Below the pieces are notes generated by a model. That model was not told where the DNA came from. It did not search any database and saw only the letters and a program-made list of their open reading frames with translations. This document shows, in pieces, positions 1 through 64,000 of a stretch of DNA of 64,000 bases. Position 1 is the first letter of the stretch. Every line of letters begins with the position of its first letter. A program made the translations under genes and the position numbers. Origin of the DNA: Candidatus Bathyarchaeia archaeon (GTDB lineage Archaea; Thermoproteota; Bathyarchaeia; 40CM-2-53-6); NCBI GenBank assembly GCA_049517415.1, contig JBEKSC010000011.1, positions 2,781 to 66,780 on the forward strand, given 5' to 3'.

Positions 1-18
1 CAGTTAGACTCCTCCCGC

Positions 19-723
19 TTGGAAAGGGAGAAGATGTCTGCTGCAAAGTTGGGTGCTGCGGCGAACTTTGCTGGAGTTTTGAGACGGGCGGTTCCTTTCA
101 TTCGGACGGTTGCTGTTACTGGCAGCGTAGCATACGGGAGCGCCGATAAATGGGATGACATCGACCTTTTCATCGTCACGGGGCGAAATAGGCTCTGGCT
201 CAGCGCATTCATGACTTTGATCCTAGTTAGGTTGAACAAGCTCCTGGATCTGGGGTCTCCTCACCTGTCGCTCTTTTGTCTGAGCTACGTCCACGACGAG
301 GAAGGTTTCGAAGAGGAGTCTCAGATGAACAGGAGGAATCCACTATTTGCCCGCGAACTCCTCAAAGCAAGACCTGTAGCGGGTTTGGATCATTACAGGA
401 AGATTTTGGAAAGTAACGACTGGGTCGGAGTTTTCTATTCGGTACCCTACGCTGCGAAGCTCATGGAATTGACGGATGGGATTGATGGACCGATGGTTGA
501 GACGAAGTACAGGTCAAGGTGGTTTTCTTTCCCACTAGACTGGGCCGAAGCCATCGCGTACGTTCTCCTGAGCCGATATCTCCGCATCAGGGCATACCTG
601 ACCAACTTAAGGCTAAAATCGCAGGGGCAAAACTTCCGTGTATTTGAACCAAAGATAAGCGCAGTCTCGTGTGTCTACACTTCGAATTTCTATGAGTGGC
701 TCCGAGCATTGTGGGAAGAATAA
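19..723 (+). CDS. nucleotidyltransferase-fold protein (hypothetical)
   Basis: 234-aa ORF. VTGSVAYGSADKWDDIDLFIV resembles the GS...DxD pol-beta-type NTase signature. TTG start at 19, with an alternative in-frame ATG at 34. Confidence 0.5.
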   Translation: MEREKMSAAKLGAAANFAGVLRRAVPFIRTVAVTGSVAYGSADKWDDIDLFIVTGRNRLWLSAFMTLILVRLNKLLDLGSPHLSLFCLSYVHDEEGFEEESQMNRRNPLFARELLKARPVAGLDHYRKILESNDWVGVFYSVPYAAKLMELTDGIDGPMVETKYRSRWFSFPLDWAEAIAYVLLSRYLRIRAYLTNLRLKSQGQNFRVFEPKISAVSCVYTSNFYEWLRALWEE

Positions 724-756
724 CCTATTCTCGGACAGGAGGTTTGGTTTCGTACT

Positions 757-1713
757 ATGAGCCGGAGTGTTGTGCTACCCGAAAAGATCAGGCTTGACGT
801 AGGCTTTTCGATCGGCATCTGCGCTGCTGACTCGGCGGCAAATTTGGGCAGGTTGCTAGAGCTGATTGAGAACGAGACATATCCCTCCGCCTTCACTTTG
901 GAGAAAGTGGTCCTAATTGCGAGCGGCTGTGATCCTGAGGCAATGACGCATGTTCGAGAACTTGCTGATCGTGACGGGCGATTTCTCCTGATTGAGGAAC
1001 CCACTAGGAGGGGCAAATCTGCTGCGATAAATCAAATCATAGAGAATTTTAATGGACGTTTCTTGGTCCTAGTAAATTCCGACGCGCTTCCCGAGTCTGG
1101 TGCGATATCATCTTTACTACAGGAAATAGTGGAAGACAAGGATATCGGGATGGTTTCCGCGTCTCCCATAGTAGCTGGCAAACCTGGCATTACAAGCAGC
1201 GTATTGCAGCTAATGTGGGGCACACATAACGAGTGCTTGATTAGACTTAGCGATAATGAGCGAAACAATCACTGTTGTGACGAACTCCTAGTCGTCAGAT
1301 CCGAGGCATTGCGTAAGCTGCCCCCCGACACGGTAAACGACGGTGCATACTTGGCTGGCAACGCCTACCAAGCTGGTTACTCAGTTAAGTTCTGTGAACT
1401 TGCAAGAGTCAAAATAGATGTACCCGGAAGCTTCATTGACCTGATTCGCCAGCGCAGGCGAATAGTGTACGGGCACGTTCAGATCTGGAAATCTGTCGGT
1501 GAATCGCCTCGCACCTTGGAATCTATGCTGCTAGGGAACCCGCTTCTAAGCCTCTCAATTCTGATCCACACGCTAGCCAAATCCCCAAGGCTAGTGTTAG
1601 CCCTGCCTGTGGCCTTGATCGGCGAAGCCGTGTCCATTATTCTTGCCATTGGCGATAACCTAAGCTCGACCAAGAAACACACAACCTGGGATAGGTTTGG
1701 CAGTCGCTCCTGA
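757..1713 (+). CDS. family 2 glycosyltransferase
   Basis: 318-aa ORF with an ATG start. N-terminal Rossmann-like GT-A region (FSIGICAADSAANLGRLLELI), a VNSDA acidic motif and C-terminal TM helices. Sits in a glycosylation gene context. Confidence 0.7.
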   Translation: MSRSVVLPEKIRLDVGFSIGICAADSAANLGRLLELIENETYPSAFTLEKVVLIASGCDPEAMTHVRELADRDGRFLLIEEPTRRGKSAAINQIIENFNGRFLVLVNSDALPESGAISSLLQEIVEDKDIGMVSASPIVAGKPGITSSVLQLMWGTHNECLIRLSDNERNNHCCDELLVVRSEALRKLPPDTVNDGAYLAGNAYQAGYSVKFCELARVKIDVPGSFIDLIRQRRRIVYGHVQIWKSVGESPRTLESMLLGNPLLSLSILIHTLAKSPRLVLALPVALIGEAVSIILAIGDNLSSTKKHTTWDRFGSRS

Positions 1714-1732
1714 GGCTTAGGAGGGAACTCGC

Positions 1733-2971
1733 TTGGGAATACAGTCGCAAGAATTTTCCGACGCGGTGCTGTGGAATACTATTAAGTTGATTACCGAAGG
1801 AAGGGCCACAAGGCTGCCCCATGTCGTCGAGATTCGCTTTTCATTCCTAAATGGCTCTTTCTTTGTATTTGCAGGCGACGCTAACAGCGACTGGGTTCTG
1901 AATGCTCTGAACAACACCAGCGCCAAAGTGAGGACCCAGGATCTGCTATACAGTGTAGTGGCAAGGGTCGCAACACAAGATGAGGAGGCGGGAGCGCTCG
2001 AGGCTTTTGCCTCCAAGTACGGAGGCAGGGTCGTGAGGGACTGGTATTCTAACCCAGCAGCTTGTATTTGCCTAACACCCGAAGGTCCGCCCACGCACAG
2101 AGGTGCCGTAAAGGGCGAGGGTGGAGCAACGACGACATACCAGGAATGGGTAGCACAAAACCAGGATTATTACCAAGGCATAGCCGCTGCCTTCGATTCC
2201 GCATCAGAGGAATACGATTTCACGATACGCCACAATTACATCAACACGTGGATTCGAAAGCGTTCGATTCGAGAACTACTCAAGCTTGCGAAACCGGAAG
2301 ACACCCTTCTGGAAGTCGGTTGCGGCACAGGTGCTGAGGCGATAGAAGTTTCTAGGTACGTCTCAAGAATAATTGCCACAGATATTTCGGACAAAATGAT
2401 TGAGATCTTGAACAAAAAGGTAGAAGCTCGGGGGCTTTCTGAGAGGATAGTTCCTCTGCATGTAAGGGCAGCGAACATATCCAAAGTGGTCGAAGGTACG
2501 ATAGGTGGCAAGGTCAGGTTGGCGTATTCTTTCAACGGGGCCCTAAACTCTGAACCCGAGTTGGACCATTTTGTGAATGGGCTTTCGTCAATCCTGGTGC
2601 CCGGCGGCTATTTCATTTGTTCCATAAGGAACTCTTTTTGCCTCAGCGAAGCACTATCCCACGCAGTCGTTCTCCAATTCGAGAAGATGGCGCCGAGAAA
2701 GAAACAACCGATTATGGTTTCGGTTGGGGGCATGGATATACCTGCGTTCTATTACCCGCCGGCAGCCTTCTCGAGCTTCTTCTCCACGAAATTCGAGCTT
2801 AAGAAACTCGTCGGACTGCCAGCCTTCTTGCCACCGGCCTATCTGAGCGATTACTACATCAAATTCAAGAACGTCGCCTCAATGCTTGAGAAATTTGAAT
2901 GGGCTCTAGGAGGCCATTTCCCCTTCAACAGGGTGGGCGATCAAAGCCTCTTCGTCTTTCAGAAGCGGTAG
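1733..2971 (+). CDS. fusion protein: N-terminal DUF385/deazaflavin-nitroreductase-like split-barrel domain plus class I SAM-dependent methyltransferase
   Basis: 412 aa. The N-terminus (TEGRATRLPHVVEIRFSFLNGSFFVFAGDANSDWVLNA...ARVATQDE) follows the pattern of the F420H2-dependent/DUF385 family. The centre carries SAM motif I (LLEVGCGTGAEAIEV). TTG start. Confidence 0.65.
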   Translation: MGIQSQEFSDAVLWNTIKLITEGRATRLPHVVEIRFSFLNGSFFVFAGDANSDWVLNALNNTSAKVRTQDLLYSVVARVATQDEEAGALEAFASKYGGRVVRDWYSNPAACICLTPEGPPTHRGAVKGEGGATTTYQEWVAQNQDYYQGIAAAFDSASEEYDFTIRHNYINTWIRKRSIRELLKLAKPEDTLLEVGCGTGAEAIEVSRYVSRIIATDISDKMIEILNKKVEARGLSERIVPLHVRAANISKVVEGTIGGKVRLAYSFNGALNSEPELDHFVNGLSSILVPGGYFICSIRNSFCLSEALSHAVVLQFEKMAPRKKQPIMVSVGGMDIPAFYYPPAAFSSFFSTKFELKKLVGLPAFLPPAYLSDYYIKFKNVASMLEKFEWALGGHFPFNRVGDQSLFVFQKR

Positions 2972-2993
2972 TAACGGAAAGGGAAAATGGACG

Positions 2994-4379
2994 GTGTGGA
3001 CATCTCAAACAGCGTTGACTAGAATACTTGGTCAAAATAAAGTGGCAATCACTCTGCTTCTCGGCCTTATGATACGTGAGATTTTCTCTTTTTGGACCGG
3101 GCATCCTTTTGATTTCGAACTGTGGGTACGTCTCGGGTACGCAATGGTCCACGGAGGGGACCCTTACGGATCTCTACCGCCAGTGCCTGGACTTAGTTTC
3201 GCGAACATATATTCATCACAAAACAGTGCGACTGTAGGATACCTCCCATTCTGGCCCATACTGACCGGTTTGCTATACCTTGTCTACTCCACCGTCGGCT
3301 TCGGTAACCGATTCGTGTATTATTTTCTTCTGAAACAACCTGTGATTATGGGCGATCTAGCCCTAGCATACCTGCTGTTTTCGTATATCTCCTCAAGGAC
3401 CGTTGAGCACAATGCTCGCGTTTGGGCGCTGTGCTTCTGGCTTTTCTCACCATTCACAATAATCCTTTCAGGAATCTGGGGAATGTTTGACCCGATCGCC
3501 ATGTCTTTCATCATGATTTCAATTATGACAGCAAACTTAACGAAACGAGGTTTCTGGTCAGGCCTCAGTATATTTGCAAAGTCGCTGGCTATCATTTACG
3601 CAGTCCCAATAACGTTCGGAAAAACGCGAAATTGGTGGCCTGTTTGTCTGGCAGTTGCACTACCCGCTCTCGCCTCCATTCTCACTATCAGGGTAATGGG
3701 TTGGTCTCTTTCCACCGCCTTGGGAACACTTGCATCGACGGTAGGCAAAGGCGGAGCCCTCGGCTCAATGTCTGCTTGGGACGTGTTGGCATATCTATTC
3801 TACTTAGGAATCTATCCGCCATTATCGCAGAACGCTTACAGAATATTGGGCTTCATTTGGATCCCCGCCGTCGTCGCATTTACAATCTTGGCATTTCGCA
3901 AACTTGGTTTCGGAACTGATTACGGACTTATCCAATCGATGCTTGTTGTGACCCTCGCTTTTCTCATTTTCAAGGCTCGAGTGACCGAACAATATTCTAT
4001 CTACCTTGTGGCTTTGGGCGTACTAGACGTAGCCTTATGGAACCCTAAACGAAAACGCCTCCTCACAGCCACTGTGATCACGGTCTTGTTCTACCTCATC
4101 TTGAACAACTATCTCCTGGTCAGATTTCTCTCACCTATCTATGCCAACTATCCGGAATTCGAAATCGCGCTAAGTCAAATAGAACCGATCAGAGTCACAT
4201 TGCTACTAGTCTCCGGGATAGCTTTCACATGGCTCAACGTAAGATACCTGATCAGCATTCTGACAAGCAAGCAATCTCCGACAGGTACGAGAAAAGGCGC
4301 CAAGCCTGAGATTAGTTTACTCGGTGCGTATTTGCGTCCGATCAATTGGAAGATGATTCACAGCAAACAGCGAAGGTAA
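2994..4379 (+). CDS. polytopic membrane protein, GT-C-like glycosyl/mannosyltransferase candidate
   Basis: 461 aa with more than 10 predicted hydrophobic helices and a GTG start. Located between GT2 genes. The function call is contextual. Confidence 0.5.
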   Translation: MWTSQTALTRILGQNKVAITLLLGLMIREIFSFWTGHPFDFELWVRLGYAMVHGGDPYGSLPPVPGLSFANIYSSQNSATVGYLPFWPILTGLLYLVYSTVGFGNRFVYYFLLKQPVIMGDLALAYLLFSYISSRTVEHNARVWALCFWLFSPFTIILSGIWGMFDPIAMSFIMISIMTANLTKRGFWSGLSIFAKSLAIIYAVPITFGKTRNWWPVCLAVALPALASILTIRVMGWSLSTALGTLASTVGKGGALGSMSAWDVLAYLFYLGIYPPLSQNAYRILGFIWIPAVVAFTILAFRKLGFGTDYGLIQSMLVVTLAFLIFKARVTEQYSIYLVALGVLDVALWNPKRKRLLTATVITVLFYLILNNYLLVRFLSPIYANYPEFEIALSQIEPIRVTLLLVSGIAFTWLNVRYLISILTSKQSPTGTRKGAKPEISLLGAYLRPINWKMIHSKQRR

Positions 4380-4480
4380 ACAACAGTCCCCTAGTGTATC
4401 CGAAGACAATTGCGGTAATTTCAACGGCGCCTAACGTTAAGGCTAGTATCCCGAATGGCAAAGCTGACGCCAAAATGTGT

Positions 4481-5413
4481 TCAGCATGTGATCCGGATTC
4501 CCTCGATGTATCCCTTAGCAAGGCTAAGGACGAGCTGTCTCCTAGATTTGCTGCGCAAAAGATATGCAAGCAAATTTGGAATAATGAACCTCGACGATTC
4601 CATCACTGCACGTAGCATGAAGAGTCTCTTCTTCCCGTGAAGCAAATGCATAATTATGAACCAGTCTCGAATTTCGAATCGCACACGTTCGGGATCAGCC
4701 GCACCATGCGTAGCCCACCAACCCATTTTCCCAGGTGGCTCAACGTCGTGATAGATGAATGAGCCTGTGAACGAAAGCACCTGCCAACCCTTCGATTTCA
4801 ACCTCAGAGAGAGATCCATAGAACTGTTTACCACCAATCGTTCATCAAAACCGCCAACATCTTCGAGCGCTTTTCTTCGAATCATCGACGCGTTTGGGAG
4901 CGCATCCGTAAGAAGAAGTCTGTTTTCCAAAGATGCATTGCGCCGAAGGTTCCGACCTATTAGATTGAACCTCGGTCCCGATTTTAGGAATTGCGCGGCG
5001 TACACCCATACGAGGCTTGGCTTGGATTTGTAAAGGACTGCTGGCATAATTGCCCCCACCTTAGGCATCCTCGAAATAGTCTGGTAAACTCGTGGTATCG
5101 TTTCCTCATCTACAACGTTATCGTCATCTATGAAAAACGCAAATTCTGTTGTCGCATCTCTCCATCCTATGTTCTTGGCTCTCGAGATGAAAGCCCGGTC
5201 TTTGAGCACTATGTGCTTCAGATTCAGGCTACGGAAACTTGAGGCAATCCTAACCGGCTTTTCGGAATCATCAACAACAATCACGGACTCTATTTCGTGT
5301 GGTTGGCACTTCTCTATGCTTTCCAAGAGTGTCCCAAGCTTCCCGTACCTGTCGTGGGTAGGAATCACGACAGTAACTGGCCCGGATTTCATATTGGTCT
5401 CACTAGGTAGCAA
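4481..5413 (-). CDS. family 2 glycosyltransferase
   Basis: 310 aa. VTVVIPTHDRYGKLGTLLESI...VIVVDDSE and FIDDDN (DxD) are typical of GT2. Confidence 0.8.
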   Translation of the reverse strand: MLPSETNMKSGPVTVVIPTHDRYGKLGTLLESIEKCQPHEIESVIVVDDSEKPVRIASSFRSLNLKHIVLKDRAFISRAKNIGWRDATTEFAFFIDDDNVVDEETIPRVYQTISRMPKVGAIMPAVLYKSKPSLVWVYAAQFLKSGPRFNLIGRNLRRNASLENRLLLTDALPNASMIRRKALEDVGGFDERLVVNSSMDLSLRLKSKGWQVLSFTGSFIYHDVEPPGKMGWWATHGAADPERVRFEIRDWFIIMHLLHGKKRLFMLRAVMESSRFIIPNLLAYLLRSKSRRQLVLSLAKGYIEGIRITC

Positions 5414-5770
5414 TCGCTCTGAACAGTTACCTGATGGTTCTAACCTTCGTCATGTTGATTAGTTTGTTTTTGCCGAATCTTATGCGGTCATCTTCTCTTA
5501 CGGAATAAAGGCTATCCTGGGCTCGTTGAGGTATGCGGGTACGATATTCCCCGAATCGTTCGAAACTGGAACAAGCCTGCGATCTTAAGCTCAGCCAAAA
5601 GATCAGGGCCGCAAGAGAAGCCGATAGTGCACGCGCACGCTTGGAGGGACCCCCCAGGGGGGTGGTGCATTTTTTGGGGTTAAGAGGGGTTGATTTTGCT
5701 GTTTCCCGGGGACCTGGGTAACATGTAACCGAGCAGGCAAATGGGGTCTGGTAGCGGACAATGTGTGCGC

Positions 5771-6622
5771 CTAGGCTGGCTTTAGCATAATCAAGACTTG
5801 GGAAGCAACATACATGAACACTAATCCGAGAATTATGGCGAAGGGTAAGCCTGGAAACATGTCCCGCCCTTCAAGCATTTTGAAGCCAAGGTAAGCGCCA
5901 ATTACCAAACCCACAGCCGCGGCGAGGAATGGGATTGGCCCAAAACTGATCATTGAGTTGCTCGCGAGCATAGAGTAGAACACCATATCCCCCATCCCCA
6001 CCGTCAAATCACCGTACGTAAAAACGGCCCCCGTAAATTCTTCGAGGTTAGTTGATTGCGCCATCTTCCCTATTGGGCCCTTGTAGACTGCGAAGAGGTC
6101 ATAGCCCGCTAAGGCCAGCAAGAGCACGACCGCAGTCAATGTGGGTATGGAGACGCCCAGAAATGTCCCCGTGAGTCCGCCAATCAGAACTATGCCAACC
6201 AAATGCAGAGCCCCCTTCGCCTTGTAGATCAGAAGCCCTAGTGCAACAGCGCCTAGGAGGCTGACGAGGAGCCAGCCCCAGCTTGTCGAGGTCACGAAGG
6301 AAGGCAAGTAGTTTGCGTACAAGGATCCGTACCATGTGATCAGGAAGAATAGGAGGGCGAGGAGAGCGATGTTGATAAGGTATCTGACTAGGCGTTTCAA
6401 CCCGAATTTTATGAATAGGTACATGATCGTACCCGTAGCGGCCATCAGAACCACGAAGATGCTGGCGTTCAGCGTAATCCCGGTTGTTGTCTCTGGGAAG
6501 ATGGTTATGGGAACAATGGGCGCATTGGATGATTGAAGGCCAAACGTCAGCAGCCCTGCGAGGGCGATGGCGCAGATTTCAGGGGCTAGTTGGCTTGGCT
6601 TCGCCTTGAATTTCTTACCCAA
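5771..6622 (-). CDS. presenilin/signal-peptide-peptidase family intramembrane aspartyl protease (A22)
   Basis: 283 aa, polytopic. Catalytic YD (AGYDLFAVY) and GxGD (VGMGDMVFYS) motifs, plus a PAL-like PGLPF near the C-terminus. Confidence 0.8.
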   Translation of the reverse strand: MGKKFKAKPSQLAPEICAIALAGLLTFGLQSSNAPIVPITIFPETTTGITLNASIFVVLMAATGTIMYLFIKFGLKRLVRYLINIALLALLFFLITWYGSLYANYLPSFVTSTSWGWLLVSLLGAVALGLLIYKAKGALHLVGIVLIGGLTGTFLGVSIPTLTAVVLLLALAGYDLFAVYKGPIGKMAQSTNLEEFTGAVFTYGDLTVGMGDMVFYSMLASNSMISFGPIPFLAAAVGLVIGAYLGFKMLEGRDMFPGLPFAIILGLVFMYVASQVLIMLKPA

Positions 6623-7130
6623 CTTTCCGCCTCACTAAGTCCGAATGGCATTCCTTGCAGAAGTTTGAACTCTTCCTATCCGTGTCGCCAATATGTTCAG
6701 AGAAATGCATCACGCATAACGAGTCAGGGCAATGCTTGAGTCCCTGCGTGTGGCCTATTTCATGCACCGATTCCTTGAGCACGCGTTCTCGAAACAAGCT
6801 TTGGTCCTTCGGGGATGGTTTTAGTCGCTTGGTCGAAATAACCGCCACGTAGCCTGGGCAGCGGGCTTCGCCGAATACGAAGTTCATCCCTGGGACGAAC
6901 AGGTCAAAGGATGTAACGCCCAACAATCTATCCGCGGGAACAGTGCGCAGATGCTGCTCCAAAAGTACAAGCAGACGAGTGGAATGATACTGCCCACGCA
7001 ATGAATCGTAAGCCTCAGACGGATCAAGTAGAGGACGCATAGTTTCCAACGCGAAACCAGGAAAACTTTTGGCGAATTCCTTCTTGAAGGTGCCAAGAGG
7101 GTAATCGCTCGTTGACCCAACTTGAATCAC
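6615..7130 (-). CDS. amzA: archaemetzincin (zinc metallopeptidase)
   Basis: HEIGHTQGLKHC followed by CPDSLCVMHFS...FCKEC (HExxHxxGxxH plus Cys motifs). The tracked ORF (to 7271) overlaps the upstream gene. A GTG at 7130 just after that gene's stop gives the usual family length, but the start is uncertain. Confidence 0.8.
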   Translation of the reverse strand: MIQVGSTSDYPLGTFKKEFAKSFPGFALETMRPLLDPSEAYDSLRGQYHSTRLLVLLEQHLRTVPADRLLGVTSFDLFVPGMNFVFGEARCPGYVAVISTKRLKPSPKDQSLFRERVLKESVHEIGHTQGLKHCPDSLCVMHFSEHIGDTDRKSSNFCKECHSDLVRRKVG

Positions 7131-7140
7131 TGCGAGAACC

Positions 7141-8397
7141 TCAGAGGTCGTAGGTCTCACCTGGTCGAGGAATTGATGTCTGGAGACCCAATTCTTGAGA
7201 TGCCCATTCCGCCAGATGCTTACAGTTTCCCTCTTCGCCGTGAATGACGAAGACTCGAGTTTTCTTATCAACTTCTTTCAGTGTCTCCTCGAGTTGTGTC
7301 TTTCCGCCGTGTGAAGAGAAATCAAATTTCTCAACTCGGGCACTGACTTTCCTTGCTTTTCCGTGCAAAATGAATTGGCCCTCGTCCAAGAGTATCCTGC
7401 CTGGCGAGCCTTGGACTTGATAGCTTACGAGAAAGATTCCGTTATCCTGGTTACTGGCGATGTTTTCCATGTAGAAGACGGATGCCCCTCCTTTGAGCAT
7501 TCCGGCAGGTGATACTATCACTCCCTCAGTTCGGGCCGCACGTCTCCTGTCGTGCCAGTTCTTGATTTGCTCAGCTTCCTTCATGGCTCTCCGGAACAGC
7601 TGTTCGTCTTTCAGTGCTTTCGGATGTTCCTCTAGCATTCTAATCGCGTCCAGTGCCATGCCGTCGACGAAGACTTTGTGATTGAAGTTGTGGTCGGCGA
7701 GCATGCAAATGATTTCCTGGGACCGGCCAACGCCGAAGGCTGGAACAAGGACGGTTCCACCTCCTTCAACAACTTCCTTGCAGGCCAAGACGAAGTTGCG
7801 CTCAGACTCAGCTCTGTCCGGATGGTCACTCATGGCGTATGTGCTCTCGATTACTATTGCGTCTAGGTTCCCGTATTCCCTGTCAGCACCAGGAACGAGG
7901 TGAGTCGGAATCAAGTTAAAGTCACCTGTATAGAGCACGCGTCTAGCATCATTTTTGACAATTACCTGCGCGCTGCCAGGAATATGGCCGGCGTTGATCA
8001 TGGTGATTTCAGAGTCGCCTGCCTCGAATTTTGAATGGTATTCAACGGGCACGGCGTGGTTCATCATGGTTTCGAGATCCATGTATTCGTACGGCAGGAA
8101 GTAACCACTAAGTTTGATCATATCCCGCACCAATACTCTGGTCAGTTTGAAGGTCGGTTCAACAGCATAGACTGGTAGTTTTGAGTGAACGTAGAAAAGA
8201 GGGATCAGCCCACTGTGGTCGAGGTGAGCATGCGTCAGGATGACTGCGTCCAAGTCCCTTGGTGAAACGTGAACCGGGAAGCCTATGTCGTGGTTTATCA
8301 TGACGCCGTAATCCATCAGGATTTGGCTACGGGCGCCTTTGACCGCAATTGCGGACCTACCTACTTCTTGGCATGCGCCTAAAAATCGAAGTTGCAT
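7141..8397 (-). CDS. beta-CASP metallo-beta-lactamase ribonuclease (aCPSF2-type, no KH domains)
   Basis: 418 aa. MBL motif HAHLDHSG with downstream beta-CASP-like His/Asp motifs. Length fits aCPSF2. Confidence 0.8.
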   Translation of the reverse strand: MQLRFLGACQEVGRSAIAVKGARSQILMDYGVMINHDIGFPVHVSPRDLDAVILTHAHLDHSGLIPLFYVHSKLPVYAVEPTFKLTRVLVRDMIKLSGYFLPYEYMDLETMMNHAVPVEYHSKFEAGDSEITMINAGHIPGSAQVIVKNDARRVLYTGDFNLIPTHLVPGADREYGNLDAIVIESTYAMSDHPDRAESERNFVLACKEVVEGGGTVLVPAFGVGRSQEIICMLADHNFNHKVFVDGMALDAIRMLEEHPKALKDEQLFRRAMKEAEQIKNWHDRRRAARTEGVIVSPAGMLKGGASVFYMENIASNQDNGIFLVSYQVQGSPGRILLDEGQFILHGKARKVSARVEKFDFSSHGGKTQLEETLKEVDKKTRVFVIHGEEGNCKHLAEWASQELGLQTSIPRPGETYDL

Positions 8398-8469
8398 TCG
8401 TTATCAGCTAATCTAATCATGAACCTAACTTATGGTTTGTAATTGGCACACTAATGTATGAATGTTGCA

Positions 8470-9336
8470 TTAACCATACAAGCCACGCAGTGAGCGGGCA
8501 GTTTGCTGCATCCGCTTATCAATTTCCTCCTCGATATCCTCAGCATCGTACTCCAAGTCTCTGACATCGACTTTTAGCCCGTACGCTTTTGACACCGCCC
8601 TGATCGCAGTCGCTGCGGCCTTAGGGTCCGCGTGTTCAGCTGAGGCGTAAGGGAGTACTGCAACGGCGGGAAAGCTCAGCTTCTCGAATTCCCCTAACAT
8701 GACGGCCAACGGGCCGTAAACGAATAAGCCCGGTTCGAGTCTTGGATGTTTCATCTTCTTTGTTTTCACAGGGTAGTCGCCTGTTGTAACTATTCTGACG
8801 CCGTCCTTGCCGGATTTCAGAGCTCCGTCTAGGCCCCCGATGAGAATAGCGTCTTTGAATTTGCTTTCTACAGCCCATCGTGCAAGAGTCTTGGCGAATT
8901 CCGCCTCCTCCGCTCTATGCGGGGAAAACTCCAATTTCACAAGCACTATTCTTCCAGCTCGGTAAACCTCGAATGGCGTCACTAAACCATCTTCGGAAGT
9001 TGCGATAAATGGGGGCGGGTGTGCTACGTCGACGAATCCAATTCTCTTCGCATTCAACGCATGAACGAGATAGGAGACAGAGATGTATCCTGTTTCACCC
9101 ACGCCGTGAAAACCTGTTACGAGGGTGCAGTTGCGAAGTTTGCTGGTTCGCACCAAGAGGTTAACGGGCAAATGTGCTTCCTCGAACGTTCCCGAAAATT
9201 CCAGAATTCTCTCTGTGGACGAATGGCTAGACCGGTATAATAAGTTCGCTAGACAATGCACGCGAGAATTCAAATTGGAATCCGAAGAATCCGCATAGTC
9301 CTTTATCAGGTTCGGAAGGCTTCTTCTCAATCGCAT
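8470..9336 (-). CDS. PAC2-family proteasome assembly chaperone-like protein
   Basis: 288 aa. GFHGVGETGYISVSYLVHAL matches the PAC2/PbaA-type G-x-G-x-G-xxG N-terminal pattern. Confidence 0.6.
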   Translation of the reverse strand: MRLRRSLPNLIKDYADSSDSNLNSRVHCLANLLYRSSHSSTERILEFSGTFEEAHLPVNLLVRTSKLRNCTLVTGFHGVGETGYISVSYLVHALNAKRIGFVDVAHPPPFIATSEDGLVTPFEVYRAGRIVLVKLEFSPHRAEEAEFAKTLARWAVESKFKDAILIGGLDGALKSGKDGVRIVTTGDYPVKTKKMKHPRLEPGLFVYGPLAVMLGEFEKLSFPAVAVLPYASAEHADPKAAATAIRAVSKAYGLKVDVRDLEYDAEDIEEEIDKRMQQTARSLRGLYG

Positions 9337-9434
9337 TCTCGAACCAGATTAGCCTTTAACCGTCAATGTGTTGGATAGAAGAATCCTTATTTACTGGCCG
9401 TTTTTATCCACACAGTCACCAGAGGTAACAAAAA

Positions 9435-11063
9435 ATGGCGTATCTCTCCGGTCAACAGGTAATGATTCTAAAGGAAGGATCCACACGCAATAGAGGCCGC
9501 GATGCTCAACGAAGCAACATTACCGCGGCAATCATTGTGTCTGAAGTGGTAAAGTCCACGCTCGGCCCTCGCGGAATGGACAAAATGCTCGTCGATAGTC
9601 TCGGCGATGTTACAGTAACGAATGACGGAGCCACCGTTCTCGACGAGGTTGATGTTCAAAACCCCGCTGCAAAAATGATGGTGGAAGTCGCTAAGACACA
9701 AGATGATGAAGTTGGCGACGGAACAACGACCGCCGTGGTCCTCGCCGGAGGATTGCTTAAACGGGCCCAGGACTTGCTTGATGACGGCGTCCACCCAACA
9801 GTTATTGTCGCGGGCTACAAGAAAGCTGCAGACAAAGCGGTTCAACTTCTTGACTCCCTTTCCGAACCAGTAAAGCCTGATGATAAAGCTGCGCTCAAGA
9901 AAGTCGCCATGACTGCGATGCATAGCAAGGGTTTAGGTGGCGCTCGTGAGCACTTCGCAGATATTGCGATCGAAGCGGTTCAACTTGTAAAGGAAAAGCG
10001 CGGCGACTCGTGGTACGCTGACATCGATAACATCCAGCTTGTCAAGAAGGAGGGCAAGAGCCTCTTCGACACGCAACTTGTTCGAGGCATTATTGTAGAC
10101 AAGGAAGTTGTCCACCCAGGGATGCCGAAGCAGGTGAAGAACGCGAAGATTGCCCTCATGGATGCTGCCCTCGAAATTGAGAAGACCGAGATATCGGCGG
10201 AAATACGCATCAACGACCCGACCCAGATGAAAGCCTTCCTCGATGAGGAAACTCACATGATGAAGGAAATGGTTGACAAAATCAAAGCTTCCGGAGCGAA
10301 CGTTGTCCTGTGCCAGAAGGGGATTGACGACACAACACAGCATTACCTTTCAAAGGAAGGAATGCTGGCGGTGCGAAGAATCAAGAAATCGGACGTGGAA
10401 AAGCTAGCAAGGGCAACGGGCGGAAAGATCGTAACAAACCTTGACGACTTGAAAGCTTCAGATCTGGGCAAGGCAGACCTAGTTGAGGAAAGGAAGATTG
10501 GAGACGATAAGATGGTCTTCATTGAGGGTTGCAAAGACCCCAGGTCAGTTAGTGTGCTTATCCGAGCCGGCTTGGAGCGCTTAGTCGATGAGGCGGAGCG
10601 GGCTTTGAAGGATGCTCTGTCGGTCGTTATCGATGTAGTGCAGAGGCCCAAAGTAGTTACAGGGGCTGGCGCTATCGAAGCCGAACTTTCCAAGAAGCTC
10701 AAAGATTACGCTAGCAAGGTTGGCGGGCGTGAGCAACTTGCAATAGAAGCTTTTGCCGACACTTTAGAAATAATTCCGAAAACCTTGGCGGAAAACGCCG
10801 GCCTCGACCCCATAGATATCATGGTTGCACTCCGTTCGGCACACGATAAGAAAGGGGGAGGGACGCAAGGCGTAGACGTGTTCAAAGGCGGAGTCAAAGA
10901 CATGAGAAAACAAGGCGTAAGTGAACCCGTCCGAGTCAAGGAACAAGCGATCCGGTCCGCTACCGAAGCCGCATCAATGATACTGAGAATCGATGACGTA
11001 ATTGCCGCCGCCAAACCGCCTCCCTCGCCGCCTCCGAGAGGCGGAGACATGGGCGAATACTAG
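9435..11063 (+). CDS. ths: thermosome subunit (group II chaperonin)
   Basis: 542 aa. Motifs [18 protein letters not shown] and GDGTTTAVV. Confidence 0.95.
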
Positions 11064-11241
11064 ACTCTGGCCCGCACCTAAAAATTCCACTTTTGGTTAA
11101 GTCAACGAAGCCCGTACTTTGATCCGTGGGAACGTTGCTCATAGCCGTGGTTGTGGTCGCATTCGCGGTAATGATGGTACGAAAACGGAACGCTTGAATA
11201 CCGTAGGGTTGCGATAGTCGGAGTGCTCCGGGCAGCTGGGG

Positions 11242-11392
11242 GCTCCGGTAGAAGCTCATTAAGCTACCGAATATAGCCCGGTCAAGGCGTGTGACGCCGA
11301 GAGTATGCTGGCCTCTCGACTTTGTGGAGAGAGTCAGCGACGCGGGTTCGAAAGCGATGGCCCAATCGCAGAAAATCCCGCCCGGAGCACCA
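11242..11392 (+). tRNA. tRNA-like gene with multiple introns, anticodon undetermined
   Basis: Perfect 7-bp acceptor (GCTCCGG at 11242-11248, CCGGAGC at 11382-11388), followed by A and CCA. T arm is GCGGG/CCCGC. The T loop TTCGAA|T is interrupted by a 23-nt insert (11353-11375) that folds as hBHBh' (H TTCG/AGAA, h' GCGAT/ATCGC, bulges AAA and AAT). A second BHB lies at 11247-11271 (GGTA/TACC, both bulges GAA). I could not fold the D and anticodon arms by eye. Confidence 0.45.
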
Positions 11393-11399
11393 CAACTCC

Positions 11400-11714
11400 T
11401 CAGATCATGTCGATATGATCGACGGGGAATCCTAATCTGACAAGTTCCTCTTTGATGTGAACTCGGTGGTCTCCCTGGAGTAGAACCTCTCCACCCTTAG
11501 TGGTACCCCCGGCCCCGAACCGCTTCTTCAATTCGCGGGCAATTTCCTCTAAACGAGCGCCCGGAAGCCCCTGGATTATTGTCACTGGTTTTCTAAATCG
11601 CCTGAACTCTAGCCTGACTACGATGCGAGCTTCGCTACGGTCAAGTTCCTCAAGCGGGTTAAACCCCAAGTCGTCTTGTTTTGCCATCTCTGTTCGACCG
11701 GTATTATGAGTCAC
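11400..11714 (-). CDS. sui1: translation initiation factor SUI1 (aIF1)
   Basis: 104 aa. RLEFRRFRKPVTIIQGL...ELKKRFGAGGT is characteristic of SUI1/eIF1. The start may be the internal MAKQ. Confidence 0.9.
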   Translation of the reverse strand: MTHNTGRTEMAKQDDLGFNPLEELDRSEARIVVRLEFRRFRKPVTIIQGLPGARLEEIARELKKRFGAGGTTKGGEVLLQGDHRVHIKEELVRLGFPVDHIDMI

Positions 11715-11897
11715 TGTTAGGATATAGAATTAAGTGTTCGTAGCCGGAGTGAAGATGTGTCGCATATCCCTTACCTAAAGCATCGCATCGAGATTCACTT
11801 CTCTCTATTGGGCTCGACAACTGAGTTCTCCCAGAGACGCGTAACAAACGAGAACCCTAATCCTGAAATGTCCGGCCTAAACCTACTAGAAGACTAC

Positions 11898-12004
11898 GGG
11901 CCCGTAGCTCAGCTAGGCTAGAGCGACAGAAAACGAAAGTCGAAGCTCATATGCGCAACTGAGGAACCTGCTGGTCGAGGGTTCGAATCCCTCCGGGCCC
12001 ACCA
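11898..12004 (+). tRNA. tRNA-Met (or Ile2) with anticodon CAU, two introns, CCA encoded
   Basis: Acceptor GGGCCCG/CGGGCCC, D arm GCTC-AGCTAGGCTA-GAGC, T arm GAGGG-TTCGAAT-CCCTC. Intron 1 is 11930-11944 (BHB: GAG/CTC, CGAC/GTCG, bulges AGA and AAG) at position 30/31. Intron 2 is 11952-11965, canonical 37/38 (H CTCA/TGAG, bulges TAT and GAA). The mature anticodon arm is ACAGG-CTCATAA-CCTGC. Confidence 0.75.
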
Positions 12005-12141
12005 TTTCGTTGATTCGAGCAGTAGCCTAGCCGACTCCTTCAGAGGATGTCGGCATTTGCCAGTCAAACACATGTGACTAATTGTCATGCATCCTTCGTC
12101 AACAAATAGACCGAGACCATACTCTTACTTGTGATACCCAA

Positions 12142-13059
12142 ATGAGTAAACTTGCTTCTTTGCAAATACTGCAATCGTTCTCTGACGCAATGACAGAACT
12201 GGCAGACAAGGTCGGTTCGTCAGTGGTTAGGGTGAGGTCTAGAAGAGGGTTCGGTTCAGGCGTAATCTGGAGCGAAGACGGCTACATCCTTACCTGCAGC
12301 CACGTCGTCGGAAGAGCCGCCACCGTTGAAGTAGGTTTCGGGGAAGGCCCGAGACTTGAGGCCAGAGTGATCGGACACGATCCATACGCGGATATGGCGT
12401 TGTTGAAGGTCGAGCGAACCGGCCTGAAACCGGTTGAAGTTGGGGACTCGGAGACGGTCGAAGTCGGCCAGCTTGTCTTTGCTTTCGCCAACCCTTTCGG
12501 TGGAAGCTCAAGCACCACATCGGGAATCGTCACTACGGCTAAGGCCTCACTGGGCTGGGGACCAAGTTCTGCCGAGGACGTGATTGTTACAGATGCACCC
12601 CTGAATCCAGGCTACTCAGGCGGCCCTCTCGTCAGCGCGTCGGGCAAGATGATCGGACTCAATGTGGCCTACGCAAACTCACGCGGCATCTCAATTCCAA
12701 TCAACTCGGTCAAGGGTACTATTGACGCTCTCATCAATGAAGGAAGGATAAGGATCGCACACCTCGGAATCAGCACCGACCCGGTAAGCCTTCCTAAACG
12801 CCTAGCCGCTGAAGCGAACATAGACCAAGAGCAGGGCCTGATGATATTCGAAGTTGAAATCGACAGTCCCGCTAAGAAAGCGGGCCTAGTAGTCGGAGAT
12901 ATTTTGATAACATTCGGCAAATCACCAATCGCTCGCCACAACGACCTCTACCGCCTACTGACAAAAGACATCATTGGGAAACCAATCGAGATTGAAATTC
13001 TAAGAGCAGAGAGACTAGTCAAGCTGAGCGTTACTCCCACTGAAGACGAAACTCAATAA
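12142..13059 (+). CDS. HtrA/DegP-family trypsin-like serine protease with PDZ domain
   Basis: Catalytic His (LTCSHVV), Asp (DMALLKV) and Ser (NPGYSGGPLV), with a C-terminal PDZ-like region (GLVVGDILITFG). ATG at 12142 is preferred over the TTG at 12082. Confidence 0.8.
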   Translation: MSKLASLQILQSFSDAMTELADKVGSSVVRVRSRRGFGSGVIWSEDGYILTCSHVVGRAATVEVGFGEGPRLEARVIGHDPYADMALLKVERTGLKPVEVGDSETVEVGQLVFAFANPFGGSSSTTSGIVTTAKASLGWGPSSAEDVIVTDAPLNPGYSGGPLVSASGKMIGLNVAYANSRGISIPINSVKGTIDALINEGRIRIAHLGISTDPVSLPKRLAAEANIDQEQGLMIFEVEIDSPAKKAGLVVGDILITFGKSPIARHNDLYRLLTKDIIGKPIEIEILRAERLVKLSVTPTEDETQ

Positions 13060-13159
13060 GACATTCGAGAAGACAATCCGGATCCGTCACGGAGGTTGTC
13101 TGCTGCACCCCAAGAGGAAAATTAGGGGATCTGTCTAGTGCAGCCAGAACCCACGATAT

Positions 13160-13189
13160 TCGAGGGTTCGAATCCCTCCGGGCCCACCA
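13160..13189 (+). repeat. 30-nt exact direct repeat of the tRNA-Met 3' end (att-like)
   Basis: TCGAGGGTTCGAATCCCTCCGGGCCCACCA is identical to 11975-12004. No matching 5' tRNA half lies upstream. Confidence 0.85.
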
Positions 13190-13310
13190 CACGCTGAACC
13201 GTAGAACTTTCTTTGTTCTTTCGTTACTGAACTTTAACTGCCTTGTAGGGGTAAGGGAAAAATTTCTGCTCATGCTTTCTTTGAAACGTGCTTTTGACGT
13301 TAAGCATTCA

Positions 13311-14132
13311 TCAGGAGTGAAATAGTGCTGCGCCATAGAGGCAAAGAAAACCAATGAATGTTGCGAGCATTGTCCACCCCCATTGAGAATAGCTTAGCCC
13401 TCGGTCCTCCGAATGTCGAAATATTGGAAACACAACTAGCAAGGCTACTGAAAGTGCTGCTCCGACGCCTAGCGCGTAGAAATAGGCTGAGTCTATTTGG
13501 ATAAAGTAGCCTATCACCTCCCCTAGAGCGGAAGGCACTCCGAATGCCAAACCAAGAACCGCGATCTTTGACATTTTATTCCTGAAAGACTCGTTTTCGC
13601 CGATTGATATGCCAAGGTAGACAATGGCAACGATTGTTGCCTCAAGAAACTTATGAATGACGTACGCCACGCCACCGCTTACCCCGCCAATCGCATCTAA
13701 GACTGTTACAGCCTGTGTTTGAGCAGATAGCCCGCCGAATTCTATTCCTTCTCCAATGCCGTGAAAACCCATCCCGATTGCAACAATAATGCCAGTAATG
13801 TAGAGTTGCAAGATGCCCCCTCCCGTTTTTCTTGAAATGAAATACGTTGACAGGAGTGCTATCACGAGGAAGCCGAATACAAAAACGGCCACTAATCCAC
13901 TGTGAGTACCAGAAGTCGTAAAGTCATAACCTTCGTTTACACCTAACTGTACCGCGTCGTTCATCGTGTCGAAGAAGAACCAGAACACCAGGCCTAACGC
14001 GAATGCTGAAAGATAACGAACATCAAGCTTAAATTTCATCTGCAAATAGGTGATGAATATCATCCCAAGATAGAGGGGCATGAACGTAGCTAAAACGAAT
14101 TCGATTAGCGAAACAGAAAACTCTATCATCAC
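13311..14132 (-). CDS. polytopic membrane protein, possible ZIP-like metal transporter
   Basis: 273 aa with about 8 hydrophobic helices. GFHGIGEGIEFGG and HKFLEATIV resemble ZIP HxxxEG-type motifs. The function is tentative. Confidence 0.45.
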   Translation of the reverse strand: MMIEFSVSLIEFVLATFMPLYLGMIFITYLQMKFKLDVRYLSAFALGLVFWFFFDTMNDAVQLGVNEGYDFTTSGTHSGLVAVFVFGFLVIALLSTYFISRKTGGGILQLYITGIIVAIGMGFHGIGEGIEFGGLSAQTQAVTVLDAIGGVSGGVAYVIHKFLEATIVAIVYLGISIGENESFRNKMSKIAVLGLAFGVPSALGEVIGYFIQIDSAYFYALGVGAALSVALLVVFPIFRHSEDRGLSYSQWGWTMLATFIGFLCLYGAALFHS

Positions 14133-14320
14133 AAAACCACTGCCGACTGGTCGTTGACCTCTTTCTTTTTTAATATTCTGCTATTCGGGCCCACCATATC
14201 GTCGGGTTCGATAACCATTTCTGACGGCACGTATTGTTTAATGCTATTTTTATCAAAGGTTTCTGGGTAATGGAGCCATATCGAATGTAGGTCTAGGCGC
14301 CTACAAACTGTCTTGGTTAG

Positions 14321-15547
14321 TTATCTTGACATTGCTCTGTTGAAGATTGGTACAGCGATTGCCATCGTGACCACTGAGTATGCTAGGAGCACTAGCAGGT
14401 CTGGCGTGATGATGTTCAAGCTCGCATTCAGTATGACTACTTTTCTGAGGGCGTCCGCGGCGTAGTAGAGAGGGAAGGCTTTGCCGATATATTGGACGGG
14501 TACGGGTAGTTGGTCGATTGGGAAAAGTATTCCGCTGAGAAACATCATTGGGAATTGAAGTAGTGTGGTCATCATCTGTGCTGTTTCCTGTTCAGGAGCG
14601 AGAGAGGTCACGATTATGCCGACGCCTATGAAGCTGGCAACGCCAAGCACCATGACAAGAAGCATGGTGATAGGACTGCCGTAAATCACTACTCCGAACA
14701 ATAGCATCGATAATCCAAGTATTAGGAACCCTTGAATCAATCCGCGTACTGTTTGCGCTACGATTTTTCCTAAGATAACGGATTGTCTCGGGATGGGTGC
14801 GACGAGTAATCCGTCCATTGTTCCTTGTTCTTTTTCTCTAGAGATGGCGGTGCTGACTCCGTTTAATGCTCCTGTGATGACGGTTAACGCCATGAATGAT
14901 GGAGCTAGATATTCGAAGGACGTTGGGACACCTTGGATTAATGGAATGTTTGTTATCGTGATTGGTTGAAGAACGAATGTTGCATCAACTTTCATGTCTA
15001 AGTTTTGCTGAAGATATTGTGTTGATATTTGGCTTTCAATCGCCCCGAAAATTTCTGCGATTTCAGCTTGAACGGCGGCCGCTACTGATGGGTTTGTTTG
15101 ATCGACTGTTACTTGTATTGTGGCCTGCGCGTCAGCCTGAATTGCAGCGCTGAATCCTTGGGGTATGACCACTATTCCTGACAGTTGGCCCTTCACAATT
15201 CCATTTCTAGCTGTTGAGTAATCCGTTATTTCATTCACTGTGAATATCCCTTGAGATTCGGCGATTTGAATGAATTGAGCCTCAACATTACGCGCTATCT
15301 GTCCGTTATCTTGCTGAACTATTGCTAACCCCAAGTTCGGGTATTGTGACGGTATTTGTCCGCTGTATGGATTTACTTGAACTGTAGGTGGGTAAATGAA
15401 ACCAAACATTGTCATGAAAAGCAGGGGCATTATTATGAAGAAGACGAGAAGCATCTTTGCTCGCCATAAATCGAGGAGGTCGCGTTTGGCGATTTCAGTA
15501 GTAACTTTCCATACGCTCACCTGCCTTGCTTTAGTTTGCACGTTCAC
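14321..15547 (-). CDS. ABC-2 type transporter permease
   Basis: 408 aa. N-terminal TM helix, a large extracytoplasmic loop and a C-terminal block of 5 TM helices, typical of ABC-2. A 4-nt overlap links it to the upstream ATPase gene. Confidence 0.75.
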   Translation of the reverse strand: MNVQTKARQVSVWKVTTEIAKRDLLDLWRAKMLLVFFIIMPLLFMTMFGFIYPPTVQVNPYSGQIPSQYPNLGLAIVQQDNGQIARNVEAQFIQIAESQGIFTVNEITDYSTARNGIVKGQLSGIVVIPQGFSAAIQADAQATIQVTVDQTNPSVAAAVQAEIAEIFGAIESQISTQYLQQNLDMKVDATFVLQPITITNIPLIQGVPTSFEYLAPSFMALTVITGALNGVSTAISREKEQGTMDGLLVAPIPRQSVILGKIVAQTVRGLIQGFLILGLSMLLFGVVIYGSPITMLLVMVLGVASFIGVGIIVTSLAPEQETAQMMTTLLQFPMMFLSGILFPIDQLPVPVQYIGKAFPLYYAADALRKVVILNASLNIITPDLLVLLAYSVVTMAIAVPIFNRAMSR

Positions 15548-16356
15548 ATTCTCCCTACAGCTTTCATGCTAACGCGGTCTGAAGCTGCATCGCGTAGCTC
15601 TCGGCCTGTAACCGTCAGGAAAACTTCAAGCATCGACTCTGTACCATACTTGTTCTTAAGTCCCGCAACAGTTCCCGTGTCCATGATTTTTCCATGGTCG
15701 ATAATCGCAATTCTATCCGACAATTCGTCTGCTTCTTCCATTATGTGCGTTGTTAAGATTATTGTGTGTCCCCCCTTCTTCAGATCCAGTATTATGTCCC
15801 TGACGAACTTCGTGCTTTGTGGGTCAAGCGCCGTGGTTGGCTCATCTAGAAAGATGATTTCAGGATCGTGGATTAAGGCGCGGATCACATTCATTCTTTG
15901 CCTCATCCCGCTTGAGAAGCCGCCTACGCTCCGATCTTTGAAGGGCGTCAGCTTCATCATATCTAATAATTCCTCGATCTTCAGCTTCAATTCTGCCTTG
16001 TCTATTCCGTAGAGTTTGCCGAAGAAAATTAGGTTCTGTTCAGCCGTCAACCGTGTGTACATTATTAGTTTCTCTGAGACTAATCCGATTCGTTTCCGAA
16101 CTTCATTTGCGTCACTGTCAATGTTGAATCCTGCAACTGTCGCGGTGCCCGAGCTTGGCTTAAGTAATGTGCAAAGCATACGGATGGTAGTACTTTTTCC
16201 TGCGCCATTCGGTCCAAGAAACCCGTAGATTTCTCCCTTCTGGACGGCAAGGTCAATGTGGTCAACGGCTGTGAAGCTACCAAATTTCTTCGTCAGACCG
16301 TGAGTCTCAATCGCGTACTCGGATAGCGGAGCCAACTCGGTTCTCTGGAGAGTCAT
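15544..16356 (-). CDS. ABC transporter ATP-binding protein
   Basis: Walker A GPNGAGKST, signature FSSGMRQR, Walker B IIFLDEPT. Confidence 0.9.
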   Translation of the reverse strand: MTLQRTELAPLSEYAIETHGLTKKFGSFTAVDHIDLAVQKGEIYGFLGPNGAGKSTTIRMLCTLLKPSSGTATVAGFNIDSDANEVRKRIGLVSEKLIMYTRLTAEQNLIFFGKLYGIDKAELKLKIEELLDMMKLTPFKDRSVGGFSSGMRQRMNVIRALIHDPEIIFLDEPTTALDPQSTKFVRDIILDLKKGGHTIILTTHIMEEADELSDRIAIIDHGKIMDTGTVAGLKNKYGTESMLEVFLTVTGRELRDAASDRVSMKAVGRM

Positions 16357-16446
16357 TATTGTGCCTCAGTCAATTCTTGTTGTGTCTCCGAGTACATTAC
16401 GTTTAGCAGAGCCATCACGTCATCCTTTATGCGTTCGCTTCTATAC

Positions 16447-16516
16447 ATCGATACGATACTATCTTATCGATGGTGGGTAATATTAAAATACGCCGGCTGA
16501 TGTATCGATACGATAC
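16447..16516. promoter_or_regulatory. divergent promoter region with duplicated 13-nt box ATCGATACGATAC (putative PadR operator) and an AT-rich TATA-like box
   Basis: ATCGATACGATAC occurs at 16447-16459 and 16504-16516. TAATATTAAAATA at 16479-16491 lies between them. The region sits between the ABC operon and padR. Confidence 0.5.
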
Positions 16517-16518
16517 GG

Positions 16519-16929
16519 ATGCGGAGATGGCTCATGGCGAAGGGATTCCAGGCTGGCCCATACGAGGTAATGTTCTTTCTGGCTTTAAAGGACGGACCGG
16601 CGTATGGGTATGAGTTGGCTATGCGGTTCAAGAAGATGACTAGAGGGCACATTAAGTTCAGTTTTGGTACGATCTATCCTTTCCTTCGGCGGATGGAGCG
16701 CAGAGGGCTTATCAAATCGACTCGAGATGAGGGGTCGAGTAGAGTTTACTATGCACTTACGCGCAAGGGTCGAACGGCTCAAAGAAAGATTTTGATTCGG
16801 ATCAAGGAGTCGCAGAAAGAATGGGAAGAGAAATTGCTTGGGATTCTGGCGATGCATGCGGAAGTGTTTGGTCGGAGAGCGCTTCGTGATCTGTTGGTAC
16901 GTGGAAGGATTTTGGCGAAGGCGTCGTGA
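16519..16929 (+). CDS. PadR-family transcriptional regulator
   Basis: 136 aa. GPAYGYELAMRF...GTIYPFLRRMERRGLI is the PadR wHTH signature. Confidence 0.85.
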   Translation: MRRWLMAKGFQAGPYEVMFFLALKDGPAYGYELAMRFKKMTRGHIKFSFGTIYPFLRRMERRGLIKSTRDEGSSRVYYALTRKGRTAQRKILIRIKESQKEWEEKLLGILAMHAEVFGRRALRDLLVRGRILAKAS

Positions 16930-16982
16930 GGAGCTTTGATTGATTCAAGCGCCATATTATCCACTGCTTGGTGGGTGAAAGT

Positions 16983-17165
16983 ATGAAAAGACGAACGTTC
17001 TCAATCGTTGGTGCAATAATCGCGCTGTTTGGCTTGGTATGGTCACTACAGGGAGCGGGCGTGCTTCCTGACAGTGTGATGAGTGGTTCGCAATTCTGGG
17101 AAATAGCGGGCGCACTAACTTTCATTGTAGGTATCGCAATCGTTGCTTATTGCCTGAAAACTTGA
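16983..17165 (+). CDS. small two-helix membrane protein (hypothetical)
   Basis: ATG at 16983 preceded by GGTGGGTGA. The product has two hydrophobic segments. Confidence 0.4.
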   Translation: MKRRTFSIVGAIIALFGLVWSLQGAGVLPDSVMSGSQFWEIAGALTFIVGIAIVAYCLKT

Positions 17166-17177
17166 GAGAGAAGTCCC

Positions 17178-17603
17178 TTGACAATACATGAATCGGACTC
17201 ATCGGGTTGGCTAGAAGTCGCCAATGTTGACGAAATTCCCCTAGGCACAATGAAACATGTTGAAGTTAACGACAGGGAAATTGCCATCGCGAATGTTAAC
17301 GGAAAGTTCTACGCGATCGATGATAGATGCGGCCACGCGAGTGCCCGCCTCTCGAGTGGCGGACTCAGAGGAAACATTGTCACGTGTCCATTGCATGGTG
17401 CGCAGTTTGACGTCACCAGTGGAAAGAAACAGTCAGAAGCAAGGCTTGGCGGGAGCATCCCAGACATGGACAAACTTCCTCAATCCTTTCTAAAACGGAT
17501 CGAACATTCAGCGAAGATTGTGGGAGAGATTAAGACCTACGATCAGCGAAGCTACGAAGTTTCAATCGACGGAAAAAGTATCAAACTTAAGGTGAAGAGC
17601 TGA
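17178..17603 (+). CDS. Rieske [2Fe-2S] domain protein
   Basis: CGH...CPLHGAQFD (CxH-x17-CxxH). TTG start. Confidence 0.75.
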   Translation: MTIHESDSSGWLEVANVDEIPLGTMKHVEVNDREIAIANVNGKFYAIDDRCGHASARLSSGGLRGNIVTCPLHGAQFDVTSGKKQSEARLGGSIPDMDKLPQSFLKRIEHSAKIVGEIKTYDQRSYEVSIDGKSIKLKVKS

Positions 17604-17725
17604 AAGTCCCGAGGTTGGCGTTTCAATCCCCTGACTCTCGTTACTCCCTATGCCGATTCTAACTGCCCCTTCAACAAGATTCATGTTCATTAGGTGGCGG
17701 GAGTAGAATTTGCGTGCTGACCAAG

Positions 17726-19486
17726 TCAAGTCATACTGATGAGTTGTTTGGGAGTAAGAAGCCACAGCAGCGTCGCACACTTTCCAAGTTGCAGCTTCTC
17801 TACTTGAAGTTTACATAGCCCTCCTTTCTTCAGTAGTGGCCTCGCGCCTGCGCTACCCGAAGTCAATGTGGAGACTAAGGCACTTAATTGAGGATCATGT
17901 CCCACAAGTAACAGATTTCGACAAGATGAATACTTGTCCTGCAATGATCGGATCACTTCTTCCGGCAGAACCTCCGGTTTCAGTGCAGCTGTTGTTTGAA
18001 TCGATTCTCCCAGCCTATATTCGCGACCTACTACGAACGCGGTTTCCAGTGCTCGCCTGTACGGGCTTGTCAGGATAACATCAAACCTAACACCAAGACC
18101 GCGCATGCCCCGAGCGATTATACGCATCCTCTTCATGCCTTTCAAAGTTAACGGGCGGTCCGAATCTAACGGGTAGCCTAGGTCTCCGCGGGCGACTGCG
18201 ATCCCATGACGTAGAGCATAGAGTGTTTTCGAATCAGCAGTCTTAGAGATTGTTGAGTCGTGTAGGATGGGCTTCCAGATGTTCCCAAACTTAGGAATGG
18301 ATCTTAGAAAGCGTTGAGCCACATCCGTTTTTCGGCGTTCAAGATCTAACCAGATTTCAATCACAGCTCGCCGAGCGCCATCTTGTTTCCATTTGAATTC
18401 AACCAAGCTCTTCATCAGAACCTCAATGTCCTGGATCTTACCCATCATTCGCGCGAGCGATTGAGCGGCTCTTAGCTGCTTGCGTTCTATTGGAACCAAC
18501 GGTTGCAGCATTTCCAGCAGGTATCTGAACGGTTTGAACGCGATTCTTACGCTGTGAATCGTTGAATAATCAGCGATAGTGGCATATTCGAGTTTTCCGT
18601 TGACATTGTCAAATGAACGATCCACTGCATCGTTGACGATCTTACTGGCGGCGGATACGGCTATTGTGGCTCGCCGAGCAGCAAGCCGAACTTGCGCCCT
18701 GTTGATCGCGTTCTCAATGAATTTCGTGTTCGAGGACATCTTCTTGGCAGCGCTGAGGTGGTCGCTTTCTCTTTCGCGCAACCTATCGTAGAATTGTTTG
18801 ATTTCAGGTAATTGTTTCAGATAGCCGCGAATAGCAACCATTTCGACGTGAATATCTCTGAGATTGCTGAGCTCTGACAATTGCTCTTTGAGTGTAATGC
18901 GGGCTCTCCGGACAACATTATCCGGATTGAATCGTTCAACCAACTCAACACACGTCATGAGTCGCCTTATACTAACACGAAGATCGTGGACGTTCTTGAC
19001 CGACGCCTTATGCCGAAACTCCTGAAGACGTTTCAAGTAACCAATCCATTCATGATCCAACGTCCCTGAGATAAAATTCAACGCGTCGGGTACGCGTGCT
19101 CCTCGTCTCCGCGCTGGCAATCCACGATTACTAGGCATCCGTCCAGCCCGTTTAGCCGAGACTCGAAGAGATGAGCGCAACTTCCCAGGAAAGTTTTGCC
19201 TAAGACGATCTGTCAGAATGGTTTTCTTTGAAGTCCGTTGCGGTGCAATCTTCCGCCTGTTTATCTCTTTCTTTCCTGCATTCTTCCTTAGGCTTCTTTT
19301 GGAACGTTGTGCTTTGAGCGAATATCGCTTACTTCTAATCGCCTTCGAGAGTCGTTTGGGCTTTCTCCTGGACCGGGTTGTCATCTGTTCTCTCGCCTTC
19401 TTCCTTGAGGCTTGCGCTGAGCGTGGCCTCAAAGATGACGTATGTGACGTAGTTGACCTTCTTTTTCTCCTTGGGACTTCACTCAA
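17726..19486 (-). CDS. polybasic N-terminal tail + CHAD domain + SixA-type histidine phosphatase fusion
   Basis: 586 aa. The N-terminal stretch of about 140 aa is dominated by R/K/S. The middle is helical with VHDLRVSIRRLMTCVEL (CHAD-like). The C-terminus has LYALRHGIAVARGD...LTLKG...SPYRRALETA...VGHDP (SixA/His_Phos_1). Confidence 0.7.
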   Translation of the reverse strand: MSEVPRRKRRSTTSHTSSLRPRSAQASRKKAREQMTTRSRRKPKRLSKAIRSKRYSLKAQRSKRSLRKNAGKKEINRRKIAPQRTSKKTILTDRLRQNFPGKLRSSLRVSAKRAGRMPSNRGLPARRRGARVPDALNFISGTLDHEWIGYLKRLQEFRHKASVKNVHDLRVSIRRLMTCVELVERFNPDNVVRRARITLKEQLSELSNLRDIHVEMVAIRGYLKQLPEIKQFYDRLRERESDHLSAAKKMSSNTKFIENAINRAQVRLAARRATIAVSAASKIVNDAVDRSFDNVNGKLEYATIADYSTIHSVRIAFKPFRYLLEMLQPLVPIERKQLRAAQSLARMMGKIQDIEVLMKSLVEFKWKQDGARRAVIEIWLDLERRKTDVAQRFLRSIPKFGNIWKPILHDSTISKTADSKTLYALRHGIAVARGDLGYPLDSDRPLTLKGMKRMRIIARGMRGLGVRFDVILTSPYRRALETAFVVGREYRLGESIQTTAALKPEVLPEEVIRSLQDKYSSCRNLLLVGHDPQLSALVSTLTSGSAGARPLLKKGGLCKLQVEKLQLGKCATLLWLLTPKQLISMT

Positions 19487-19588
19487 CTCTCAACAGGCTC
19501 CCAAGTTAGCTACAGCTCTCCAACTCAAATCAGTTCCATGCAAGACGGATTTGCGTGCGCTTTCGGAATTTCCGATCTCGTAGGTTCA

Positions 19589-21106
19589 TCACCCTATCAG
19601 TAACTTCTTCTTGAATACCTTTTCGAATAGTCTGGAACGGTAACCCAAAGCCCATTTCTCAAGCAGCATGTCGCCCTGTCCTTTCAGACGCAAAATGATC
19701 TTCTTCTTACCCTTGACGAGCTTGAGCTCCTCTACTCTATTGGAATGTTCGCGGTCAAGCGCCTCCGCGAGTCTTAGGATGGCGGCCAACTTAGCCACTA
19801 TTTGACGTCGCTTGGGTGAAAGGTCAGTGAATTCCTTGTGGCTGGGTCTGGGGAATGATCGGGTGTGGTAGCGAGCTACATTCGCAACCATCGTTTTCTC
19901 CACGTCATCGAGTCCTATTATTGGTGAAGCGTTGATCAAATAGAATGAGTGCTTGTGGTGGTCCATCGGACCAATGAAGTAGCCGATATCATGTAACAAC
20001 GCTGCAACTTCAAGGAGCGTCCTTTCGTCATAACCCAACTTATGGAGTTTCTTTGTAGCGTCAAACAGTTCAACCGCGAAACGGGCGACGGTCAATGCAT
20101 GCTGCGCTTCGTAATCATACTTCCTTCCCAGCAATTTTGCGGAGATAATTACTTGGGTTCGGTGCAGTGGTCTTGCAGTGCTCTTCAGCCCTTCTGCCAT
20201 ATCGATTAGAAGTCCTTCTCTGACTCCGACGCGGGGGATTAGGATTTGCTGGACTCGTGCTTCTTTCGCGACGTTTTGGAGAACGATAGTAGCTGGAATG
20301 ATTACGTCTGCTCTGTCCGGTCGTAATCCGAAGTCTTTGATCCTGTCTTCATAAGACCGTGACTGTAGCTCTTTAAGAATTGAATCGAGCTCGTCCATGT
20401 TTACCGAAGTGTCATCTTTTCCATCGCACAATTGTACTCGTAAGTCGCCTAGGGATTCGACGTTGCCGCCCGTAGCGATGCATAAGTCTACTTTGCGTTC
20501 ACCGATTTCCTTTCGAAGGCGCGTACCTGAAACGTTGATGTACTCACGAACCAGCTGCCGAAAGACTCTTTCACCCCGCTTCTTCTGTTCCAGCATCTGC
20601 AATAGTCTGACAGTGCCAATGCCGAAGCTTTCGGTGGCAATTATCTCGCGTCCAGTTGCCAGGGTTATTTCAACGCTACCGCCGCCAATATCCACGAGGA
20701 GCGCCACCTTGCCTTCCAAGTTTACGGCTTTAGAAGTAGCTAGGTAAAGCAAGCGTGCTTCTTCTTCTCCGCTAATCGGCTCGATGGCTATCTCTGTCGC
20801 TTTGGTAATCTGATTTATGCAATAATCTCGATTCCGTGCTTCCCGGATAGCGCTCGTGCCCACCGCTTTCACTGACTTCACTTTGTGCTGGTTGATCAGT
20901 TTTCGAAATCTGAGGAACGCATCCATTGCTTCAACGAGTCGACTATCAGAAATCTCGCCTTTTGCGAACACATCGGCGCCTAGCCGCACTGCCTCCCGGT
21001 TAGTCTGAACTATGTGCAACCTACCCTCATCATCGGCTGAGGCTATCGCTAGCCGCATCGCGTTCGAACCGACATCAATTGCGGCAAGTTTCGGCAAACT
21101 ATGCAC
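19589..21106 (-). CDS. ppx: exopolyphosphatase / guanosine pentaphosphate phosphohydrolase family (Ppx/GppA)
   Basis: 505 aa. AAIDVGSNAMRLAIA and VDIGGGSVEI (ASKHA fold), with a C-terminal HD-like LLHDIGYFI...ARYHTR. Confidence 0.85.
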   Translation of the reverse strand: MHSLPKLAAIDVGSNAMRLAIASADDEGRLHIVQTNREAVRLGADVFAKGEISDSRLVEAMDAFLRFRKLINQHKVKSVKAVGTSAIREARNRDYCINQITKATEIAIEPISGEEEARLLYLATSKAVNLEGKVALLVDIGGGSVEITLATGREIIATESFGIGTVRLLQMLEQKKRGERVFRQLVREYINVSGTRLRKEIGERKVDLCIATGGNVESLGDLRVQLCDGKDDTSVNMDELDSILKELQSRSYEDRIKDFGLRPDRADVIIPATIVLQNVAKEARVQQILIPRVGVREGLLIDMAEGLKSTARPLHRTQVIISAKLLGRKYDYEAQHALTVARFAVELFDATKKLHKLGYDERTLLEVAALLHDIGYFIGPMDHHKHSFYLINASPIIGLDDVEKTMVANVARYHTRSFPRPSHKEFTDLSPKRRQIVAKLAAILRLAEALDREHSNRVEELKLVKGKKKIILRLKGQGDMLLEKWALGYRSRLFEKVFKKKLLIG

Positions 21107-21232
21107 TTCTAGCTAAATGGAGTTACGTAGGCAAGCCTTAGTTCTCTGTGGCTTTTGCTTATCAATGGTGTGCAAGCGGAATCTTACATTGACTATCGAG
21201 CTGCGGGATTGCAAGAAGTGCAACTCGTTTTA

Positions 21233-23632
21233 TCATGTTCTCATGCGTGTGCGGACGGTTCTATGATACCGAGCATACGATTCTCTTGGGCGTCTCCGGA
21301 GCGGGTGCCATGTCTTCCATACAACCGTTAGATTACGCCCGAAGGCTTTCTCAAGTGGTTCCTTTGTCTTCATGAGCGCCAGGTCTGCTGCGCGGGCGTC
21401 CCCTTTAGCTTCGCACTCTAGATCCATTCGTTTGGGCAGTACTCTTATGGCAATCTTCCTCACGATGCATTCAGTAGAATAGTTAAGCGCCTCCGCGACT
21501 CGTAGTATCGACGAGAGGACTGCGACTTTCTGCCTTTCAGCCCCACTAAGTAGTGCCAAGTTGAAATGATTCGCATCTGGAATTGCCTTCCGGTGGTATC
21601 TGACGATGCTTCCGATTATGTACCTCTCTCTGAACGTGAACGGGAGTTCGAGATCGTTCAATATCAGCCTAAGCGATAATTTGTGGTAACCCCTGTTGCT
21701 TCTTGAGAGTCCAATGTCGTGAAGGATCGCCGCGCATTCCAACCAGTAGCGTTCCTTTCTGCCAAGAGTGTGCAGTCGTCTCGTCTTGTCGAAAATCATT
21801 AGCGCTAGCTTTCTGCTCTGTTTTGCATGCGAATCGTCCGAAATGAATCGCCTTGCTATTCTCCTGACTTTGCCTATGGTCGAGCGGCTCCTCCACAGCT
21901 GCTTTTTTTCAAGCGCAACATCCAGCTCCTTGGCAGCATCGAGGGATACGCCTCGCAGTAGAACTTGAGCGAGGCTTTCGGGTAGCCCCATTTTTCTTAT
22001 CCCGTTAGCCACAGCTTCAACGTCATAGTTCACTCTTCGGAATTCTACGGAAAACGGATTGAATCTGAGTACAGCGTACTCCGCTCTGTAGCCACCGTCA
22101 GCGGGTCTACCGACGCTTCCTGGATTCACGAACGTGACTCCACCCACGTTCCTGTTCATTTGTATGTGGGAGTGCCCGGTGATAATTGCCTCAGCATTGG
22201 CTTTTGACGCGATCTCTTTGAGACGTTTGCTCGGTGTGTTTGGATATATGTGTTCGTCGACTGAATCGGGAGTCCCATGAGTGAGCAGTATCTTCCTGCC
22301 ACATATTTCGAGTCTCAGTTCCTTCGGGAGAGAGTGGAGGTAGGCTAGGTCGGACGGTGCCAGTTCCCTGAACGTGAACTGCATTATGCTGTTCTTCTCC
22401 AAGCTGAGATTATGTAACCCCTTCTCGAGGATTTCCAGATCGACGTTCCCAATCACGTTCAGAAACCTTGCAGAGCGGATAGCTTGGATCACTTGCTTTG
22501 GGTTGGGGCCGAAACCTACGGCGTCTCCCGCGTTGAGAAAAACATCGATTCCCGATCTCCTAGCATCCGCTACAACTGCCTTCAATGCGTCAAGATTACC
22601 ATGAATATCTGAGATAACAGCTACGGTCGGGTTATCACGGTTCAAGATTTCGCGGACGACATCGCTACTCGGTCCCGTTTCAGTTACCTGCCGTATGTTG
22701 TCGAAAAGCCCTTTCGCGACGGCATTGTCCCATAGTGAAACGAAATCCTTGTAGCGGGACTTCCTCATTTCTGCTGCGTGGTTTAGTACCTTACTCGTGC
22801 CGTATCTGGCATCGTCTGGAATGCCTTGCAGAGAGGCGGCAAACTCTTGAACCCATACAACATAGTCGTGGATCTCGCCTAGTACGTCTTGGAGCTGTTT
22901 CATTAGCGAGATTTGTTCTTTCAATTCTTCCTTGTAGATGGAAGAGAAGATTTCCATCGTGTATCTTAGCCGTTTTGCGGCTATTCTCAGTTCGTGATGC
23001 TTTACGGCTGCACTTTCATCATGGACGAACTGTTCAAGAGCTAGGACCTCGTCGAGTCTGCTCGATATGTGATCGCGAGCTTTCTCGTAGGTTGACGGTG
23101 TCTTGATGGCGGATTCGCTACGGTTTCGTTCGTGTGGCAGATTCCTCAGGATCGTCATGCTACTGGTGGAAATATCCGTCAGAATGTTGGAGCCATCTAG
23201 CGCGTCAAGGACGCTGACTACGTCGGACTGCATTCCAACCCTGCGTGCCTTTTGTAGCGTTATGAGGTATGTCAGTCCTGGTAAGGCGTTCCTATCTTCG
23301 ACGCTTCCTGAGTAGTTCTCCAAAAAGGTTAGTTGAACGTCTGCGTCTCTCGCTGCTCCCGAAGATCTGGTTACGTTTCTGATCCCCTTCATCCATTTCC
23401 TTGATGCTTTCTTTGGGAAGCATTCTTCGAAGAGACTGAGGGCCGCTCTCATCCTTCTTGAGGTGACCCTTAGTTTGTGCATGAATTCGATGTCATAGTT
23501 CTTCCTTACACCTTCCATCTGATTCTCAAGCGTCGCAATTTGACGTAATAGCGTGTCGGCGCCGAGCAGACAATAACCGTGGTCTTCATAGATTTCCGGA
23601 AGGTTGGGCTTTGACGCTTTCATGCCATGCAC
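21233..23632 (-). CDS. CHAD + calcineurin-like metallophosphoesterase + Ppx-C-terminal HD-like domain fusion
   Basis: 799 aa. The N-terminus has FMHKLRVTSRRMRAALSLF and HHELRIAAKRLRYTMEIF (CHAD). The centre has VAVISDIHGN, NAGDAVGFGP and ITGHSH (MPE motifs). The C-terminus has AILHDIGLS...VRYHRK. The start overlaps the ppk1 stop. Confidence 0.7.
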   Translation of the reverse strand: MHGMKASKPNLPEIYEDHGYCLLGADTLLRQIATLENQMEGVRKNYDIEFMHKLRVTSRRMRAALSLFEECFPKKASRKWMKGIRNVTRSSGAARDADVQLTFLENYSGSVEDRNALPGLTYLITLQKARRVGMQSDVVSVLDALDGSNILTDISTSSMTILRNLPHERNRSESAIKTPSTYEKARDHISSRLDEVLALEQFVHDESAAVKHHELRIAAKRLRYTMEIFSSIYKEELKEQISLMKQLQDVLGEIHDYVVWVQEFAASLQGIPDDARYGTSKVLNHAAEMRKSRYKDFVSLWDNAVAKGLFDNIRQVTETGPSSDVVREILNRDNPTVAVISDIHGNLDALKAVVADARRSGIDVFLNAGDAVGFGPNPKQVIQAIRSARFLNVIGNVDLEILEKGLHNLSLEKNSIMQFTFRELAPSDLAYLHSLPKELRLEICGRKILLTHGTPDSVDEHIYPNTPSKRLKEIASKANAEAIITGHSHIQMNRNVGGVTFVNPGSVGRPADGGYRAEYAVLRFNPFSVEFRRVNYDVEAVANGIRKMGLPESLAQVLLRGVSLDAAKELDVALEKKQLWRSRSTIGKVRRIARRFISDDSHAKQSRKLALMIFDKTRRLHTLGRKERYWLECAAILHDIGLSRSNRGYHKLSLRLILNDLELPFTFRERYIIGSIVRYHRKAIPDANHFNLALLSGAERQKVAVLSSILRVAEALNYSTECIVRKIAIRVLPKRMDLECEAKGDARAADLALMKTKEPLEKAFGRNLTVVWKTWHPLRRRPRESYARYHRTVRTRMRT

Positions 23633-25769
23633 CTCTGTTGTCGATCAACCAGCGCTGGGAGTCTATGATTTCCTCTCCGAGTAGCGGTCTAACTTTCTCG
23701 TATGTTCCGTCTGGAAGAAGACGCCTGGCCTTCACATTATCCCTCAGATGAATGTCGAGTATTTTCAGCATTGCGGATATGATTGCGCGATCGGGAACGG
23801 AAAAGAGCAACTCGACTCTCCTCTCAAGGTTTCTCGGCATCATATCGCTGCTTCCCAGCAGAACCTCCTCATCACCGCCGTTTCTGAAGTAGTATATTCT
23901 CGCGTGTTCAAGGAACCTGCCCACAATGGAGATGACGCGAATGTTTTCGCTCACACCAGAAATGCCAGGCCTCAGACAACAAAGTCCTCTTACGTTAAGG
24001 TCAACCTTAACGCCCGCTTGTGACGCTCTGTAGAGTGCCTGGATGATACTTTTGTCCACAAGTCCGTTCATCTTAAGCGCCAAGTAACCGTGACCATTCT
24101 CTTTGTGGTTTGTTGTCTCCCTCTCGATGCGGCTGAGTATCTCGTTCTTGAGAGATGTCGGAGCGACCAGCAGATACTTGTATTGGCCGGCCTTTCGAGG
24201 GTCAGTTATCAGCTTATGAAACAGATCTAAGACTTCTGCGCATATCTCAGGCTTGGCTGTGAGGTAGCCTATATCTCCGTAAATTCTTGTGGTCACGTTG
24301 TTGTAGTTTCCCGAGCCAAGATGCGCATACTGAACGAACTTACCGTCCTCTCTTCGAACTATTAACGCCAATTTGGCGTGAACCTTGATCTTGGGAAAGT
24401 TATAGACGACTTTCACTCCTGCTTGAGTCATCATCCTAGCCCATTTGATGTTGTTAGCTTCATCGAATTTCGCCTTCAACTCGATCAAGGCTGTCACAGA
24501 TTTTCCGTTCGCTGCCGCTTTCATCAGGGAGAATATGATGGGGGAATCCGGATCGATACGGTAGAGGGTGATGTAGATTTCAGTGACGTTGGGATCCGTA
24601 GCTGCCTCTGCTAGTAGGGTTACTATCATCTCGAAACTGTCATATGGGTGGTAGAGCGCGAAATCTTTCGCGGCTATAGCTGCGAAAGCAGATTTGCCCG
24701 ATTCCAATTCGGGCAGAACGTAACCTTTGAAAGGTGCATCCTTGAGGTTCGGCTTGTCCAGTTTGAGGAGCCGCCAGAAATCAACCAGCCCAAAGGGGCC
24801 TTCAACCTCATATTGCACGTCCTCAAGGCGTGGAACGCGGAATGAACCAACGCTACTCACTAGGTATTCACGTAAGTGTCGAGGCATAGAAGCCTCAAAC
24901 TCTAACCTCGCCGGCTTACCGTAGCGCCTCTGTCTAACGCTCAGTTCCATAGTTGTAAGAAAGTCGGCATTCTCGTCGGCCTTGGTATCAATCTCCGCAT
25001 TTCGCGTCACTCTGAACTTATAACATTCGCGGACTCGAACCGATGGAAATAACAGATCCAGGTTCGCGGCGACTAAATCCTCCAACAATACGAAATTGTT
25101 CTGTGTGGCATCACGAGCGTCATCGGAGTCAGGAACTCGGATGAAACGCCCAAAAGTATCAGTAGGCACCTCAACCATGAGCTTAGTTGAAGCTTCTTTC
25201 ATTCTCGGATCCTCTCCGACTACTAGCAAGTTGACATGTAGGTTGGAGATGTAACTCGCCACGTAATCTGCATCTGGCTTTTTCATGACCGGAAGTATTT
25301 CGTTCTGGAAATAGTCACGAAGCATTCGTTTCTTCTGCTTTGTCAGGTTGTTGGTTTTCTGTATTCGTATGTTTTCCTTGGCTAAGGCAGGAGAAAGCTC
25401 CTCCTCCCAACATTTTCTCTGCTTGGCGAGAAGCGGAAGAATCTCGCTTCTCGTAACCTGCATCTGCTCTAGCGGAGTCATGCGAGAGCCGGGAGTTGGC
25501 TCAAAGTCGCCTCTTTCAATTTGCTGCTCAAGGATGGACGCGCGGGTCATGAAGAATTCATCGAGATTACTCCCACTAATGGCGAGGAATTTCACGCGTT
25601 CAAGAATCGGGTGATGAGTATCCTGTGCTTCTTCGAGAACCCGGTAGTTGAAGCGTATCCAGCTAACCTCTCGATTGATGAAGAGCGCAGGATCATCCAG
25701 CGACTTACCTGCAGTACTTTGGTCGGCTATTTGAGTCGATGGGACTTGATTCAATAATCTCTCTGTCAT
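23586..25769 (-). CDS. ppk: polyphosphate kinase 1
   Basis: 727 aa. LFINREVSWIRFNYRVLEEA is the N-terminal signature, with a PLD-like HAKLALIV. Full-length PPK1 architecture. Confidence 0.9.
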   Translation of the reverse strand: MTERLLNQVPSTQIADQSTAGKSLDDPALFINREVSWIRFNYRVLEEAQDTHHPILERVKFLAISGSNLDEFFMTRASILEQQIERGDFEPTPGSRMTPLEQMQVTRSEILPLLAKQRKCWEEELSPALAKENIRIQKTNNLTKQKKRMLRDYFQNEILPVMKKPDADYVASYISNLHVNLLVVGEDPRMKEASTKLMVEVPTDTFGRFIRVPDSDDARDATQNNFVLLEDLVAANLDLLFPSVRVRECYKFRVTRNAEIDTKADENADFLTTMELSVRQRRYGKPARLEFEASMPRHLREYLVSSVGSFRVPRLEDVQYEVEGPFGLVDFWRLLKLDKPNLKDAPFKGYVLPELESGKSAFAAIAAKDFALYHPYDSFEMIVTLLAEAATDPNVTEIYITLYRIDPDSPIIFSLMKAAANGKSVTALIELKAKFDEANNIKWARMMTQAGVKVVYNFPKIKVHAKLALIVRREDGKFVQYAHLGSGNYNNVTTRIYGDIGYLTAKPEICAEVLDLFHKLITDPRKAGQYKYLLVAPTSLKNEILSRIERETTNHKENGHGYLALKMNGLVDKSIIQALYRASQAGVKVDLNVRGLCCLRPGISGVSENIRVISIVGRFLEHARIYYFRNGGDEEVLLGSSDMMPRNLERRVELLFSVPDRAIISAMLKILDIHLRDNVKARRLLPDGTYEKVRPLLGEEIIDSQRWLIDNRGAWHESVKAQPSGNL

Positions 25770-26305
25770 GTTCCTGTCTTCTTTCCTGAATAGTAATCGA
25801 TCAGGTCGAATGTTGTCCAGGATCTACATTCTTCTGGCTGGAATCCAAGAAGTTTGGCGTGCAGATGTATCACCTCGATATCCTTCCCCTCAATCTCCAA
25901 CAATTCTGGTATATGCGAATACTCCCCAGCGTACTTGTCTATGTCAACTTCAACTCCGCTTTTCAGTGTATAGCTGGTTCGGTGTTTCTCCATTCGCCAA
26001 GTTGAGACGAGGCCAATAGATTCGAGTATCAGGCACATTGTCTCAAAATCCGAGATTGAGACTTCGTACTCATTTCTAATCTTTGCCGAATGGCTCTCCA
26101 CGAACTTCTTGAATGTCAAAACAGTCTCGTCGCCAATTTTCCTGAGGCGCAAGAGGTTTCTTGCCCGCGTAATTGTATCATCTTGAAAGTCGAAAAACCA
26201 TGTCTCTACGTCACCATCGAAAGTCTTCGCAGCGCCTAGAGTTGCCAAGCTATCCTCAACTTTTTTTCTGTCAATTTCGATGATCTTGATCTCTATCTCT
26301 TTCAT
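25766..26305 (-). CDS. CYTH-domain protein (triphosphate tunnel metalloenzyme)
   Basis: Starts MKEIEIKIIEI (ExExK). The ATG at 26305 is preferred over the tracked upstream start at 26362. An ATGA overlap links it to the ppk1 start. Confidence 0.7.
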   Translation of the reverse strand: MKEIEIKIIEIDRKKVEDSLATLGAAKTFDGDVETWFFDFQDDTITRARNLLRLRKIGDETVLTFKKFVESHSAKIRNEYEVSISDFETMCLILESIGLVSTWRMEKHRTSYTLKSGVEVDIDKYAGEYSHIPELLEIEGKDIEVIHLHAKLLGFQPEECRSWTTFDLIDYYSGKKTGT

Positions 26306-26580
26306 GATATTGGAATTGATTTCGCATGGGTTAATCAGTTTCGGTGCTGACGCATAGCGCAAGAGGAGAGACGAGAGAGTGTGAGCATCCTAGCATCATT
26401 CGAGGTCATAAACAACCTAGAAGAAGGAGAGTTTGGGGTAGGAATTGGTTGAGATAATCGATCTGGGATAGTGAAACTGCAGTTCTCACATTGGCTCGTT
26501 AGTGGGACACGTTTGTCGGGATTGGGGAGCGAAAAGGGAAACAGTTAATCTTCTTGCACGGGCTCTCTTCGGTCATTTAG

Positions 26581-27390
26581 TTACTTGAGAACATACCGAG
26601 AGACGTTGAAAGAAGGTTTCGGAAATTTCATGTTTAAATCATCTAGTGTCTTGACAATGATGTGTGATACTGCAAGGTTTCTGAACCATTTCTTGTTTGA
26701 GGGGATGATATACCATGGCGCCCATGGAGTGCTGCAGTATCGGAGCACGTCTTCGTAAGCGTCCATGTAGTCGTTCCAGTACCTTCTCTCCTGGAAATCA
26801 TGTTGCGAGAGTTCCCACCATTTGGTGCGGTCTTCCAATCTTTGCTGGAAGCGCTTCTTCTGTTCTTCCCTACTGATATGCAAGTAGAACTTCAGTATCT
26901 TAACCTTGTTTTCGGCAAGGATCCTTTCGAAATTGTTGATCTCTCTGTAGCGTCTTGACCAGATGGATTCTGGCACGAGCTTGTGAACTCTTACTACTAG
27001 GACGTCTTCGTAGTGGGAACGGTTGAATATGCCTATCTCGCCTCGGTCGGGAATAGCGTTATGGATGCGCCATAGGAAGTCATGAGCTGCCTCTTCGACA
27101 GAAGGGGCCTTAAACGACGTAACGCGGCAACCTTGGGGATTTACTCCTGATATCACGTGGCGGATAGTTCCATCTTTTCCGGCTCCATCCATTCCTTGAA
27201 GGACAATGAGAAGTGAGTACGTCTTTGAAGCATAGAGCAGATATTGTAAGTCATCTAGCCGAGCAACAAGCTTCTGAAGCATCCTCTGCGACCCCTCATC
27301 GTTCTTCAATCCTAGAGTATCGTCTGGATCCAACTTGCTAAGCCTGTTTTTCTTCCCAGGGGCCACGAGTAGTCGGTTATGTATTTTCAT
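26581..27390 (-). CDS. ppk2: polyphosphate kinase 2 family (single-domain polyP:nucleotide phosphotransferase)
   Basis: 269 aa. LIVLQGMDGAGKDGTIRHV is a Walker A, plus PPK2 lid region motifs. Confidence 0.85.
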   Translation of the reverse strand: MKIHNRLLVAPGKKNRLSKLDPDDTLGLKNDEGSQRMLQKLVARLDDLQYLLYASKTYSLLIVLQGMDGAGKDGTIRHVISGVNPQGCRVTSFKAPSVEEAAHDFLWRIHNAIPDRGEIGIFNRSHYEDVLVVRVHKLVPESIWSRRYREINNFERILAENKVKILKFYLHISREEQKKRFQQRLEDRTKWWELSQHDFQERRYWNDYMDAYEDVLRYCSTPWAPWYIIPSNKKWFRNLAVSHIIVKTLDDLNMKFPKPSFNVSRYVLK

Positions 27391-27393
27391 CGC

Positions 27394-29832
27394 TCAGAAT
27401 CCTTCATGCTTGTAAAAGAGCCGCTTAGTTAGCTCCGCGCCCAGAATGTATAATCCAACAATAATCGCAGTGAAGACGAGGAAAGTAAGCGAGACAGGAA
27501 CAAATCCAAACAACATTCCTAGAGCCGTAAAGGGTAGAAGACCAGTTGCAACTACTACGCATAATGTCGCAAACATAAGGTATTTGCTAGGCTTACTTCT
27601 GAAGAACGATTGTTGAGTACGAATGACTAACACAATCAGAGTGGCAGAAGCCACTGATTCAATGAACCAACCTGTTCTGAACTGATCCGCTGTTGCATGC
27701 AAGATGAAGAGAAGTACACCGAATGTTGCGTAGTCGAAGACCGAGCTAAGGAGACCGAAAATCATCATGAAGTCCCGGATGAATTTTATGTTCCAGCGTC
27801 TGGGTTTCTGCACCATGCCACTGTCAACGCTATCCGTGGGTATGGCCATTTCAGGGAAGTCAGTCATGAGATTTGTAAGCAGAACTTGCGTGGGCAGCAA
27901 GGGTAGGAAGGATAAGAATAGTGAAGCTCCCGCCATGCTGAACATGTTTCCGAAATTGGCACTCGCAGCCATGAACACGTACTTGAGAGTGTTAGCGAAA
28001 GTTTTTCGACCATCTTGCACACCTTGTACTAGAACACCCAAGTCTTTCTCAAGTAATACGATGTCAGCAGCTTCCTTAGCTACGTCTACTGCAGTGTTCA
28101 CTGAGATTCCGACGTCTGCAGCATGGAGTGCTGAGGCGTCATTGATTCCGTCGCCGATGAAGCCTACAATATATCCTGCTTTCTTGAACGCTAAGATAAT
28201 TCGCTCTTTATGGTTGGGATCGACTTCAGCGAACACGTCGGTAACTTTGACTCGTTCAAGGAGCGCTTCGTCACTCATAATATGGAGTTCAGGGCCTGTA
28301 AGAACACGTGAACTGGTTAGCCCTACTTGTGTGCTCAGATATGCCGCGACGAATCTGTTGTCTCCCGTTATGATCTTTAACGCAATTCCAAGGTTCTGTA
28401 GGTCTTGTAGAACTGTCTTAATCATCGGCTTAGGCGGATCAAACAATAGTAAGAAACCCAAGAAAGTCATCTGAGTTTCTTGATCTTTGCCAATGCGGTC
28501 AGTAGGAACGTTCTTGTATGCCACACCGAGCAGCCGGAAACCTTGGCCGCTCAAGTCTTCGAAGCGTTGCTGGACTTGCTCGCGAACATCGGCAATTTGA
28601 ACGAGCCCCTTCGTGGTCTCTGCTTGGGTGCAGGCGTCGAGTATGTTTTGTACCGCGCCCTTTGTCGTCATGATGTGCATGTTATCCTTCGACACCAGGA
28701 TACTGAGTCTCTTCCGGACAAAATCGTATGGGATTTCGTCCACTTTCTTGTAAGAGGTGAAGTCAAACGTACTCTTCGCTCGAATTGCTTCGTCTATGGG
28801 GTTTGCAAAGCCGCTCTCAAAATTTGCATTCAGACATGCATATAGGAGAACCTTTTCGCTGGTGTTGCCTTCGAAATCAATGGTAGAATGGATCTCTACT
28901 TTTCCTTCGGTTAGGGTTCCGGTCTTGTCCGAACAGAGAAGGTTCATGCTGCCAAAGTTTTCAATTGAGACAAGTCGTTTCACGATAACTTTCTGCTTTG
29001 CCATTTCCTTCGCGCCGTGCGCAAGATTTACGGTTACTATAGCGGGTAGTAGTTGTGGTGTTAAACCGACCGCGAGTGCCACTGCGAATAGAAAGGACGA
29101 AAGGATTGGCCGTCCCAAGTAGGCGTTGACAGCGAAGATCACGATTGCCATGACTAGAGTGATTTCCATGAGGAGGTAGCCGAATTGCCTGACACCGTGC
29201 TCGAACCCGGTCTCTGGGGGTTTAAGCGCAAGACTTTCAGAGATTTTCCCGAATTCGGTTTTCTTCCCGGTTGTTACGACAAGAGCTTTGCCAGTACCGC
29301 TGACAACATGAGTTCCCATGAACAAAGTGTTCGAGCGAGCGCTCAAGGGTGCGTCGGGCGCAAGGACCCCGACGGATTTTTCTGCGGGGTAAGTCTCACC
29401 CGTAAGCGTCGCTTCATCAACGAAAAGATCCCTAACTTCGATAATTGCGCAGTCGCCGGGAACCATGTTCCCTGCGTTCAGTATCGCAACATCCCCTGGT
29501 ACGATTTGCTCTAGAGGAATTTGGCTTGGTTCTCCGTTCCGTAGTGCAGTCGTATTGATCTGTACGATTGATAGTAACTTCTTCACGGCATCGCTTGCGC
29601 CGCGCTCCTGCGAGAACCCGAGTAGACCGCTGACGAATACAATGGCTAAGATAATTGCGGCACTTGTTGGATCCTGCAGAAAGATGGAAAGTATAGCTGC
29701 AACGAGCAAGATGAGTACGAGAGGGCTTCTGAATTGATTAAGTAGAAGCGTGATGGCGTCAGTTTTCTTCTTCTCCTTTAATAGATTATATCCATATGAT
29801 GAGAGTCGTAGTTGAGCTTCGTTATTGGTCAA
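27394..29832 (-). CDS. P-type ATPase, MgtA-like (type IIIB) cation transporter
   Basis: CSDKTGTLT, ITGDN, GDGINDASAL. NFGNMFSMAGASLFLSFLPLLPTQVLLTNLMTDFPEMAIPTDSVD closely resembles the MgtA signature region. The N-terminal boundary is uncertain (see findings). Confidence 0.85.
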   Translation of the reverse strand: MTNNEAQLRLSSYGYNLLKEKKKTDAITLLLNQFRSPLVLILLVAAILSIFLQDPTSAAIILAIVFVSGLLGFSQERGASDAVKKLLSIVQINTTALRNGEPSQIPLEQIVPGDVAILNAGNMVPGDCAIIEVRDLFVDEATLTGETYPAEKSVGVLAPDAPLSARSNTLFMGTHVVSGTGKALVVTTGKKTEFGKISESLALKPPETGFEHGVRQFGYLLMEITLVMAIVIFAVNAYLGRPILSSFLFAVALAVGLTPQLLPAIVTVNLAHGAKEMAKQKVIVKRLVSIENFGSMNLLCSDKTGTLTEGKVEIHSTIDFEGNTSEKVLLYACLNANFESGFANPIDEAIRAKSTFDFTSYKKVDEIPYDFVRKRLSILVSKDNMHIMTTKGAVQNILDACTQAETTKGLVQIADVREQVQQRFEDLSGQGFRLLGVAYKNVPTDRIGKDQETQMTFLGFLLLFDPPKPMIKTVLQDLQNLGIALKIITGDNRFVAAYLSTQVGLTSSRVLTGPELHIMSDEALLERVKVTDVFAEVDPNHKERIILAFKKAGYIVGFIGDGINDASALHAADVGISVNTAVDVAKEAADIVLLEKDLGVLVQGVQDGRKTFANTLKYVFMAASANFGNMFSMAGASLFLSFLPLLPTQVLLTNLMTDFPEMAIPTDSVDSGMVQKPRRWNIKFIRDFMMIFGLLSSVFDYATFGVLLFILHATADQFRTGWFIESVASATLIVLVIRTQQSFFRSKPSKYLMFATLCVVVATGLLPFTALGMLFGFVPVSLTFLVFTAIIVGLYILGAELTKRLFYKHEGF

Positions 29833-30210
29833 GCCTTCTGGGGCCGTCTTAAGCTGATCAAATAGCTCTGAGCTGGGAATGCTCCAGAAAGGTTTCTCAT
29901 CAGAGCTGATTGTATCCCTCTCCCAAAATCTGTATCACAACACTACATCGCCCGGCTATAAGCACACAACGTCGAAGCACTTGAAGGGACACTTGCATGC
30001 AACCTCTCATGAGATCATGAACAAAGAAGTCAAGACTGTTCCTGTTCTGATTTGCATCGATAAAGTGGCTCTTGCAAGCCGTGAACACGGTGCTTCTAAC
30101 TTACCTACTTCTGCTAGGTCTAGACCAATGAACCCTAGATATTTGAGGAGAAATAAAATGTAGGATTTTCGGTCAACAAAGTTTCTAGGCTGTTCGCCTA
30201 GTGGCTTTGT

Positions 30211-30324
30211 CTAGTAGCTTCGGTGCTTCTGGTAGCAGTCTCTACAGTAGACTGGTCTGCCCGTCGTCGGCACAAACGGTACTTCTGTGTCTGCACCACA
30301 GTCGGAGCATTTGACTTTCGTCAT
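30211..30324 (-). CDS. CxxC-x17-CxxC zinc-ribbon mini-protein
   Basis: My own translation gives MTKVKCSDCGADTEVPFVPTTGRPVYCRDCYQKHRSY (37 aa). It is below the ORF-track cutoff and fits the known CxxC-x17-CxxC small-protein family. Confidence 0.6.
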   Translation of the reverse strand: MTKVKCSDCGADTEVPFVPTTGRPVYCRDCYQKHRSY

Positions 30325-30634
30325 TTGCCTCGGGGCACCAGATCGTCGATTCTCGTAACCCATCTCGCTTTTCACCATCCCTATCCTCTAGTTATACGAA
30401 AGATAATACTCGCAGCGATAATCGGCATGGGCCTGGCGGCCCCCCCATCATCCGCGCAGGTAAGATCTCCAGCATACTGGCTGTGCAACCGGCATGAGTA
30501 CTATAAAAAGCGTACCAATACTTACCGATGTGAGCTGCCCACCCATAGGAGACGATTCACGTCGAAAAGCATCAGGTTCACCGCTAGATTCGAACGATAG
30601 GGACTCCTATAAGCGGCGCCTCCGTTAGTAGCCT

Positions 30635-31027
30635 ATGTCAAATCGAATTTTCCTGTGCAGTTGCCAGAAATGCGGCACCAGATTTGATTTCACTGGAAAC
30701 TACGAGAAGTTTAACGAATTCTTAGACTCAAAGAACTTCACTTGCCCGGGTGGTCACACCGAAAGCCGTTCCCCGCGAGCTTTTGTCAAGCTTGTAACGA
30801 TGAGTGAGTCTAAGGTTATCCTAGAGTGGAAACCTACTGTGGGAAGAAACTACGTAGACGTTCTCGATTCTATGACGGCTCGTATCAAGGGCATGCAGAT
30901 AGATCACCTCGGCTCAGGCCTATACATTGACCGGCGTACAATGAAGAAGTACGATTACGAAGAGGATGCTAAAGGAGTGCGGCACTACTTCGAAGTACTC
31001 CAGCAACACATTCGAAACTCAGCCTAA
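30635..31027 (+). CDS. hypothetical protein with N-terminal Cys-rich (zinc-ribbon-like) region
   Basis: 130 aa with an ATG start. CSCQKCG...CPGGH. No family recognised. Confidence 0.4.
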   Translation: MSNRIFLCSCQKCGTRFDFTGNYEKFNEFLDSKNFTCPGGHTESRSPRAFVKLVTMSESKVILEWKPTVGRNYVDVLDSMTARIKGMQIDHLGSGLYIDRRTMKKYDYEEDAKGVRHYFEVLQQHIRNSA

Positions 31028-31055
31028 GACCTCCCCACCGTTAATGATGATTTGC

Positions 31056-32825
31056 TTAGCTCGGATTTCGTAATCTTTCTGTTAGTTTCGAAAGTTCCTG
31101 CCACAATATGTTAGGAAATTGTTCTCCGAGAGTTTTGAAGAACCTCCAGGAGGATTCGAGTTCGTCCATCCACGCTGCGTTATTTACATGTAGCAACTCT
31201 TCGATTGTGTTTCCCGGAAGATTCATCTCGTTCAGGTTGAGCGATTCAGGGGTCGGAACGTAGCCTATCGGCGTTTCAACCGCTTCAGCTCTACCTCTAC
31301 AGCGGTCGACTATCCACTTGAGAACGACGAGGTTGTGGCCATAGCCTGGCCAGAGGAATCTTCCATCTCGCCCCATTCTGAATGCATTTATCTGGAATAT
31401 TTTCGGGAGGTTTTCGCTTTTTGATCGAAACGAAAGCCAATGCCTGAAGTAATCGGCGATGTGGTATCCGCAGAATGGCTTCATAGCCATGGGATCGTAT
31501 CTTAGAACCCCAACCTCCCCTCCAGCGGCGGCTGTAGTTTCAACTTTAAGCATGGCGCCCATTAGGACGCCGTGTTCCCAGCTGAATGATTCGTAAACTA
31601 ACGGAACAAGATCTGACCTTCTTCCGCCGAAAATTATGGCCGTTATTGGAACGCCATTCGGATTTGTGTACTCCCGTGACAGGAACGGGTATTGATTGGT
31701 CGAAGTTGTGAACCTTGAGTTTGGATGGGCAGCGCTTCCCTTGCCGGCTGTCCATACTCTTCCTTGCCAATCCCAAAGTTTTCTGGGATGGTCGCCCATG
31801 CCTTCCCACCATGGAGTTCCGTCCATCGCCAAAGCGACATTCGTGAAAATTGTGTTTTTCATCACTGTTTCCATTATTCGGGGGTTCGTCCTGATGTTGG
31901 TGTTGGGCGACACCGCGAAGAATCCACTCTCGGGGTTGATTGCTCTGAACCTGCCTTCGGAATCTAGGTGCATCCAAGCTATGTCGTCGCTGACCGCCCA
32001 GACCTTCCAGTCCTTCATGTATTCTGGTGGCTTGAGCATAGCGAGGTTAGTTTTGCCGCTGGTGCTGGGAAACGCCCCGGTCACATAAGTCACTGTGCCG
32101 TCTGGGTCTTCTATTCCTATGATTAGCATGTGTTCCGCCAGCCAACCTTGGTCTCTCGCCATCACGCTCGCGATCCTAAGGGAGTGGCATTTCTTGCTGA
32201 GGAGGGCGTTTCCTCCATAATTCGAGTTCAAACTCATTATGAGTTTCTTATCCGGGAAATGACAAATGTACCTTTTATTGGGATCCAACTGGCCGGTTGA
32301 ATGTATGCCCTTCATAAATTCGCCGTCCTTGATGTGCTCTAACGCAACTTTGCCGACTTTCGTCATAATTTCCATATTCGCAGCGACGTAGCAACTATCG
32401 GTGAGTTCGATTCCGACTTGAGAATAAGGCGAACCTACGGGTCCCAGCAGGTATGGGATAACATACATTGTTCGCCCTATCATGCATCCGTCAAGAAGCT
32501 TCAGTAACTTTGCTTCTCCTTCATCAGAAGACATCCAATTATTTGTGGGGCCCACGTCCTCTCTGTTCTTTGTGCAGATGAAGGTCGCTTCTTCGGTTCT
32601 GGCCACGTCGTTCGGGTTGCTTCTATGCAGATAGCAGTTGGGGTATTTTTCTTGGTTGAGCTTAATCAGTGTCCCATCTGCGGTCATCAGTTTGATAAGC
32701 GATTGAAATTCTTCATCAGACCCATCACACCAGGCTATGCCATCCGGTTTAGTTGTTTTAGCAACAGCAGCTACCCATTCCAGTAAAGGCCGCTCAATTC
32801 CATAGTTCTCGGGCCCGTGGATCAT
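31056..32825 (-). CDS. pckG: phosphoenolpyruvate carboxykinase (GTP)
   Basis: 589 aa. GAFPSTSGKTNLAML (kinase-1a/P-loop region), YGGNALLSKKCHSLRIAS, and a GTP-PEPCK-type C-terminus. Confidence 0.9.
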   Translation of the reverse strand: MIHGPENYGIERPLLEWVAAVAKTTKPDGIAWCDGSDEEFQSLIKLMTADGTLIKLNQEKYPNCYLHRSNPNDVARTEEATFICTKNREDVGPTNNWMSSDEGEAKLLKLLDGCMIGRTMYVIPYLLGPVGSPYSQVGIELTDSCYVAANMEIMTKVGKVALEHIKDGEFMKGIHSTGQLDPNKRYICHFPDKKLIMSLNSNYGGNALLSKKCHSLRIASVMARDQGWLAEHMLIIGIEDPDGTVTYVTGAFPSTSGKTNLAMLKPPEYMKDWKVWAVSDDIAWMHLDSEGRFRAINPESGFFAVSPNTNIRTNPRIMETVMKNTIFTNVALAMDGTPWWEGMGDHPRKLWDWQGRVWTAGKGSAAHPNSRFTTSTNQYPFLSREYTNPNGVPITAIIFGGRRSDLVPLVYESFSWEHGVLMGAMLKVETTAAAGGEVGVLRYDPMAMKPFCGYHIADYFRHWLSFRSKSENLPKIFQINAFRMGRDGRFLWPGYGHNLVVLKWIVDRCRGRAEAVETPIGYVPTPESLNLNEMNLPGNTIEELLHVNNAAWMDELESSWRFFKTLGEQFPNILWQELSKLTERLRNPS

Positions 32826-33122
32826 GACGATTCTCCCAAGTTCAATCGTATTTTCTCAAAGAGCTAACGTGAGTGACGGTGTTGCTCACTCATGGCAAGA
32901 CCTAACGAACGTTGAAGTAAAAGGGTGTTTATGAGCTGAAATTATTCACCGTTGAATTGGCACTTCACAGGCTATTGGAAATCAAAGTCCTTTCCTGGGG
33001 TAGGCGAACGTTGAGCATTTCAGCAGGTTGTCGATGATGTCTCCAGACTTGACCCGAAGATGGGCCAACTCGTCAAGAAGCACTGAATGATTGGAATCAT
33101 GAAAATGTCGACTTTACCCAGC

Positions 33123-33800
33123 TTATTTGCGAATCTCGCTGTTTGCTTCTTCCAGTATTGTGTATGCTCGTGGTCCGTCGGATTCATTGAGTACCAGAAT
33201 AATGTCATCATAACCTAGGAATGCGTCTACGATGTTTATTCCGTTGCGGTAAAGCAGGTCAGTTATGTACGCTGCGATTCCAGGTGACCGCTCAGCTTCC
33301 TCGGATAGATGTATTGTAATCTTCGCCGCGTTGAGTCGAGGTTTTAGGGGGTATCGACTCTTCAATGCCGCTTTCAATTTTCCATAATCATTTGCGTCGG
33401 CTATGATCTTGATGGAGCTTACAAGCGGAAAGATGTGAGGACGTTCATTCAGCTCAGAAGACAGTTCAACTAGCCCCTTCAATTCGTTAATGAAAGCTTC
33501 TCTCTTGGGGGTGATAGTTACGTCGACCACTCCGCTGCTCAACGTCATCTTTGAATTTCTAAGTACTGACATTGTGGGTGGTAGCCCAAGCTTCGACTGC
33601 GCATCCGAAAACCTCTTGATGATCACAACTATAGTGTTAACGTTCACGTCTCTTTGGGTAACCCGATCCACGGTAGGCTTGATTTTTGCTGCTAGGGCAT
33701 GATAGTTGATCAGTCCCATTCGAATGTGTTGGTGGACAGCATGGTTTCGCGTTAAGAGATCCACCACGACCTCAGAGATCGTAGGTCTTGTACCCTTCAT
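33123..33800 (-). CDS. ACT-domain protein with N-terminal HTH-like region (putative regulator)
   Basis: 225 aa. The C-terminal PGIAAYITDLLYRNGINIVDAFLGYDDIILVLNE is ACT-like. The N-terminal helix pattern suggests wHTH. Tentative. Confidence 0.45.
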   Translation of the reverse strand: MKGTRPTISEVVVDLLTRNHAVHQHIRMGLINYHALAAKIKPTVDRVTQRDVNVNTIVVIIKRFSDAQSKLGLPPTMSVLRNSKMTLSSGVVDVTITPKREAFINELKGLVELSSELNERPHIFPLVSSIKIIADANDYGKLKAALKSRYPLKPRLNAAKITIHLSEEAERSPGIAAYITDLLYRNGINIVDAFLGYDDIILVLNESDGPRAYTILEEANSEIRK

Positions 33801-34034
33801 GACTCATGCCCACATCGGAGAAGTCCCAGCGCGTCGGTGAAACGAAGCCTCACTAACGGCTCCGCGACGTATTCTTCTTGAATCGGCAGCTGAGTTCCGC
33901 GTTCGTCTACAGCTCGCATTTTCTTTCTCCTTTTCGGCCCATTATAGTTCGATGTTACAAATATATCTTTTGGTAACAAAGCTTATATGTATGATACAGG
34001 TATAGCTAACAGTAACAATACTTGGAGTTAGTAG

Positions 34035-34559
34035 GTGAATATAATGCAAGCAAACAAAATGTTCCCAACTTACGTGTTCGCAAAGGTCGAGCGCGACAAT
34101 GTGCACCATGTGATTGAGGAATTACGAAAGTTCAACGAAATAGAGTTCTCTGCACAAGTGACCGGTCGATACGATATAGTCATGCGATTGAAGACTAACA
34201 ATCCAGAACAAATCTACAACCTAGTCAACAAGATACGCACTATTCATGGCGTGAACGCTACCAATACTTTCACATCAAATGATGGATTCACCAACGGCCA
34301 GAAACTTGAAGGCCAAGGAGTATGGGGATTCAGCCTCCTGTCAATCAACAGACCACTACCAGAAGTCTTACAGAAGTTGAAGAAGCTGCCAGCCCTATAC
34401 GACGCATGTAGTGTTCCAGGTCAGTTCGACATCATCATGAGTTACAAGACTGCGAACTATGAGGATCTCATGAGGACGAGCGTCGAGCAGATCGCCCAAA
34501 CTGAGGGTATCTGGAGAAGCGAGACTCTATTCGCATACCAGCCTTACATTAAGGCATAA
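34035..34559 (+). CDS. tandem Lrp/AsnC ligand-binding (RAM) domain protein without HTH
   Basis: 174 aa. Two repeats of the pattern V..V...L.....I......G.YD(I/I)(V/I)M (FAKVERDN...TGRYDIVMRL and a second ...PGQFDIIMSY). Confidence 0.6.
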   Translation: MNIMQANKMFPTYVFAKVERDNVHHVIEELRKFNEIEFSAQVTGRYDIVMRLKTNNPEQIYNLVNKIRTIHGVNATNTFTSNDGFTNGQKLEGQGVWGFSLLSINRPLPEVLQKLKKLPALYDACSVPGQFDIIMSYKTANYEDLMRTSVEQIAQTEGIWRSETLFAYQPYIKA

Positions 34560-34675
34560 ATCTCTAGTAACCTGGGAGGATCCGCTCCCAGTATACCTGT
34601 TTTTTCTACACTTACTTTCCGAAGATAACTGATGACACTCACTATTATTATCACAATGGCTTCAATTAGGTTCTA

Positions 34676-35059
34676 TCAACTGAGCGCTTCATCGGACTTT
34701 CTCATGTGATTTATGCGCTTTTTGGATGCTTCGTTTTGCAGTTTGGATAATTTGTCAATTTCGTCGAGCAGAACCTTGAGTTCCAGATTGTAAAGGCCGC
34801 ATCTCGGGCAGCTCTCGTTGCCCTTCAGTCTTTCCCTTTGCTCAATTAGTCTGCTTACGATCCCATCATGAACTTCCAATGTGTGGTCAGCATACTTGCG
34901 CGGAATAGGTATTTCGGGCTTATGTTCTGGATTAGGATCAACCGCATGTCTTGTGTGTAGATGCTGGGAGCGTCTGGTGCGGGGGGGGAGTGGGATTCGA
35001 ACGGATGCAAGAGCCAACTCGACTTCGCCTAGTGGCAGAAGACCACAAGAAAAGGCCAT
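34676..35059 (-). CDS. hypothetical protein (coiled-coil plus CxxC), boundaries uncertain
   Basis: The C-terminal 80 aa or so (HDGIVSRLIEQRERLKGNESCPRCGLYNLELKVLLDEIDKLSKLQ) look protein-like. The upstream part of the 247-aa tracked ORF runs through a tRNA-like fragment and a purine-rich repeat, so it is probably not coding. Confidence 0.3.
   Translation of the reverse strand: MAFSCGLLPLGEVELALASVRIPLPPRTRRSQHLHTRHAVDPNPEHKPEIPIPRKYADHTLEVHDGIVSRLIEQRERLKGNESCPRCGLYNLELKVLLDEIDKLSKLQNEASKKRINHMRKSDEALS
34975..35002 (-). other. tRNA 3'-end-like fragment (T-loop + acceptor + CCA), no complete tRNA
   Basis: The minus strand reads GTTCGAATCCCACTCCCCCCCCGCACCA. No complementary 5' acceptor or T-stem partner was found. 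Confidence 0.45.
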
Positions 35060-35304
35060 TAATGATAGAGCACTCGTGAATAAGATAGAAGAATGCGGCG
35101 GAGGCGATACATTTGAGTGAAGAGTCCGACGAAGAAGAGGAAAAGCAGCGTGAGGAAACGCAGGAAGAAGATCAGCGAGAGCAGGAAGATGAGGATGAGA
35201 GTGAACGGGAAGGCGCTGATGAGAGTGCCGAAGAGGAGAGGGATGAGGATCGATTGGAGCAGGATGAAGAAGAGCGTGAACGGGAAGGGACACAGTTGAA
35301 GACC

Positions 35305-35395
35305 AAGAAAACCAAGAGAAACTCCCAATGAAACCATGATGATTCAGCAGCAGATTGGGCACATCATGGTCGGCGCGCGACCACGTATGCCATGA
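35305..35395 (+). repeat. dispersed ~90-nt element, copy A, with mini-ORF (M)MIQQQIGHIMVGARPRMP
   Basis: Aligns with copies at 37003-37088, 38991-39081 and 54870-54972. Core is AAGAAACCCAAGAGAA..ATGAAA.CAG.ATGATTCAGCAGCAGATTGGGCAGATG.TGGT. Confidence 0.7.
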
Positions 35396-35590
35396 TTCAC
35401 TTCGCGATAAGACGTCCAATTATCGTAAGCATGATGCCCAGCACGTACCCCAACGTCGATGAGACATATCCTTTGAAATATTCATTGATTCGTATTCCTT
35501 GGTGCCAAGCGAGGCTCATGGGGATCATGAAACCGAACAGACCTAATCCGGCACCGGGTAAGTGCGGCTATGAATATCAGCACCCTTGGG
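35396..35590 (-). pseudogene. degraded paralogue of the 39083-39508 membrane-protein gene (3' part, internal deletion, lost stop)
   Basis: About 160 nt (35400-35556) are nearly identical to 39090-39246. After a deletion of about 75 nt, 35564-35590 matches 39321-39345. There is no N-terminal half. Confidence 0.7.
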
Positions 35591-35752
35591 AAGTAACGGC
35601 CAGGGCTCCAGACTCACGTTTGCATGACGGCCAAATCCACAAAGGATGCAGTAGACAGTTCCTCGAAAGGCCCTCTACCATCCCTCATACCAATCTGCGC
35701 AAAACTCTCAGGCATCTCGTCAAATAAGATATCAAATGCGTATCTTGAACCG

Positions 35753-36718
35753 TCAATCAAGCTGTGGCCGTAGCAGTGATCCCAGTTTGATAGTTTCCGC
35801 ATGTGGGTTTAGTGTTCGATCCAACACTACTATTCGGTTCCGGTCGTAGCGACCCTTCGCAAGTCTCCGAAGAATAATTGACTCAGCCTTGCCACGACCA
35901 ATATAGGTCCCGGCAGAGTAATGCAGACTAAATCCGATAAGGACTATGAGCGCATAATGGTAAGAAGTAGGTGCCCCTGCCGAGAGAACTTTGTAGAAGA
36001 TTCCTAACAGACTAACCACTATGTTGAGACCGATAATCGATCCAAATACAGCGGTTAGAAGAGTTGAGTGAAATGGTCCTGAATTTATGCCAATAATCTT
36101 GAACCGCCTGAAATATGGAAGGGCAATCGAAGGGACCAAGCCCGAGATCACAGTGATCGCGACCAACGCCGGTGTAAGCCGGAGGGAAAATAGAACACCG
36201 ATCGCACGCTGAGGAGTAGCCAAGAAGTTCAATGAATGCAGTACCAACCGCAGCGTACTGGGCCTTGTACCTGCGGTCGTTGACGGTGTCCTTGACGGGT
36301 CAGCGCTATAGATGTCCCATCCTAGGGCAATGGACGTGAAGAACAATACTAGGGGAAGGTAGACTAAGTGAGATTTCGCTATGAGAGCCTTCCCGAGGTG
36401 CAAGAGTTTTTCTTCCTTAGGTCTGATCACTTGCTTCGTCTTAGTGAGCCGCCCAATCAATCCGGCTATGTTTAACGAGCATATGCCTCCGAGGAGTACG
36501 ATTGACCCATAGCCCAGGCCTATGACCAGAAGCCCTGCTACTGACGTCAAGAGTGCAATTTCAAGTGGATCAAGACGAACATGTGTGAGTTGGGGGATTG
36601 AAAACGTTGAAACCGCAGCGACAGAATACGCAACGAATCCTAGGATCAGCGGTGCGGCCGAATCGATAACCGCCGTATGTTCTCTAAGTTTTCCCTTGAT
36701 CTTAGTTTGTTTAACCAT
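35753..36718 (-). CDS. polytopic membrane protein (hypothetical)
   Basis: 321 aa, ATG start, about 8 hydrophobic helices. No family recognised. Confidence 0.55.
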   Translation of the reverse strand: MVKQTKIKGKLREHTAVIDSAAPLILGFVAYSVAAVSTFSIPQLTHVRLDPLEIALLTSVAGLLVIGLGYGSIVLLGGICSLNIAGLIGRLTKTKQVIRPKEEKLLHLGKALIAKSHLVYLPLVLFFTSIALGWDIYSADPSRTPSTTAGTRPSTLRLVLHSLNFLATPQRAIGVLFSLRLTPALVAITVISGLVPSIALPYFRRFKIIGINSGPFHSTLLTAVFGSIIGLNIVVSLLGIFYKVLSAGAPTSYHYALIVLIGFSLHYSAGTYIGRGKAESIILRRLAKGRYDRNRIVVLDRTLNPHAETIKLGSLLRPQLD

Positions 36719-36950
36719 TCTCTGAGTCGTCCTGTTCTCGCGGTAGACTGGCTTCTGTAGTGTTCAAGCCCTTTTCTATTATGAGCGTTACGGCTAGGCA
36801 TCCGACCAGCATGACTAGTTCGAGTGCGGCTGCGAATTCAGGAATGGGTGTCGGAGTAGCCGTTCCGTAAATTATGGTAAGTCTTAAATTATCTTCTCTT
36901 TTTTGGACTGCGGTAATTGTATGTGTGGTATTGGTGGCGCGCGCACACAC
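36711..36950 (-). CDS. small single-TM protein (hypothetical)
   Basis: 79-aa ORF with a GTG start. An 8-nt overlap with the downstream membrane gene suggests coupling. Weak evidence. Confidence 0.3.
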   Translation of the reverse strand: MCARATNTTHTITAVQKREDNLRLTIIYGTATPTPIPEFAAALELVMLVGCLAVTLIIEKGLNTTEASLPREQDDSENG

Positions 36951-37002
36951 ACGGGAAAACCACCTAGTTCAAGTGACGATCCTCACACGGCAAGTAGTAA
37001 GT

Positions 37003-37088
37003 AGAAAGTCCCAAGAGAAAGCAGAATGATTCAGCAGCAGATTCGGCAGATGCTGGTTTGCGCCCTACCATGTAACCGGCAGCAGTAA
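37003..37088 (+). repeat. dispersed element, copy B, mini-ORF MIQQQIRQMLVCALPCNRQQ (37026-37088)
   Basis: Sequence alignment to copies A, C and D. It lacks the 9-nt ATGAAACCA block. Confidence 0.7.
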
Positions 37089-37232
37089 CCTTGCAATGAA
37101 GTACAAACTAAGCAAGTATTTCTTCCGTATCAAAGAAGCTGAGTGTGTAGGGCGAGTTTCGATTAACGGCATTTCTTCTTCAAACCTAACCTTTGCGGAA
37201 AGCTTACATGTATTTACTTACACATATGACTC

Positions 37233-37739
37233 ATGCAACATACACGGCACTATGAATTTGCCCTTGCTGGGGCGGTTATGGTACTCGTTGGGTGTCTTCT
37301 GCTCTTCGTTTTGCTTGGGGTCATTGGGATTTTCAGCGTTCTGCCGGGCTTGCTGGTTGGGGTTGGAATAATATTCCTTGCGCTCGGGTTCGTTAGGCTT
37401 AGTCATCATGATACTGTTGGGAGAATGTATGTAACGTACGGTGTCGTGGCGCTCGGTATCGGTGCGATTTGGTTTGGCTGGGCGATCCAATTGATCGTCG
37501 CCCAGTATGCGTTGGCTCTATTACTGATTCTGTTCGGCGGTATCTTTCTCTTGTACTCTACTGCGACTAACATTCCATTCCTAGGCCGGAGACAAACGAC
37601 AACAACACAGACGACAACCACAACAACACAAAAACAGCAAAGGGTCTGCAGCAATTGTGGAGCCAACCTGGGACCAAAGGATGGGTTCTGTGAAAGGTGC
37701 GGTGCGACCACTGGAATTTCAGGGGTTGGCGGAAGTTGA
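37233..37739 (+). CDS. membrane protein with poly-Thr/Gln linker and C-terminal zinc ribbon
   Basis: 168 aa. Four hydrophobic helices, then TTTTQTTTTTTQKQQ, then CSNCGANLGPKDGFCERCGA. Confidence 0.55.
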   Translation: MQHTRHYEFALAGAVMVLVGCLLLFVLLGVIGIFSVLPGLLVGVGIIFLALGFVRLSHHDTVGRMYVTYGVVALGIGAIWFGWAIQLIVAQYALALLLILFGGIFLLYSTATNIPFLGRRQTTTTQTTTTTTQKQQRVCSNCGANLGPKDGFCERCGATTGISGVGGS

Positions 37740-37979
37740 CCACGAATGCTTGCACGGCCACATTAAGGGCCCCCTAAGCCCCATAAGCAATCACTCCACT
37801 ATTTGGAAAGACTCGAATCCTTCTTATTCTCTTCTGAGCGTTTCCTTCCAGCCTCTATTCGATTCGCAACTTATGCATGCGGATGAACAGGAGTCTACTG
37901 TCGTGGACAACTCTTGAGACTATGCAAGTCTTGCATCAAGAAAAGAGAGAAGATAGGAACAGGGTTTTGCCTGTTTAGT

Positions 37980-38648
37980 CTAGGCTGTAACCGTTAGTTT
38001 GTTCTCGACCTCAGATACGCCGGGAGCACAATAGGCAGCGTATTCGGCTTCATCATAATCTGCCCAAGAGCCAACGTTGCCATGTAGAATTACCTTGCTA
38101 CCTGAAATTTCAACCTGAATCTTGTCGGCATCTCGAAGCAACCTGGCATTGCGCTTAAGTGCGTCTTCGATTCCGTTCTTCACCTCGAACGCTTTCACCG
38201 TCGGCACCGGCGGTTTAATAGTGATCCTGTTGGTGACTCCCGAAATCCCCCACAAGTGACGTACGCTATCCTCCGCATACTCTTTTTGGTGATAGTGATT
38301 CACATCGCCACTCAGAGTGATCCAACCGTTCTGCACCAACACCTTGACGCGGTCACGCGGAACCCAAACATTCCAGTCGATAGTGTTTTTCGCCGACCGG
38401 GCAATATCTTCGTCAGTGCGCTTGTAAGCGTCAGGGAGCCTGACCTTGATCTCTTCAGTTAATCCCTTTACGCCTGAAATCCGCCTGACAGCGCGCTCGG
38501 CAGCCCACTTCATACTGTAGGTGTCAACATAGCCGTTCAACGTAACCACTCCATCCTTGACAGCAACACCAATCTCCGCCGCATGAATCGTCGGCTCCCA
38601 CTTGAGCTCAGTCATAACATCTCGTTGCAATTCTGAATCCTTCTTCAC
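37980..38648 (-). CDS. BON-domain protein (OsmY-like, three BON repeats)
   Basis: 222 aa. Repeats of V.V.V.DG.VTL.G.V......A...(A/V)....GV..V.N. Confidence 0.75.
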   Translation of the reverse strand: MKKDSELQRDVMTELKWEPTIHAAEIGVAVKDGVVTLNGYVDTYSMKWAAERAVRRISGVKGLTEEIKVRLPDAYKRTDEDIARSAKNTIDWNVWVPRDRVKVLVQNGWITLSGDVNHYHQKEYAEDSVRHLWGISGVTNRITIKPPVPTVKAFEVKNGIEDALKRNARLLRDADKIQVEISGSKVILHGNVGSWADYDEAEYAAYCAPGVSEVENKLTVTA

Positions 38649-38990
38649 AACAATTCACCTCCCCCATCGTGATTCTAACTTCTACTTCTGCTCGGAAGTT
38701 CATTGCGCTCTTCCTCTTAACACCACTCTATAGTGCTGGTTAAAACACATTTCTTGGCTCAACAGCTTGAATAATAGAGTTCCCGCATGAAGCAATTAAT
38801 CTCTGGAAAAATCATTAGTGCTGCTCCTGGTGCGACGATTCCTTCGGGGCAGACACGCTGTCTTGCTTTCTGCGATCCATGCTTCCGTTCGATGCGTTCG
38901 TAGAATTCTCGCATGCGAGGGTCGTGTTGTCTTGCGGAAGAGCGTGAACAGAAAGGGACACGGCTGAAGGGGTAACCGCTAGTGAAGGTC

Positions 38991-39081
38991 AAGAAACCCA
39001 AGAGAACGTCCCTATGAAAGCAGAATGATTCAGGAGCAGGTTGGGCTGATGGTAGTTGGCGCGCTACTATGTGCGCTATGA
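38991..39081 (+). repeat. dispersed element, copy C, mini-ORF MIQEQVGLMVVGALLCAL (39025-39081)
   Basis: Alignment to copies A, B and D. The mini-ORF stop lies 1 nt from the convergent stop of the 39083-39508 gene. Confidence 0.7.
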
Positions 39082-39082
39082 T

Positions 39083-39508
39083 TTACTTTGCGATGAGGCG
39101 CCCAATTATCGTAAGCATGATGCCCAGCACGTACCCCAACGTCGATGAGACATATCCTTTGAAATATTCATTGATTGGTATTCCTTGGTGCCAAGCGAGG
39201 CTCATGGGGATCATGAAACCGAACAGACCTAATCCGGCACCGAGCATTACCAATGGCTTTCCTATTCTTGGAACGTGCAAAATCAAGAGGCCACTTATTA
39301 TGACAGAGATTCCACCAAGGGCGGCTATGAATATCAGCACCTTGAAGATCGTGGCGAGGATCGGGGACGCGTCAACTGTTGGTTGAATGTACTTCAGGAT
39401 TTCCTCTAGCAAAGGCTTCATGCCGGTGGTTCCTGCGACCACAAGAAGAGCACCGCCCACAATGCACAGGATACCGGCTGTTTTGTTCCTGGGAGTCACA
39501 ACCTCCAC
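39083..39508 (-). CDS. four-helix membrane protein (hypothetical)
   Basis: 141 aa, ATG start. Gly-rich TM helices. It has a degraded paralogue at 35396-35590. Confidence 0.6.
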   Translation of the reverse strand: MEVVTPRNKTAGILCIVGGALLVVAGTTGMKPLLEEILKYIQPTVDASPILATIFKVLIFIAALGGISVIISGLLILHVPRIGKPLVMLGAGLGLFGFMIPMSLAWHQGIPINEYFKGYVSSTLGYVLGIMLTIIGRLIAK

Positions 39509-39747
39509 TTCCCCTTAGTGTGTTTGGTCCATATCGTTTTGATGGGATACCTTTGATTCCTATGCTGCTCTTGAGCTAACAACCTGTGTTTTCGACGCTT
39601 GCAATTGAATACGAGAAAAGACGACGACCACCATCTGTGTTTCTCGAAATCGTCAGACTTTCACAACAACACAAGAGTACAATTGATAGAAACTCTCCAA
39701 CACTTTAGTATCTAATTAGTTGTACACGGCGAATACCGGGGACGGGT

Positions 39748-41226
39748 TTGAAGACAAGAGTAACTCTCAGAAGGCGATTGAATGCCTTTGACACTACAAA
39801 CCTTGTGGTTGGCGCAACTATAGGTGCCGACATCTATGTGGCCGCGGCTCTCTGTGCGAAACTTCTAGGGCCCACATCTATTCTAATTTGGTTAATTGGC
39901 GGTGTGATGGCGACTGTTGTAGCGCTGTCGTTCGGATATTGTGCCGCTATCTTCCCGAGAGTTGGAGGACCATATGTGTACGCGAAAGAAGCGGCTGGAC
40001 AGTTTAGCGGGTTTATGGTGGGGTGGGCTCTCGTGCTCGCTGAATGGTTCTCTCTAGCCGTCTTCCCTGTAGCTTTTCTTCAGTACTTCCTTGCGTTCGT
40101 TCCGAACCTAGACTCAGTAACCCAAATCCTACTCAAAGGCGCGTTCATGCTGATCATTTTCGTAACTAATGTGATTGGCGTGAGGGAGGCGAGTAAGTTC
40201 AATGATTTCTTGACCATTGCTAAAGTGACACCTCTGCTTCTACTCATGTGTTTGGGAGGTGTATTTCTCGCATTACAACCGCAGATGATATCCTCGCGTT
40301 TCCAAGCTTTTCCTGACGGTAATTTACAAAATGTTGGCCAAGTGTTGGTGATAGTCTTCTGGGCGTATGCAGGTTTTGAGTTGTCCACTCTTCCGGCGAA
40401 TGAGATTCAAGATGCAAAGAAGACAATTCCGCGGGCACTGACGATTGGGATGCTCATTGCTGCTTTGATCTACATGGCTACTAACTTTGTAGTAATTGGT
40501 GTCGTAGATCAACATACTTTAGCTTTATCACAAGCACCATTGGTTGTTGCAGCTGCGAATATCCTCAGTTTCTCGCCTGTTTTGGCATGGATTGGGAGTC
40601 TTGTAGTAGGTGTTGGCGCGCTGATTTCGATTATGGGCGCTGATGAGTCAGGGACGATGGGGACGTCACGATTGACTTTCGCCATGTCAATTGACGGGTA
40701 TCTTCCTCAAGCCTTCAGCAGATTGCAGAAATCATACCACACGCCTTACATTGGGTTAGCTGTACTATGTTCAACAGCCTTCATCGCGAGCCTTGTCAAC
40801 TCGCTATCTGCATTGGTGAACAGCTCTGTCTTCCTTTTGTCACTCGCATATCTCGCAACCGGCATCTCGGCTCTCATTCTGGAGAGAAGACATCTAAGAT
40901 CCTCACCTAAGGGGTTGTGGACTATACTCGTTCCAGCGCTGACCGTTATTTTCTCAATTGTAATGATGACACAAGTATCCAGACAGCAGACCTTGATCTC
41001 ACTGGCACTCATTGCTGTCGGCGTTCCAGTGTATACATTCTTCGCTCCGAAGAAAGAGTTGTATGAAATGAGGGAAGCTTACTTATCGGAGGAAGCAATC
41101 CTCGAAAGAGCCTACCACCAAGAAGAGACATTCATGGCATACGTGTTGCGACACATCAAGTTGCTCATCTACAGAATCAGAGGAATCGAAACGGCTTGGA
41201 CCATTCAAGAAGAACCTGAAAGCTGA
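39748..41226 (+). CDS. APC-superfamily amino acid/polyamine permease
   Basis: 492 aa with about 12 TM helices. The N-terminal LVVGATIGADIYVA and the overall layout are typical of APC transporters. TTG start. Confidence 0.7.
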   Translation: MKTRVTLRRRLNAFDTTNLVVGATIGADIYVAAALCAKLLGPTSILIWLIGGVMATVVALSFGYCAAIFPRVGGPYVYAKEAAGQFSGFMVGWALVLAEWFSLAVFPVAFLQYFLAFVPNLDSVTQILLKGAFMLIIFVTNVIGVREASKFNDFLTIAKVTPLLLLMCLGGVFLALQPQMISSRFQAFPDGNLQNVGQVLVIVFWAYAGFELSTLPANEIQDAKKTIPRALTIGMLIAALIYMATNFVVIGVVDQHTLALSQAPLVVAAANILSFSPVLAWIGSLVVGVGALISIMGADESGTMGTSRLTFAMSIDGYLPQAFSRLQKSYHTPYIGLAVLCSTAFIASLVNSLSALVNSSVFLLSLAYLATGISALILERRHLRSSPKGLWTILVPALTVIFSIVMMTQVSRQQTLISLALIAVGVPVYTFFAPKKELYEMREAYLSEEAILERAYHQEETFMAYVLRHIKLLIYRIRGIETAWTIQEEPES

Positions 41227-41440
41227 CAACACCCATATCCTCCTCTTCCTATTGAGATGGGTGCAATACAGTGCAATACCTTCGTGAATACTTGTGAGGT
41301 CAAGTAATCAAATGGTAAAGTGGCATCCAATCAGCAACTCGGAGAATTCAATGTGAACATCTTATAGCAGGGTAAGCACCGATTTGGGTAATTGCTTTCT
41401 TGGGAGCCTGTGACCCAAGGCGTAGAAGGTGAGTGGACCA

Positions 41441-41608
41441 TCATCCATTACTCTTCATCTTAGCCTTCTTGAATTCTCCGTATTCTTGAAATGAATCAAA
41501 CCCTGCATCCAAAAGCTCTTGTAGATTCTGTAGAGCCTCTTCATTAAGCGTAGTCTTCATGATTTCCAACGTTTTCTGCATTACCTGTCTTGCCTCTTCC
41601 TCATTCAT
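41441..41608 (-). CDS. small acidic helical protein (hypothetical)
   Basis: My own translation gives MNEEEARQVMQKTLEIMKTTLNEEALQNLQELLDAGFDSFQEYGEFKKAKMKSNG (55 aa), below the ORF-track cutoff. Confidence 0.3.
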   Translation of the reverse strand: MNEEEARQVMQKTLEIMKTTLNEEALQNLQELLDAGFDSFQEYGEFKKAKMKSNG

Positions 41609-41905
41609 CTAATGATTCACCCAATCTTCCTGCATCTATCTTGAGATTCTTTACAGCTATGACCAACGGTACTTAGTGAATAAGTCTATTCTTGTCGGAA
41701 ATTAGGGTGGGTCATTACTTTGTGTATGCGCACCATTGATGCACACGCTGGCTGACGACTACTCGCGGCGGGTCAAATTACGACTGCCGCAACAACGATG
41801 ATACGGGAAATCGAAAAGATTAGGCAGATATTTGCAATTAAATGAGAGAAAAGAGGATGAGCACAATCCGTGCTCAGTCTAGTCGGTTTAGTTTCGACGC
41901 TCGGA

Positions 41906-42067
41906 TCAGCGGTAGTACGGATACGAACCGTAGCCGTACCAAGGGGAGTTATAGTTCCCTCCATAGTATGGATAACCATACGAACCGTAGCCGTAACCGT
42001 ACGAGGGAGCGAATAGATAGTCCGATATGTGACCGTAATAATTGCCTCCAATAACTACATATGACAT
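41906..42067 (-). CDS. Gly/Tyr-rich small protein
   Basis: My own translation gives MSYVVIGGNYYGHISDYLFAPSYGYGYGSYGYPYYGGNYNSPWYGYGSYPYYR (53 aa). GGAGGTGA lies 8 nt upstream of the ATG. The gene starts 21 nt after the RHH gene stop. Confidence 0.55.
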   Translation of the reverse strand: MSYVVIGGNYYGHISDYLFAPSYGYGYGSYGYPYYGGNYNSPWYGYGSYPYYR

Positions 42068-42088
42068 TTCTTACTTCACCTCCCCTTC

Positions 42089-42256
42089 TTACGTCCCAGG
42101 AATTTCAAGTTTCGACCAATCCTTGGCTAGCCAGTCATTGACAGCTTCCTCTATCGCGCCGCTGAGGTCTCCTTTCTTGCCTCCAAGTCTCTTCACAATT
42201 GCAAGTCGCAGTCGGCGCTCAACGCCATCCGAGAGCACTACGTAGATTCTTCCCAA
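42089..42256 (-). CDS. ribbon-helix-helix (CopG-like) small protein, paralogue 1
   Basis: My own translation, from a TTG start, gives MGRIYVVLSDGVERRLRLAIVKRLGGKKGDLSGAIEEAVNDWLAKDWSKLEIPGT. About 60 percent identical by eye to the N-terminus of the 42545-42799 product. Confidence 0.6.
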   Translation of the reverse strand: MGRIYVVLSDGVERRLRLAIVKRLGGKKGDLSGAIEEAVNDWLAKDWSKLEIPGT

Positions 42257-42294
42257 AGATTATCTGGCCGCACTGTATATGCGCAAAGCACGAT

Positions 42295-42312
42295 ATAAAC
42301 TTATATATTTAT
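42295..42312 (-). promoter_or_regulatory. AT-rich promoter box ATAAATATATAAGTTTAT (gene sense) upstream of the RHH paralogue 1 / Gly-Tyr peptide pair
   Basis: The 18-mer is identical to 42842-42859 read on the plus strand. It lies 39-56 nt upstream of the TTG start. Confidence 0.5.
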
Positions 42313-42544
42313 CCATGTAGCTATATAACTGCGATTAATTTCAGTAGGTCTTGGGAGGAAATTTAGAATGCGTGTACACATCGGGCCTTTTGGGATCATG
42401 CTCATTGTTCTCATTCTTTGTTTGATTCTTCGGTAGAACTGAAGCTTCTTCGCGGTTACGGGCGATTCCCAAAACTACTCAGAGATACTGCGGTTCCAGA
42501 AATACGTGAAGAAGGGATTTGCGCCTACAAGTAAATAGAATGAC

Positions 42545-42799
42545 TTAGGGCATGCCAGAATCATTAGGGGACCCATGAGTTCCCTGAGAAGCACGGGATC
42601 TGCCTGGCCTCTTTTCATGCAGCTGCTCGCGTACCCATTTGGTAATGTCGGCTTCTGTAGCATGTTTCTCCAACCATTCTTTGATAGCCACCTCGATAGC
42701 ACTGCTTAGGTCGCCCTTCTTTCCGCCGAGAATTGTGACAACGGCCAGTCGGAGTCTGCGTTCCGTTTCATCAGAAAGAACTATGTACATCTTACCCAA
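42545..42799 (-). CDS. ribbon-helix-helix (CopG-like) protein, paralogue 2
   Basis: 84 aa. MGKMYIVLSDETERRLRLAVVTILGGKKGDLSSAIEVAIKEWL (beta-strand plus two helices). Confidence 0.65.
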   Translation of the reverse strand: MGKMYIVLSDETERRLRLAVVTILGGKKGDLSSAIEVAIKEWLEKHATEADITKWVREQLHEKRPGRSRASQGTHGSPNDSGMP

Positions 42800-42841
42800 A
42801 GTCTACACCCCTGAACGAAGGCCACGTTCAGCATTAACGAT

Positions 42842-42859
42842 ATAAATATATAAGTTTAT
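42842..42859 (+). promoter_or_regulatory. second copy of the ATAAATATATAAGTTTAT box in the divergent region between RHH paralogue 2 and the 42875 membrane gene
   Basis: Exact 18-nt match to the reverse complement of 42295-42312. It lies 16-33 nt upstream of 42875. Confidence 0.5.
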
Positions 42860-42874
42860 AAACACGATTCAACT

Positions 42875-43159
42875 ATGGTAAATCTTGACTTGATTGATAT
42901 GCGCAAGGTCTATTCTATGATAGCGCCTTTACTTGGCGTAAGTCTGTTTCGAATCCTTAACGAAATAGGTGTAAATCAGAGTGCAAGTTCCATGGTTAGT
43001 TCCGCGTACGCGTGGCTGCTGACCCTGAACCCAATCGTTCTGATAATCCTAGGCGTAATCGTATTCATTGCGGGCAAGCTAGCGAAATGGATCGGCGTCA
43101 TAATGATTATCGTCGGAATAATCTTCCTAGCCCTGCCGTACCTATTGCACCTCATTTAG
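42875..43159 (+). CDS. small membrane protein (hypothetical)
   Basis: 94 aa, ATG start, three hydrophobic segments. Confidence 0.5.
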   Translation: MVNLDLIDMRKVYSMIAPLLGVSLFRILNEIGVNQSASSMVSSAYAWLLTLNPIVLIILGVIVFIAGKLAKWIGVIMIIVGIIFLALPYLLHLI

Positions 43160-43179
43160 AATCTAAAAGTGGATTCTTG

Positions 43180-43497
43180 ATGGCTAAAGCTTCCTTGGGG
43201 AAGCTTGCGTACCTTCTCGCATTAATCGGCGGAGTAATCCTTGTAATCCAAGGGCTCCTAAGTTTTGTGGGAATGGCTTTCATGATGTTCATGCCCTCGG
43301 TGCTTGGGTCTGTGGGTGGAGCCTTTTGGGGAATCATTGAAATCATCCTCGGAATCGTTGCCATCTACGGCTCTAAACGTGCTACCGACCTCACTTGGGA
43401 TATTATTCTCATAGTCGTAGGCGTAATCGGAGGCGGCCTTGGTGGCATACTCATACTCATCGGCGGCATAGTCGGCTTAGCATCAAAGTACGTCTAA
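43180..43497 (+). CDS. small Gly-rich membrane protein (hypothetical)
   Basis: The ATG at 43180 (MAKASLGKLAYLLALIGG...) is preferred over the tracked start at 43012. Four TM segments. Confidence 0.55.
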   Translation: MAKASLGKLAYLLALIGGVILVIQGLLSFVGMAFMMFMPSVLGSVGGAFWGIIEIILGIVAIYGSKRATDLTWDIILIVVGVIGGGLGGILILIGGIVGLASKYV

Positions 43498-43524
43498 AAT
43501 GATATCACGTGAGGTGAATCATTA

Positions 43525-43677
43525 ATGGATCTATTAGTGGCCATAATAGTGGTTATCGTGATCCTCTGGCTACTGGGGTTCATTGCTGGTATCGGCGGAG
43601 GTCTAATCCACATATTGCTCATTATCGCAGTCATAGTGATAATAGTTAGACTACTTCAAGGACGTCGTATATTGTAA
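43525..43677 (+). CDS. lmo0937-family small membrane protein
   Basis: My own translation gives MDLLVAIIVVIVILWLLGFIAGIGGGLIHILLIIAVIVIIVRLLQGRRIL (50 aa). GAGGTGA lies upstream. The pattern W-L-L-G-F-x-x-G-I-G-G-G-L-I-H is typical of that family. Confidence 0.6.
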   Translation: MDLLVAIIVVIVILWLLGFIAGIGGGLIHILLIIAVIVIIVRLLQGRRIL

Positions 43678-43691
43678 TAGAAGCCCTTGCT

Positions 43692-43910
43692 ATGAGTTAT
43701 TCGAATAATTACTGCGACCAGTGCGGCGCCAACCTGGAACCCCAGTTCCAGTTCCATGAGAACCAGCCCATGCTATTCTACTGCCTTCAGTGCAAAGCCC
43801 CTAGAACCGTCGTGCCCACAGAACATAAGCAGCGAACCGACTACGCATTGGCTGATTGTCCCATATGCGGTTCAAAAATGAGCACGTACGAAGCGAACCC
43901 TTCAGGATAG
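43692..43910 (+). CDS. triple CxxC zinc-ribbon protein (hypothetical)
   Basis: 72 aa. CDQCG...CLQCK...CPICG. Confidence 0.45.
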   Translation: MSYSNNYCDQCGANLEPQFQFHENQPMLFYCLQCKAPRTVVPTEHKQRTDYALADCPICGSKMSTYEANPSG

Positions 43911-43948
43911 AAAAGACCTGAAAAAGAGATTCAAGGGGTGATTCCAAA

Positions 43949-44068
43949 ATGGCGAAGAAAAGTAGAGGAGGAAGAATGACTGCGGCTAAGAGGCGTGCCG
44001 CTAAGTCAACTGGTGGACGCGGTCCCGTGAGAAAACGTCGAGCAGGTCGAAACATCATGAGGACTTAA
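43949..44068 (+). CDS. highly basic 39-aa peptide (hypothetical)
   Basis: My own translation gives MAKKSRGGRMTAAKRRAAKSTGGRGPVRKRRAGRNIMRT. AGGGGTGA lies upstream of the ATG. Confidence 0.3.
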   Translation: MAKKSRGGRMTAAKRRAAKSTGGRGPVRKRRAGRNIMRT

Positions 44069-44167
44069 GAGTAAAGGAGCAGGTGAACCTGCTAGACCTC
44101 CTCAGCCAGGTAAAGTACGTTTAGCTCACAAGGAGCTAATCTTCCTCATCGCGGATAGAAGTTGTCT

Positions 44168-44632
44168 TCAGAATAGTATCGATGCAAGAAGGAGAAGGAA
44201 TGCTAAACCTACGGCGAGGCCAGTGAAGAATCCTGCCACATGGCGAAACGGGTGGCCAAAGAGAACACCAGTCAACGTCGTGCGCACACCGCTCAAGTAA
44301 TCCGCCAGTGGAACCAGCATACTCAGAAAAACAATCCACCAAGCATATCGACCAAGCATTCCTACAACCTCCGGACTGAACGAAACATTGGCCCCACCAA
44401 TGCCGATTAGCCCGATTGCAACACCAAACACGAGACCGAATACCACTGCCATGGAGATCTTCAACACAAACAGACCCTGACCATCCTCTCCCTCCCTTCT
44501 CACTATTAATTGTAATACTGCGGCGGCTACAAACGCAATGATTGCAGTAGTAGAGTAAGGTAACGGTACCTCTTCGTCACCTACACCTTCCTGTCCGACG
44601 TTTATTCTGAAAGATTCAACGGCCTGATTCAT
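44168..44632 (-). CDS. membrane protein (hypothetical)
   Basis: 154 aa, ATG start, four hydrophobic helices. Confidence 0.5.
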   Translation of the reverse strand: MNQAVESFRINVGQEGVGDEEVPLPYSTTAIIAFVAAAVLQLIVRREGEDGQGLFVLKISMAVVFGLVFGVAIGLIGIGGANVSFSPEVVGMLGRYAWWIVFLSMLVPLADYLSGVRTTLTGVLFGHPFRHVAGFFTGLAVGLAFLLLLASILF

Positions 44633-44653
44633 CGACTTGTGTAGAAACCCTTA

Positions 44654-45199
44654 TTGGAGCAAGCCTCTTGTTTTACCAGCCGAAAGATTTTGTCAGCTCA
44701 AGTGAAACAAGACATTAAGATTAAACCGAGTCTTGTGCCGTTCGTTTGGAAGGGGTTTTTGGTAGTGTTGTTGGGTCTCGTGGTTTTGGGTGTGAGCTTT
44801 CTTTTCAAGTCTTCACTTTCATCTGCCGGTTCTCTCCTCGGGTATGTGGCGTTGGGACTGATTGGCTTAGGTGTCTTGGGTATGTTGATTGGCCTTGTTC
44901 TTAGGAACGCGTTTACGTATTTGATTACTGATTCTGATGTTGTTGTGAAGAGGCAGTTGTTGCGTCGTAGTGTTCGGCGCATTCCCTTCGCGTCTATTAG
45001 TGATGTGCAGGTTTCGCAGAGTATTGTGGGTAGATTGGCGAAGTATGGGGACGTTGTTCCCGTGACAAAGAGTGGCTACGGCTTAGTTCGCGGGACGGAG
45101 CCAGGTGAAAAGATAGTCGCAGAAATGACCGGCGTCCCGAACCCGGACAAGGTAGCTGATTTGATAATGTCCAGATTACACGCCAGCAAAGTCACTTAG
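44654..45199 (+). CDS. membrane-anchored bacterial-type PH domain (bPH_2/YdbS-like) protein
   Basis: 181 aa. Two TM helices followed by YLITDSDVVVKRQLLRRSVRRIPFASISDVQVSQSIVGRLAKYGDV. Confidence 0.6.
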   Translation: MEQASCFTSRKILSAQVKQDIKIKPSLVPFVWKGFLVVLLGLVVLGVSFLFKSSLSSAGSLLGYVALGLIGLGVLGMLIGLVLRNAFTYLITDSDVVVKRQLLRRSVRRIPFASISDVQVSQSIVGRLAKYGDVVPVTKSGYGLVRGTEPGEKIVAEMTGVPNPDKVADLIMSRLHASKVT

Positions 45200-45387
45200 C
45201 ACCCGCGACCTTTCGATTATTGGCGGCGAGTAAAGGGTACACGCATGACCTCCGAATCATGATCCATGAGTTGCTCGTTATCGCAGTGAAACAGGACCAG
45301 TCATACGGCCCTTCCTCTCTTATTCGCCATTCCCCGGGGTCTCACGTATGACCTAAAACGAATCCAATCGCTACATAATGAGTCGCG

Positions 45388-45606
45388 TTGGTGGGCAGCC
45401 TTATGTTACACCACCACTACTATCACCACTACTGGCAAAATGAAATGACTTTGATGAAATGCACCAACTGCGGCTACGTTCAAAACTACGCCGGCCGTCG
45501 CAATCTGACCTACACGTGCACCAACTGCAAACGCTCAGACATCGACCAACGCGAAGCCGCTAGCGCCTTCCTGAAAGTGAAGCGGAAGGAGGCGAAAAAA
45601 GAATGA
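45388..45606 (+). CDS. zinc-ribbon protein (hypothetical)
   Basis: 72 aa. CTNCG...CTNCK. The true start may be an internal ATG. An ATGA overlap links it to the next gene. Confidence 0.45.
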   Translation: MVGSLMLHHHYYHHYWQNEMTLMKCTNCGYVQNYAGRRNLTYTCTNCKRSDIDQREAASAFLKVKRKEAKKE

Positions 45607-45959
45607 CAATGTCGTACTATCAGCCTCCTAAACAATACTACAACTATCAGCCGCCTACCCAGTATTATCAACCGCCTGCTCAGTACTATCAGCAGCCTAC
45701 TCAGTACTATCAGCCGCCTACCCAGTATTACCAGCCACCTGCTCAGTACTATCAACCGCCCACCCAATACTATCAGCCACCCACCGAGATGTACTCCTAT
45801 CAGCCGCCTACCCAGTCCTACTATCAGCCAGCTACCCAGTACTACAATTATCAGGCACCTACCCAATACTACAACTATCAGCCCCCGAGCGAGATGTACT
45901 CCTACCAGCCTGCTGCTCAGAAATACTCGTATCAACCACAAGCATACAGGGTCCAGTGA
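45603..45959 (+). CDS. Tyr/Gln/Pro-rich tandem-repeat protein (about 14 x YQPP[TA]QYY)
   Basis: 118 aa. A 21-nt periodic DNA repeat keeps one frame open. Translationally coupled to the upstream zinc-ribbon ORF. Confidence 0.55.
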   Translation: MTMSYYQPPKQYYNYQPPTQYYQPPAQYYQQPTQYYQPPTQYYQPPAQYYQPPTQYYQPPTEMYSYQPPTQSYYQPATQYYNYQAPTQYYNYQPPSEMYSYQPAAQKYSYQPQAYRVQ

Positions 45960-46194
45960 CAGCTCTCTAGGCGTACTTTCTCACGCCTTTCCAGATAGCC
46001 CGAACCTTCTTTTTTCCCAAACGAAGCGGCTACCATTGATTTGAACTCCCCGACAGCTTCGTGATAACTGATTGAATCAATTACCGTAGGTCTACGCACT
46101 CCCTTAACTCAGAATTGGGTTTAGAGAATTCATGAGAAGCGCAGTTCCAACGTACTTTACGATCCGGTGATCTGTTCGAGGCGAAAAGACGGTT

Positions 46195-46219
46195 TGGTGC
46201 GGAGAGTGGGACATTCGCC
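46195..46219 (-). other. tRNA 3'-end-like fragment related to 34975-35002
   Basis: The plus strand TGGTGCGGAGAGTGGGACATTCGCC compares with TGGTGCGGGGGGGGAGTGGGATTCGAAC. A CCGG-T7-GG-CCGG hairpin and a second T-arm-like GGGATTCGGACCC follow. Confidence 0.35.
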
Positions 46220-46318
46220 GGTTTTTTTGGCCGGGATTCGGACCCAGTGGGTTTTTCTAATTCGATTTGGAGCGAGCGTTTTCATATCGGGTCGATATCT
46301 CATTTATTCGTGAGACCC

Positions 46319-46594
46319 ATGCGCGAGAAAAACAGTTTTCGGAAGAGGACTCTACTGACGAAAATTGAAAACTTAATTGCCAAGAGGGAAGCGGAAAAAA
46401 ACAACCTGTCATATGAGGAATACAAATTAGACGCACAATACATTCAAGGCTACATTGCAGGCTTGGAGGAAGCGCGACGAATAATGAAAGGCCTTCCGTC
46501 GGGCGGTTGGCGTCCATCCGCGGTTCATCAACGGCTTGTCGAGAAGAAGGAGAAGAATCTCGGACTTCTTCCTAACCGCAACCGCCTTCAATGA
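46319..46594 (+). CDS. hypothetical protein
   Basis: The ATG at 46319 (MREKNSFRKRTLL...) is preferred over the tracked upstream GTG at 46247. No family recognised. Confidence 0.35.
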   Translation: MREKNSFRKRTLLTKIENLIAKREAEKNNLSYEEYKLDAQYIQGYIAGLEEARRIMKGLPSGGWRPSAVHQRLVEKKEKNLGLLPNRNRLQ

Positions 46595-46623
46595 TAATTC
46601 CTAACAAGAAGAACACTTTCTCA

Positions 46624-47046
46624 CTACTTCGCTTCCGTATGCTCTGACGAACCGCATCTAGGGCAGGTGAGCTTGGGTTTGCTTTGCTTGCTTTCTCCCC
46701 GCTTGACCCACTCGCTTTGAAGGCCCTCTAATCCGCAGTTTTGACATATGAGCAATATGGGGTGGGCCAGGTCGAGATGCGTCTCCATCTCTTTCTCATG
46801 TGCCAACACAGCTGTGCTGCCAAATTGCATCGTGATCTTCTTGGCTTCCTTGCCGCCAACTAGAACAGTGTCTGTTCTGTCTGTTACATGTGTTCGTATT
46901 GTTTTGTCTCCGCGCTTTTTCTTGGTCTTGCCCCTAGCGGGGGTTAGGCCAATGCTTCCCCTTTTCGCTTCGCCTTCAAGCAAGGTTAGGTCAAACTCAA
47001 CCTTCTTTCTTCTCTTGCGGCCTACCTTACTTTCCTTCCATCCCAA
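46624..47046 (-). CDS. hypothetical basic protein with C-terminal zinc ribbon
   Basis: 140 aa. CQNCG...CPRCG. Confidence 0.45.
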   Translation of the reverse strand: MGWKESKVGRKRRKKVEFDLTLLEGEAKRGSIGLTPARGKTKKKRGDKTIRTHVTDRTDTVLVGGKEAKKITMQFGSTAVLAHEKEMETHLDLAHPILLICQNCGLEGLQSEWVKRGESKQSKPKLTCPRCGSSEHTEAK

Positions 47047-47332
47047 GATTGTTCAACGACTATTACGCAAACAGAGTAAATTTAGATTCCGGCATAGGAT
47101 CCGACGCTCCAATGTAGATTTAGAGAAGTGAGACAGAAGTTAGTCTGCGAAGTCTCAGTGTAAGTTGTAAGGCATAGGTGGAGATCTGACATGCGTCTCT
47201 TTCTAAATGAAGATCGAATCTACCGAACCTCCAGGTGTGATCCTGCTTTCCCTGCAAACCTTCAGCAATTGTTACGTGAGTATTGATCATAGACAGAGAT
47301 AACGAGAAAAAAATAGAGAGGCGGCGAGGAAG

Positions 47333-47614
47333 TTACTTTACCGGTATCCTCTTGCCGCGGGGTTTTGTCTTGAAAGGTAGGTTAAGTGTTAGTAGGCCGC
47401 TAGCGAATCTTGCTTTAGCCTTTTTCGGGTCTACCTCATGCGCTAGGGTATAGCCGCTTGAGTATTCGAAGTCTTCTCTGGGAGCCTCAACGCAGAAATC
47501 ATCACTGCTCACATCGACGGCCACATTTTCTTTCTTCACACCTGGAAGTTCAACTTGGATCGTGAATTCTTTGTCATCGTGATATGCGGACCAGAAGTTT
47601 GGAACGACCTTCAC
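47333..47614 (-). CDS. small heat-shock protein (Hsp20/alpha-crystallin domain)
   Basis: 93 aa. EFTIQVELPGVKKENVAVDV...ASGLLTLNLPFK. Short; GTG start. Confidence 0.7.
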   Translation of the reverse strand: MKVVPNFWSAYHDDKEFTIQVELPGVKKENVAVDVSSDDFCVEAPREDFEYSSGYTLAHEVDPKKAKARFASGLLTLNLPFKTKPRGKRIPVK

Positions 47615-47794
47615 CTTTTCTTAGCCAAGCAACCACACCTCCTTTTCTCTATTCACTCCTAGTGTTCATGTTCGCCTTCAGACTCTAATGTTCAACTGAT
47701 ACTTATCGTGTTTTTTTTATCGGGCTGCTGTTCAACCATAGGAGTTTTCTATTGGGTCTGAATTATATGAGTCCCGCCTAGGAGGTAATCAGCG

Positions 47795-49051
47795 ATGTCT
47801 ATGAATTTTGGAAGAATTATGGGGATTCCGATCAGGATTCACTACACGCTGTGGTTCGTTTTCATTCTTATCGCCTGGTCGCTCGCGGTTGGATACATGC
47901 CTCATCAGTACCCAGGCCTCAGCACGGTGACTTACTGGGCCATTGGCATTGCGTCCGCAATAATTCTCTTCGTTTCCGTCCTTGTGCATGAGCTCTCTCA
48001 TTCTTACATAGCGAAGAAGAATGGGCTGCCAATTGCAAGGATTACGCTCTTCTTCTTCGGCGGTGTCTCTGAGATGACTGAAGAGCCTAAAGACCCAGGC
48101 TTAGAGGTTCGTATGGCTGTCGCGGGTCCCTTGATGAGTTTCCTAATCGCGGGCGTTTTGGGTGCACTTTGGTACCTGGGAGGATCCGCTCACGCACCGG
48201 TCGCGATAATTGCTGTACTCGGCTACGCGGCGCTAATCAACGGTGCTCTCGGCGTTTTCAATTTACTTCCAGCATTCCCGTTGGATGGTGGTAGAGTATT
48301 CCGTGGAAGCATCTGGAAGCGTTCGAACAATTTTGTCGGAGCCACTAGGACCGCTATAAGAGTTAGTGAGGGCATTTCGTTGCTAATGATGTTTGGAGGG
48401 TTCGTATTCATAATACTCGGAGACTTCGTTGATGGGCTATGGGTAATAGTGCTAGGTTGGTTCATCAGATCCGGGGCGCAAACCAGTCTCAAGCAAACGC
48501 TTGTTGGCGAAGCTCTTTTGGGGGTCTCGGTTGGCGACATCATGACTAGAGAGGTGTTGACTGTCCCGCCAGAGGTCACTGTTCAGCAGCTCGTCTCAAA
48601 TTATCTCCTTGTGCACCGCCATGGAGGCTACCCTGTTGTGAAGAACGGTGAGGTTCTGGGCGTAGTCACATTGCAGTCTGTGCGGGCTGTTCCTAAGGAA
48701 AAGAGGGATTTTGTGACTGTTCGGGAAGCGATGGTTCCATTTGAACGCACGGTAATGGTGGAGGCTTCAGTCACCGCCTTGGATGCAATGCAGAAGATGG
48801 CTCGGAACAAAGTCGGGCGTGTCTTAGTGATCGACGGGGGTCGACTGGTCGGCATAGCAACTCGTGAGGACGTTGTCAGCACGATCCAGACGCGGCAAGA
48901 GCTCGAGCTGGGCCCTGGTCTCGGTCCCTCGGGTTTGCCCTCTTCCCAGTATCCTCGCATTCAAGCCGGGCATTGCGTCCAATGCGGTGCCCTTTTGCCC
49001 GCCGACGTCAAATTCTGTCCCCAATGCGGCGCTAAACAAAACATATCATAA
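47795..49051 (+). CDS. site-2 protease family (M50) metalloprotease with CBS pair and C-terminal zinc ribbon
   Basis: HELSH, NLLPAFPLDGGR, two CBS-like repeats, and a terminal CVQCG...CPQCG. Confidence 0.85.
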   Translation: MSMNFGRIMGIPIRIHYTLWFVFILIAWSLAVGYMPHQYPGLSTVTYWAIGIASAIILFVSVLVHELSHSYIAKKNGLPIARITLFFFGGVSEMTEEPKDPGLEVRMAVAGPLMSFLIAGVLGALWYLGGSAHAPVAIIAVLGYAALINGALGVFNLLPAFPLDGGRVFRGSIWKRSNNFVGATRTAIRVSEGISLLMMFGGFVFIILGDFVDGLWVIVLGWFIRSGAQTSLKQTLVGEALLGVSVGDIMTREVLTVPPEVTVQQLVSNYLLVHRHGGYPVVKNGEVLGVVTLQSVRAVPKEKRDFVTVREAMVPFERTVMVEASVTALDAMQKMARNKVGRVLVIDGGRLVGIATREDVVSTIQTRQELELGPGLGPSGLPSSQYPRIQAGHCVQCGALLPADVKFCPQCGAKQNIS

Positions 49052-49582
49052 TTGGAACCTCCGGTCGAAATTGATACTTCTCGATTCAGCCGCTAAGGCA
49101 CTACGGTCTCTGCTGTTGAATTCGCTCAAAATCGGTTGGTAGATTGCGATCTAACCTGTCTTCCAAGCCCTTCCCGGCTTACGTTAAAGTCTACCGCGTC
49201 CTGCCGCTAGCTTGACCCGCTCTACTGGCCATTTTCTTTCGTTTCTTCTGCCATTCAGGTTTCGTCAAATCAAGACCCTTCCATCAGGTTCAGTAACACG
49301 CCGCGAACTGAAGAGTCTTTCCTGTTATCCTTTGCCTCGGAGTGCGAAGCACAGGATTTTGCTTCCGTTATGCCATCAGGGGTAGTTCTCGCTATTCGGT
49401 GGTAAGATTTAGTTCCCTGTAATCTCAAAGATCAGCCTCAAGGCGTTATCGAGTCAAAGGCGGGAGCAACGGTCGCCCTAATCCCAAACGTTTGTAGAAG
49501 AGTCCTGACGTAGAGGTAATGGAATCAGAAATCGCAAACGGTGTAGAGAGAGTTGACTACAGAGGGGAACGAGACTCACACG

Positions 49583-49702
49583 ATGTATTGTTCAAATTGC
49601 GGTAAGAAGATCGAAAAACCCGTTTTACACGAGGGGTACGCGTTCTGCTCAGATCAATGCCATCAATCTTTCATACAACCGCGACGTGGCCCGAACCCCT
49701 GA
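49583..49702 (+). CDS. TRASH/MYM-like Cys-rich mini-protein (hypothetical)
   Basis: My own translation gives MYCSNCGKKIEKPVLHEGYAFCSDQCHQSFIQPRRGPNP (39 aa). No clear RBS. Confidence 0.3.
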   Translation: MYCSNCGKKIEKPVLHEGYAFCSDQCHQSFIQPRRGPNP

Positions 49703-50132
49703 CCGCATTTGGATCGAAATGGGAAAGGTTCTTTTCGCGCGCCTGCTTCAAATCTGTGAGATCTCGATTTGACGAAAGGAGTCTCTCAGCAGTAGCTAGT
49801 GTAGGGATGGGCTTTGAAAGGAAAAGAGAGACGTAGAGTCAGAAAAATGAGAAGGACCAGTCGCAGAAAGGAAGAGAGGAGAGAAAACAAGAAAAGAACA
49901 GAACGCGGGCTACCCAATCCTATGACAAAAAGGAATTACGAAGAAGAATCGCAAATTCCTAGCTGCGTGATATAATTGCCTCAAACTCAAGAGAATAAGA
50001 CGAGAAGAAGAAAGCGATTGAAAACGAAGAGGGCTCACTACTAAAACGAAGGGTTGCTTCGAGCGCGACACGAGAAAAGCTGCATTATTCGGTCATCCTA
50101 CGGGAAACGTTCGGATATTCTGAGTGGAGCAT

Positions 50133-50525
50133 TTAGCGCCTACTGGATAGGGTTTTTGTCATTCGTCCGTAGTCGTCCTCGTATCTCTGGATGTCGTTTT
50201 CAGAGAAATCTCCAAATGAGATTTCCAGCAGTCGAACTTTCGATCTTCCCTCACAAAGCAGTCGATGTTTTGCTCCTTTTCTTACAACGATGCTCGATCC
50301 TTTCCGCAAAGAAATCCTCCTCTTTCCGATCTGGACATGTAGCCCCTCGTCGAGAGCTACCCAGAATTCTTTCCTGTGCGCGTGTGACTGTAGGCTTGTG
50401 CGCGCGCCAGGGTTAATGGTGAGCATCTTCACGGTCGAGCGTTCGTTCAAAGTGTATTGGTCGAACGATCCCCAGGGTTTGTTGACATGCCTCAACTTAT
50501 TCAGCCGCGAAACAATCTGCTTCAA
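50133..50525 (-). CDS. cupin, type II phosphomannose isomerase C-terminal-like
   Basis: 130 aa. KPWGSFDQYTLNERSTVKMLTINPGARTSLQSHAHRKEFW. Confidence 0.7.
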   Translation of the reverse strand: MKQIVSRLNKLRHVNKPWGSFDQYTLNERSTVKMLTINPGARTSLQSHAHRKEFWVALDEGLHVQIGKRRISLRKGSSIVVRKGAKHRLLCEGRSKVRLLEISFGDFSENDIQRYEDDYGRMTKTLSSRR

Positions 50526-50579
50526 GGGATACTTATGGATAATGTGCTTGAGATGGTTTGGAAGTGGCCTCGATAATTG

Positions 50580-52319
50580 TTACGTCATTGCCTCGTTCAG
50601 TTTGTTTAGTCCGTTGGGAACATTGACTAGATGGAATCGGATAATTCGCCTGCCTGCTTCTACAAGAGCTTGGTTGTCTCCAATCGCCTCGGCTTGTTTC
50701 AGAAGTGAGAAAGTTATGGATGAGGCTGAGGACCCTAAGTCGTCTGGTATTCCTATATCTTCCGAGTCTCCGGCGGCTATCTGAATAAAAAGTCCGTGCC
50801 CGGCGTCGCCCTTGTGGAGTTGACCAGTTGAATGCAGGTAGCGAGGACCGTGGCCAAGAGTCGTAGCTAGCTTGTATCGGTCACGTATTTTCCTCCGTAT
50901 TTCTAACAAGACCTTTTCCGTCTCGGAACTTGGTTCTAAATATGCTTGGATTGCGACATAAGCCCCTGAGGTGGCCTGGGTTAAGAACCCACGCAGGATT
51001 TCGCTTAGGAGCTTTCCGTGTATGTTACCGTAAACTAGGACGTCCCCTGAGAATAGATCTGGTTCCGTTACGGGTAAAGATCCGCTTGAAGCGAAGTCTG
51101 AAACCAGTTTTCTCGCCAATGCTTTAGCGTATTCCACGTTCGGTTGATCGAAGGGATTTATTCCGATTATGTAACCAGTAATCGCCACCGCCACTTCCCA
51201 AATGAAAAACTGGCTGCCCAGCTCGTAAATATCTTGCAACTGCAGGCGGACGACAGGTTGGTCTGCTTCCTCAAGCCTAGTGACCGCATTATCGTACTCC
51301 AAGTCGCCTTCTAGACGCATATACACGAAGAGCCTATCGTTACCGTAAACCTCAGGGGGACCGACGGGCTCTCCAATAACTGGGACTAAGCCTTTCCCTT
51401 CTTTGCCGGTGCTTTCAGCAATTAGTTGTTCTACCCACTCGCCGAAACTGGAAATTCTGGGAGAGGTGATCAGCGTAACCTTGTTTCTTCCAACCTTTGC
51501 CAGTTCGCCGAGAATTGCTCCAAGCAAAGCGCCCGGATTTTCCTTTATGTTTACGGATGTTTCACAAGCGTGCATTGCGGTGATAGCCTGGTCCAGGAGT
51601 CTAACGAGGTCTATTCCCAGTAGTGCGGCTGGGACAAGTCCGAAGTATGATAGTGCCGAATAACGGCCTCCAATGTTAGGATCGTTCAGGAACTTCGTTC
51701 GGAAATGATTGTAGTCAGCTATCTGTTCGAGTGGGCTTTTGGGATCTGTTATGGCTACGAAATGATTGCCTGCGTCTTCCTTTCCTGCAAAGAGGACTTC
51801 ATTGCAATAGAAGTACCTCATTAGAGAAAGCGTTTCAACTGTGCCGCCGGACTTACTTGAGACGATGTAGAGCGTTTCAGCAGGATCCAGGAGCTTTGAT
51901 TGGGCTGCTATGGCGTCGGAATCGACAGTGTCGAGAACACTAAGCCTTGGGTAATCCTCTTTACAGTCAAAGGTTTTCAAGAATACTCGTGGAGCTAGGC
52001 TCGAACCTCCCATACCTAGGAGCAACGCATCTTTGTACCCAGCCTTTCTTATCTCCTCCACGAATTCGTTTAAGCGAGGGGCAAGTTCCTTCATTATTTC
52101 GGCGGTGTGTAGCCATCCTAGCCGATTACTGATCTCGGTTGGTACGGTTTTCCAGACTGTGAAATCATGAGCCCAAATGCGTTGGAGAATCTTCTTCTCA
52201 GCCATTGCAGTTAGCGAAGCGTTCACAGTGCTCTCGTACGGTCCAAGTCTTGCCGAGATCCGGCTCCATTGTCGCTTGGTAATTCGTTCACTCATTCGTC
52301 CAGAATCACCAATCAACAC
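50580..52319 (-). CDS. pgi: glucose-6-phosphate isomerase (PGI/SIS family)
   Basis: 579 aa. LGMGGSSLAP, SKSGGTVET, and an N-terminal RIWAHDFTVWK...NRLGWL. Confidence 0.8.
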   Translation of the reverse strand: MLIGDSGRMSERITKRQWSRISARLGPYESTVNASLTAMAEKKILQRIWAHDFTVWKTVPTEISNRLGWLHTAEIMKELAPRLNEFVEEIRKAGYKDALLLGMGGSSLAPRVFLKTFDCKEDYPRLSVLDTVDSDAIAAQSKLLDPAETLYIVSSKSGGTVETLSLMRYFYCNEVLFAGKEDAGNHFVAITDPKSPLEQIADYNHFRTKFLNDPNIGGRYSALSYFGLVPAALLGIDLVRLLDQAITAMHACETSVNIKENPGALLGAILGELAKVGRNKVTLITSPRISSFGEWVEQLIAESTGKEGKGLVPVIGEPVGPPEVYGNDRLFVYMRLEGDLEYDNAVTRLEEADQPVVRLQLQDIYELGSQFFIWEVAVAITGYIIGINPFDQPNVEYAKALARKLVSDFASSGSLPVTEPDLFSGDVLVYGNIHGKLLSEILRGFLTQATSGAYVAIQAYLEPSSETEKVLLEIRRKIRDRYKLATTLGHGPRYLHSTGQLHKGDAGHGLFIQIAAGDSEDIGIPDDLGSSASSITFSLLKQAEAIGDNQALVEAGRRIIRFHLVNVPNGLNKLNEAMT

Positions 52320-52547
52320 AGCTTTTCAACGGTATGAATCCTTAAGAGAATACTATCAATAAAAAGAGGACGCAGACCACTGAACAAAAGAACCCATTTC
52401 TACCGGAAAACATTCGAGAAATTAGCGATCGGACTACCCCTCTGAGTCCCGACGGTTGGCAGTCAAGCGAAAAACCCGCAGACGTAGGAGGTGGAAGAGG
52501 ATTTATGTAAGAGGCCTTACCTTGGGTAACAAGTCTGATGATCTGAT

Positions 52548-54206
52548 ATGTCCACACAAGGTATACCGGTTATGATTCTGAGAGAAGGTTCTCAACGTAC
52601 AACTGGAAAGGATGCGCAGCGAAACAACATACTCGCCGCTAAAGTGATCACTGAAACCATCAAGACCACGCTTGGCCCCCAAGGGATGGACAAGATGTTG
52701 GTATCTGGAATGGGTGATGTAGTCATAACAAACGACGGAGCCACCATAATGAAGGAACTGGATGTTCAACATCCTGCCGCCAAGATGCTTGTTGAGGTAG
52801 CGAAGAGCCAGGACAGCGAGGTTGGGGATGGTACGACAACCGTCGTCGTTCTCGCTGGCGAACTCTTGACGAAGGCGGAGAAGCTTCTAGACCAGGAAGT
52901 CCACCCAACCGTCATCGTTGAAGGTTACAAGAAGGCTTCAGAGAAAGCTTTGGAGATCCTCCAAGGCCTTGCAATTGACATACAACCTGACGACGAAAAG
53001 ATGCTCAACCTCATTGCAATGACCTCGATGGGCACAAAGGCAACTGTAGGAACGAGTGAGTACCTCGGAACACTGGCCACGAAAGCCATCCGTCAGGTCA
53101 TGGAAGAGAGAGAGGGCAAGATTACCGCTGACATAGACCGAATCAAAGTCTTGAAGAAAAAGGGCGAGAGCATGGAGCAAAGCGAACTCGTCAAAGGCAT
53201 CGTCGTCGACAAAGAGGTCGCACACCCTCAAATGCCAAAACAAGTGACAAACGCTAAAATCGCCTTGCTCAACGCGAAACTCGAGATTGAAAAGACCGAG
53301 TTCGATGCTAAGATTAACATCAATTCTCCAGACCAGATGAAAGGCTTCCTCGACGAAGAAGAATCAATGCTCCGCGAAATGACGGAAAAGGTAGCGAAGA
53401 GCGGTGCCAACGTGATCTTCTGTGAGAAGGGCATTGACGACATGGCACTACACTTCCTCGCCAAGAAGAACATAATGGCGGTTAAGAACCTCAGCAGCGG
53501 CGACATGGAGAAACTCGCCAAAGCCACCGGCGGAACCATACAAGCCAGCACAAAAGACATACCCTCCGAAGGGCTCGGTGAAGCAAAACTCGTCGAAGAG
53601 CTGAAGATTGGAGACGACAAACTCATCTACGTTCGCGACTGCAAAGACCCCCACTCGGTCACCGTGATGATCAGGGGCGGTTCCGACCATGTCGTAGACG
53701 AAGCCGAACGCTCCTTCCACGACGCCCTCTGCGTAGTCAGAAACGCCGTCGAAGACGGCAAGATTGTTGCCGGCGGAGGGGCCCCCGAAGCTGAAACGGC
53801 CAAGCAACTTCGCGACTACGCTCTAAAAGTGGGAGGCCGCGAACAACTCGCCATCGAAGCCTACGCCGAAGCACTGGAAGCCATCCCCCTCACGATAGCT
53901 GAAAACAGCGGACTTGACCCAATCGACATAATGGTCGAACTTAGATCGAAACACGCGAATCCAGAAAACAAATGGTTTGGCGTCCAAGTCAAGACCGGCA
54001 AGATCGCTGATATGCTCGCGGATAAGATTGTCGAACCACTCAGGGTAAAGCAGCAAGCCGTTAAATCCGCCACAGAAGCCGCCTGCATGCTCTTGCGAAT
54101 AGATGACATTCTCTCATCAAAAGGCGCGAAGGAAGGCGGTCCACCAGGAGGCCCCGGCGGAATGCCGGGAGGCATGCCAGGCGGAATGCCCCCAGGCATG
54201 ATGTAA
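52548..54206 (+). CDS. ths: thermosome subunit (group II chaperonin), second paralogue
   Basis: 552 aa. [27 protein letters not shown], and a [16 protein letters not shown] tail. Confidence 0.95.
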
Positions 54207-54389
54207 CCACCTTATCCTGATAGGCCGAAGACCGCGAAAACGCAACCGATACCCGATGGCATCGCCAGAACGGCCTCTCTCTTTCTGTAGAGAGGTCATT
54301 CTCAGTATTGTGAGTTTACGTTCTCGTAAGGAGACTCTTTGTGTGTCCGCACTGCAGCGGCATTCGGTTATGGGGTGGGCTAAATCTTG

Positions 54390-54788
54390 CTACTCTGTGG
54401 TTCGCCCGTCGAAGTGCTCTTCACCCGCCATTGCTTCGGCTTTCGTATGGCGGACCACACCATCCTTGTGTTCAGGTGGGGAGTAAATCGTGTAGAGTCT
54501 AAGCGTCGCTCGCTTAGAGGTGTTGATTACATTATGCCTAGCGCCAGCGGGGACGATGATTCCATCCCCGTCCTTAACACGGTGTTCTACGCCGTCAATG
54601 ACTACTTTTCCTTCTCCGCGTTCAAATCGAAAGAATTGATCTCTATCCTCGTGTGTTTCTGCACCAATCTCTTCTAATGGTTTAAGGCTCATGAGTACGA
54701 GTTGACTGTGCTTCCCAGTATACAACACACGCCGAAAATCCGCATTCTTCCTTGTCTCTTTCTCAATTTGGATGACGTATCCTTTCAT
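54390..54788 (-). CDS. cupin-domain protein
   Basis: 132 aa. Two-motif cupin pattern (GAETHEDRDQFF...GDGIIVPAGARHNVIN). Confidence 0.7.
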   Translation of the reverse strand: MKGYVIQIEKETRKNADFRRVLYTGKHSQLVLMSLKPLEEIGAETHEDRDQFFRFERGEGKVVIDGVEHRVKDGDGIIVPAGARHNVINTSKRATLRLYTIYSPPEHKDGVVRHTKAEAMAGEEHFDGRTTE

Positions 54789-54869
54789 TTTCCCTCACAC
54801 TAATTCACCAACACTTCGTCTTCAATTTATCGTATGCGATGCATTCTTGGAAGAATCTAGAACTATGTC

Positions 54870-54972
54870 AAGAAACCCAAAAGAAAGTCTCCATGAAACC
54901 AGGATGATTCAGCCGCAGATGGGGCAGATGTTGGTCGTAACAGAGGGTAATAAGGTAACGTCAAGTCGGTAA
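54870..54972 (+). repeat. dispersed element, copy D, mini-ORF MIQPQMGQMLVVTEGNKVTSSR (54904-54972)
   Basis: Alignment to copies A-C. It lies about 15 kb outside the accessory stretch, upstream (antisense) of the cupin gene. Confidence 0.65.
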
Positions 54973-55570
54973 TGTAACATTGACGGTTGGTAGTTTCTCC
55001 TGTAACAAACTAGTTGGTGGCTAGGTACCGTTACCACAGGAAAGAAATAGTAGAGCGGGCGACGCGCCCTTTCGTTACGAGTCACCTACTCAACTTAGGC
55101 TAGAAAGCTAAGTTAGGTAGAATCTGCCGCAGCATGAAGGGGTAGCTGGGATACCCAATCCATCCGGCACCAGCATGGAGTAGGAAAACGAATTCCACTA
55201 GATTTATCGTTGTTATTTTCACCTCACTTGTCGCTGTATCGCGGAAAATTCAGTTAAGCCTTAGTCTCATGCTTTCCGTAGGATATTGTGACTCGCGGTG
55301 CCGAATTGTCTTACGAGCGAGTCGCATGTCATCATGCGGATACTTGTGCATGCTTTTATCTAATGGACGACTTGGCGTTCTCAATCGCCCAGATTAGCCC
55401 CCGAAATCAACCGATTTTATCCATCACCTTTTTTCCGTGCACTAACGGTTGCACACCATGCAGCTTAGGTGACGGTTTTATCGAACCTATAGAAACTATG
55501 GTAGGTGACGAAGAGGTAACGTTATCGTCAAGTCCTCGGTTGAAAAGCATATTTCGAGCCGGCGAATCCA

Positions 55571-57835
55571 TTGCACGCAATCATCATCGTTACTGGCATT
55601 GTCCAAGGCGTAGGGTTCAGGCCATTCATCTATAGGATCGCCAAGCGCCAAGAACTCCGAGGATTCGTTCGGAACCGCGCTGATGCCGTCGTCGAAATCA
55701 GCGTGGAAGGCGAAAAGTCTCGAATCGACGCGTTCCTGCACTCACTGAGGGAGGAAAAGCCGCCCCTTGCACGATTAGATAGCGTACAGGTCGAATACCC
55801 TGAAACCGAATTGGGTCTAGCCGACTTCACCATTGAAAAAAGCAGCCAAGAGCGAACCAAGAGCGGTTCGGTCATCCCGCCCGATATCGCAATCTGCGAC
55901 GACTGCCTCAAAGAGCTGAGGTCCCCCGGAGATAGGAGGCATCGATACTTTTTCATCACCTGCACAAACTGCGGCCCCAGATACACAACGATTGTCGGGG
56001 TTCCCTATGACCGACCCAACACAACCCTGAACCAGTTCCCAATGTGCCCCAAGTGCCGAGTCGAATACACAAATCCCGGAGACCGAAGGTTCCATGCCCA
56101 GACCATAGCATGCCCAATCTGTGGGCCTAAAGTCACCTTGCTCAACAACTCTGGGAACCCAATGGATGTCGTCGAGCCAATCAGAGAAGCCGGAAGATTA
56201 CTCTCAGAGGGCAAAACTTTGGCCCTCAAGGGAAATGGTGGATTCCACCTTGCGGCTTCGACACTTCAAGACGACCCCATTGAAAGGTTGAGGCGAAGTA
56301 AAGAGAGAAGAAGCAAACCTTTCGCGATAATGGCACGTAGCCTTGACTCTATTCTAGCGTTCGCTGAGGTCCGTTCTTGCGAACGTGAATTACTCGAATC
56401 CTACGTTCGACCCATAGTTCTGCTGCGCCGCAAAGAGCCTTTCCCGCTTTCCTCTCTCATCTCGCCGGGACTGGATACCGTAGGAGTGATGTTGCCCTAC
56501 ACGGGGATGCATTACCTGATTTTCGATTCGACAAGCGACCCAGCGCTCATAATGACGAGTGCCAACGCACCTAACGAACCAATAATCACTGACAACAGGA
56601 AAGCGATTCAGAGACTCGGCACCGTAGTAGACTACTTTCTAGTTCATGATCGAGAGATTGCGCAACGGGCAGATGACTCAGTAATCCGATTCATAGGCGA
56701 TGAACCTACCCCTATTCGACGGTCACGAGGATACGCACCCGTCCCGATAGTTCTGTCAAATCCATCTAAGATGAGAGCTCTTGCGTTCGGCGCAGAGCTG
56801 AACGTTACTGCGTGCATGACTCTTGACAACAAGGCATACTTGACTCAGCACATTGGAGACACAGAAACGGTCGAGACAGCGAAATTCCTGGAAGCCGCAG
56901 TGGCACATTTGGGTCGGCTTATCGGATTCGAACCAGAAACCATAGCCTGTGATCTTCACCCGAAGTTCACGACCACCAAGATTGCCGAGCGTATGTCGAA
57001 AGAACACAATGTCCCATTGCGAAGAATCCAGCACCACCATGCTCACGCGGGTTCACTTATGGCGGAACATTCCTTGGACGCAATAGTTGGCATCGTTTGC
57101 GACGGCTTCGGATTAGGCTACAAGAACGAAGCTTGGGGAGGAGAGATCTTCGTCTGCCACGCCTCCCAAGTCAGGAGAGCCGCACATTTAGAAGAGCAAC
57201 CGATGGTTGGCGCAGATCTAGCGACTCGATATCCCGCGAGAATGGCGGCAGGCATTCTCAGAGATGAACCCACTATTCAGGCTTGGCTGAAGGCTAATGC
57301 ATCGCACTTGCCTCACGGTGAATCTGAGATCCCTATTGTCATGCGCCAGCTTGACAGAAAGGATTTCATCTGGACTTCAAGCTGTGGGCGAGTTCTGGAT
57401 TCGATAGCCGCGATTTTGGGCATTAGTTACGAAAGAACGTACGAGGGAGAACCTGCCATGAAACTGGAAGCTTACTCAAGAGGAGGCGCGGATAGACTGA
57501 ACATCAAACCCGAGATCGATGGCGAAGTTATCAAAACCACAAACATGGTTCACAACATATACGATCAGAAAACGAAAATCGCTCTTCCGGATCTGGCATT
57601 CTCTGCGCATGCATACCTGGGTCGAGCTTTGGCAAATGCTGCCATCACGATAGCGGAGGAAGAAGGTATCAAGGTAGTGGGCTTTTCTGGCGGTGTGGCT
57701 TTGAACGAGATTATCTCGCTCACGATTCGGAAGCTTGTTTCCGACGCGGGATTTCGCTATGTTAGTAATGTGGCGGTTCCCCCTGGAGATGGTGGAGTAT
57801 CTTTCGGTCAGGCTTACCTAGCCTCACTCCAGTAA
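55571..57835 (+). CDS. hypF: [NiFe]-hydrogenase maturation carbamoyltransferase HypF
   Basis: 754 aa. Acylphosphatase VQGVGFRPF, two CxxC-x18-CxxC fingers, and YrdC-like and Kae1-like regions. TTG start. Confidence 0.9.
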   Translation: MHAIIIVTGIVQGVGFRPFIYRIAKRQELRGFVRNRADAVVEISVEGEKSRIDAFLHSLREEKPPLARLDSVQVEYPETELGLADFTIEKSSQERTKSGSVIPPDIAICDDCLKELRSPGDRRHRYFFITCTNCGPRYTTIVGVPYDRPNTTLNQFPMCPKCRVEYTNPGDRRFHAQTIACPICGPKVTLLNNSGNPMDVVEPIREAGRLLSEGKTLALKGNGGFHLAASTLQDDPIERLRRSKERRSKPFAIMARSLDSILAFAEVRSCERELLESYVRPIVLLRRKEPFPLSSLISPGLDTVGVMLPYTGMHYLIFDSTSDPALIMTSANAPNEPIITDNRKAIQRLGTVVDYFLVHDREIAQRADDSVIRFIGDEPTPIRRSRGYAPVPIVLSNPSKMRALAFGAELNVTACMTLDNKAYLTQHIGDTETVETAKFLEAAVAHLGRLIGFEPETIACDLHPKFTTTKIAERMSKEHNVPLRRIQHHHAHAGSLMAEHSLDAIVGIVCDGFGLGYKNEAWGGEIFVCHASQVRRAAHLEEQPMVGADLATRYPARMAAGILRDEPTIQAWLKANASHLPHGESEIPIVMRQLDRKDFIWTSSCGRVLDSIAAILGISYERTYEGEPAMKLEAYSRGGADRLNIKPEIDGEVIKTTNMVHNIYDQKTKIALPDLAFSAHAYLGRALANAAITIAEEEGIKVVGFSGGVALNEIISLTIRKLVSDAGFRYVSNVAVPPGDGGVSFGQAYLASLQ

Positions 57836-57845
57836 CCGAACCAAT

Positions 57846-58058
57846 CTAACGCCAATGAGCCAACGTTCGCTTGGCTTCTTCAATATCCATGACTTTCAGT
57901 ACGTAGCCTGCGTGTACCAGAACGTAATCTCCGACCTTTGCGTCGGTTAGTGCGATGTTTGCCGTGACTATTGTTCCACCGCCTAGATCGACTTTCGCGA
58001 TTTCGCCTTGTATTTGGACTATTCTGCCGACCTGTGCGAGGTCGTATGGGTCGCTCAT
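57846..58058 (-). CDS. HypC/HupF-like protein lacking the N-terminal Cys
   Basis: 70 aa. It aligns along its whole length with the adjacent HypC (…VGDYVLVHAGYVLKVMDIEEAKRTL), but MCLAYPGKVV is replaced by MSDPYDLAQVGRIV. Confidence 0.7.
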   Translation of the reverse strand: MSDPYDLAQVGRIVQIQGEIAKVDLGGGTIVTANIALTDAKVGDYVLVHAGYVLKVMDIEEAKRTLAHWR

Positions 58059-58139
58059 GCTGAAGGCTGACCTGGCAGCATTGGTAATTGTTGTATAAAC
58101 TAATAAGTAGATGAGGTCGACAATCGACTGACAAAGACA

Positions 58140-58406
58140 ATGTGCTTAGCCTATCCAGGAAAAGTTGTCGAGCTAGACGGTGATTTTGCTAGGGTGGATT
58201 TTGGCGAAGGCACAATCAGGGAAGGGGTCAACGTCTCGCTTGTCCAAGCCAAGACGGGCGACTACGTACTAGTTCACGCGGGATACGCGATCCAAATCGT
58301 CGATGAAGCTGATGCCCGCCAGACGCTGAAATATTGGCAACAAATTCTCGCAGTTGTCCCGGAGGATCGCGTAGCCTACGAGGGTCAATTGAAAGGTGGG
58401 CTCTGA
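58140..58406 (+). CDS. hypC: hydrogenase maturation chaperone HypC
   Basis: 88 aa. Canonical MCLAYPGKV start and DYVLVHAGYAI. Confidence 0.85.
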   Translation: MCLAYPGKVVELDGDFARVDFGEGTIREGVNVSLVQAKTGDYVLVHAGYAIQIVDEADARQTLKYWQQILAVVPEDRVAYEGQLKGGL

Positions 58407-59512
58407 TGATTCTGGAGGGATATCGGGATCCGGTACTGGCAAAGAAGCTGCGCGTCGAAATCGAACGGCTTGCCCAAGCCATCCAGGAACACGTCTTAAT
58501 CATGCACGTTTGCGGCTCTCATGAATGGGCGATCACACATTTCGGCATCCGGGCTCTACTGCCGGATAATGTCGAAGTCCGCGCAGGCCCCGGATGCCCA
58601 GTTTGCGTTACACCCGCAGCTGACATCGACGCCGCGGTGCGGTTATCTCTCGAAGGGAAGACAATTCTCACATATGGGGATATGTCGCGGGCGAAAGGAT
58701 CCGGTATGTCTCTGTTTGAGGCTAAGGCGTCGGGCGGAGATGTCCGAGTTGTGTACAGTGTGCACGATGCCGTTAAGATGGCCGAAGCCAATCCCGGGCG
58801 TGAACATGTATTCTTCGCAGTCGGCTTTGAGACGACAGTGCCACCAACCGCTTACGAGATCTTGAAAGGCCCTCCACCGAATCTCACCTTCTTGACATCA
58901 TATCGCTACGTTCCACCCGCTGTGGAAGCAGTTGCAACATCACCGGACCTAGCGGTTAGCGGATTCATGAACGCCGGTCACGCCTCCACAGTGACCGGTA
59001 TGAAAGCGTACGACCCTTGTTTCCAGAAAACACAGAAACCCATGGTCTTTTCAGGATTCGAACCCGTCGACGTTCTGATCTCCCTAGCCATGCTGCTACG
59101 TCAGATCGCGAACGGTGAACCGAAGATGGAGAACGAGTATACTCGCGCCGTGACCTGGAACGGAAATGAACGGGCACAAGCAGCTATGGATAAAGTCTTC
59201 GACCGAGTGGACGGATATTGGCGTGGCGTAGCCACAATCCCAGCCTCTGGGTTTAATATGCGAGAGGAATTCCGAGAACATGATACGCGTTCACGCTTCG
59301 GTCTGAAGGAGACACCGGAAAGCGAACAATTCGTACCGCAAGCGAGATGTGGCGACGTAATTCTCGGAAAGATCGATCCGCCCGAATGCCCTCTCTACAT
59401 GAAGGAATGCACGCCTGCCTCCCCGAAAGGGCCCACCATGGTTTCAGCGGAGGGGACCTGCAAGATATGGGCCGATCATAAGATTCTGGCGAGTATGCGT
59501 TGTCGTGTCTAG
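58406..59512 (+). CDS. hypD: hydrogenase maturation protein HypD
   Basis: CGSHEW, GPGCPVCVTP, GFETT. The ATG at 58406 overlaps the hypC TGA (TGATG). The tracked upstream extension is rejected. Confidence 0.9.
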   Translation: MILEGYRDPVLAKKLRVEIERLAQAIQEHVLIMHVCGSHEWAITHFGIRALLPDNVEVRAGPGCPVCVTPAADIDAAVRLSLEGKTILTYGDMSRAKGSGMSLFEAKASGGDVRVVYSVHDAVKMAEANPGREHVFFAVGFETTVPPTAYEILKGPPPNLTFLTSYRYVPPAVEAVATSPDLAVSGFMNAGHASTVTGMKAYDPCFQKTQKPMVFSGFEPVDVLISLAMLLRQIANGEPKMENEYTRAVTWNGNERAQAAMDKVFDRVDGYWRGVATIPASGFNMREEFREHDTRSRFGLKETPESEQFVPQARCGDVILGKIDPPECPLYMKECTPASPKGPTMVSAEGTCKIWADHKILASMRCRV

Positions 59513-59518
59513 TTTAGT

Positions 59519-60574
59519 TCAGCAGATTCTCGGAACTGGATCGCCCGCTGGAGGTGCAATAATTCTCCTGCCGCCGACAACAGTCTCCGTGGCCACTAGA
59601 TCGAACTCTGAAGTCGCCTCTCCAATGATCGCAGCGTCCCTCCCTTGCAGTGTATCCTTCAAAGCGGCGAGCACCGCCTGAGCTTTCTCAGGTACAACAG
59701 CGGCGACAAGTTTCCCTTCATTTCCGATCTCTAAGACATCCAGACCTAACATTTCACAAGCAGCTCGAACTCCCTCCTTCACAGGAATCGATTGCTCTTC
59801 CACAAGGATTCCAACATGGGATTTCTGGCTCCATTCATTCAGGAGGTTAGCTAAACCTCCTCGAGTGGGATCTTTCATCGCCACGATCCCACCTATCTCG
59901 AGCATTCGGTTCACCGTGCCTTTGAGCGGCGCGGCATCCGACTCGATTCGAGTTTCGAATCCATATCCCTCTCGAGCCGAAAGAACCGCGATTCCATGGT
60001 CCCCAATTGTTCCGGACAGTATGATCTTGTCGCCTGTTCGCACATTGCTGTCGAGTAACCATTGAGCGTCCAAGGTACGGTGCCTCTTTACTTCAAGTAG
60101 ATTCTTGTCGAGCAGCAGGTTGCGCTTTCCGACCCCGGACGAATTGATCACGAACTTGTCGAGTGCTCCTCTCTCCATGACTTTCGTGTCTCCAGTAATC
60201 ACAGGGACTCCCGCCTCGTCGCTGGCTTTCCTCATGCTTTCGAGGATCTTCTCAAGTTCGCTCAGGTCGAATCCTTCCTCAAGTATGAAACCCTCCGCTA
60301 AGGCCAAGGGATCCCCACCGATCATGCAAATGTCATTTACCGTTCCGCTAATGGCGAGTCTTCCAATGTCGCCTCCAGGGAAGAAGAGCGGCTTCACAGT
60401 ATAGGAGTCAGATTTCAGAACTATTCCTTGAACGACGGCCGCGTCATCAAGTGCATCCAGAGGGACATCCACCTTTGCGCCGCCAAGATGCTTCAGCATG
60501 TACTTCTCGATCAAGGACTGCATTACTGTACCACCGGCGCCGTGTGCCATCGTCACGAGATCCGTTTTAGCCAT
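59519..60574 (-). CDS. hypE: hydrogenase maturation protein HypE
   Basis: 351 aa. PurM-like fold motifs and a C-terminal PRIC. Confidence 0.9.
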   Translation of the reverse strand: MAKTDLVTMAHGAGGTVMQSLIEKYMLKHLGGAKVDVPLDALDDAAVVQGIVLKSDSYTVKPLFFPGGDIGRLAISGTVNDICMIGGDPLALAEGFILEEGFDLSELEKILESMRKASDEAGVPVITGDTKVMERGALDKFVINSSGVGKRNLLLDKNLLEVKRHRTLDAQWLLDSNVRTGDKIILSGTIGDHGIAVLSAREGYGFETRIESDAAPLKGTVNRMLEIGGIVAMKDPTRGGLANLLNEWSQKSHVGILVEEQSIPVKEGVRAACEMLGLDVLEIGNEGKLVAAVVPEKAQAVLAALKDTLQGRDAAIIGEATSEFDLVATETVVGGRRIIAPPAGDPVPRIC

Positions 60575-60968
60575 GGCGAAATCGACCTAGGCAAAGTTCT
60601 GAGTTGTCCGGCCTTTATAGACTTGAAACGCGACGCTAGGGGGATCTTGTCTTCATGCTCGCTGTGACGGCGTGGGCGATTCCGGTTTGTGTGCATTAGT
60701 AATCCTAGTTCCGTGCGGCCCGTGTGACCTTAACTCGATGACGAATTGAGGCCTTAAATCGACATTGACACATGCGAAATTACTGGCAAACTACGGCGAT
60801 ATGAGCGGAATTTTCAGCTTATACATGATGAAGGAAGGCGGTGGCCTTCCCGACCCGCTACTACCATCCAGTTTTTGTCGCTGGGGTGTTTTTCCATTCT
60901 TGCCAAGCGTGGAAAGCAGAAGCATGTGTATTAAGGGCAGTTTCTTTCCAAATCGTAGAGAGAGTAAC

Positions 60969-62099
60969 ATGTCTAGCAAGAAGGCAGACTTAGCTGGTCC
61001 TGGGATTGGCAGTTACGATGAGCTTGAAAAGATTCTTCCACAAGATTACAACTCGCTCCTATCCCCGAAGGATACGCAGAAGGCTATCTTTGCGGTTAAG
61101 AGCTTCATCGAGGAAAACCTTTGCAAAGAACTCAACTTGATGATGGTTCAAGTTCCGCTGATTGTCGATGTTGAGAGTGGTGTAAATGACATGCTCGATC
61201 GGGACGGTTCACGCACCCCGGTCCAATTTCACATCTCAAACGACTACAACAAGCACCCAATAGATGCGCAAGTGGTCCAAGCTGCAACTAAGTGGAAGCG
61301 CGTTGCGCTGAAGCAATTTGCGATGAAAGCCAGCGAGGGGATCTGCACCGACATGCGTGCGGTGCGCAAGGACTACTTCCTAGACCACGATCACAGTGCC
61401 TACGTGGACCAATGGGATTGGGAGAAGGTGATGACTGAGGATGAACGAAATTTGGATTACCTTAAGGAGACCGTCCGCAAAATCTGGAAAGTTCTCAAGG
61501 GAGCTCAGAACCAAGCGGAAAGGCTCTTTCCCCAGCTTAAGACAGCAAAATACCCGAGCCTCCCTGATGAGATTACATTCCTTCATGCCGAAGATATCCT
61601 CGAAAAGTACCCGGACATGCCTCGGAAGGCGCGTGAGACTGCGATATTGCAAAAGTACCCTGCAATATTCATCATTGGAATTGGGTGGGTGTTGAAAGAT
61701 GGTTATCCGCATGAGATGAGGGCTGCGGACTATGATGATTGGATTACGGAAACAAGGTCTGAGGACGGAAGGCCTATGCATGGCCTCAACGGGGATATTC
61801 TAGTCTGGAACCCTGTTACAAAGCGCCGCCACGAGCTAACGTCCATGGGCATCCGCGTTAACTCTAGCTCACTCAAGAAGCAATTGGAGGTTACTGGGCA
61901 ACTGGACTTCCTCAAATTCCCATACCATCAGGCCATCGTCAACAAAGAATTGCCGCTCAGTATTGGGGGCGGCATTGGTCAATCACGAACGTATATGCTC
62001 CTACTGAAGAAGGCACATCTAGGTGAGGTTAGCGTCACGGTTTGGCCAAAGATCCTGAAGGACCTGTGTGATAAGAAGAATATCCACGTATTACAGTAA
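60969..62099 (+). CDS. asnA: aspartate--ammonia ligase (asparagine synthetase A)
   Basis: DQWDWEKV and IGGGIGQSRTYMLLL. The ATG at 60969 is preferred over the tracked TTG at 60765. Confidence 0.8.
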   Translation: MSSKKADLAGPGIGSYDELEKILPQDYNSLLSPKDTQKAIFAVKSFIEENLCKELNLMMVQVPLIVDVESGVNDMLDRDGSRTPVQFHISNDYNKHPIDAQVVQAATKWKRVALKQFAMKASEGICTDMRAVRKDYFLDHDHSAYVDQWDWEKVMTEDERNLDYLKETVRKIWKVLKGAQNQAERLFPQLKTAKYPSLPDEITFLHAEDILEKYPDMPRKARETAILQKYPAIFIIGIGWVLKDGYPHEMRAADYDDWITETRSEDGRPMHGLNGDILVWNPVTKRRHELTSMGIRVNSSSLKKQLEVTGQLDFLKFPYHQAIVNKELPLSIGGGIGQSRTYMLLLKKAHLGEVSVTVWPKILKDLCDKKNIHVLQ

Positions 62100-62106
62100 G
62101 CCTCTG

Positions 62107-63993
62107 CTACGAAGCGAAAGCTTGGAAGTGTTTAACGGTCTCCGCCATTTCGCGTAACCGTTTGTCTACTCGGCCGTAAATGGAGTTCTCCTCATAGTTC
62201 CCGTTCGGCAACCTCTTTCCTGCTGGGACCCCTGTGAGAAGTTCTATGCCTTCCTCGATGGTTTTCACGGGGTATATGTGAAACTTTCCCGCCTTCACGG
62301 CGTCCACGACTTCCTGTTTCAACATGAGGTTCTGAGTGTTGCTTTGCGGAATAATCACGCTATGCTGCCCGTTTAGGCCCCTCGCCTTGCAGATTTCGTA
62401 ATAGCCTTCAATCTTCTCGTTGGCGCCTCCGATTGGTTGAACGTCGCCATTTTGGTTAACTGAGCCGGTTACCGCGAAGCTCTGCTTAATTGGAACGCCT
62501 GAAAGTGCCGAAAGCAGCGCGTACAGCTCCGTGCTTGACGCGCTGTCGCCTTCAACTCCTTCATAATTCTGCTCAAAAACAATCCTCGCTGACAACGTCA
62601 ACGGCTTGTCGTAGGCGAATTTTGTAGCCAAGTAACCAGCGATTATCATAACGCCTTTGCCGTGTATGGGGCCGCTCATGTTAACCTCTCTTTGGACATC
62701 AATCAATCCCCCTTTTCCCAAGCCAACGGCAATGGTAATTCGTGATGGGGCGCCAAAGGAAAAGTCACCTACGCTCAGAACCGACAAGCCGTTAATCTGA
62801 CCAACCGTTGCTCCGTCCGTTGAAATGAAAATTACATTTCGTTGAATGTATTCTCGGATTTTGTCTTGTATTAGGTTTGAACGATAGAGTTTAGCTTCGA
62901 TTGCTTTCTCAACATGAGATGCCGTTATGTATTTGACATCTTCTTGGCTGGCATAGAAATGTGCTTCGCGCACCACGTCCGCCACAAGCCCAAACTGCGT
63001 TGAAAGCTTGTTTTGGTCTTCGGCTATCCTGGAACTATGTTCCACCAATCGAGCCACTGCTGAAGTGTCGAGGTGTTTCAGGTTTTCGTTTACAACTAGA
63101 GTTGTGAAGAATCCTGCGTAACGTTTGAGACTGCTATCCGATTTCTCCATGGTGGAGTCGAAATCCGCCTTTACTTTGAAGAGTTCGCGAAATTCGGGGT
63201 CGTACGCAAAGAGAAGTTGGTATGTGGAGGAGTCCCCGATTAGTACAACCTTTACATCGAGAGGTATCGGCTGGGGGGAGAGGCTCCTTACATTCGCGTA
63301 GCCTATTCGTTGAGGCAGTTCTTCAATTGTCGCCTCTCCTGCCTTCAACGCACGTTTCAAACCCTCGTAAACATTCAGGTCGCGAAGTAGGTGCTCGGCG
63401 CGAACAATCAAAAACCCGCCATTCGCCTCATGTATAGCTCCGCCACGGATCAGAGTGAAATCGGTTGTTAAAGTTCCGAGCTGACTCTCTTTTTCAATTC
63501 GGCCGAGCAAATTATCGTAGGTTGGGTTTTGTTCTAGAATTATCGGGGCTCCTTGGACGCCTGAATTGTCAGCGATTACATTCACATCGTAGACTCGAAA
63601 GGCCAATTCATCAGCCAAGGCTTCCTGCACATCCTCTTTCCTGTCTCCGCGCCGAGTCCTGAACCTTTCCAGATCCTCAACGATGTGTGTTTGAATTTCA
63701 TTGAGGAAATCCGTAATCTCGCTGTGTTGTTTATACTTCGTGAGTAGATTCGACATCAAAGTTTCAATTGCATACAATGTTACGTCCCGATCGAATTCGA
63801 TCATCTCATCTCGCGCTTTCAACTCGACATCGCGGAGTTCTCTGAGAAGAGGCTGAAGTTTTTCCCTGACTGTCTCGCGTTTTTCCGTGAATTTCTGTTG
63901 TGTTTCTTTGGGTAGTGAAAGGAAGTCCTGTTCGGACAATGCGTGACCTTTCTCAACGGGGACTAAGGATATTCCGAGGGCTGTGAGCTGCAT
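62107..63993 (-). CDS. Lon-like protease (YcbZ/LonC-type), probably 5'-truncated by the window edge
   Basis: VEGDSASSTELYALLSAL (Ser) and GGANEKIEGYYEIC (Lys) form the dyad. The frame stays open to position 64000, so the N-terminal AAA+ region is likely outside the window. Confidence 0.8.
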   Translation of the reverse strand: MQLTALGISLVPVEKGHALSEQDFLSLPKETQQKFTEKRETVREKLQPLLRELRDVELKARDEMIEFDRDVTLYAIETLMSNLLTKYKQHSEITDFLNEIQTHIVEDLERFRTRRGDRKEDVQEALADELAFRVYDVNVIADNSGVQGAPIILEQNPTYDNLLGRIEKESQLGTLTTDFTLIRGGAIHEANGGFLIVRAEHLLRDLNVYEGLKRALKAGEATIEELPQRIGYANVRSLSPQPIPLDVKVVLIGDSSTYQLLFAYDPEFRELFKVKADFDSTMEKSDSSLKRYAGFFTTLVVNENLKHLDTSAVARLVEHSSRIAEDQNKLSTQFGLVADVVREAHFYASQEDVKYITASHVEKAIEAKLYRSNLIQDKIREYIQRNVIFISTDGATVGQINGLSVLSVGDFSFGAPSRITIAVGLGKGGLIDVQREVNMSGPIHGKGVMIIAGYLATKFAYDKPLTLSARIVFEQNYEGVEGDSASSTELYALLSALSGVPIKQSFAVTGSVNQNGDVQPIGGANEKIEGYYEICKARGLNGQHSVIIPQSNTQNLMLKQEVVDAVKAGKFHIYPVKTIEEGIELLTGVPAGKRLPNGNYEENSIYGRVDKRLREMAETVKHFQAFAS

Positions 63994-64000
63994 TATGAAT

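Follow-up and report, generated by a model that had tools for sequence, protein, structure and literature searches.

A probable composite polyphosphate metabolism locus on a Bathyarchaeia chromosome

Between positions 17726 and 29832, the minus strand of the window (the whole 64,000-nucleotide stretch of DNA analysed here) carries seven consecutive ORFs whose products cover synthesis, use and breakdown of polyphosphate (polyP). We consider it likely that they form a composite polyP metabolism locus on a Bathyarchaeia chromosome, consisting of three modules which are conserved to different depths and are probably expressed as at least three transcripts. This reading rests on what was observed: which genes are present, that their motifs are intact, how they are spaced and conserved, and which domains and folds they resemble.

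Gene content and genomic setting

All seven co-directional genes proposed by an earlier sequence-only reading were found, and they encode, in the order listed there, an MgtA-type ATPase (g1), a class-III-like PPK2 (g2), a CYTH protein (g3), PPK1 (g4), the fusion protein g5, a PPX (g6) and the fusion protein g7 (Table 1). Pfam and NCBIfam profile searches support the family assignment of every island gene, and a motif check showed intact catalytic motifs in all seven proteins. The proposed archaeal context is backed by an intron-containing tRNA, two thermosome subunits and LonB, as well as by homologues labelled Bathyarchaeia. The host is an uncultured Bathyarchaeia archaeon from soil or peat.

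Table 1. Island genes and associated elements, in window coordinates
Feature	Position	Strand	Details
g1, MgtA-type (P-type IIIB) cation ATPase	27394..29832	-	812 aa per ORF finder; Pfam, TIGR01524, MgtA alignment
In-frame upstream extension of ATPase (...ISSDEKPFWSIPSSELFDQLKTAPEG)	29833..29935	-	protein-level conservation in L002, L003
g2, single-domain PPK2, class-III-like	26581..27390	-	Pfam PPK2, TIGR03709, solved relatives
Promoter-like element CACCGAAACTGATTAACCC	26328..26346	-	AT-rich core ~28 nt upstream of CYTH ATG (26305)
g3, CYTH / triphosphate tunnel metalloenzyme	25766..26305	-	179 aa from Met20; ORF finder extends to 26362
g4, PPK1	23586..25769	-	727 aa; four Pfam PPK1 domains, TIGR03705
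g5	21233..23632	-	CHAD 22844-23551; binuclear metallophosphoesterase 22064-22624; PPX domains III-IV 21464-21868
Promoter-like element CACCATTGATAAG	21158..21170	-	about 55 nt upstream of PPX start
g6, exopolyphosphatase, PPX/GppA family	19589..21106	-	505 aa; Pfam Ppx-GppA 1e-44 and domain III/HD
g7	17726..19486	-	disordered polybasic tail 19082-19486; CHAD 18407-19015; SixA-type histidine phosphatase 17750-18223

The ATPase matches Pfam E1-E2_ATPase (3.7e-43) and Cation_ATPase_N/C, reaches 774 bits against TIGR01524 (magnesium-translocating P-type ATPase; cut-off 611) and aligns over its full length with E. coli MgtA (8uy7, E 9e-188). The motifs TGE, DKTGT, TGDN and GDGIND are present, whereas the TM4 motif reads GLTPQLLP instead of the GLTPEMLP of MgtA, i.e., the TM4 Glu is Gln in g1. 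Its coding sequence runs upstream past 29832 without a canonical start codon, as no ATG, GTG or TTG occurs in the extension between the in-frame stop and 29832. This extension adds the absent first ~21 positions of Cation_ATPase_N, and its protein sequence is conserved, with synonymous changes, in the related loci L002 and L003; in L029, an in-frame TTG occurs upstream. The adjacent g2 (Pfam PPK2 2.3e-72; TIGR03709 390 bits; Walker A GMDGAGKDG) has as best solved relatives the single-domain polyphosphate:AMP phosphotransferases 5lc9, 5o6k, 6an9 and 6au0; 6au0 bears the label ‘Class III’. For g3 (Pfam CYTH 1.8e-12; ExExK motif present as EIEIK) Saci_0718 (7ns8), an enzyme from Sulfolobus, is closest among solved structures. 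The Pfam match begins at residue 20 and orthologues begin MKE[IV]E[IV]K; most likely, Met20 and not the upstream ORF boundary is the start. PPK1 contains four of four PPK1 Pfam domains (TIGR03705, 742 bits) and the histidine motifs VHAK and EHAR.

The exopolyphosphatase g6 (motifs DVGSN and DIGGGSVE) is 74-89% identical to the g7-paired PPX of L001, L002 and L075 and ~30% identical to the PPX occupying the same position in most Bathyarchaeia. Its neighbor g7 matches Pfam CHAD (1e-21) and His_Phos_1 (1.7e-6), and SixA (TIGR00249) at 1.5e-20, with 73.6 bits just below the curated cut-off of 74.5. Foldseek matched its two folded domains to CHAD 6qva and SixA 3f2i/1ujb; the motifs RHG and GHDP are present, and R426, H427 and H530 are invariant among 20 homologues. 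Residues 1-135 comprise 48 K/R versus 5 D/E (pI 12) and are predicted to lack secondary structure (pLDDT < 40). Tails of this polybasic kind, 100-165 aa long, are also seen among homologues. A literature search for polybasic CHAD-SixA fusions returned nothing; a polycationic disordered granule protein is known in AlgP (PMC9239181).

A phosphoesterase fusion directly behind PPK1

The most interesting part of the locus, and a new lead, is g5, an uncharacterised predicted phosphoesterase whose gene lies right behind that of PPK1. Its reading as a CHAD-metallophosphoesterase-HD protein stands with respect to the domains (Pfam CHAD 2e-47, Metallophos_2 1e-25, Ppx-GppA_III 7e-18), but the ‘HD’ part is, according to Foldseek, the C-terminal module of PPX, domains III-IV. 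The AlphaFold model (mean pLDDT 84.7) shows three confident domains, which match the polyP-bound CHAD structure 6qva, the phosphoesterases SapH (3qfm) and 3rqz, and PPX (3rf0, 1u6z, 6pc0), respectively. Metal-ligand motifs are DxH, GD, GNxD, H, GHxH and H..HD..H..D. All 13 predicted metal ligands are retained in 61 of 63 primary orthologues; in the g5 of the window, the HD-type motif has Asn where its final Asp is expected. Bacterial relatives without CHAD (36-44% identity) retain the ligands as well.

Pairwise fusions of each kind occur, namely CHAD-MPE, CHAD-HD and MPE-HD (MPE, metallophosphoesterase), and bacterial MPE-HD genes were found in polyP operons in five of five contexts, directly behind PPK1 or a separate CHAD gene. 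On sequence grounds, g5 is CHAD fused to a widespread, unnamed bacterial metallophosphoesterase-HD family, which we regard as a candidate new polyphosphatase. The protein would be a polyP-bound phosphohydrolase, because CHAD and PPX III-IV, both polyP-binding modules, are joined to a binuclear metallophosphoesterase centre. In contrast, PPX itself bears actin-like catalytic domains in the place of this centre. Binding of polyP by CHAD has been described (PMC6537752), and yeast Ppn2 is an endopolyphosphatase with a metallophosphatase fold (PMC7381174). For a CHAD-metallophosphoesterase fusion, nothing was found in the literature.

Modules, their conservation and possible transcripts

The tight spacing proposed earlier holds at three junctions: GCG, i.e., 3 nt, separates the ATPase stop from the ppk2 ATG, the ATGA overlap of CYTH and ppk1 (-4 nt) is present, and the ppk1 stop lies 38-47 nt into the g5 ORF, an overlap which recurs in L077, L079 and L080. 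Wider gaps precede CYTH (~275 nt) and PPX (126 nt), both with AT-rich promoter-like elements conserved in relatives. The window, L001, L002, L003 and L079 share about 45 nt of conserved sequence before the CYTH ATG, but not the sequence farther upstream; here, CACCGAAACTGATTAACCC may represent the BRE/TATA promoter of a leaderless transcript. The element CACCATTGATAAG, a putative promoter too, has aligned counterparts (AACTTTTGATAAG / AACTTTTCATAAA) before the PPX genes of L001, L002, L075, L079, L080 and L081, among them loci in which PPX opens its cluster.

Conservation was counted over 74 Bathyarchaeia genome loci. Across Bathyarchaeia, CYTH-PPK1-g5 is conserved together with PPX and PPK2: the core occurs in nearly all loci with 36-87% identity, PPK1 immediately precedes g5 in at least 65 and PPX immediately follows it in 63, CYTH is on the same strand in 56, and PPK2 is present in 57. 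As this linkage is kept in relatives, the adjacency is functional rather than coincidental. The reading of all seven genes as one self-contained unit is less well supported. L002 and L079 show an identical order, as does L001 up to its contig end, which speaks against chance adjacency, but only 4 of the 74 loci have the ATPase and 2 have g7. Modules rearrange yet stay together, e.g., in L080 as PPX-g7-CYTH-PPK1-g5, whose genes overlap or lie 18 nt apart. The PPX-g7 pair stands alone in L075, L076 and L081, and flanks a PPK3-type kinase instead in one close relative. Downstream of PPX, most Bathyarchaeia encode PPK2 on the other strand, and in the clade of the window it has been shifted from there to behind the pump.

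From these data we infer substrates, granule localisation and any role of the pump as follows. In the overlapping core, PPK1 would convert ATP to polyP; g5, made in step with it, would be expected to cut or trim the chains, and the CYTH enzyme may hydrolyse triphosphate or very short chains. In the PPX-g7 module, PPX would remove terminal phosphates, while g7 might anchor to polyP both its SixA-type histidine phosphatase and its polycationic disordered tail of ~130 residues. The phosphatase could target a phosphohistidine enzyme, e.g., PPK1~P, or chain ends; the tail might contribute to condensing or organising the polyanion. In the third module, PPK2 would rephosphorylate AMP and ADP from polyP, and the co-transcribed pump plausibly provides Mg2+ as cofactor and counter-ion.

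Alternative readings and known systems

The earlier view of the divalent-cation pump as an integral member is not borne out. A polyP gene was adjacent in 0 of 80 metagenomic loci with ATPases 59-88% identical to g1, and L082 has an 88% identical ATPase without PPK2 behind it; the pairing is limited to the window and its nearest relatives L002, L003 and L079. That the pump is an ordinary Mg2+ importer which happens to adjoin a six-gene polyP cluster, read-through transcription being the sole link, is a serious possibility, although we lean slightly away from it. Such common, unlinked homologues, the shallow clade and the mosaic identities between the window and L002/L003, which show recent rearrangement and recombination in the locus, agree with a chance neighbor. 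However, the ATPase-PPK2 gap of 3-5 nt is kept in all four genomes while g5 differs by up to 39%, which implies that co-transcription was retained. The relocation of PPK2 behind the pump also speaks for a connection, as does the requirement of PPK1, PPK2 and PPX for divalent metal. The ATPase-PPK2 link is young and the least secure part of the locus.

Unlikely, in our opinion, is one dedicated, self-contained granule organelle module with a co-evolving, integral pump and one or two operons. A single orientation with closely spaced or overlapping genes, the shared order and pump-PPK2 gap in close relatives, and the reported abundance of divalent cations, with enrichment of Mg2+, in polyP granules (PMC9239181) fit such a module. 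Nevertheless, the locus is not a single self-contained unit, given its promoter-like gaps and modules found apart or in other orders; the rarity of ATPase and g7, the pump’s lack of polyP neighbors elsewhere and the usual position of PPK2 likewise count against it. Quite improbable is a locus mainly for nucleotide or second-messenger and phosphate-starvation signalling, with CYTH as CyaB-type cyclase, PPX/GppA acting on (p)ppGpp, g5 hydrolysing Ap4A or cyclic nucleotides, and a histidine kinase phosphorelay as the target of SixA. The g5 substrate could indeed be a nucleotide instead of polyP, since its phosphoesterase domain is nearest to the Ap4A hydrolase/phosphodiesterase SapH and uncharacterised proteins. 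In many Bathyarchaeia the neighbors of the cluster include a PAS histidine kinase and pst-phoU (the latter no more than 10 kb away in 21 of 74 loci), but no histidine kinase or pst genes were found near the island in the window. CYTH does match cyaB (TIGR00318), but its 45.7 bits are under the cut-off of 57.95 and its nearest solved relative is a triphosphate tunnel metalloenzyme. Moreover, the constant partners are PPK1 and PPK2, and the enzymes at issue are fused to two CHAD domains and a polyP-binding PPX C-terminus.

Recent acquisition of the island from bacteria, as a mobile or horizontally transferred block, is very improbable, even though the same gene families occur in bacteria in the order PPK1-CHAD-MPE-HD-PPX and archaeal PPKs are reported to have come from bacteria on several occasions (PMC12995831). 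Island G+C (0.46-0.50) equals that of the remaining window sequence, integrase, transposase and tRNA-adjacent junction are all absent, and the flanking regions are in synteny with L002 and L075. Since nearly all Bathyarchaeia loci contain the core, any transfer would be ancient.

We therefore retain the composite reading. The combination had been thought undescribed, particularly in archaea; this is true in so far as the exact seven-gene set was not found in the literature, but archaeal polyP operons have been published, including a conserved one of sixA, ppx, two dTMPK-like PPK3 genes and CHAD (PMC12995831). Typical neighbors of PPK1 and PPK2 are PPX, SixA, CHAD and Pst (PMC12995831), and CHAD genes in polyP clusters are traced to Iyer and Aravind (2002), as cited in PMC6537752. 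The locus is a variant of a polyP gene cluster already known from bacteria and archaea; bacterial operons carry CYTH-CHAD, two PPK2, PPK1 and a g5-type phosphoesterase.

Gene content, linkage and transcription units

Seven consecutive minus-strand ORFs (g1 to g7; see table) lie where the sequence-only reading had placed a polyphosphate (polyP) granule island, and Pfam and NCBIfam profile searches back all seven of its family assignments. The junctions described there are likewise correct: the ATPase stop and the ppk2 ATG are 3 nt apart, CYTH and ppk1 overlap by ATGA, and the ppk1 stop falls 38-47 nt inside g5. The catalytic signature motifs are intact throughout.

Features of the polyP island and of loci compared with it (positions refer to the window unless a locus is named)
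Feature	Position	Strand	Description
g1	27394-29832	minus	P-type ATPase; TIGR01524 774 against 611 bits; end-to-end alignment with E. coli MgtA
g2	26581-27390	minus	single-domain PPK2; nearest solved structures 5lc9, 5o6k, 6an9 and 6au0 (6au0 labelled 'Class III')
g3	25766-26362	minus	CYTH, EIEIK motif; nearest is the Sulfolobus triphosphate tunnel enzyme Saci_0718
g4	23586-25769	minus	complete PPK1
g5	21233-23632	minus	CHAD + Metallophos_2 + Ppx-GppA domain III
g6	19589-21106	minus	PPX/GppA
g7	17726-19486	minus	polybasic segment of ~135 residues + CHAD + SixA-type histidine phosphatase
Frame upstream of g1	29833-29935	minus	ATPase frame running on upstream of the listed TTG start
g1 TM4	29044-29067		residues 256-263
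g5 residue 717	21482-21484		Asn for the last HD-type Asp
g5 basic tail	21233-21304		residues 776-799
ppk1/g5 mosaic	21233-25769		differing identities to relatives
tRNA gene	11898-12001		104 nt with apparent intron
L075 cluster	L075 6877-11614		PPX, 528-aa double dTMPK-like protein, then g7 (CHAD-SixA)
L078 cluster	L078 3850-9542		PPX, PPK1, then 662-aa HD(PPX domain III)-CHAD-SixA fusion; metagenome contig
L047 neighbourhood	L047 15196-20000		PAS histidine kinase and phoU-pstBAC operon

The PPK1 (g4) has the N, middle, C1 and C2 Pfam domains (E 1e-34 to 1e-65) with VHAK and EHAR present, and scores 742 against 466 bits on TIGR03705. The 269-aa g2 has one PPK2 domain; its top solved relatives are found at E 1e-76 to 1e-87, and the PPK2 group of 5llf, 4yeg and 3czq matches more weakly (E 1e-26 to 1e-31). 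Judged by its sequence, a single domain of ~270 aa whose best matches are class III enzymes, it is a class-III-like PPK2 and would phosphorylate both AMP and ADP from polyP. For g3, the Pfam CYTH score is 47.9 against 23.2 bits, the EIEIK (ExExK) motif lies at residues 22-26 and the nearest structure is SaTTM (7ns8); as a class IV adenylate cyclase CyaB it reached 45.7 bits on TIGR00318, under the cut-off of 57.95. The PPX (g6) combines Ppx-GppA (153 bits, actin-like domains I-II) with domain III (102 bits) and has DVGSN and DIGGGSVE, while its TIGR03706 score of 222 bits is under the 307 cut-off. PPK1 and PPX are co-directional, with g5 alone between them. The cluster holds two CHAD domains and one SixA domain; the CHAD Pfam scores are 162 bits (g5) and 78 bits (g7), and the folds match 6qva with Foldseek target TM-scores of 0.74 and 0.69, respectively. 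By analogy with described CHAD proteins (PMC6537752), polyP binding and granule localisation are predicted for both. No dTMPK-like sequence of the PPK3 kind was detected in the window (tblastn E above 1).

An alignment of g5 homologues provided 74 genome loci with 10 kb flanks, nearly all from Bathyarchaeia MAGs, onto which the seven proteins and their domains were mapped. PPK1 is immediately upstream of a g5 copy in at least 65 of the 74 loci, and a PPX-family gene is immediately downstream of g5 in 63; the loci lacking the PPK1-g5 adjacency are mostly second g5 paralogues or short contigs. CYTH is present on the same strand in 56 loci and PPK2 in 57 (in 51 on the opposite strand, just past PPX), and a pst-phoU operon occurs within 10 kb in 21. 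Scattering without linkage was not seen in these relatives, and the adjacency is not due to chance. The full seven-gene order recurs in L002 (g5 82% identical) and L079, L001 (g5 87% identical) has the same order as far as its contig extends, and L003 has the first five genes, then an inverted PPX. However, the conserved unit is smaller than seven genes: the ATPase is present in 4 and CHAD-SixA (g7) in 2 of the 74 loci. Since both are almost absent beyond the nearest relatives, the 'conserved seven-gene order' is limited to a shallow clade.

In 13 of the 74 loci a second g5 paralogue was observed ~1.2 kb past the inverted PPK2 (L017, L021, L023, L024, L030-L032, L040, L041, L046, L054, L057, L059), preceded in L017 and L023 by a PPK1 C-terminal fragment. 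Several of these second copies are without some metallophosphoesterase ligands, e.g., with GQSH or GNSQ replacing GHSH. Identities within the window are mosaic, with PPK1 94% identical to L003 and 76% to L002, and the adjacent g5 61% to L003, 82% to L002 and 87% to L001; this pattern suggests recombination near the ppk1/g5 junction. In distant loci CYTH and PPK1 are ~0.9 kb apart; a CHAD domain hidden in this gap was considered and rejected, as the gap in L047 contains a 153-aa opposite-strand ORF with no Pfam match.

The island had been read as one self-contained unit, and this is not borne out, as its modules recur apart and promoter-like elements lie inside it. About 45 nt 5' of the CYTH ATG (Met20) are conserved in five genomes, and the sequence further upstream is not. 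The conserved stretch includes CACCGAAACTGATTAACCC, with an AT-rich core ~28 nt before the ATG, a spacing that would fit a putative archaeal BRE/TATA promoter of a leaderless mRNA. Also conserved is a AACTTTTGATAAG-like element that precedes the PPX start by ~55-60 nt, even in loci where PPX opens the cluster. Because such promoter-like elements are conserved before both CYTH and PPX, we infer at least three units, namely ATPase-PPK2, CYTH-PPK1-g5, and PPX with or without g7.

The context of the window is archaeal: it encodes an intron-containing tRNA, two thermosome subunits, LonB and a beta-CASP nuclease, and homologues of its genes carry Candidatus Bathyarchaeia labels. The tRNA gene has an Rfam match of 47.7 bits; ARAGORN found no tRNA. 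In G+C content the island agrees with the remainder of the window. An origin as a mobile island was rejected given the uniform composition, the lack of mobility genes and the syntenic flanks. The contigs L004, L005, L042, L054, L067 and L077 bear the labels Acidoferrum, Methylomirabilota, Nanoarchaeia, Limnocylindrales, Thermoplasmatales and [Eubacterium] cellulosolvens; because their CYTH-PPK1-g5 clusters are of Bathyarchaeia type, these unrelated labels are probably due to mis-binning. A PAS histidine kinase and a phoU-pstBAC operon follow the polyP core in many Bathyarchaeia (L047 and ~20 other loci). We looked for pst, phoU, histidine kinase and PPK3 genes in the window and found none near the island, which has lost this neighbourhood.

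g5 and its bacterial relatives

The main new lead of the analysis is g5 which, together with its bacterial CHAD-less relatives (metallophosphoesterase plus PPX C-terminal HD-type module, here MPE-HD), is a candidate polyphosphatase coupled genetically to PPK1. The AlphaFold model of g5 (mean pLDDT 84.7, pTM 0.69) was divided by Foldseek into three parts. The CHAD part resembles the polyP-bound Chlorobium CHAD 6qva, the phosphoesterase part SapH (3qfm; an Ap4A hydrolase/phosphodiesterase), 3rqz and two Pyrococcus proteins, and the C-terminus PPX domains III-IV (3rf0 with a target TM-score of 0.75, 1u6z and 6pc0; Ppx-GppA_III 7e-18). The polyP binding and processivity of PPX are attributed to domains III-IV. 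g5 has no counterpart of the actin-like catalytic domains I-II, and its N-terminal two-thirds are CHAD and Metallophos. As modelled, g5 is a PPX-like build in which the actin-like catalytic half is swapped for CHAD and a binuclear metallophosphoesterase.

The middle domain falls in the YfcE branch (TIGR00040 56.9 against 56.25 bits; Metallophos_2 91 bits), and 61 of 63 primary orthologues, as well as 19 bacterial relatives, retain its DxH, GD, GNx[D/E], H and GHxH motifs. Across the two catalytic-type domains 13 metal ligands are predicted, and the complete set is likewise present in 61/63 primary orthologues. At residue 717 the window's own g5 has an Asn (ALNYS instead of ALDYSH) for the last Asp of the HD-type motif, which 61 of the 63 primary orthologues share with the bacterial relatives. 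It also ends in a short basic tail, HPLRRRPRESYARYHRTVRTRMRT, with nine K/R in 24 residues and low model confidence.

Searching g5 against 1.84 billion representative proteins returned 654 matches at E <=1e-30, among which are ~35-40 full-length clusters. All pairwise domain combinations (CHAD-MPE, CHAD-HD and MPE-HD) exist and were confirmed with Pfam. The CHAD-less MPE-HD form comprises at least 1,597 clusters at E <=1e-20; its labelled members are bacterial (Anaerolineae, Armatimonadota) and are named only 'YfcE family phosphodiesterase'. All five bacterial MPE-HD contexts inspected are polyP operons. One reads PPK1, CHAD, MPE-HD, PPX (L163), another CHAD, MPE-HD, PPX, and three (L164, L165, L167) CYTH-HTH-CHAD, PPK2, PPK2, PPK1, MPE-HD, with MPE-HD abutting or overlapping the ppk1 end. 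In one of the latter three the CYTH-HTH-CHAD protein also has an HD domain, and one of these loci includes an adenylate kinase gene. The bacterial MPE-HD proteins are 36-44% identical to the matching part of g5, with all metal ligands invariant. From these contexts and identities, g5 joins in one protein what bacteria encode in adjacent genes, and the order PPK1, CHAD/MPE-HD, PPX is common to bacteria and archaea.

What the family acts on is suggested by its domains and its company. A substrate that is polyP or a close relative of it would fit both, and hydrolysis of such a substrate is the reading we favour. A nucleotide substrate is possible, since the nearest characterised structural relative acts on Ap4A. 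Taking polyP as the substrate, we propose tentatively, and with some doubt, that g5 and MPE-HD represent a widespread new prokaryotic polyphosphatase family of ~1,600 or more clusters, always in polyP operons and usually overlapping the ppk1 stop, which would be made in step with PPK1 and would cleave internally or set chain length. If true, the g5 family would be the PPK1 partner so far missing from bacterial and archaeal polyP metabolism, and with the Bathyarchaeia g5 a catalytic role would for the first time be assigned to a CHAD protein. Should the predicted enzyme activities not hold, the locus is an ordinary polyP operon, though an unusually complete one. Our literature search returned nothing on the MPE-HD family, which may still figure in the tables of PPK1/PPK2-associated domains in PMC12995831, nothing relevant on CHAD-metallophosphoesterase fusions or on YfcE-type or calcineurin-like bacterial polyphosphatases, and no description of bacterial MPE-HD operons.

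The ATPase-PPK2 and PPX-g7 modules

Only the window, L002, L003 and L079 were found to have the ATPase-PPK2 pair, with a spacing of 3-5 nt. A scan of metagenome contigs gave 80 loci with 59-88% identical ATPases, none of which has an adjacent polyP gene, and a general link between pump and polyP was rejected on this count (0/80). In L082, whose ATPase is 88% identical, the 640 nt of downstream sequence are without a polyP gene. The counter-ion pump, which had been regarded as an integral part of the island, is a recent and weakly supported addition, and the search of the literature found no pump linked to ppk2.

By its motifs (DKTGT, TGE, TGDN, GDGIND) and by passing the TIGR01524 cut-off, g1 belongs to the MgtA-type P-type IIIB ATPases. 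Its TM4 reads GLTPQLLP instead of the GLTPEMLP of E. coli MgtA, a change from Glu to Gln. PQLL is kept in L002, L003 and L029, and the PEML ion-site motif was not found; because this change is conserved, it is uncertain which ion the pump transports. The ATPase frame runs on beyond the listed TTG start, with protein-level conservation and synonymous changes in L002 and L003; in L029 an in-frame TTG is present upstream. The extension is bounded just 5' by an in-frame stop, no ATG, GTG or TTG occurs between, and a conserved ATC is the only near-cognate codon. An out-of-frame ATG there opens a 23-codon ORF (MRNLSGAFPAQSYLISLRRPQKA) that ends on the TTG, and the first 38 nt of the region are almost identical in three genomes. 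This region could be due to a non-canonical start, a frameshift or an mgtL-like leader.

Homologues of g7 always directly follow a PPX of the window's type, and the PPX-g7 pair was found in eight loci. It stands alone in L081, adjoins PHO4 and pst genes in L076, and precedes CYTH-PPK1-g5 in L080, where the genes are arranged differently but packed just as tightly. With the PPXs partnered with g7 the window's PPX shares 74-89% identity, as opposed to ~30% with the PPX at the same position in most Bathyarchaeia. In L075 a double dTMPK-like protein lies between PPX and g7; its N-terminal half matches the S. tokodaii PPK3-type 2plr/5h70 at E 1.4e-64, compared with 1e-14 or weaker for genuine thymidylate kinases. 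The ABC-2, ABC and PadR genes flanking this cluster are 92, 90 and 78% identical to those flanking the window's island, so that PPK3-type and PPK1-type polyP clusters lie beside the same neighbours in two close relatives. The L075 cluster looks like a PPK3-type operon with fused subunits, and PPK1 and PPK3 would be alternatives in the same chromosomal neighbourhood.

Residues 1-135 of g7 contain 48 Lys/Arg and 5 Asp/Glu (pI 12) and are predicted to be disordered (pLDDT < 40); tails of 100-165 residues recur in its homologues with low sequence conservation. The CHAD part is confidently modelled and matches 6qva, and the C-terminal domain matches SixA-type structures, with target TM-scores of ~0.75 to 3f2i and 1ujb where model confidence is only moderate. 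RHG at 426 and GHDP at 529 are invariant among homologues, and the SixA profile TIGR00249 scores 73.6 bits, just under its 74.5 cut-off. Taken together, g7 is predicted to be a polyP-tethered histidine phosphatase; its cationic tail may serve to bind or condense polyP, in analogy to AlgP (PMC9239181). A related fusion, together with PPX and PPK1, was observed in L078, adjoining Na/Pi cotransporter-PhoU genes. A polybasic CHAD-SixA fusion was not found in the literature search.

Significance and comparison with known systems

PolyP is universal, and the known prokaryotic toolkit is essentially PPK1, PPK2, PPK3 and PPX. The window's locus and its relatives bear on how chain length is set, on roles of CHAD beyond binding and on the presence of SixA in polyP operons. 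They offer two candidate proteins, a metallophosphoesterase with a PPX polyP-binding tail that is genetically coupled to PPK1 in bacteria and archaea, and a CHAD-tethered histidine phosphatase with a polycationic disordered tail. They also offer two close relatives that form a natural pair, one with a PPK1-type and the other with a PPK3-type cluster, next to flanking genes that are near-identical. Bathyarchaeia are abundant in peat, soil and sediment, and the locus indicates that they have the equipment to store polyP, which bears on phosphorus cycling there.

The sequence-only reading was right in kind in recognising a locus for polyP synthesis and turnover, but it overstated the single unit, the pump and the novelty. 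The Bathyarchaeia cluster is indeed unreported in the literature we searched; however, the combination in general is known in archaea and widespread in bacteria. PolyP operons with accessory genes are established, also in archaea, by PMC12995831 and PMC6537752. The polyP operon sixA-ppx-cPPK3-rPPK3-CHAD of Sulfolobus acidocaldarius has been characterised and is conserved in archaea; typical neighbours of PPK1 and PPK2 are PPX, SixA, PhoE, CHAD, NUDIX and Pst proteins, and in situ replacement between PPK1 and PPK3 has been proposed (PMC12995831). The supplement of the preprint mentions only SixA, PPX, dTMPK and CHAD (PMC12995831). CHAD domains bind polyP and are found in polyP gene clusters, according to passages of PMC6537752 citing Iyer & Aravind 2002.

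Like the window, the S. acidocaldarius operon is an archaeal, co-directional set of PPX, SixA, CHAD and polyP kinase (PMC12995831), and the window's PPX-g7 corresponds to its ppx/CHAD/sixA set with CHAD and SixA fused and a polybasic tail added. In contrast to it, the window has PPK1 and PPK2 and no PPK3, and additionally CYTH, g5 and an MgtA-type pump. The bacterial operons L163, L164, L165 and L167 share families, order and tight overlaps with the window. In the bacterial operons seen, CHAD is separate or fused to CYTH, whereas Bathyarchaeia have it fused to MPE-HD, with CYTH as a protein of its own; a SixA fusion and an ATPase are also missing from these bacterial operons.

At the level of single proteins, E. 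coli MgtA (8uy7) and g1 align over the full length (E 9e-188) with common P-type motifs, but g1 is without the long disordered N-terminus, has PQLL instead of PEML in TM4 and adjoins ppk2. Pseudomonas AlgP, a histone-H1-like protein of the polyP granule, and g7 each have a long disordered cationic low-complexity segment (PMC9239181); the likeness is compositional only, as AlgP has C-terminal KPAA repeats and binds DNA, whereas the g7 tail is N-terminal and rich in K/R/S/T/P. Among known CHAD proteins are the 'phosins' and CtCHAD (Tumlirsch & Jendrossek 2017; Lorenzo-Orts 2019, PMC6537752); the CHADs of g5 and g7 match Pfam CHAD and the polyP-bound CtCHAD structure (6qva) and retain the conserved His/Arg. 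However, characterised CHAD proteins are standalone or CYTH-fused, and those of the window are fused to two phosphohydrolase types. E. coli PPX and g5 have domains III-IV in common, with CHAD and a calcineurin-like metallophosphoesterase of the YfcE/SapH-like branch in g5 instead of domains I-II. A functional precedent for g5 is yeast Ppn2 of the PPP superfamily, in which a binuclear metallophosphatase fold cleaves polyP internally (PMC7381174). Ppn2 is vacuolar, eukaryotic and without CHAD or the PPX C-terminal module, and the comparison with g5 concerns the fold and the predicted function.
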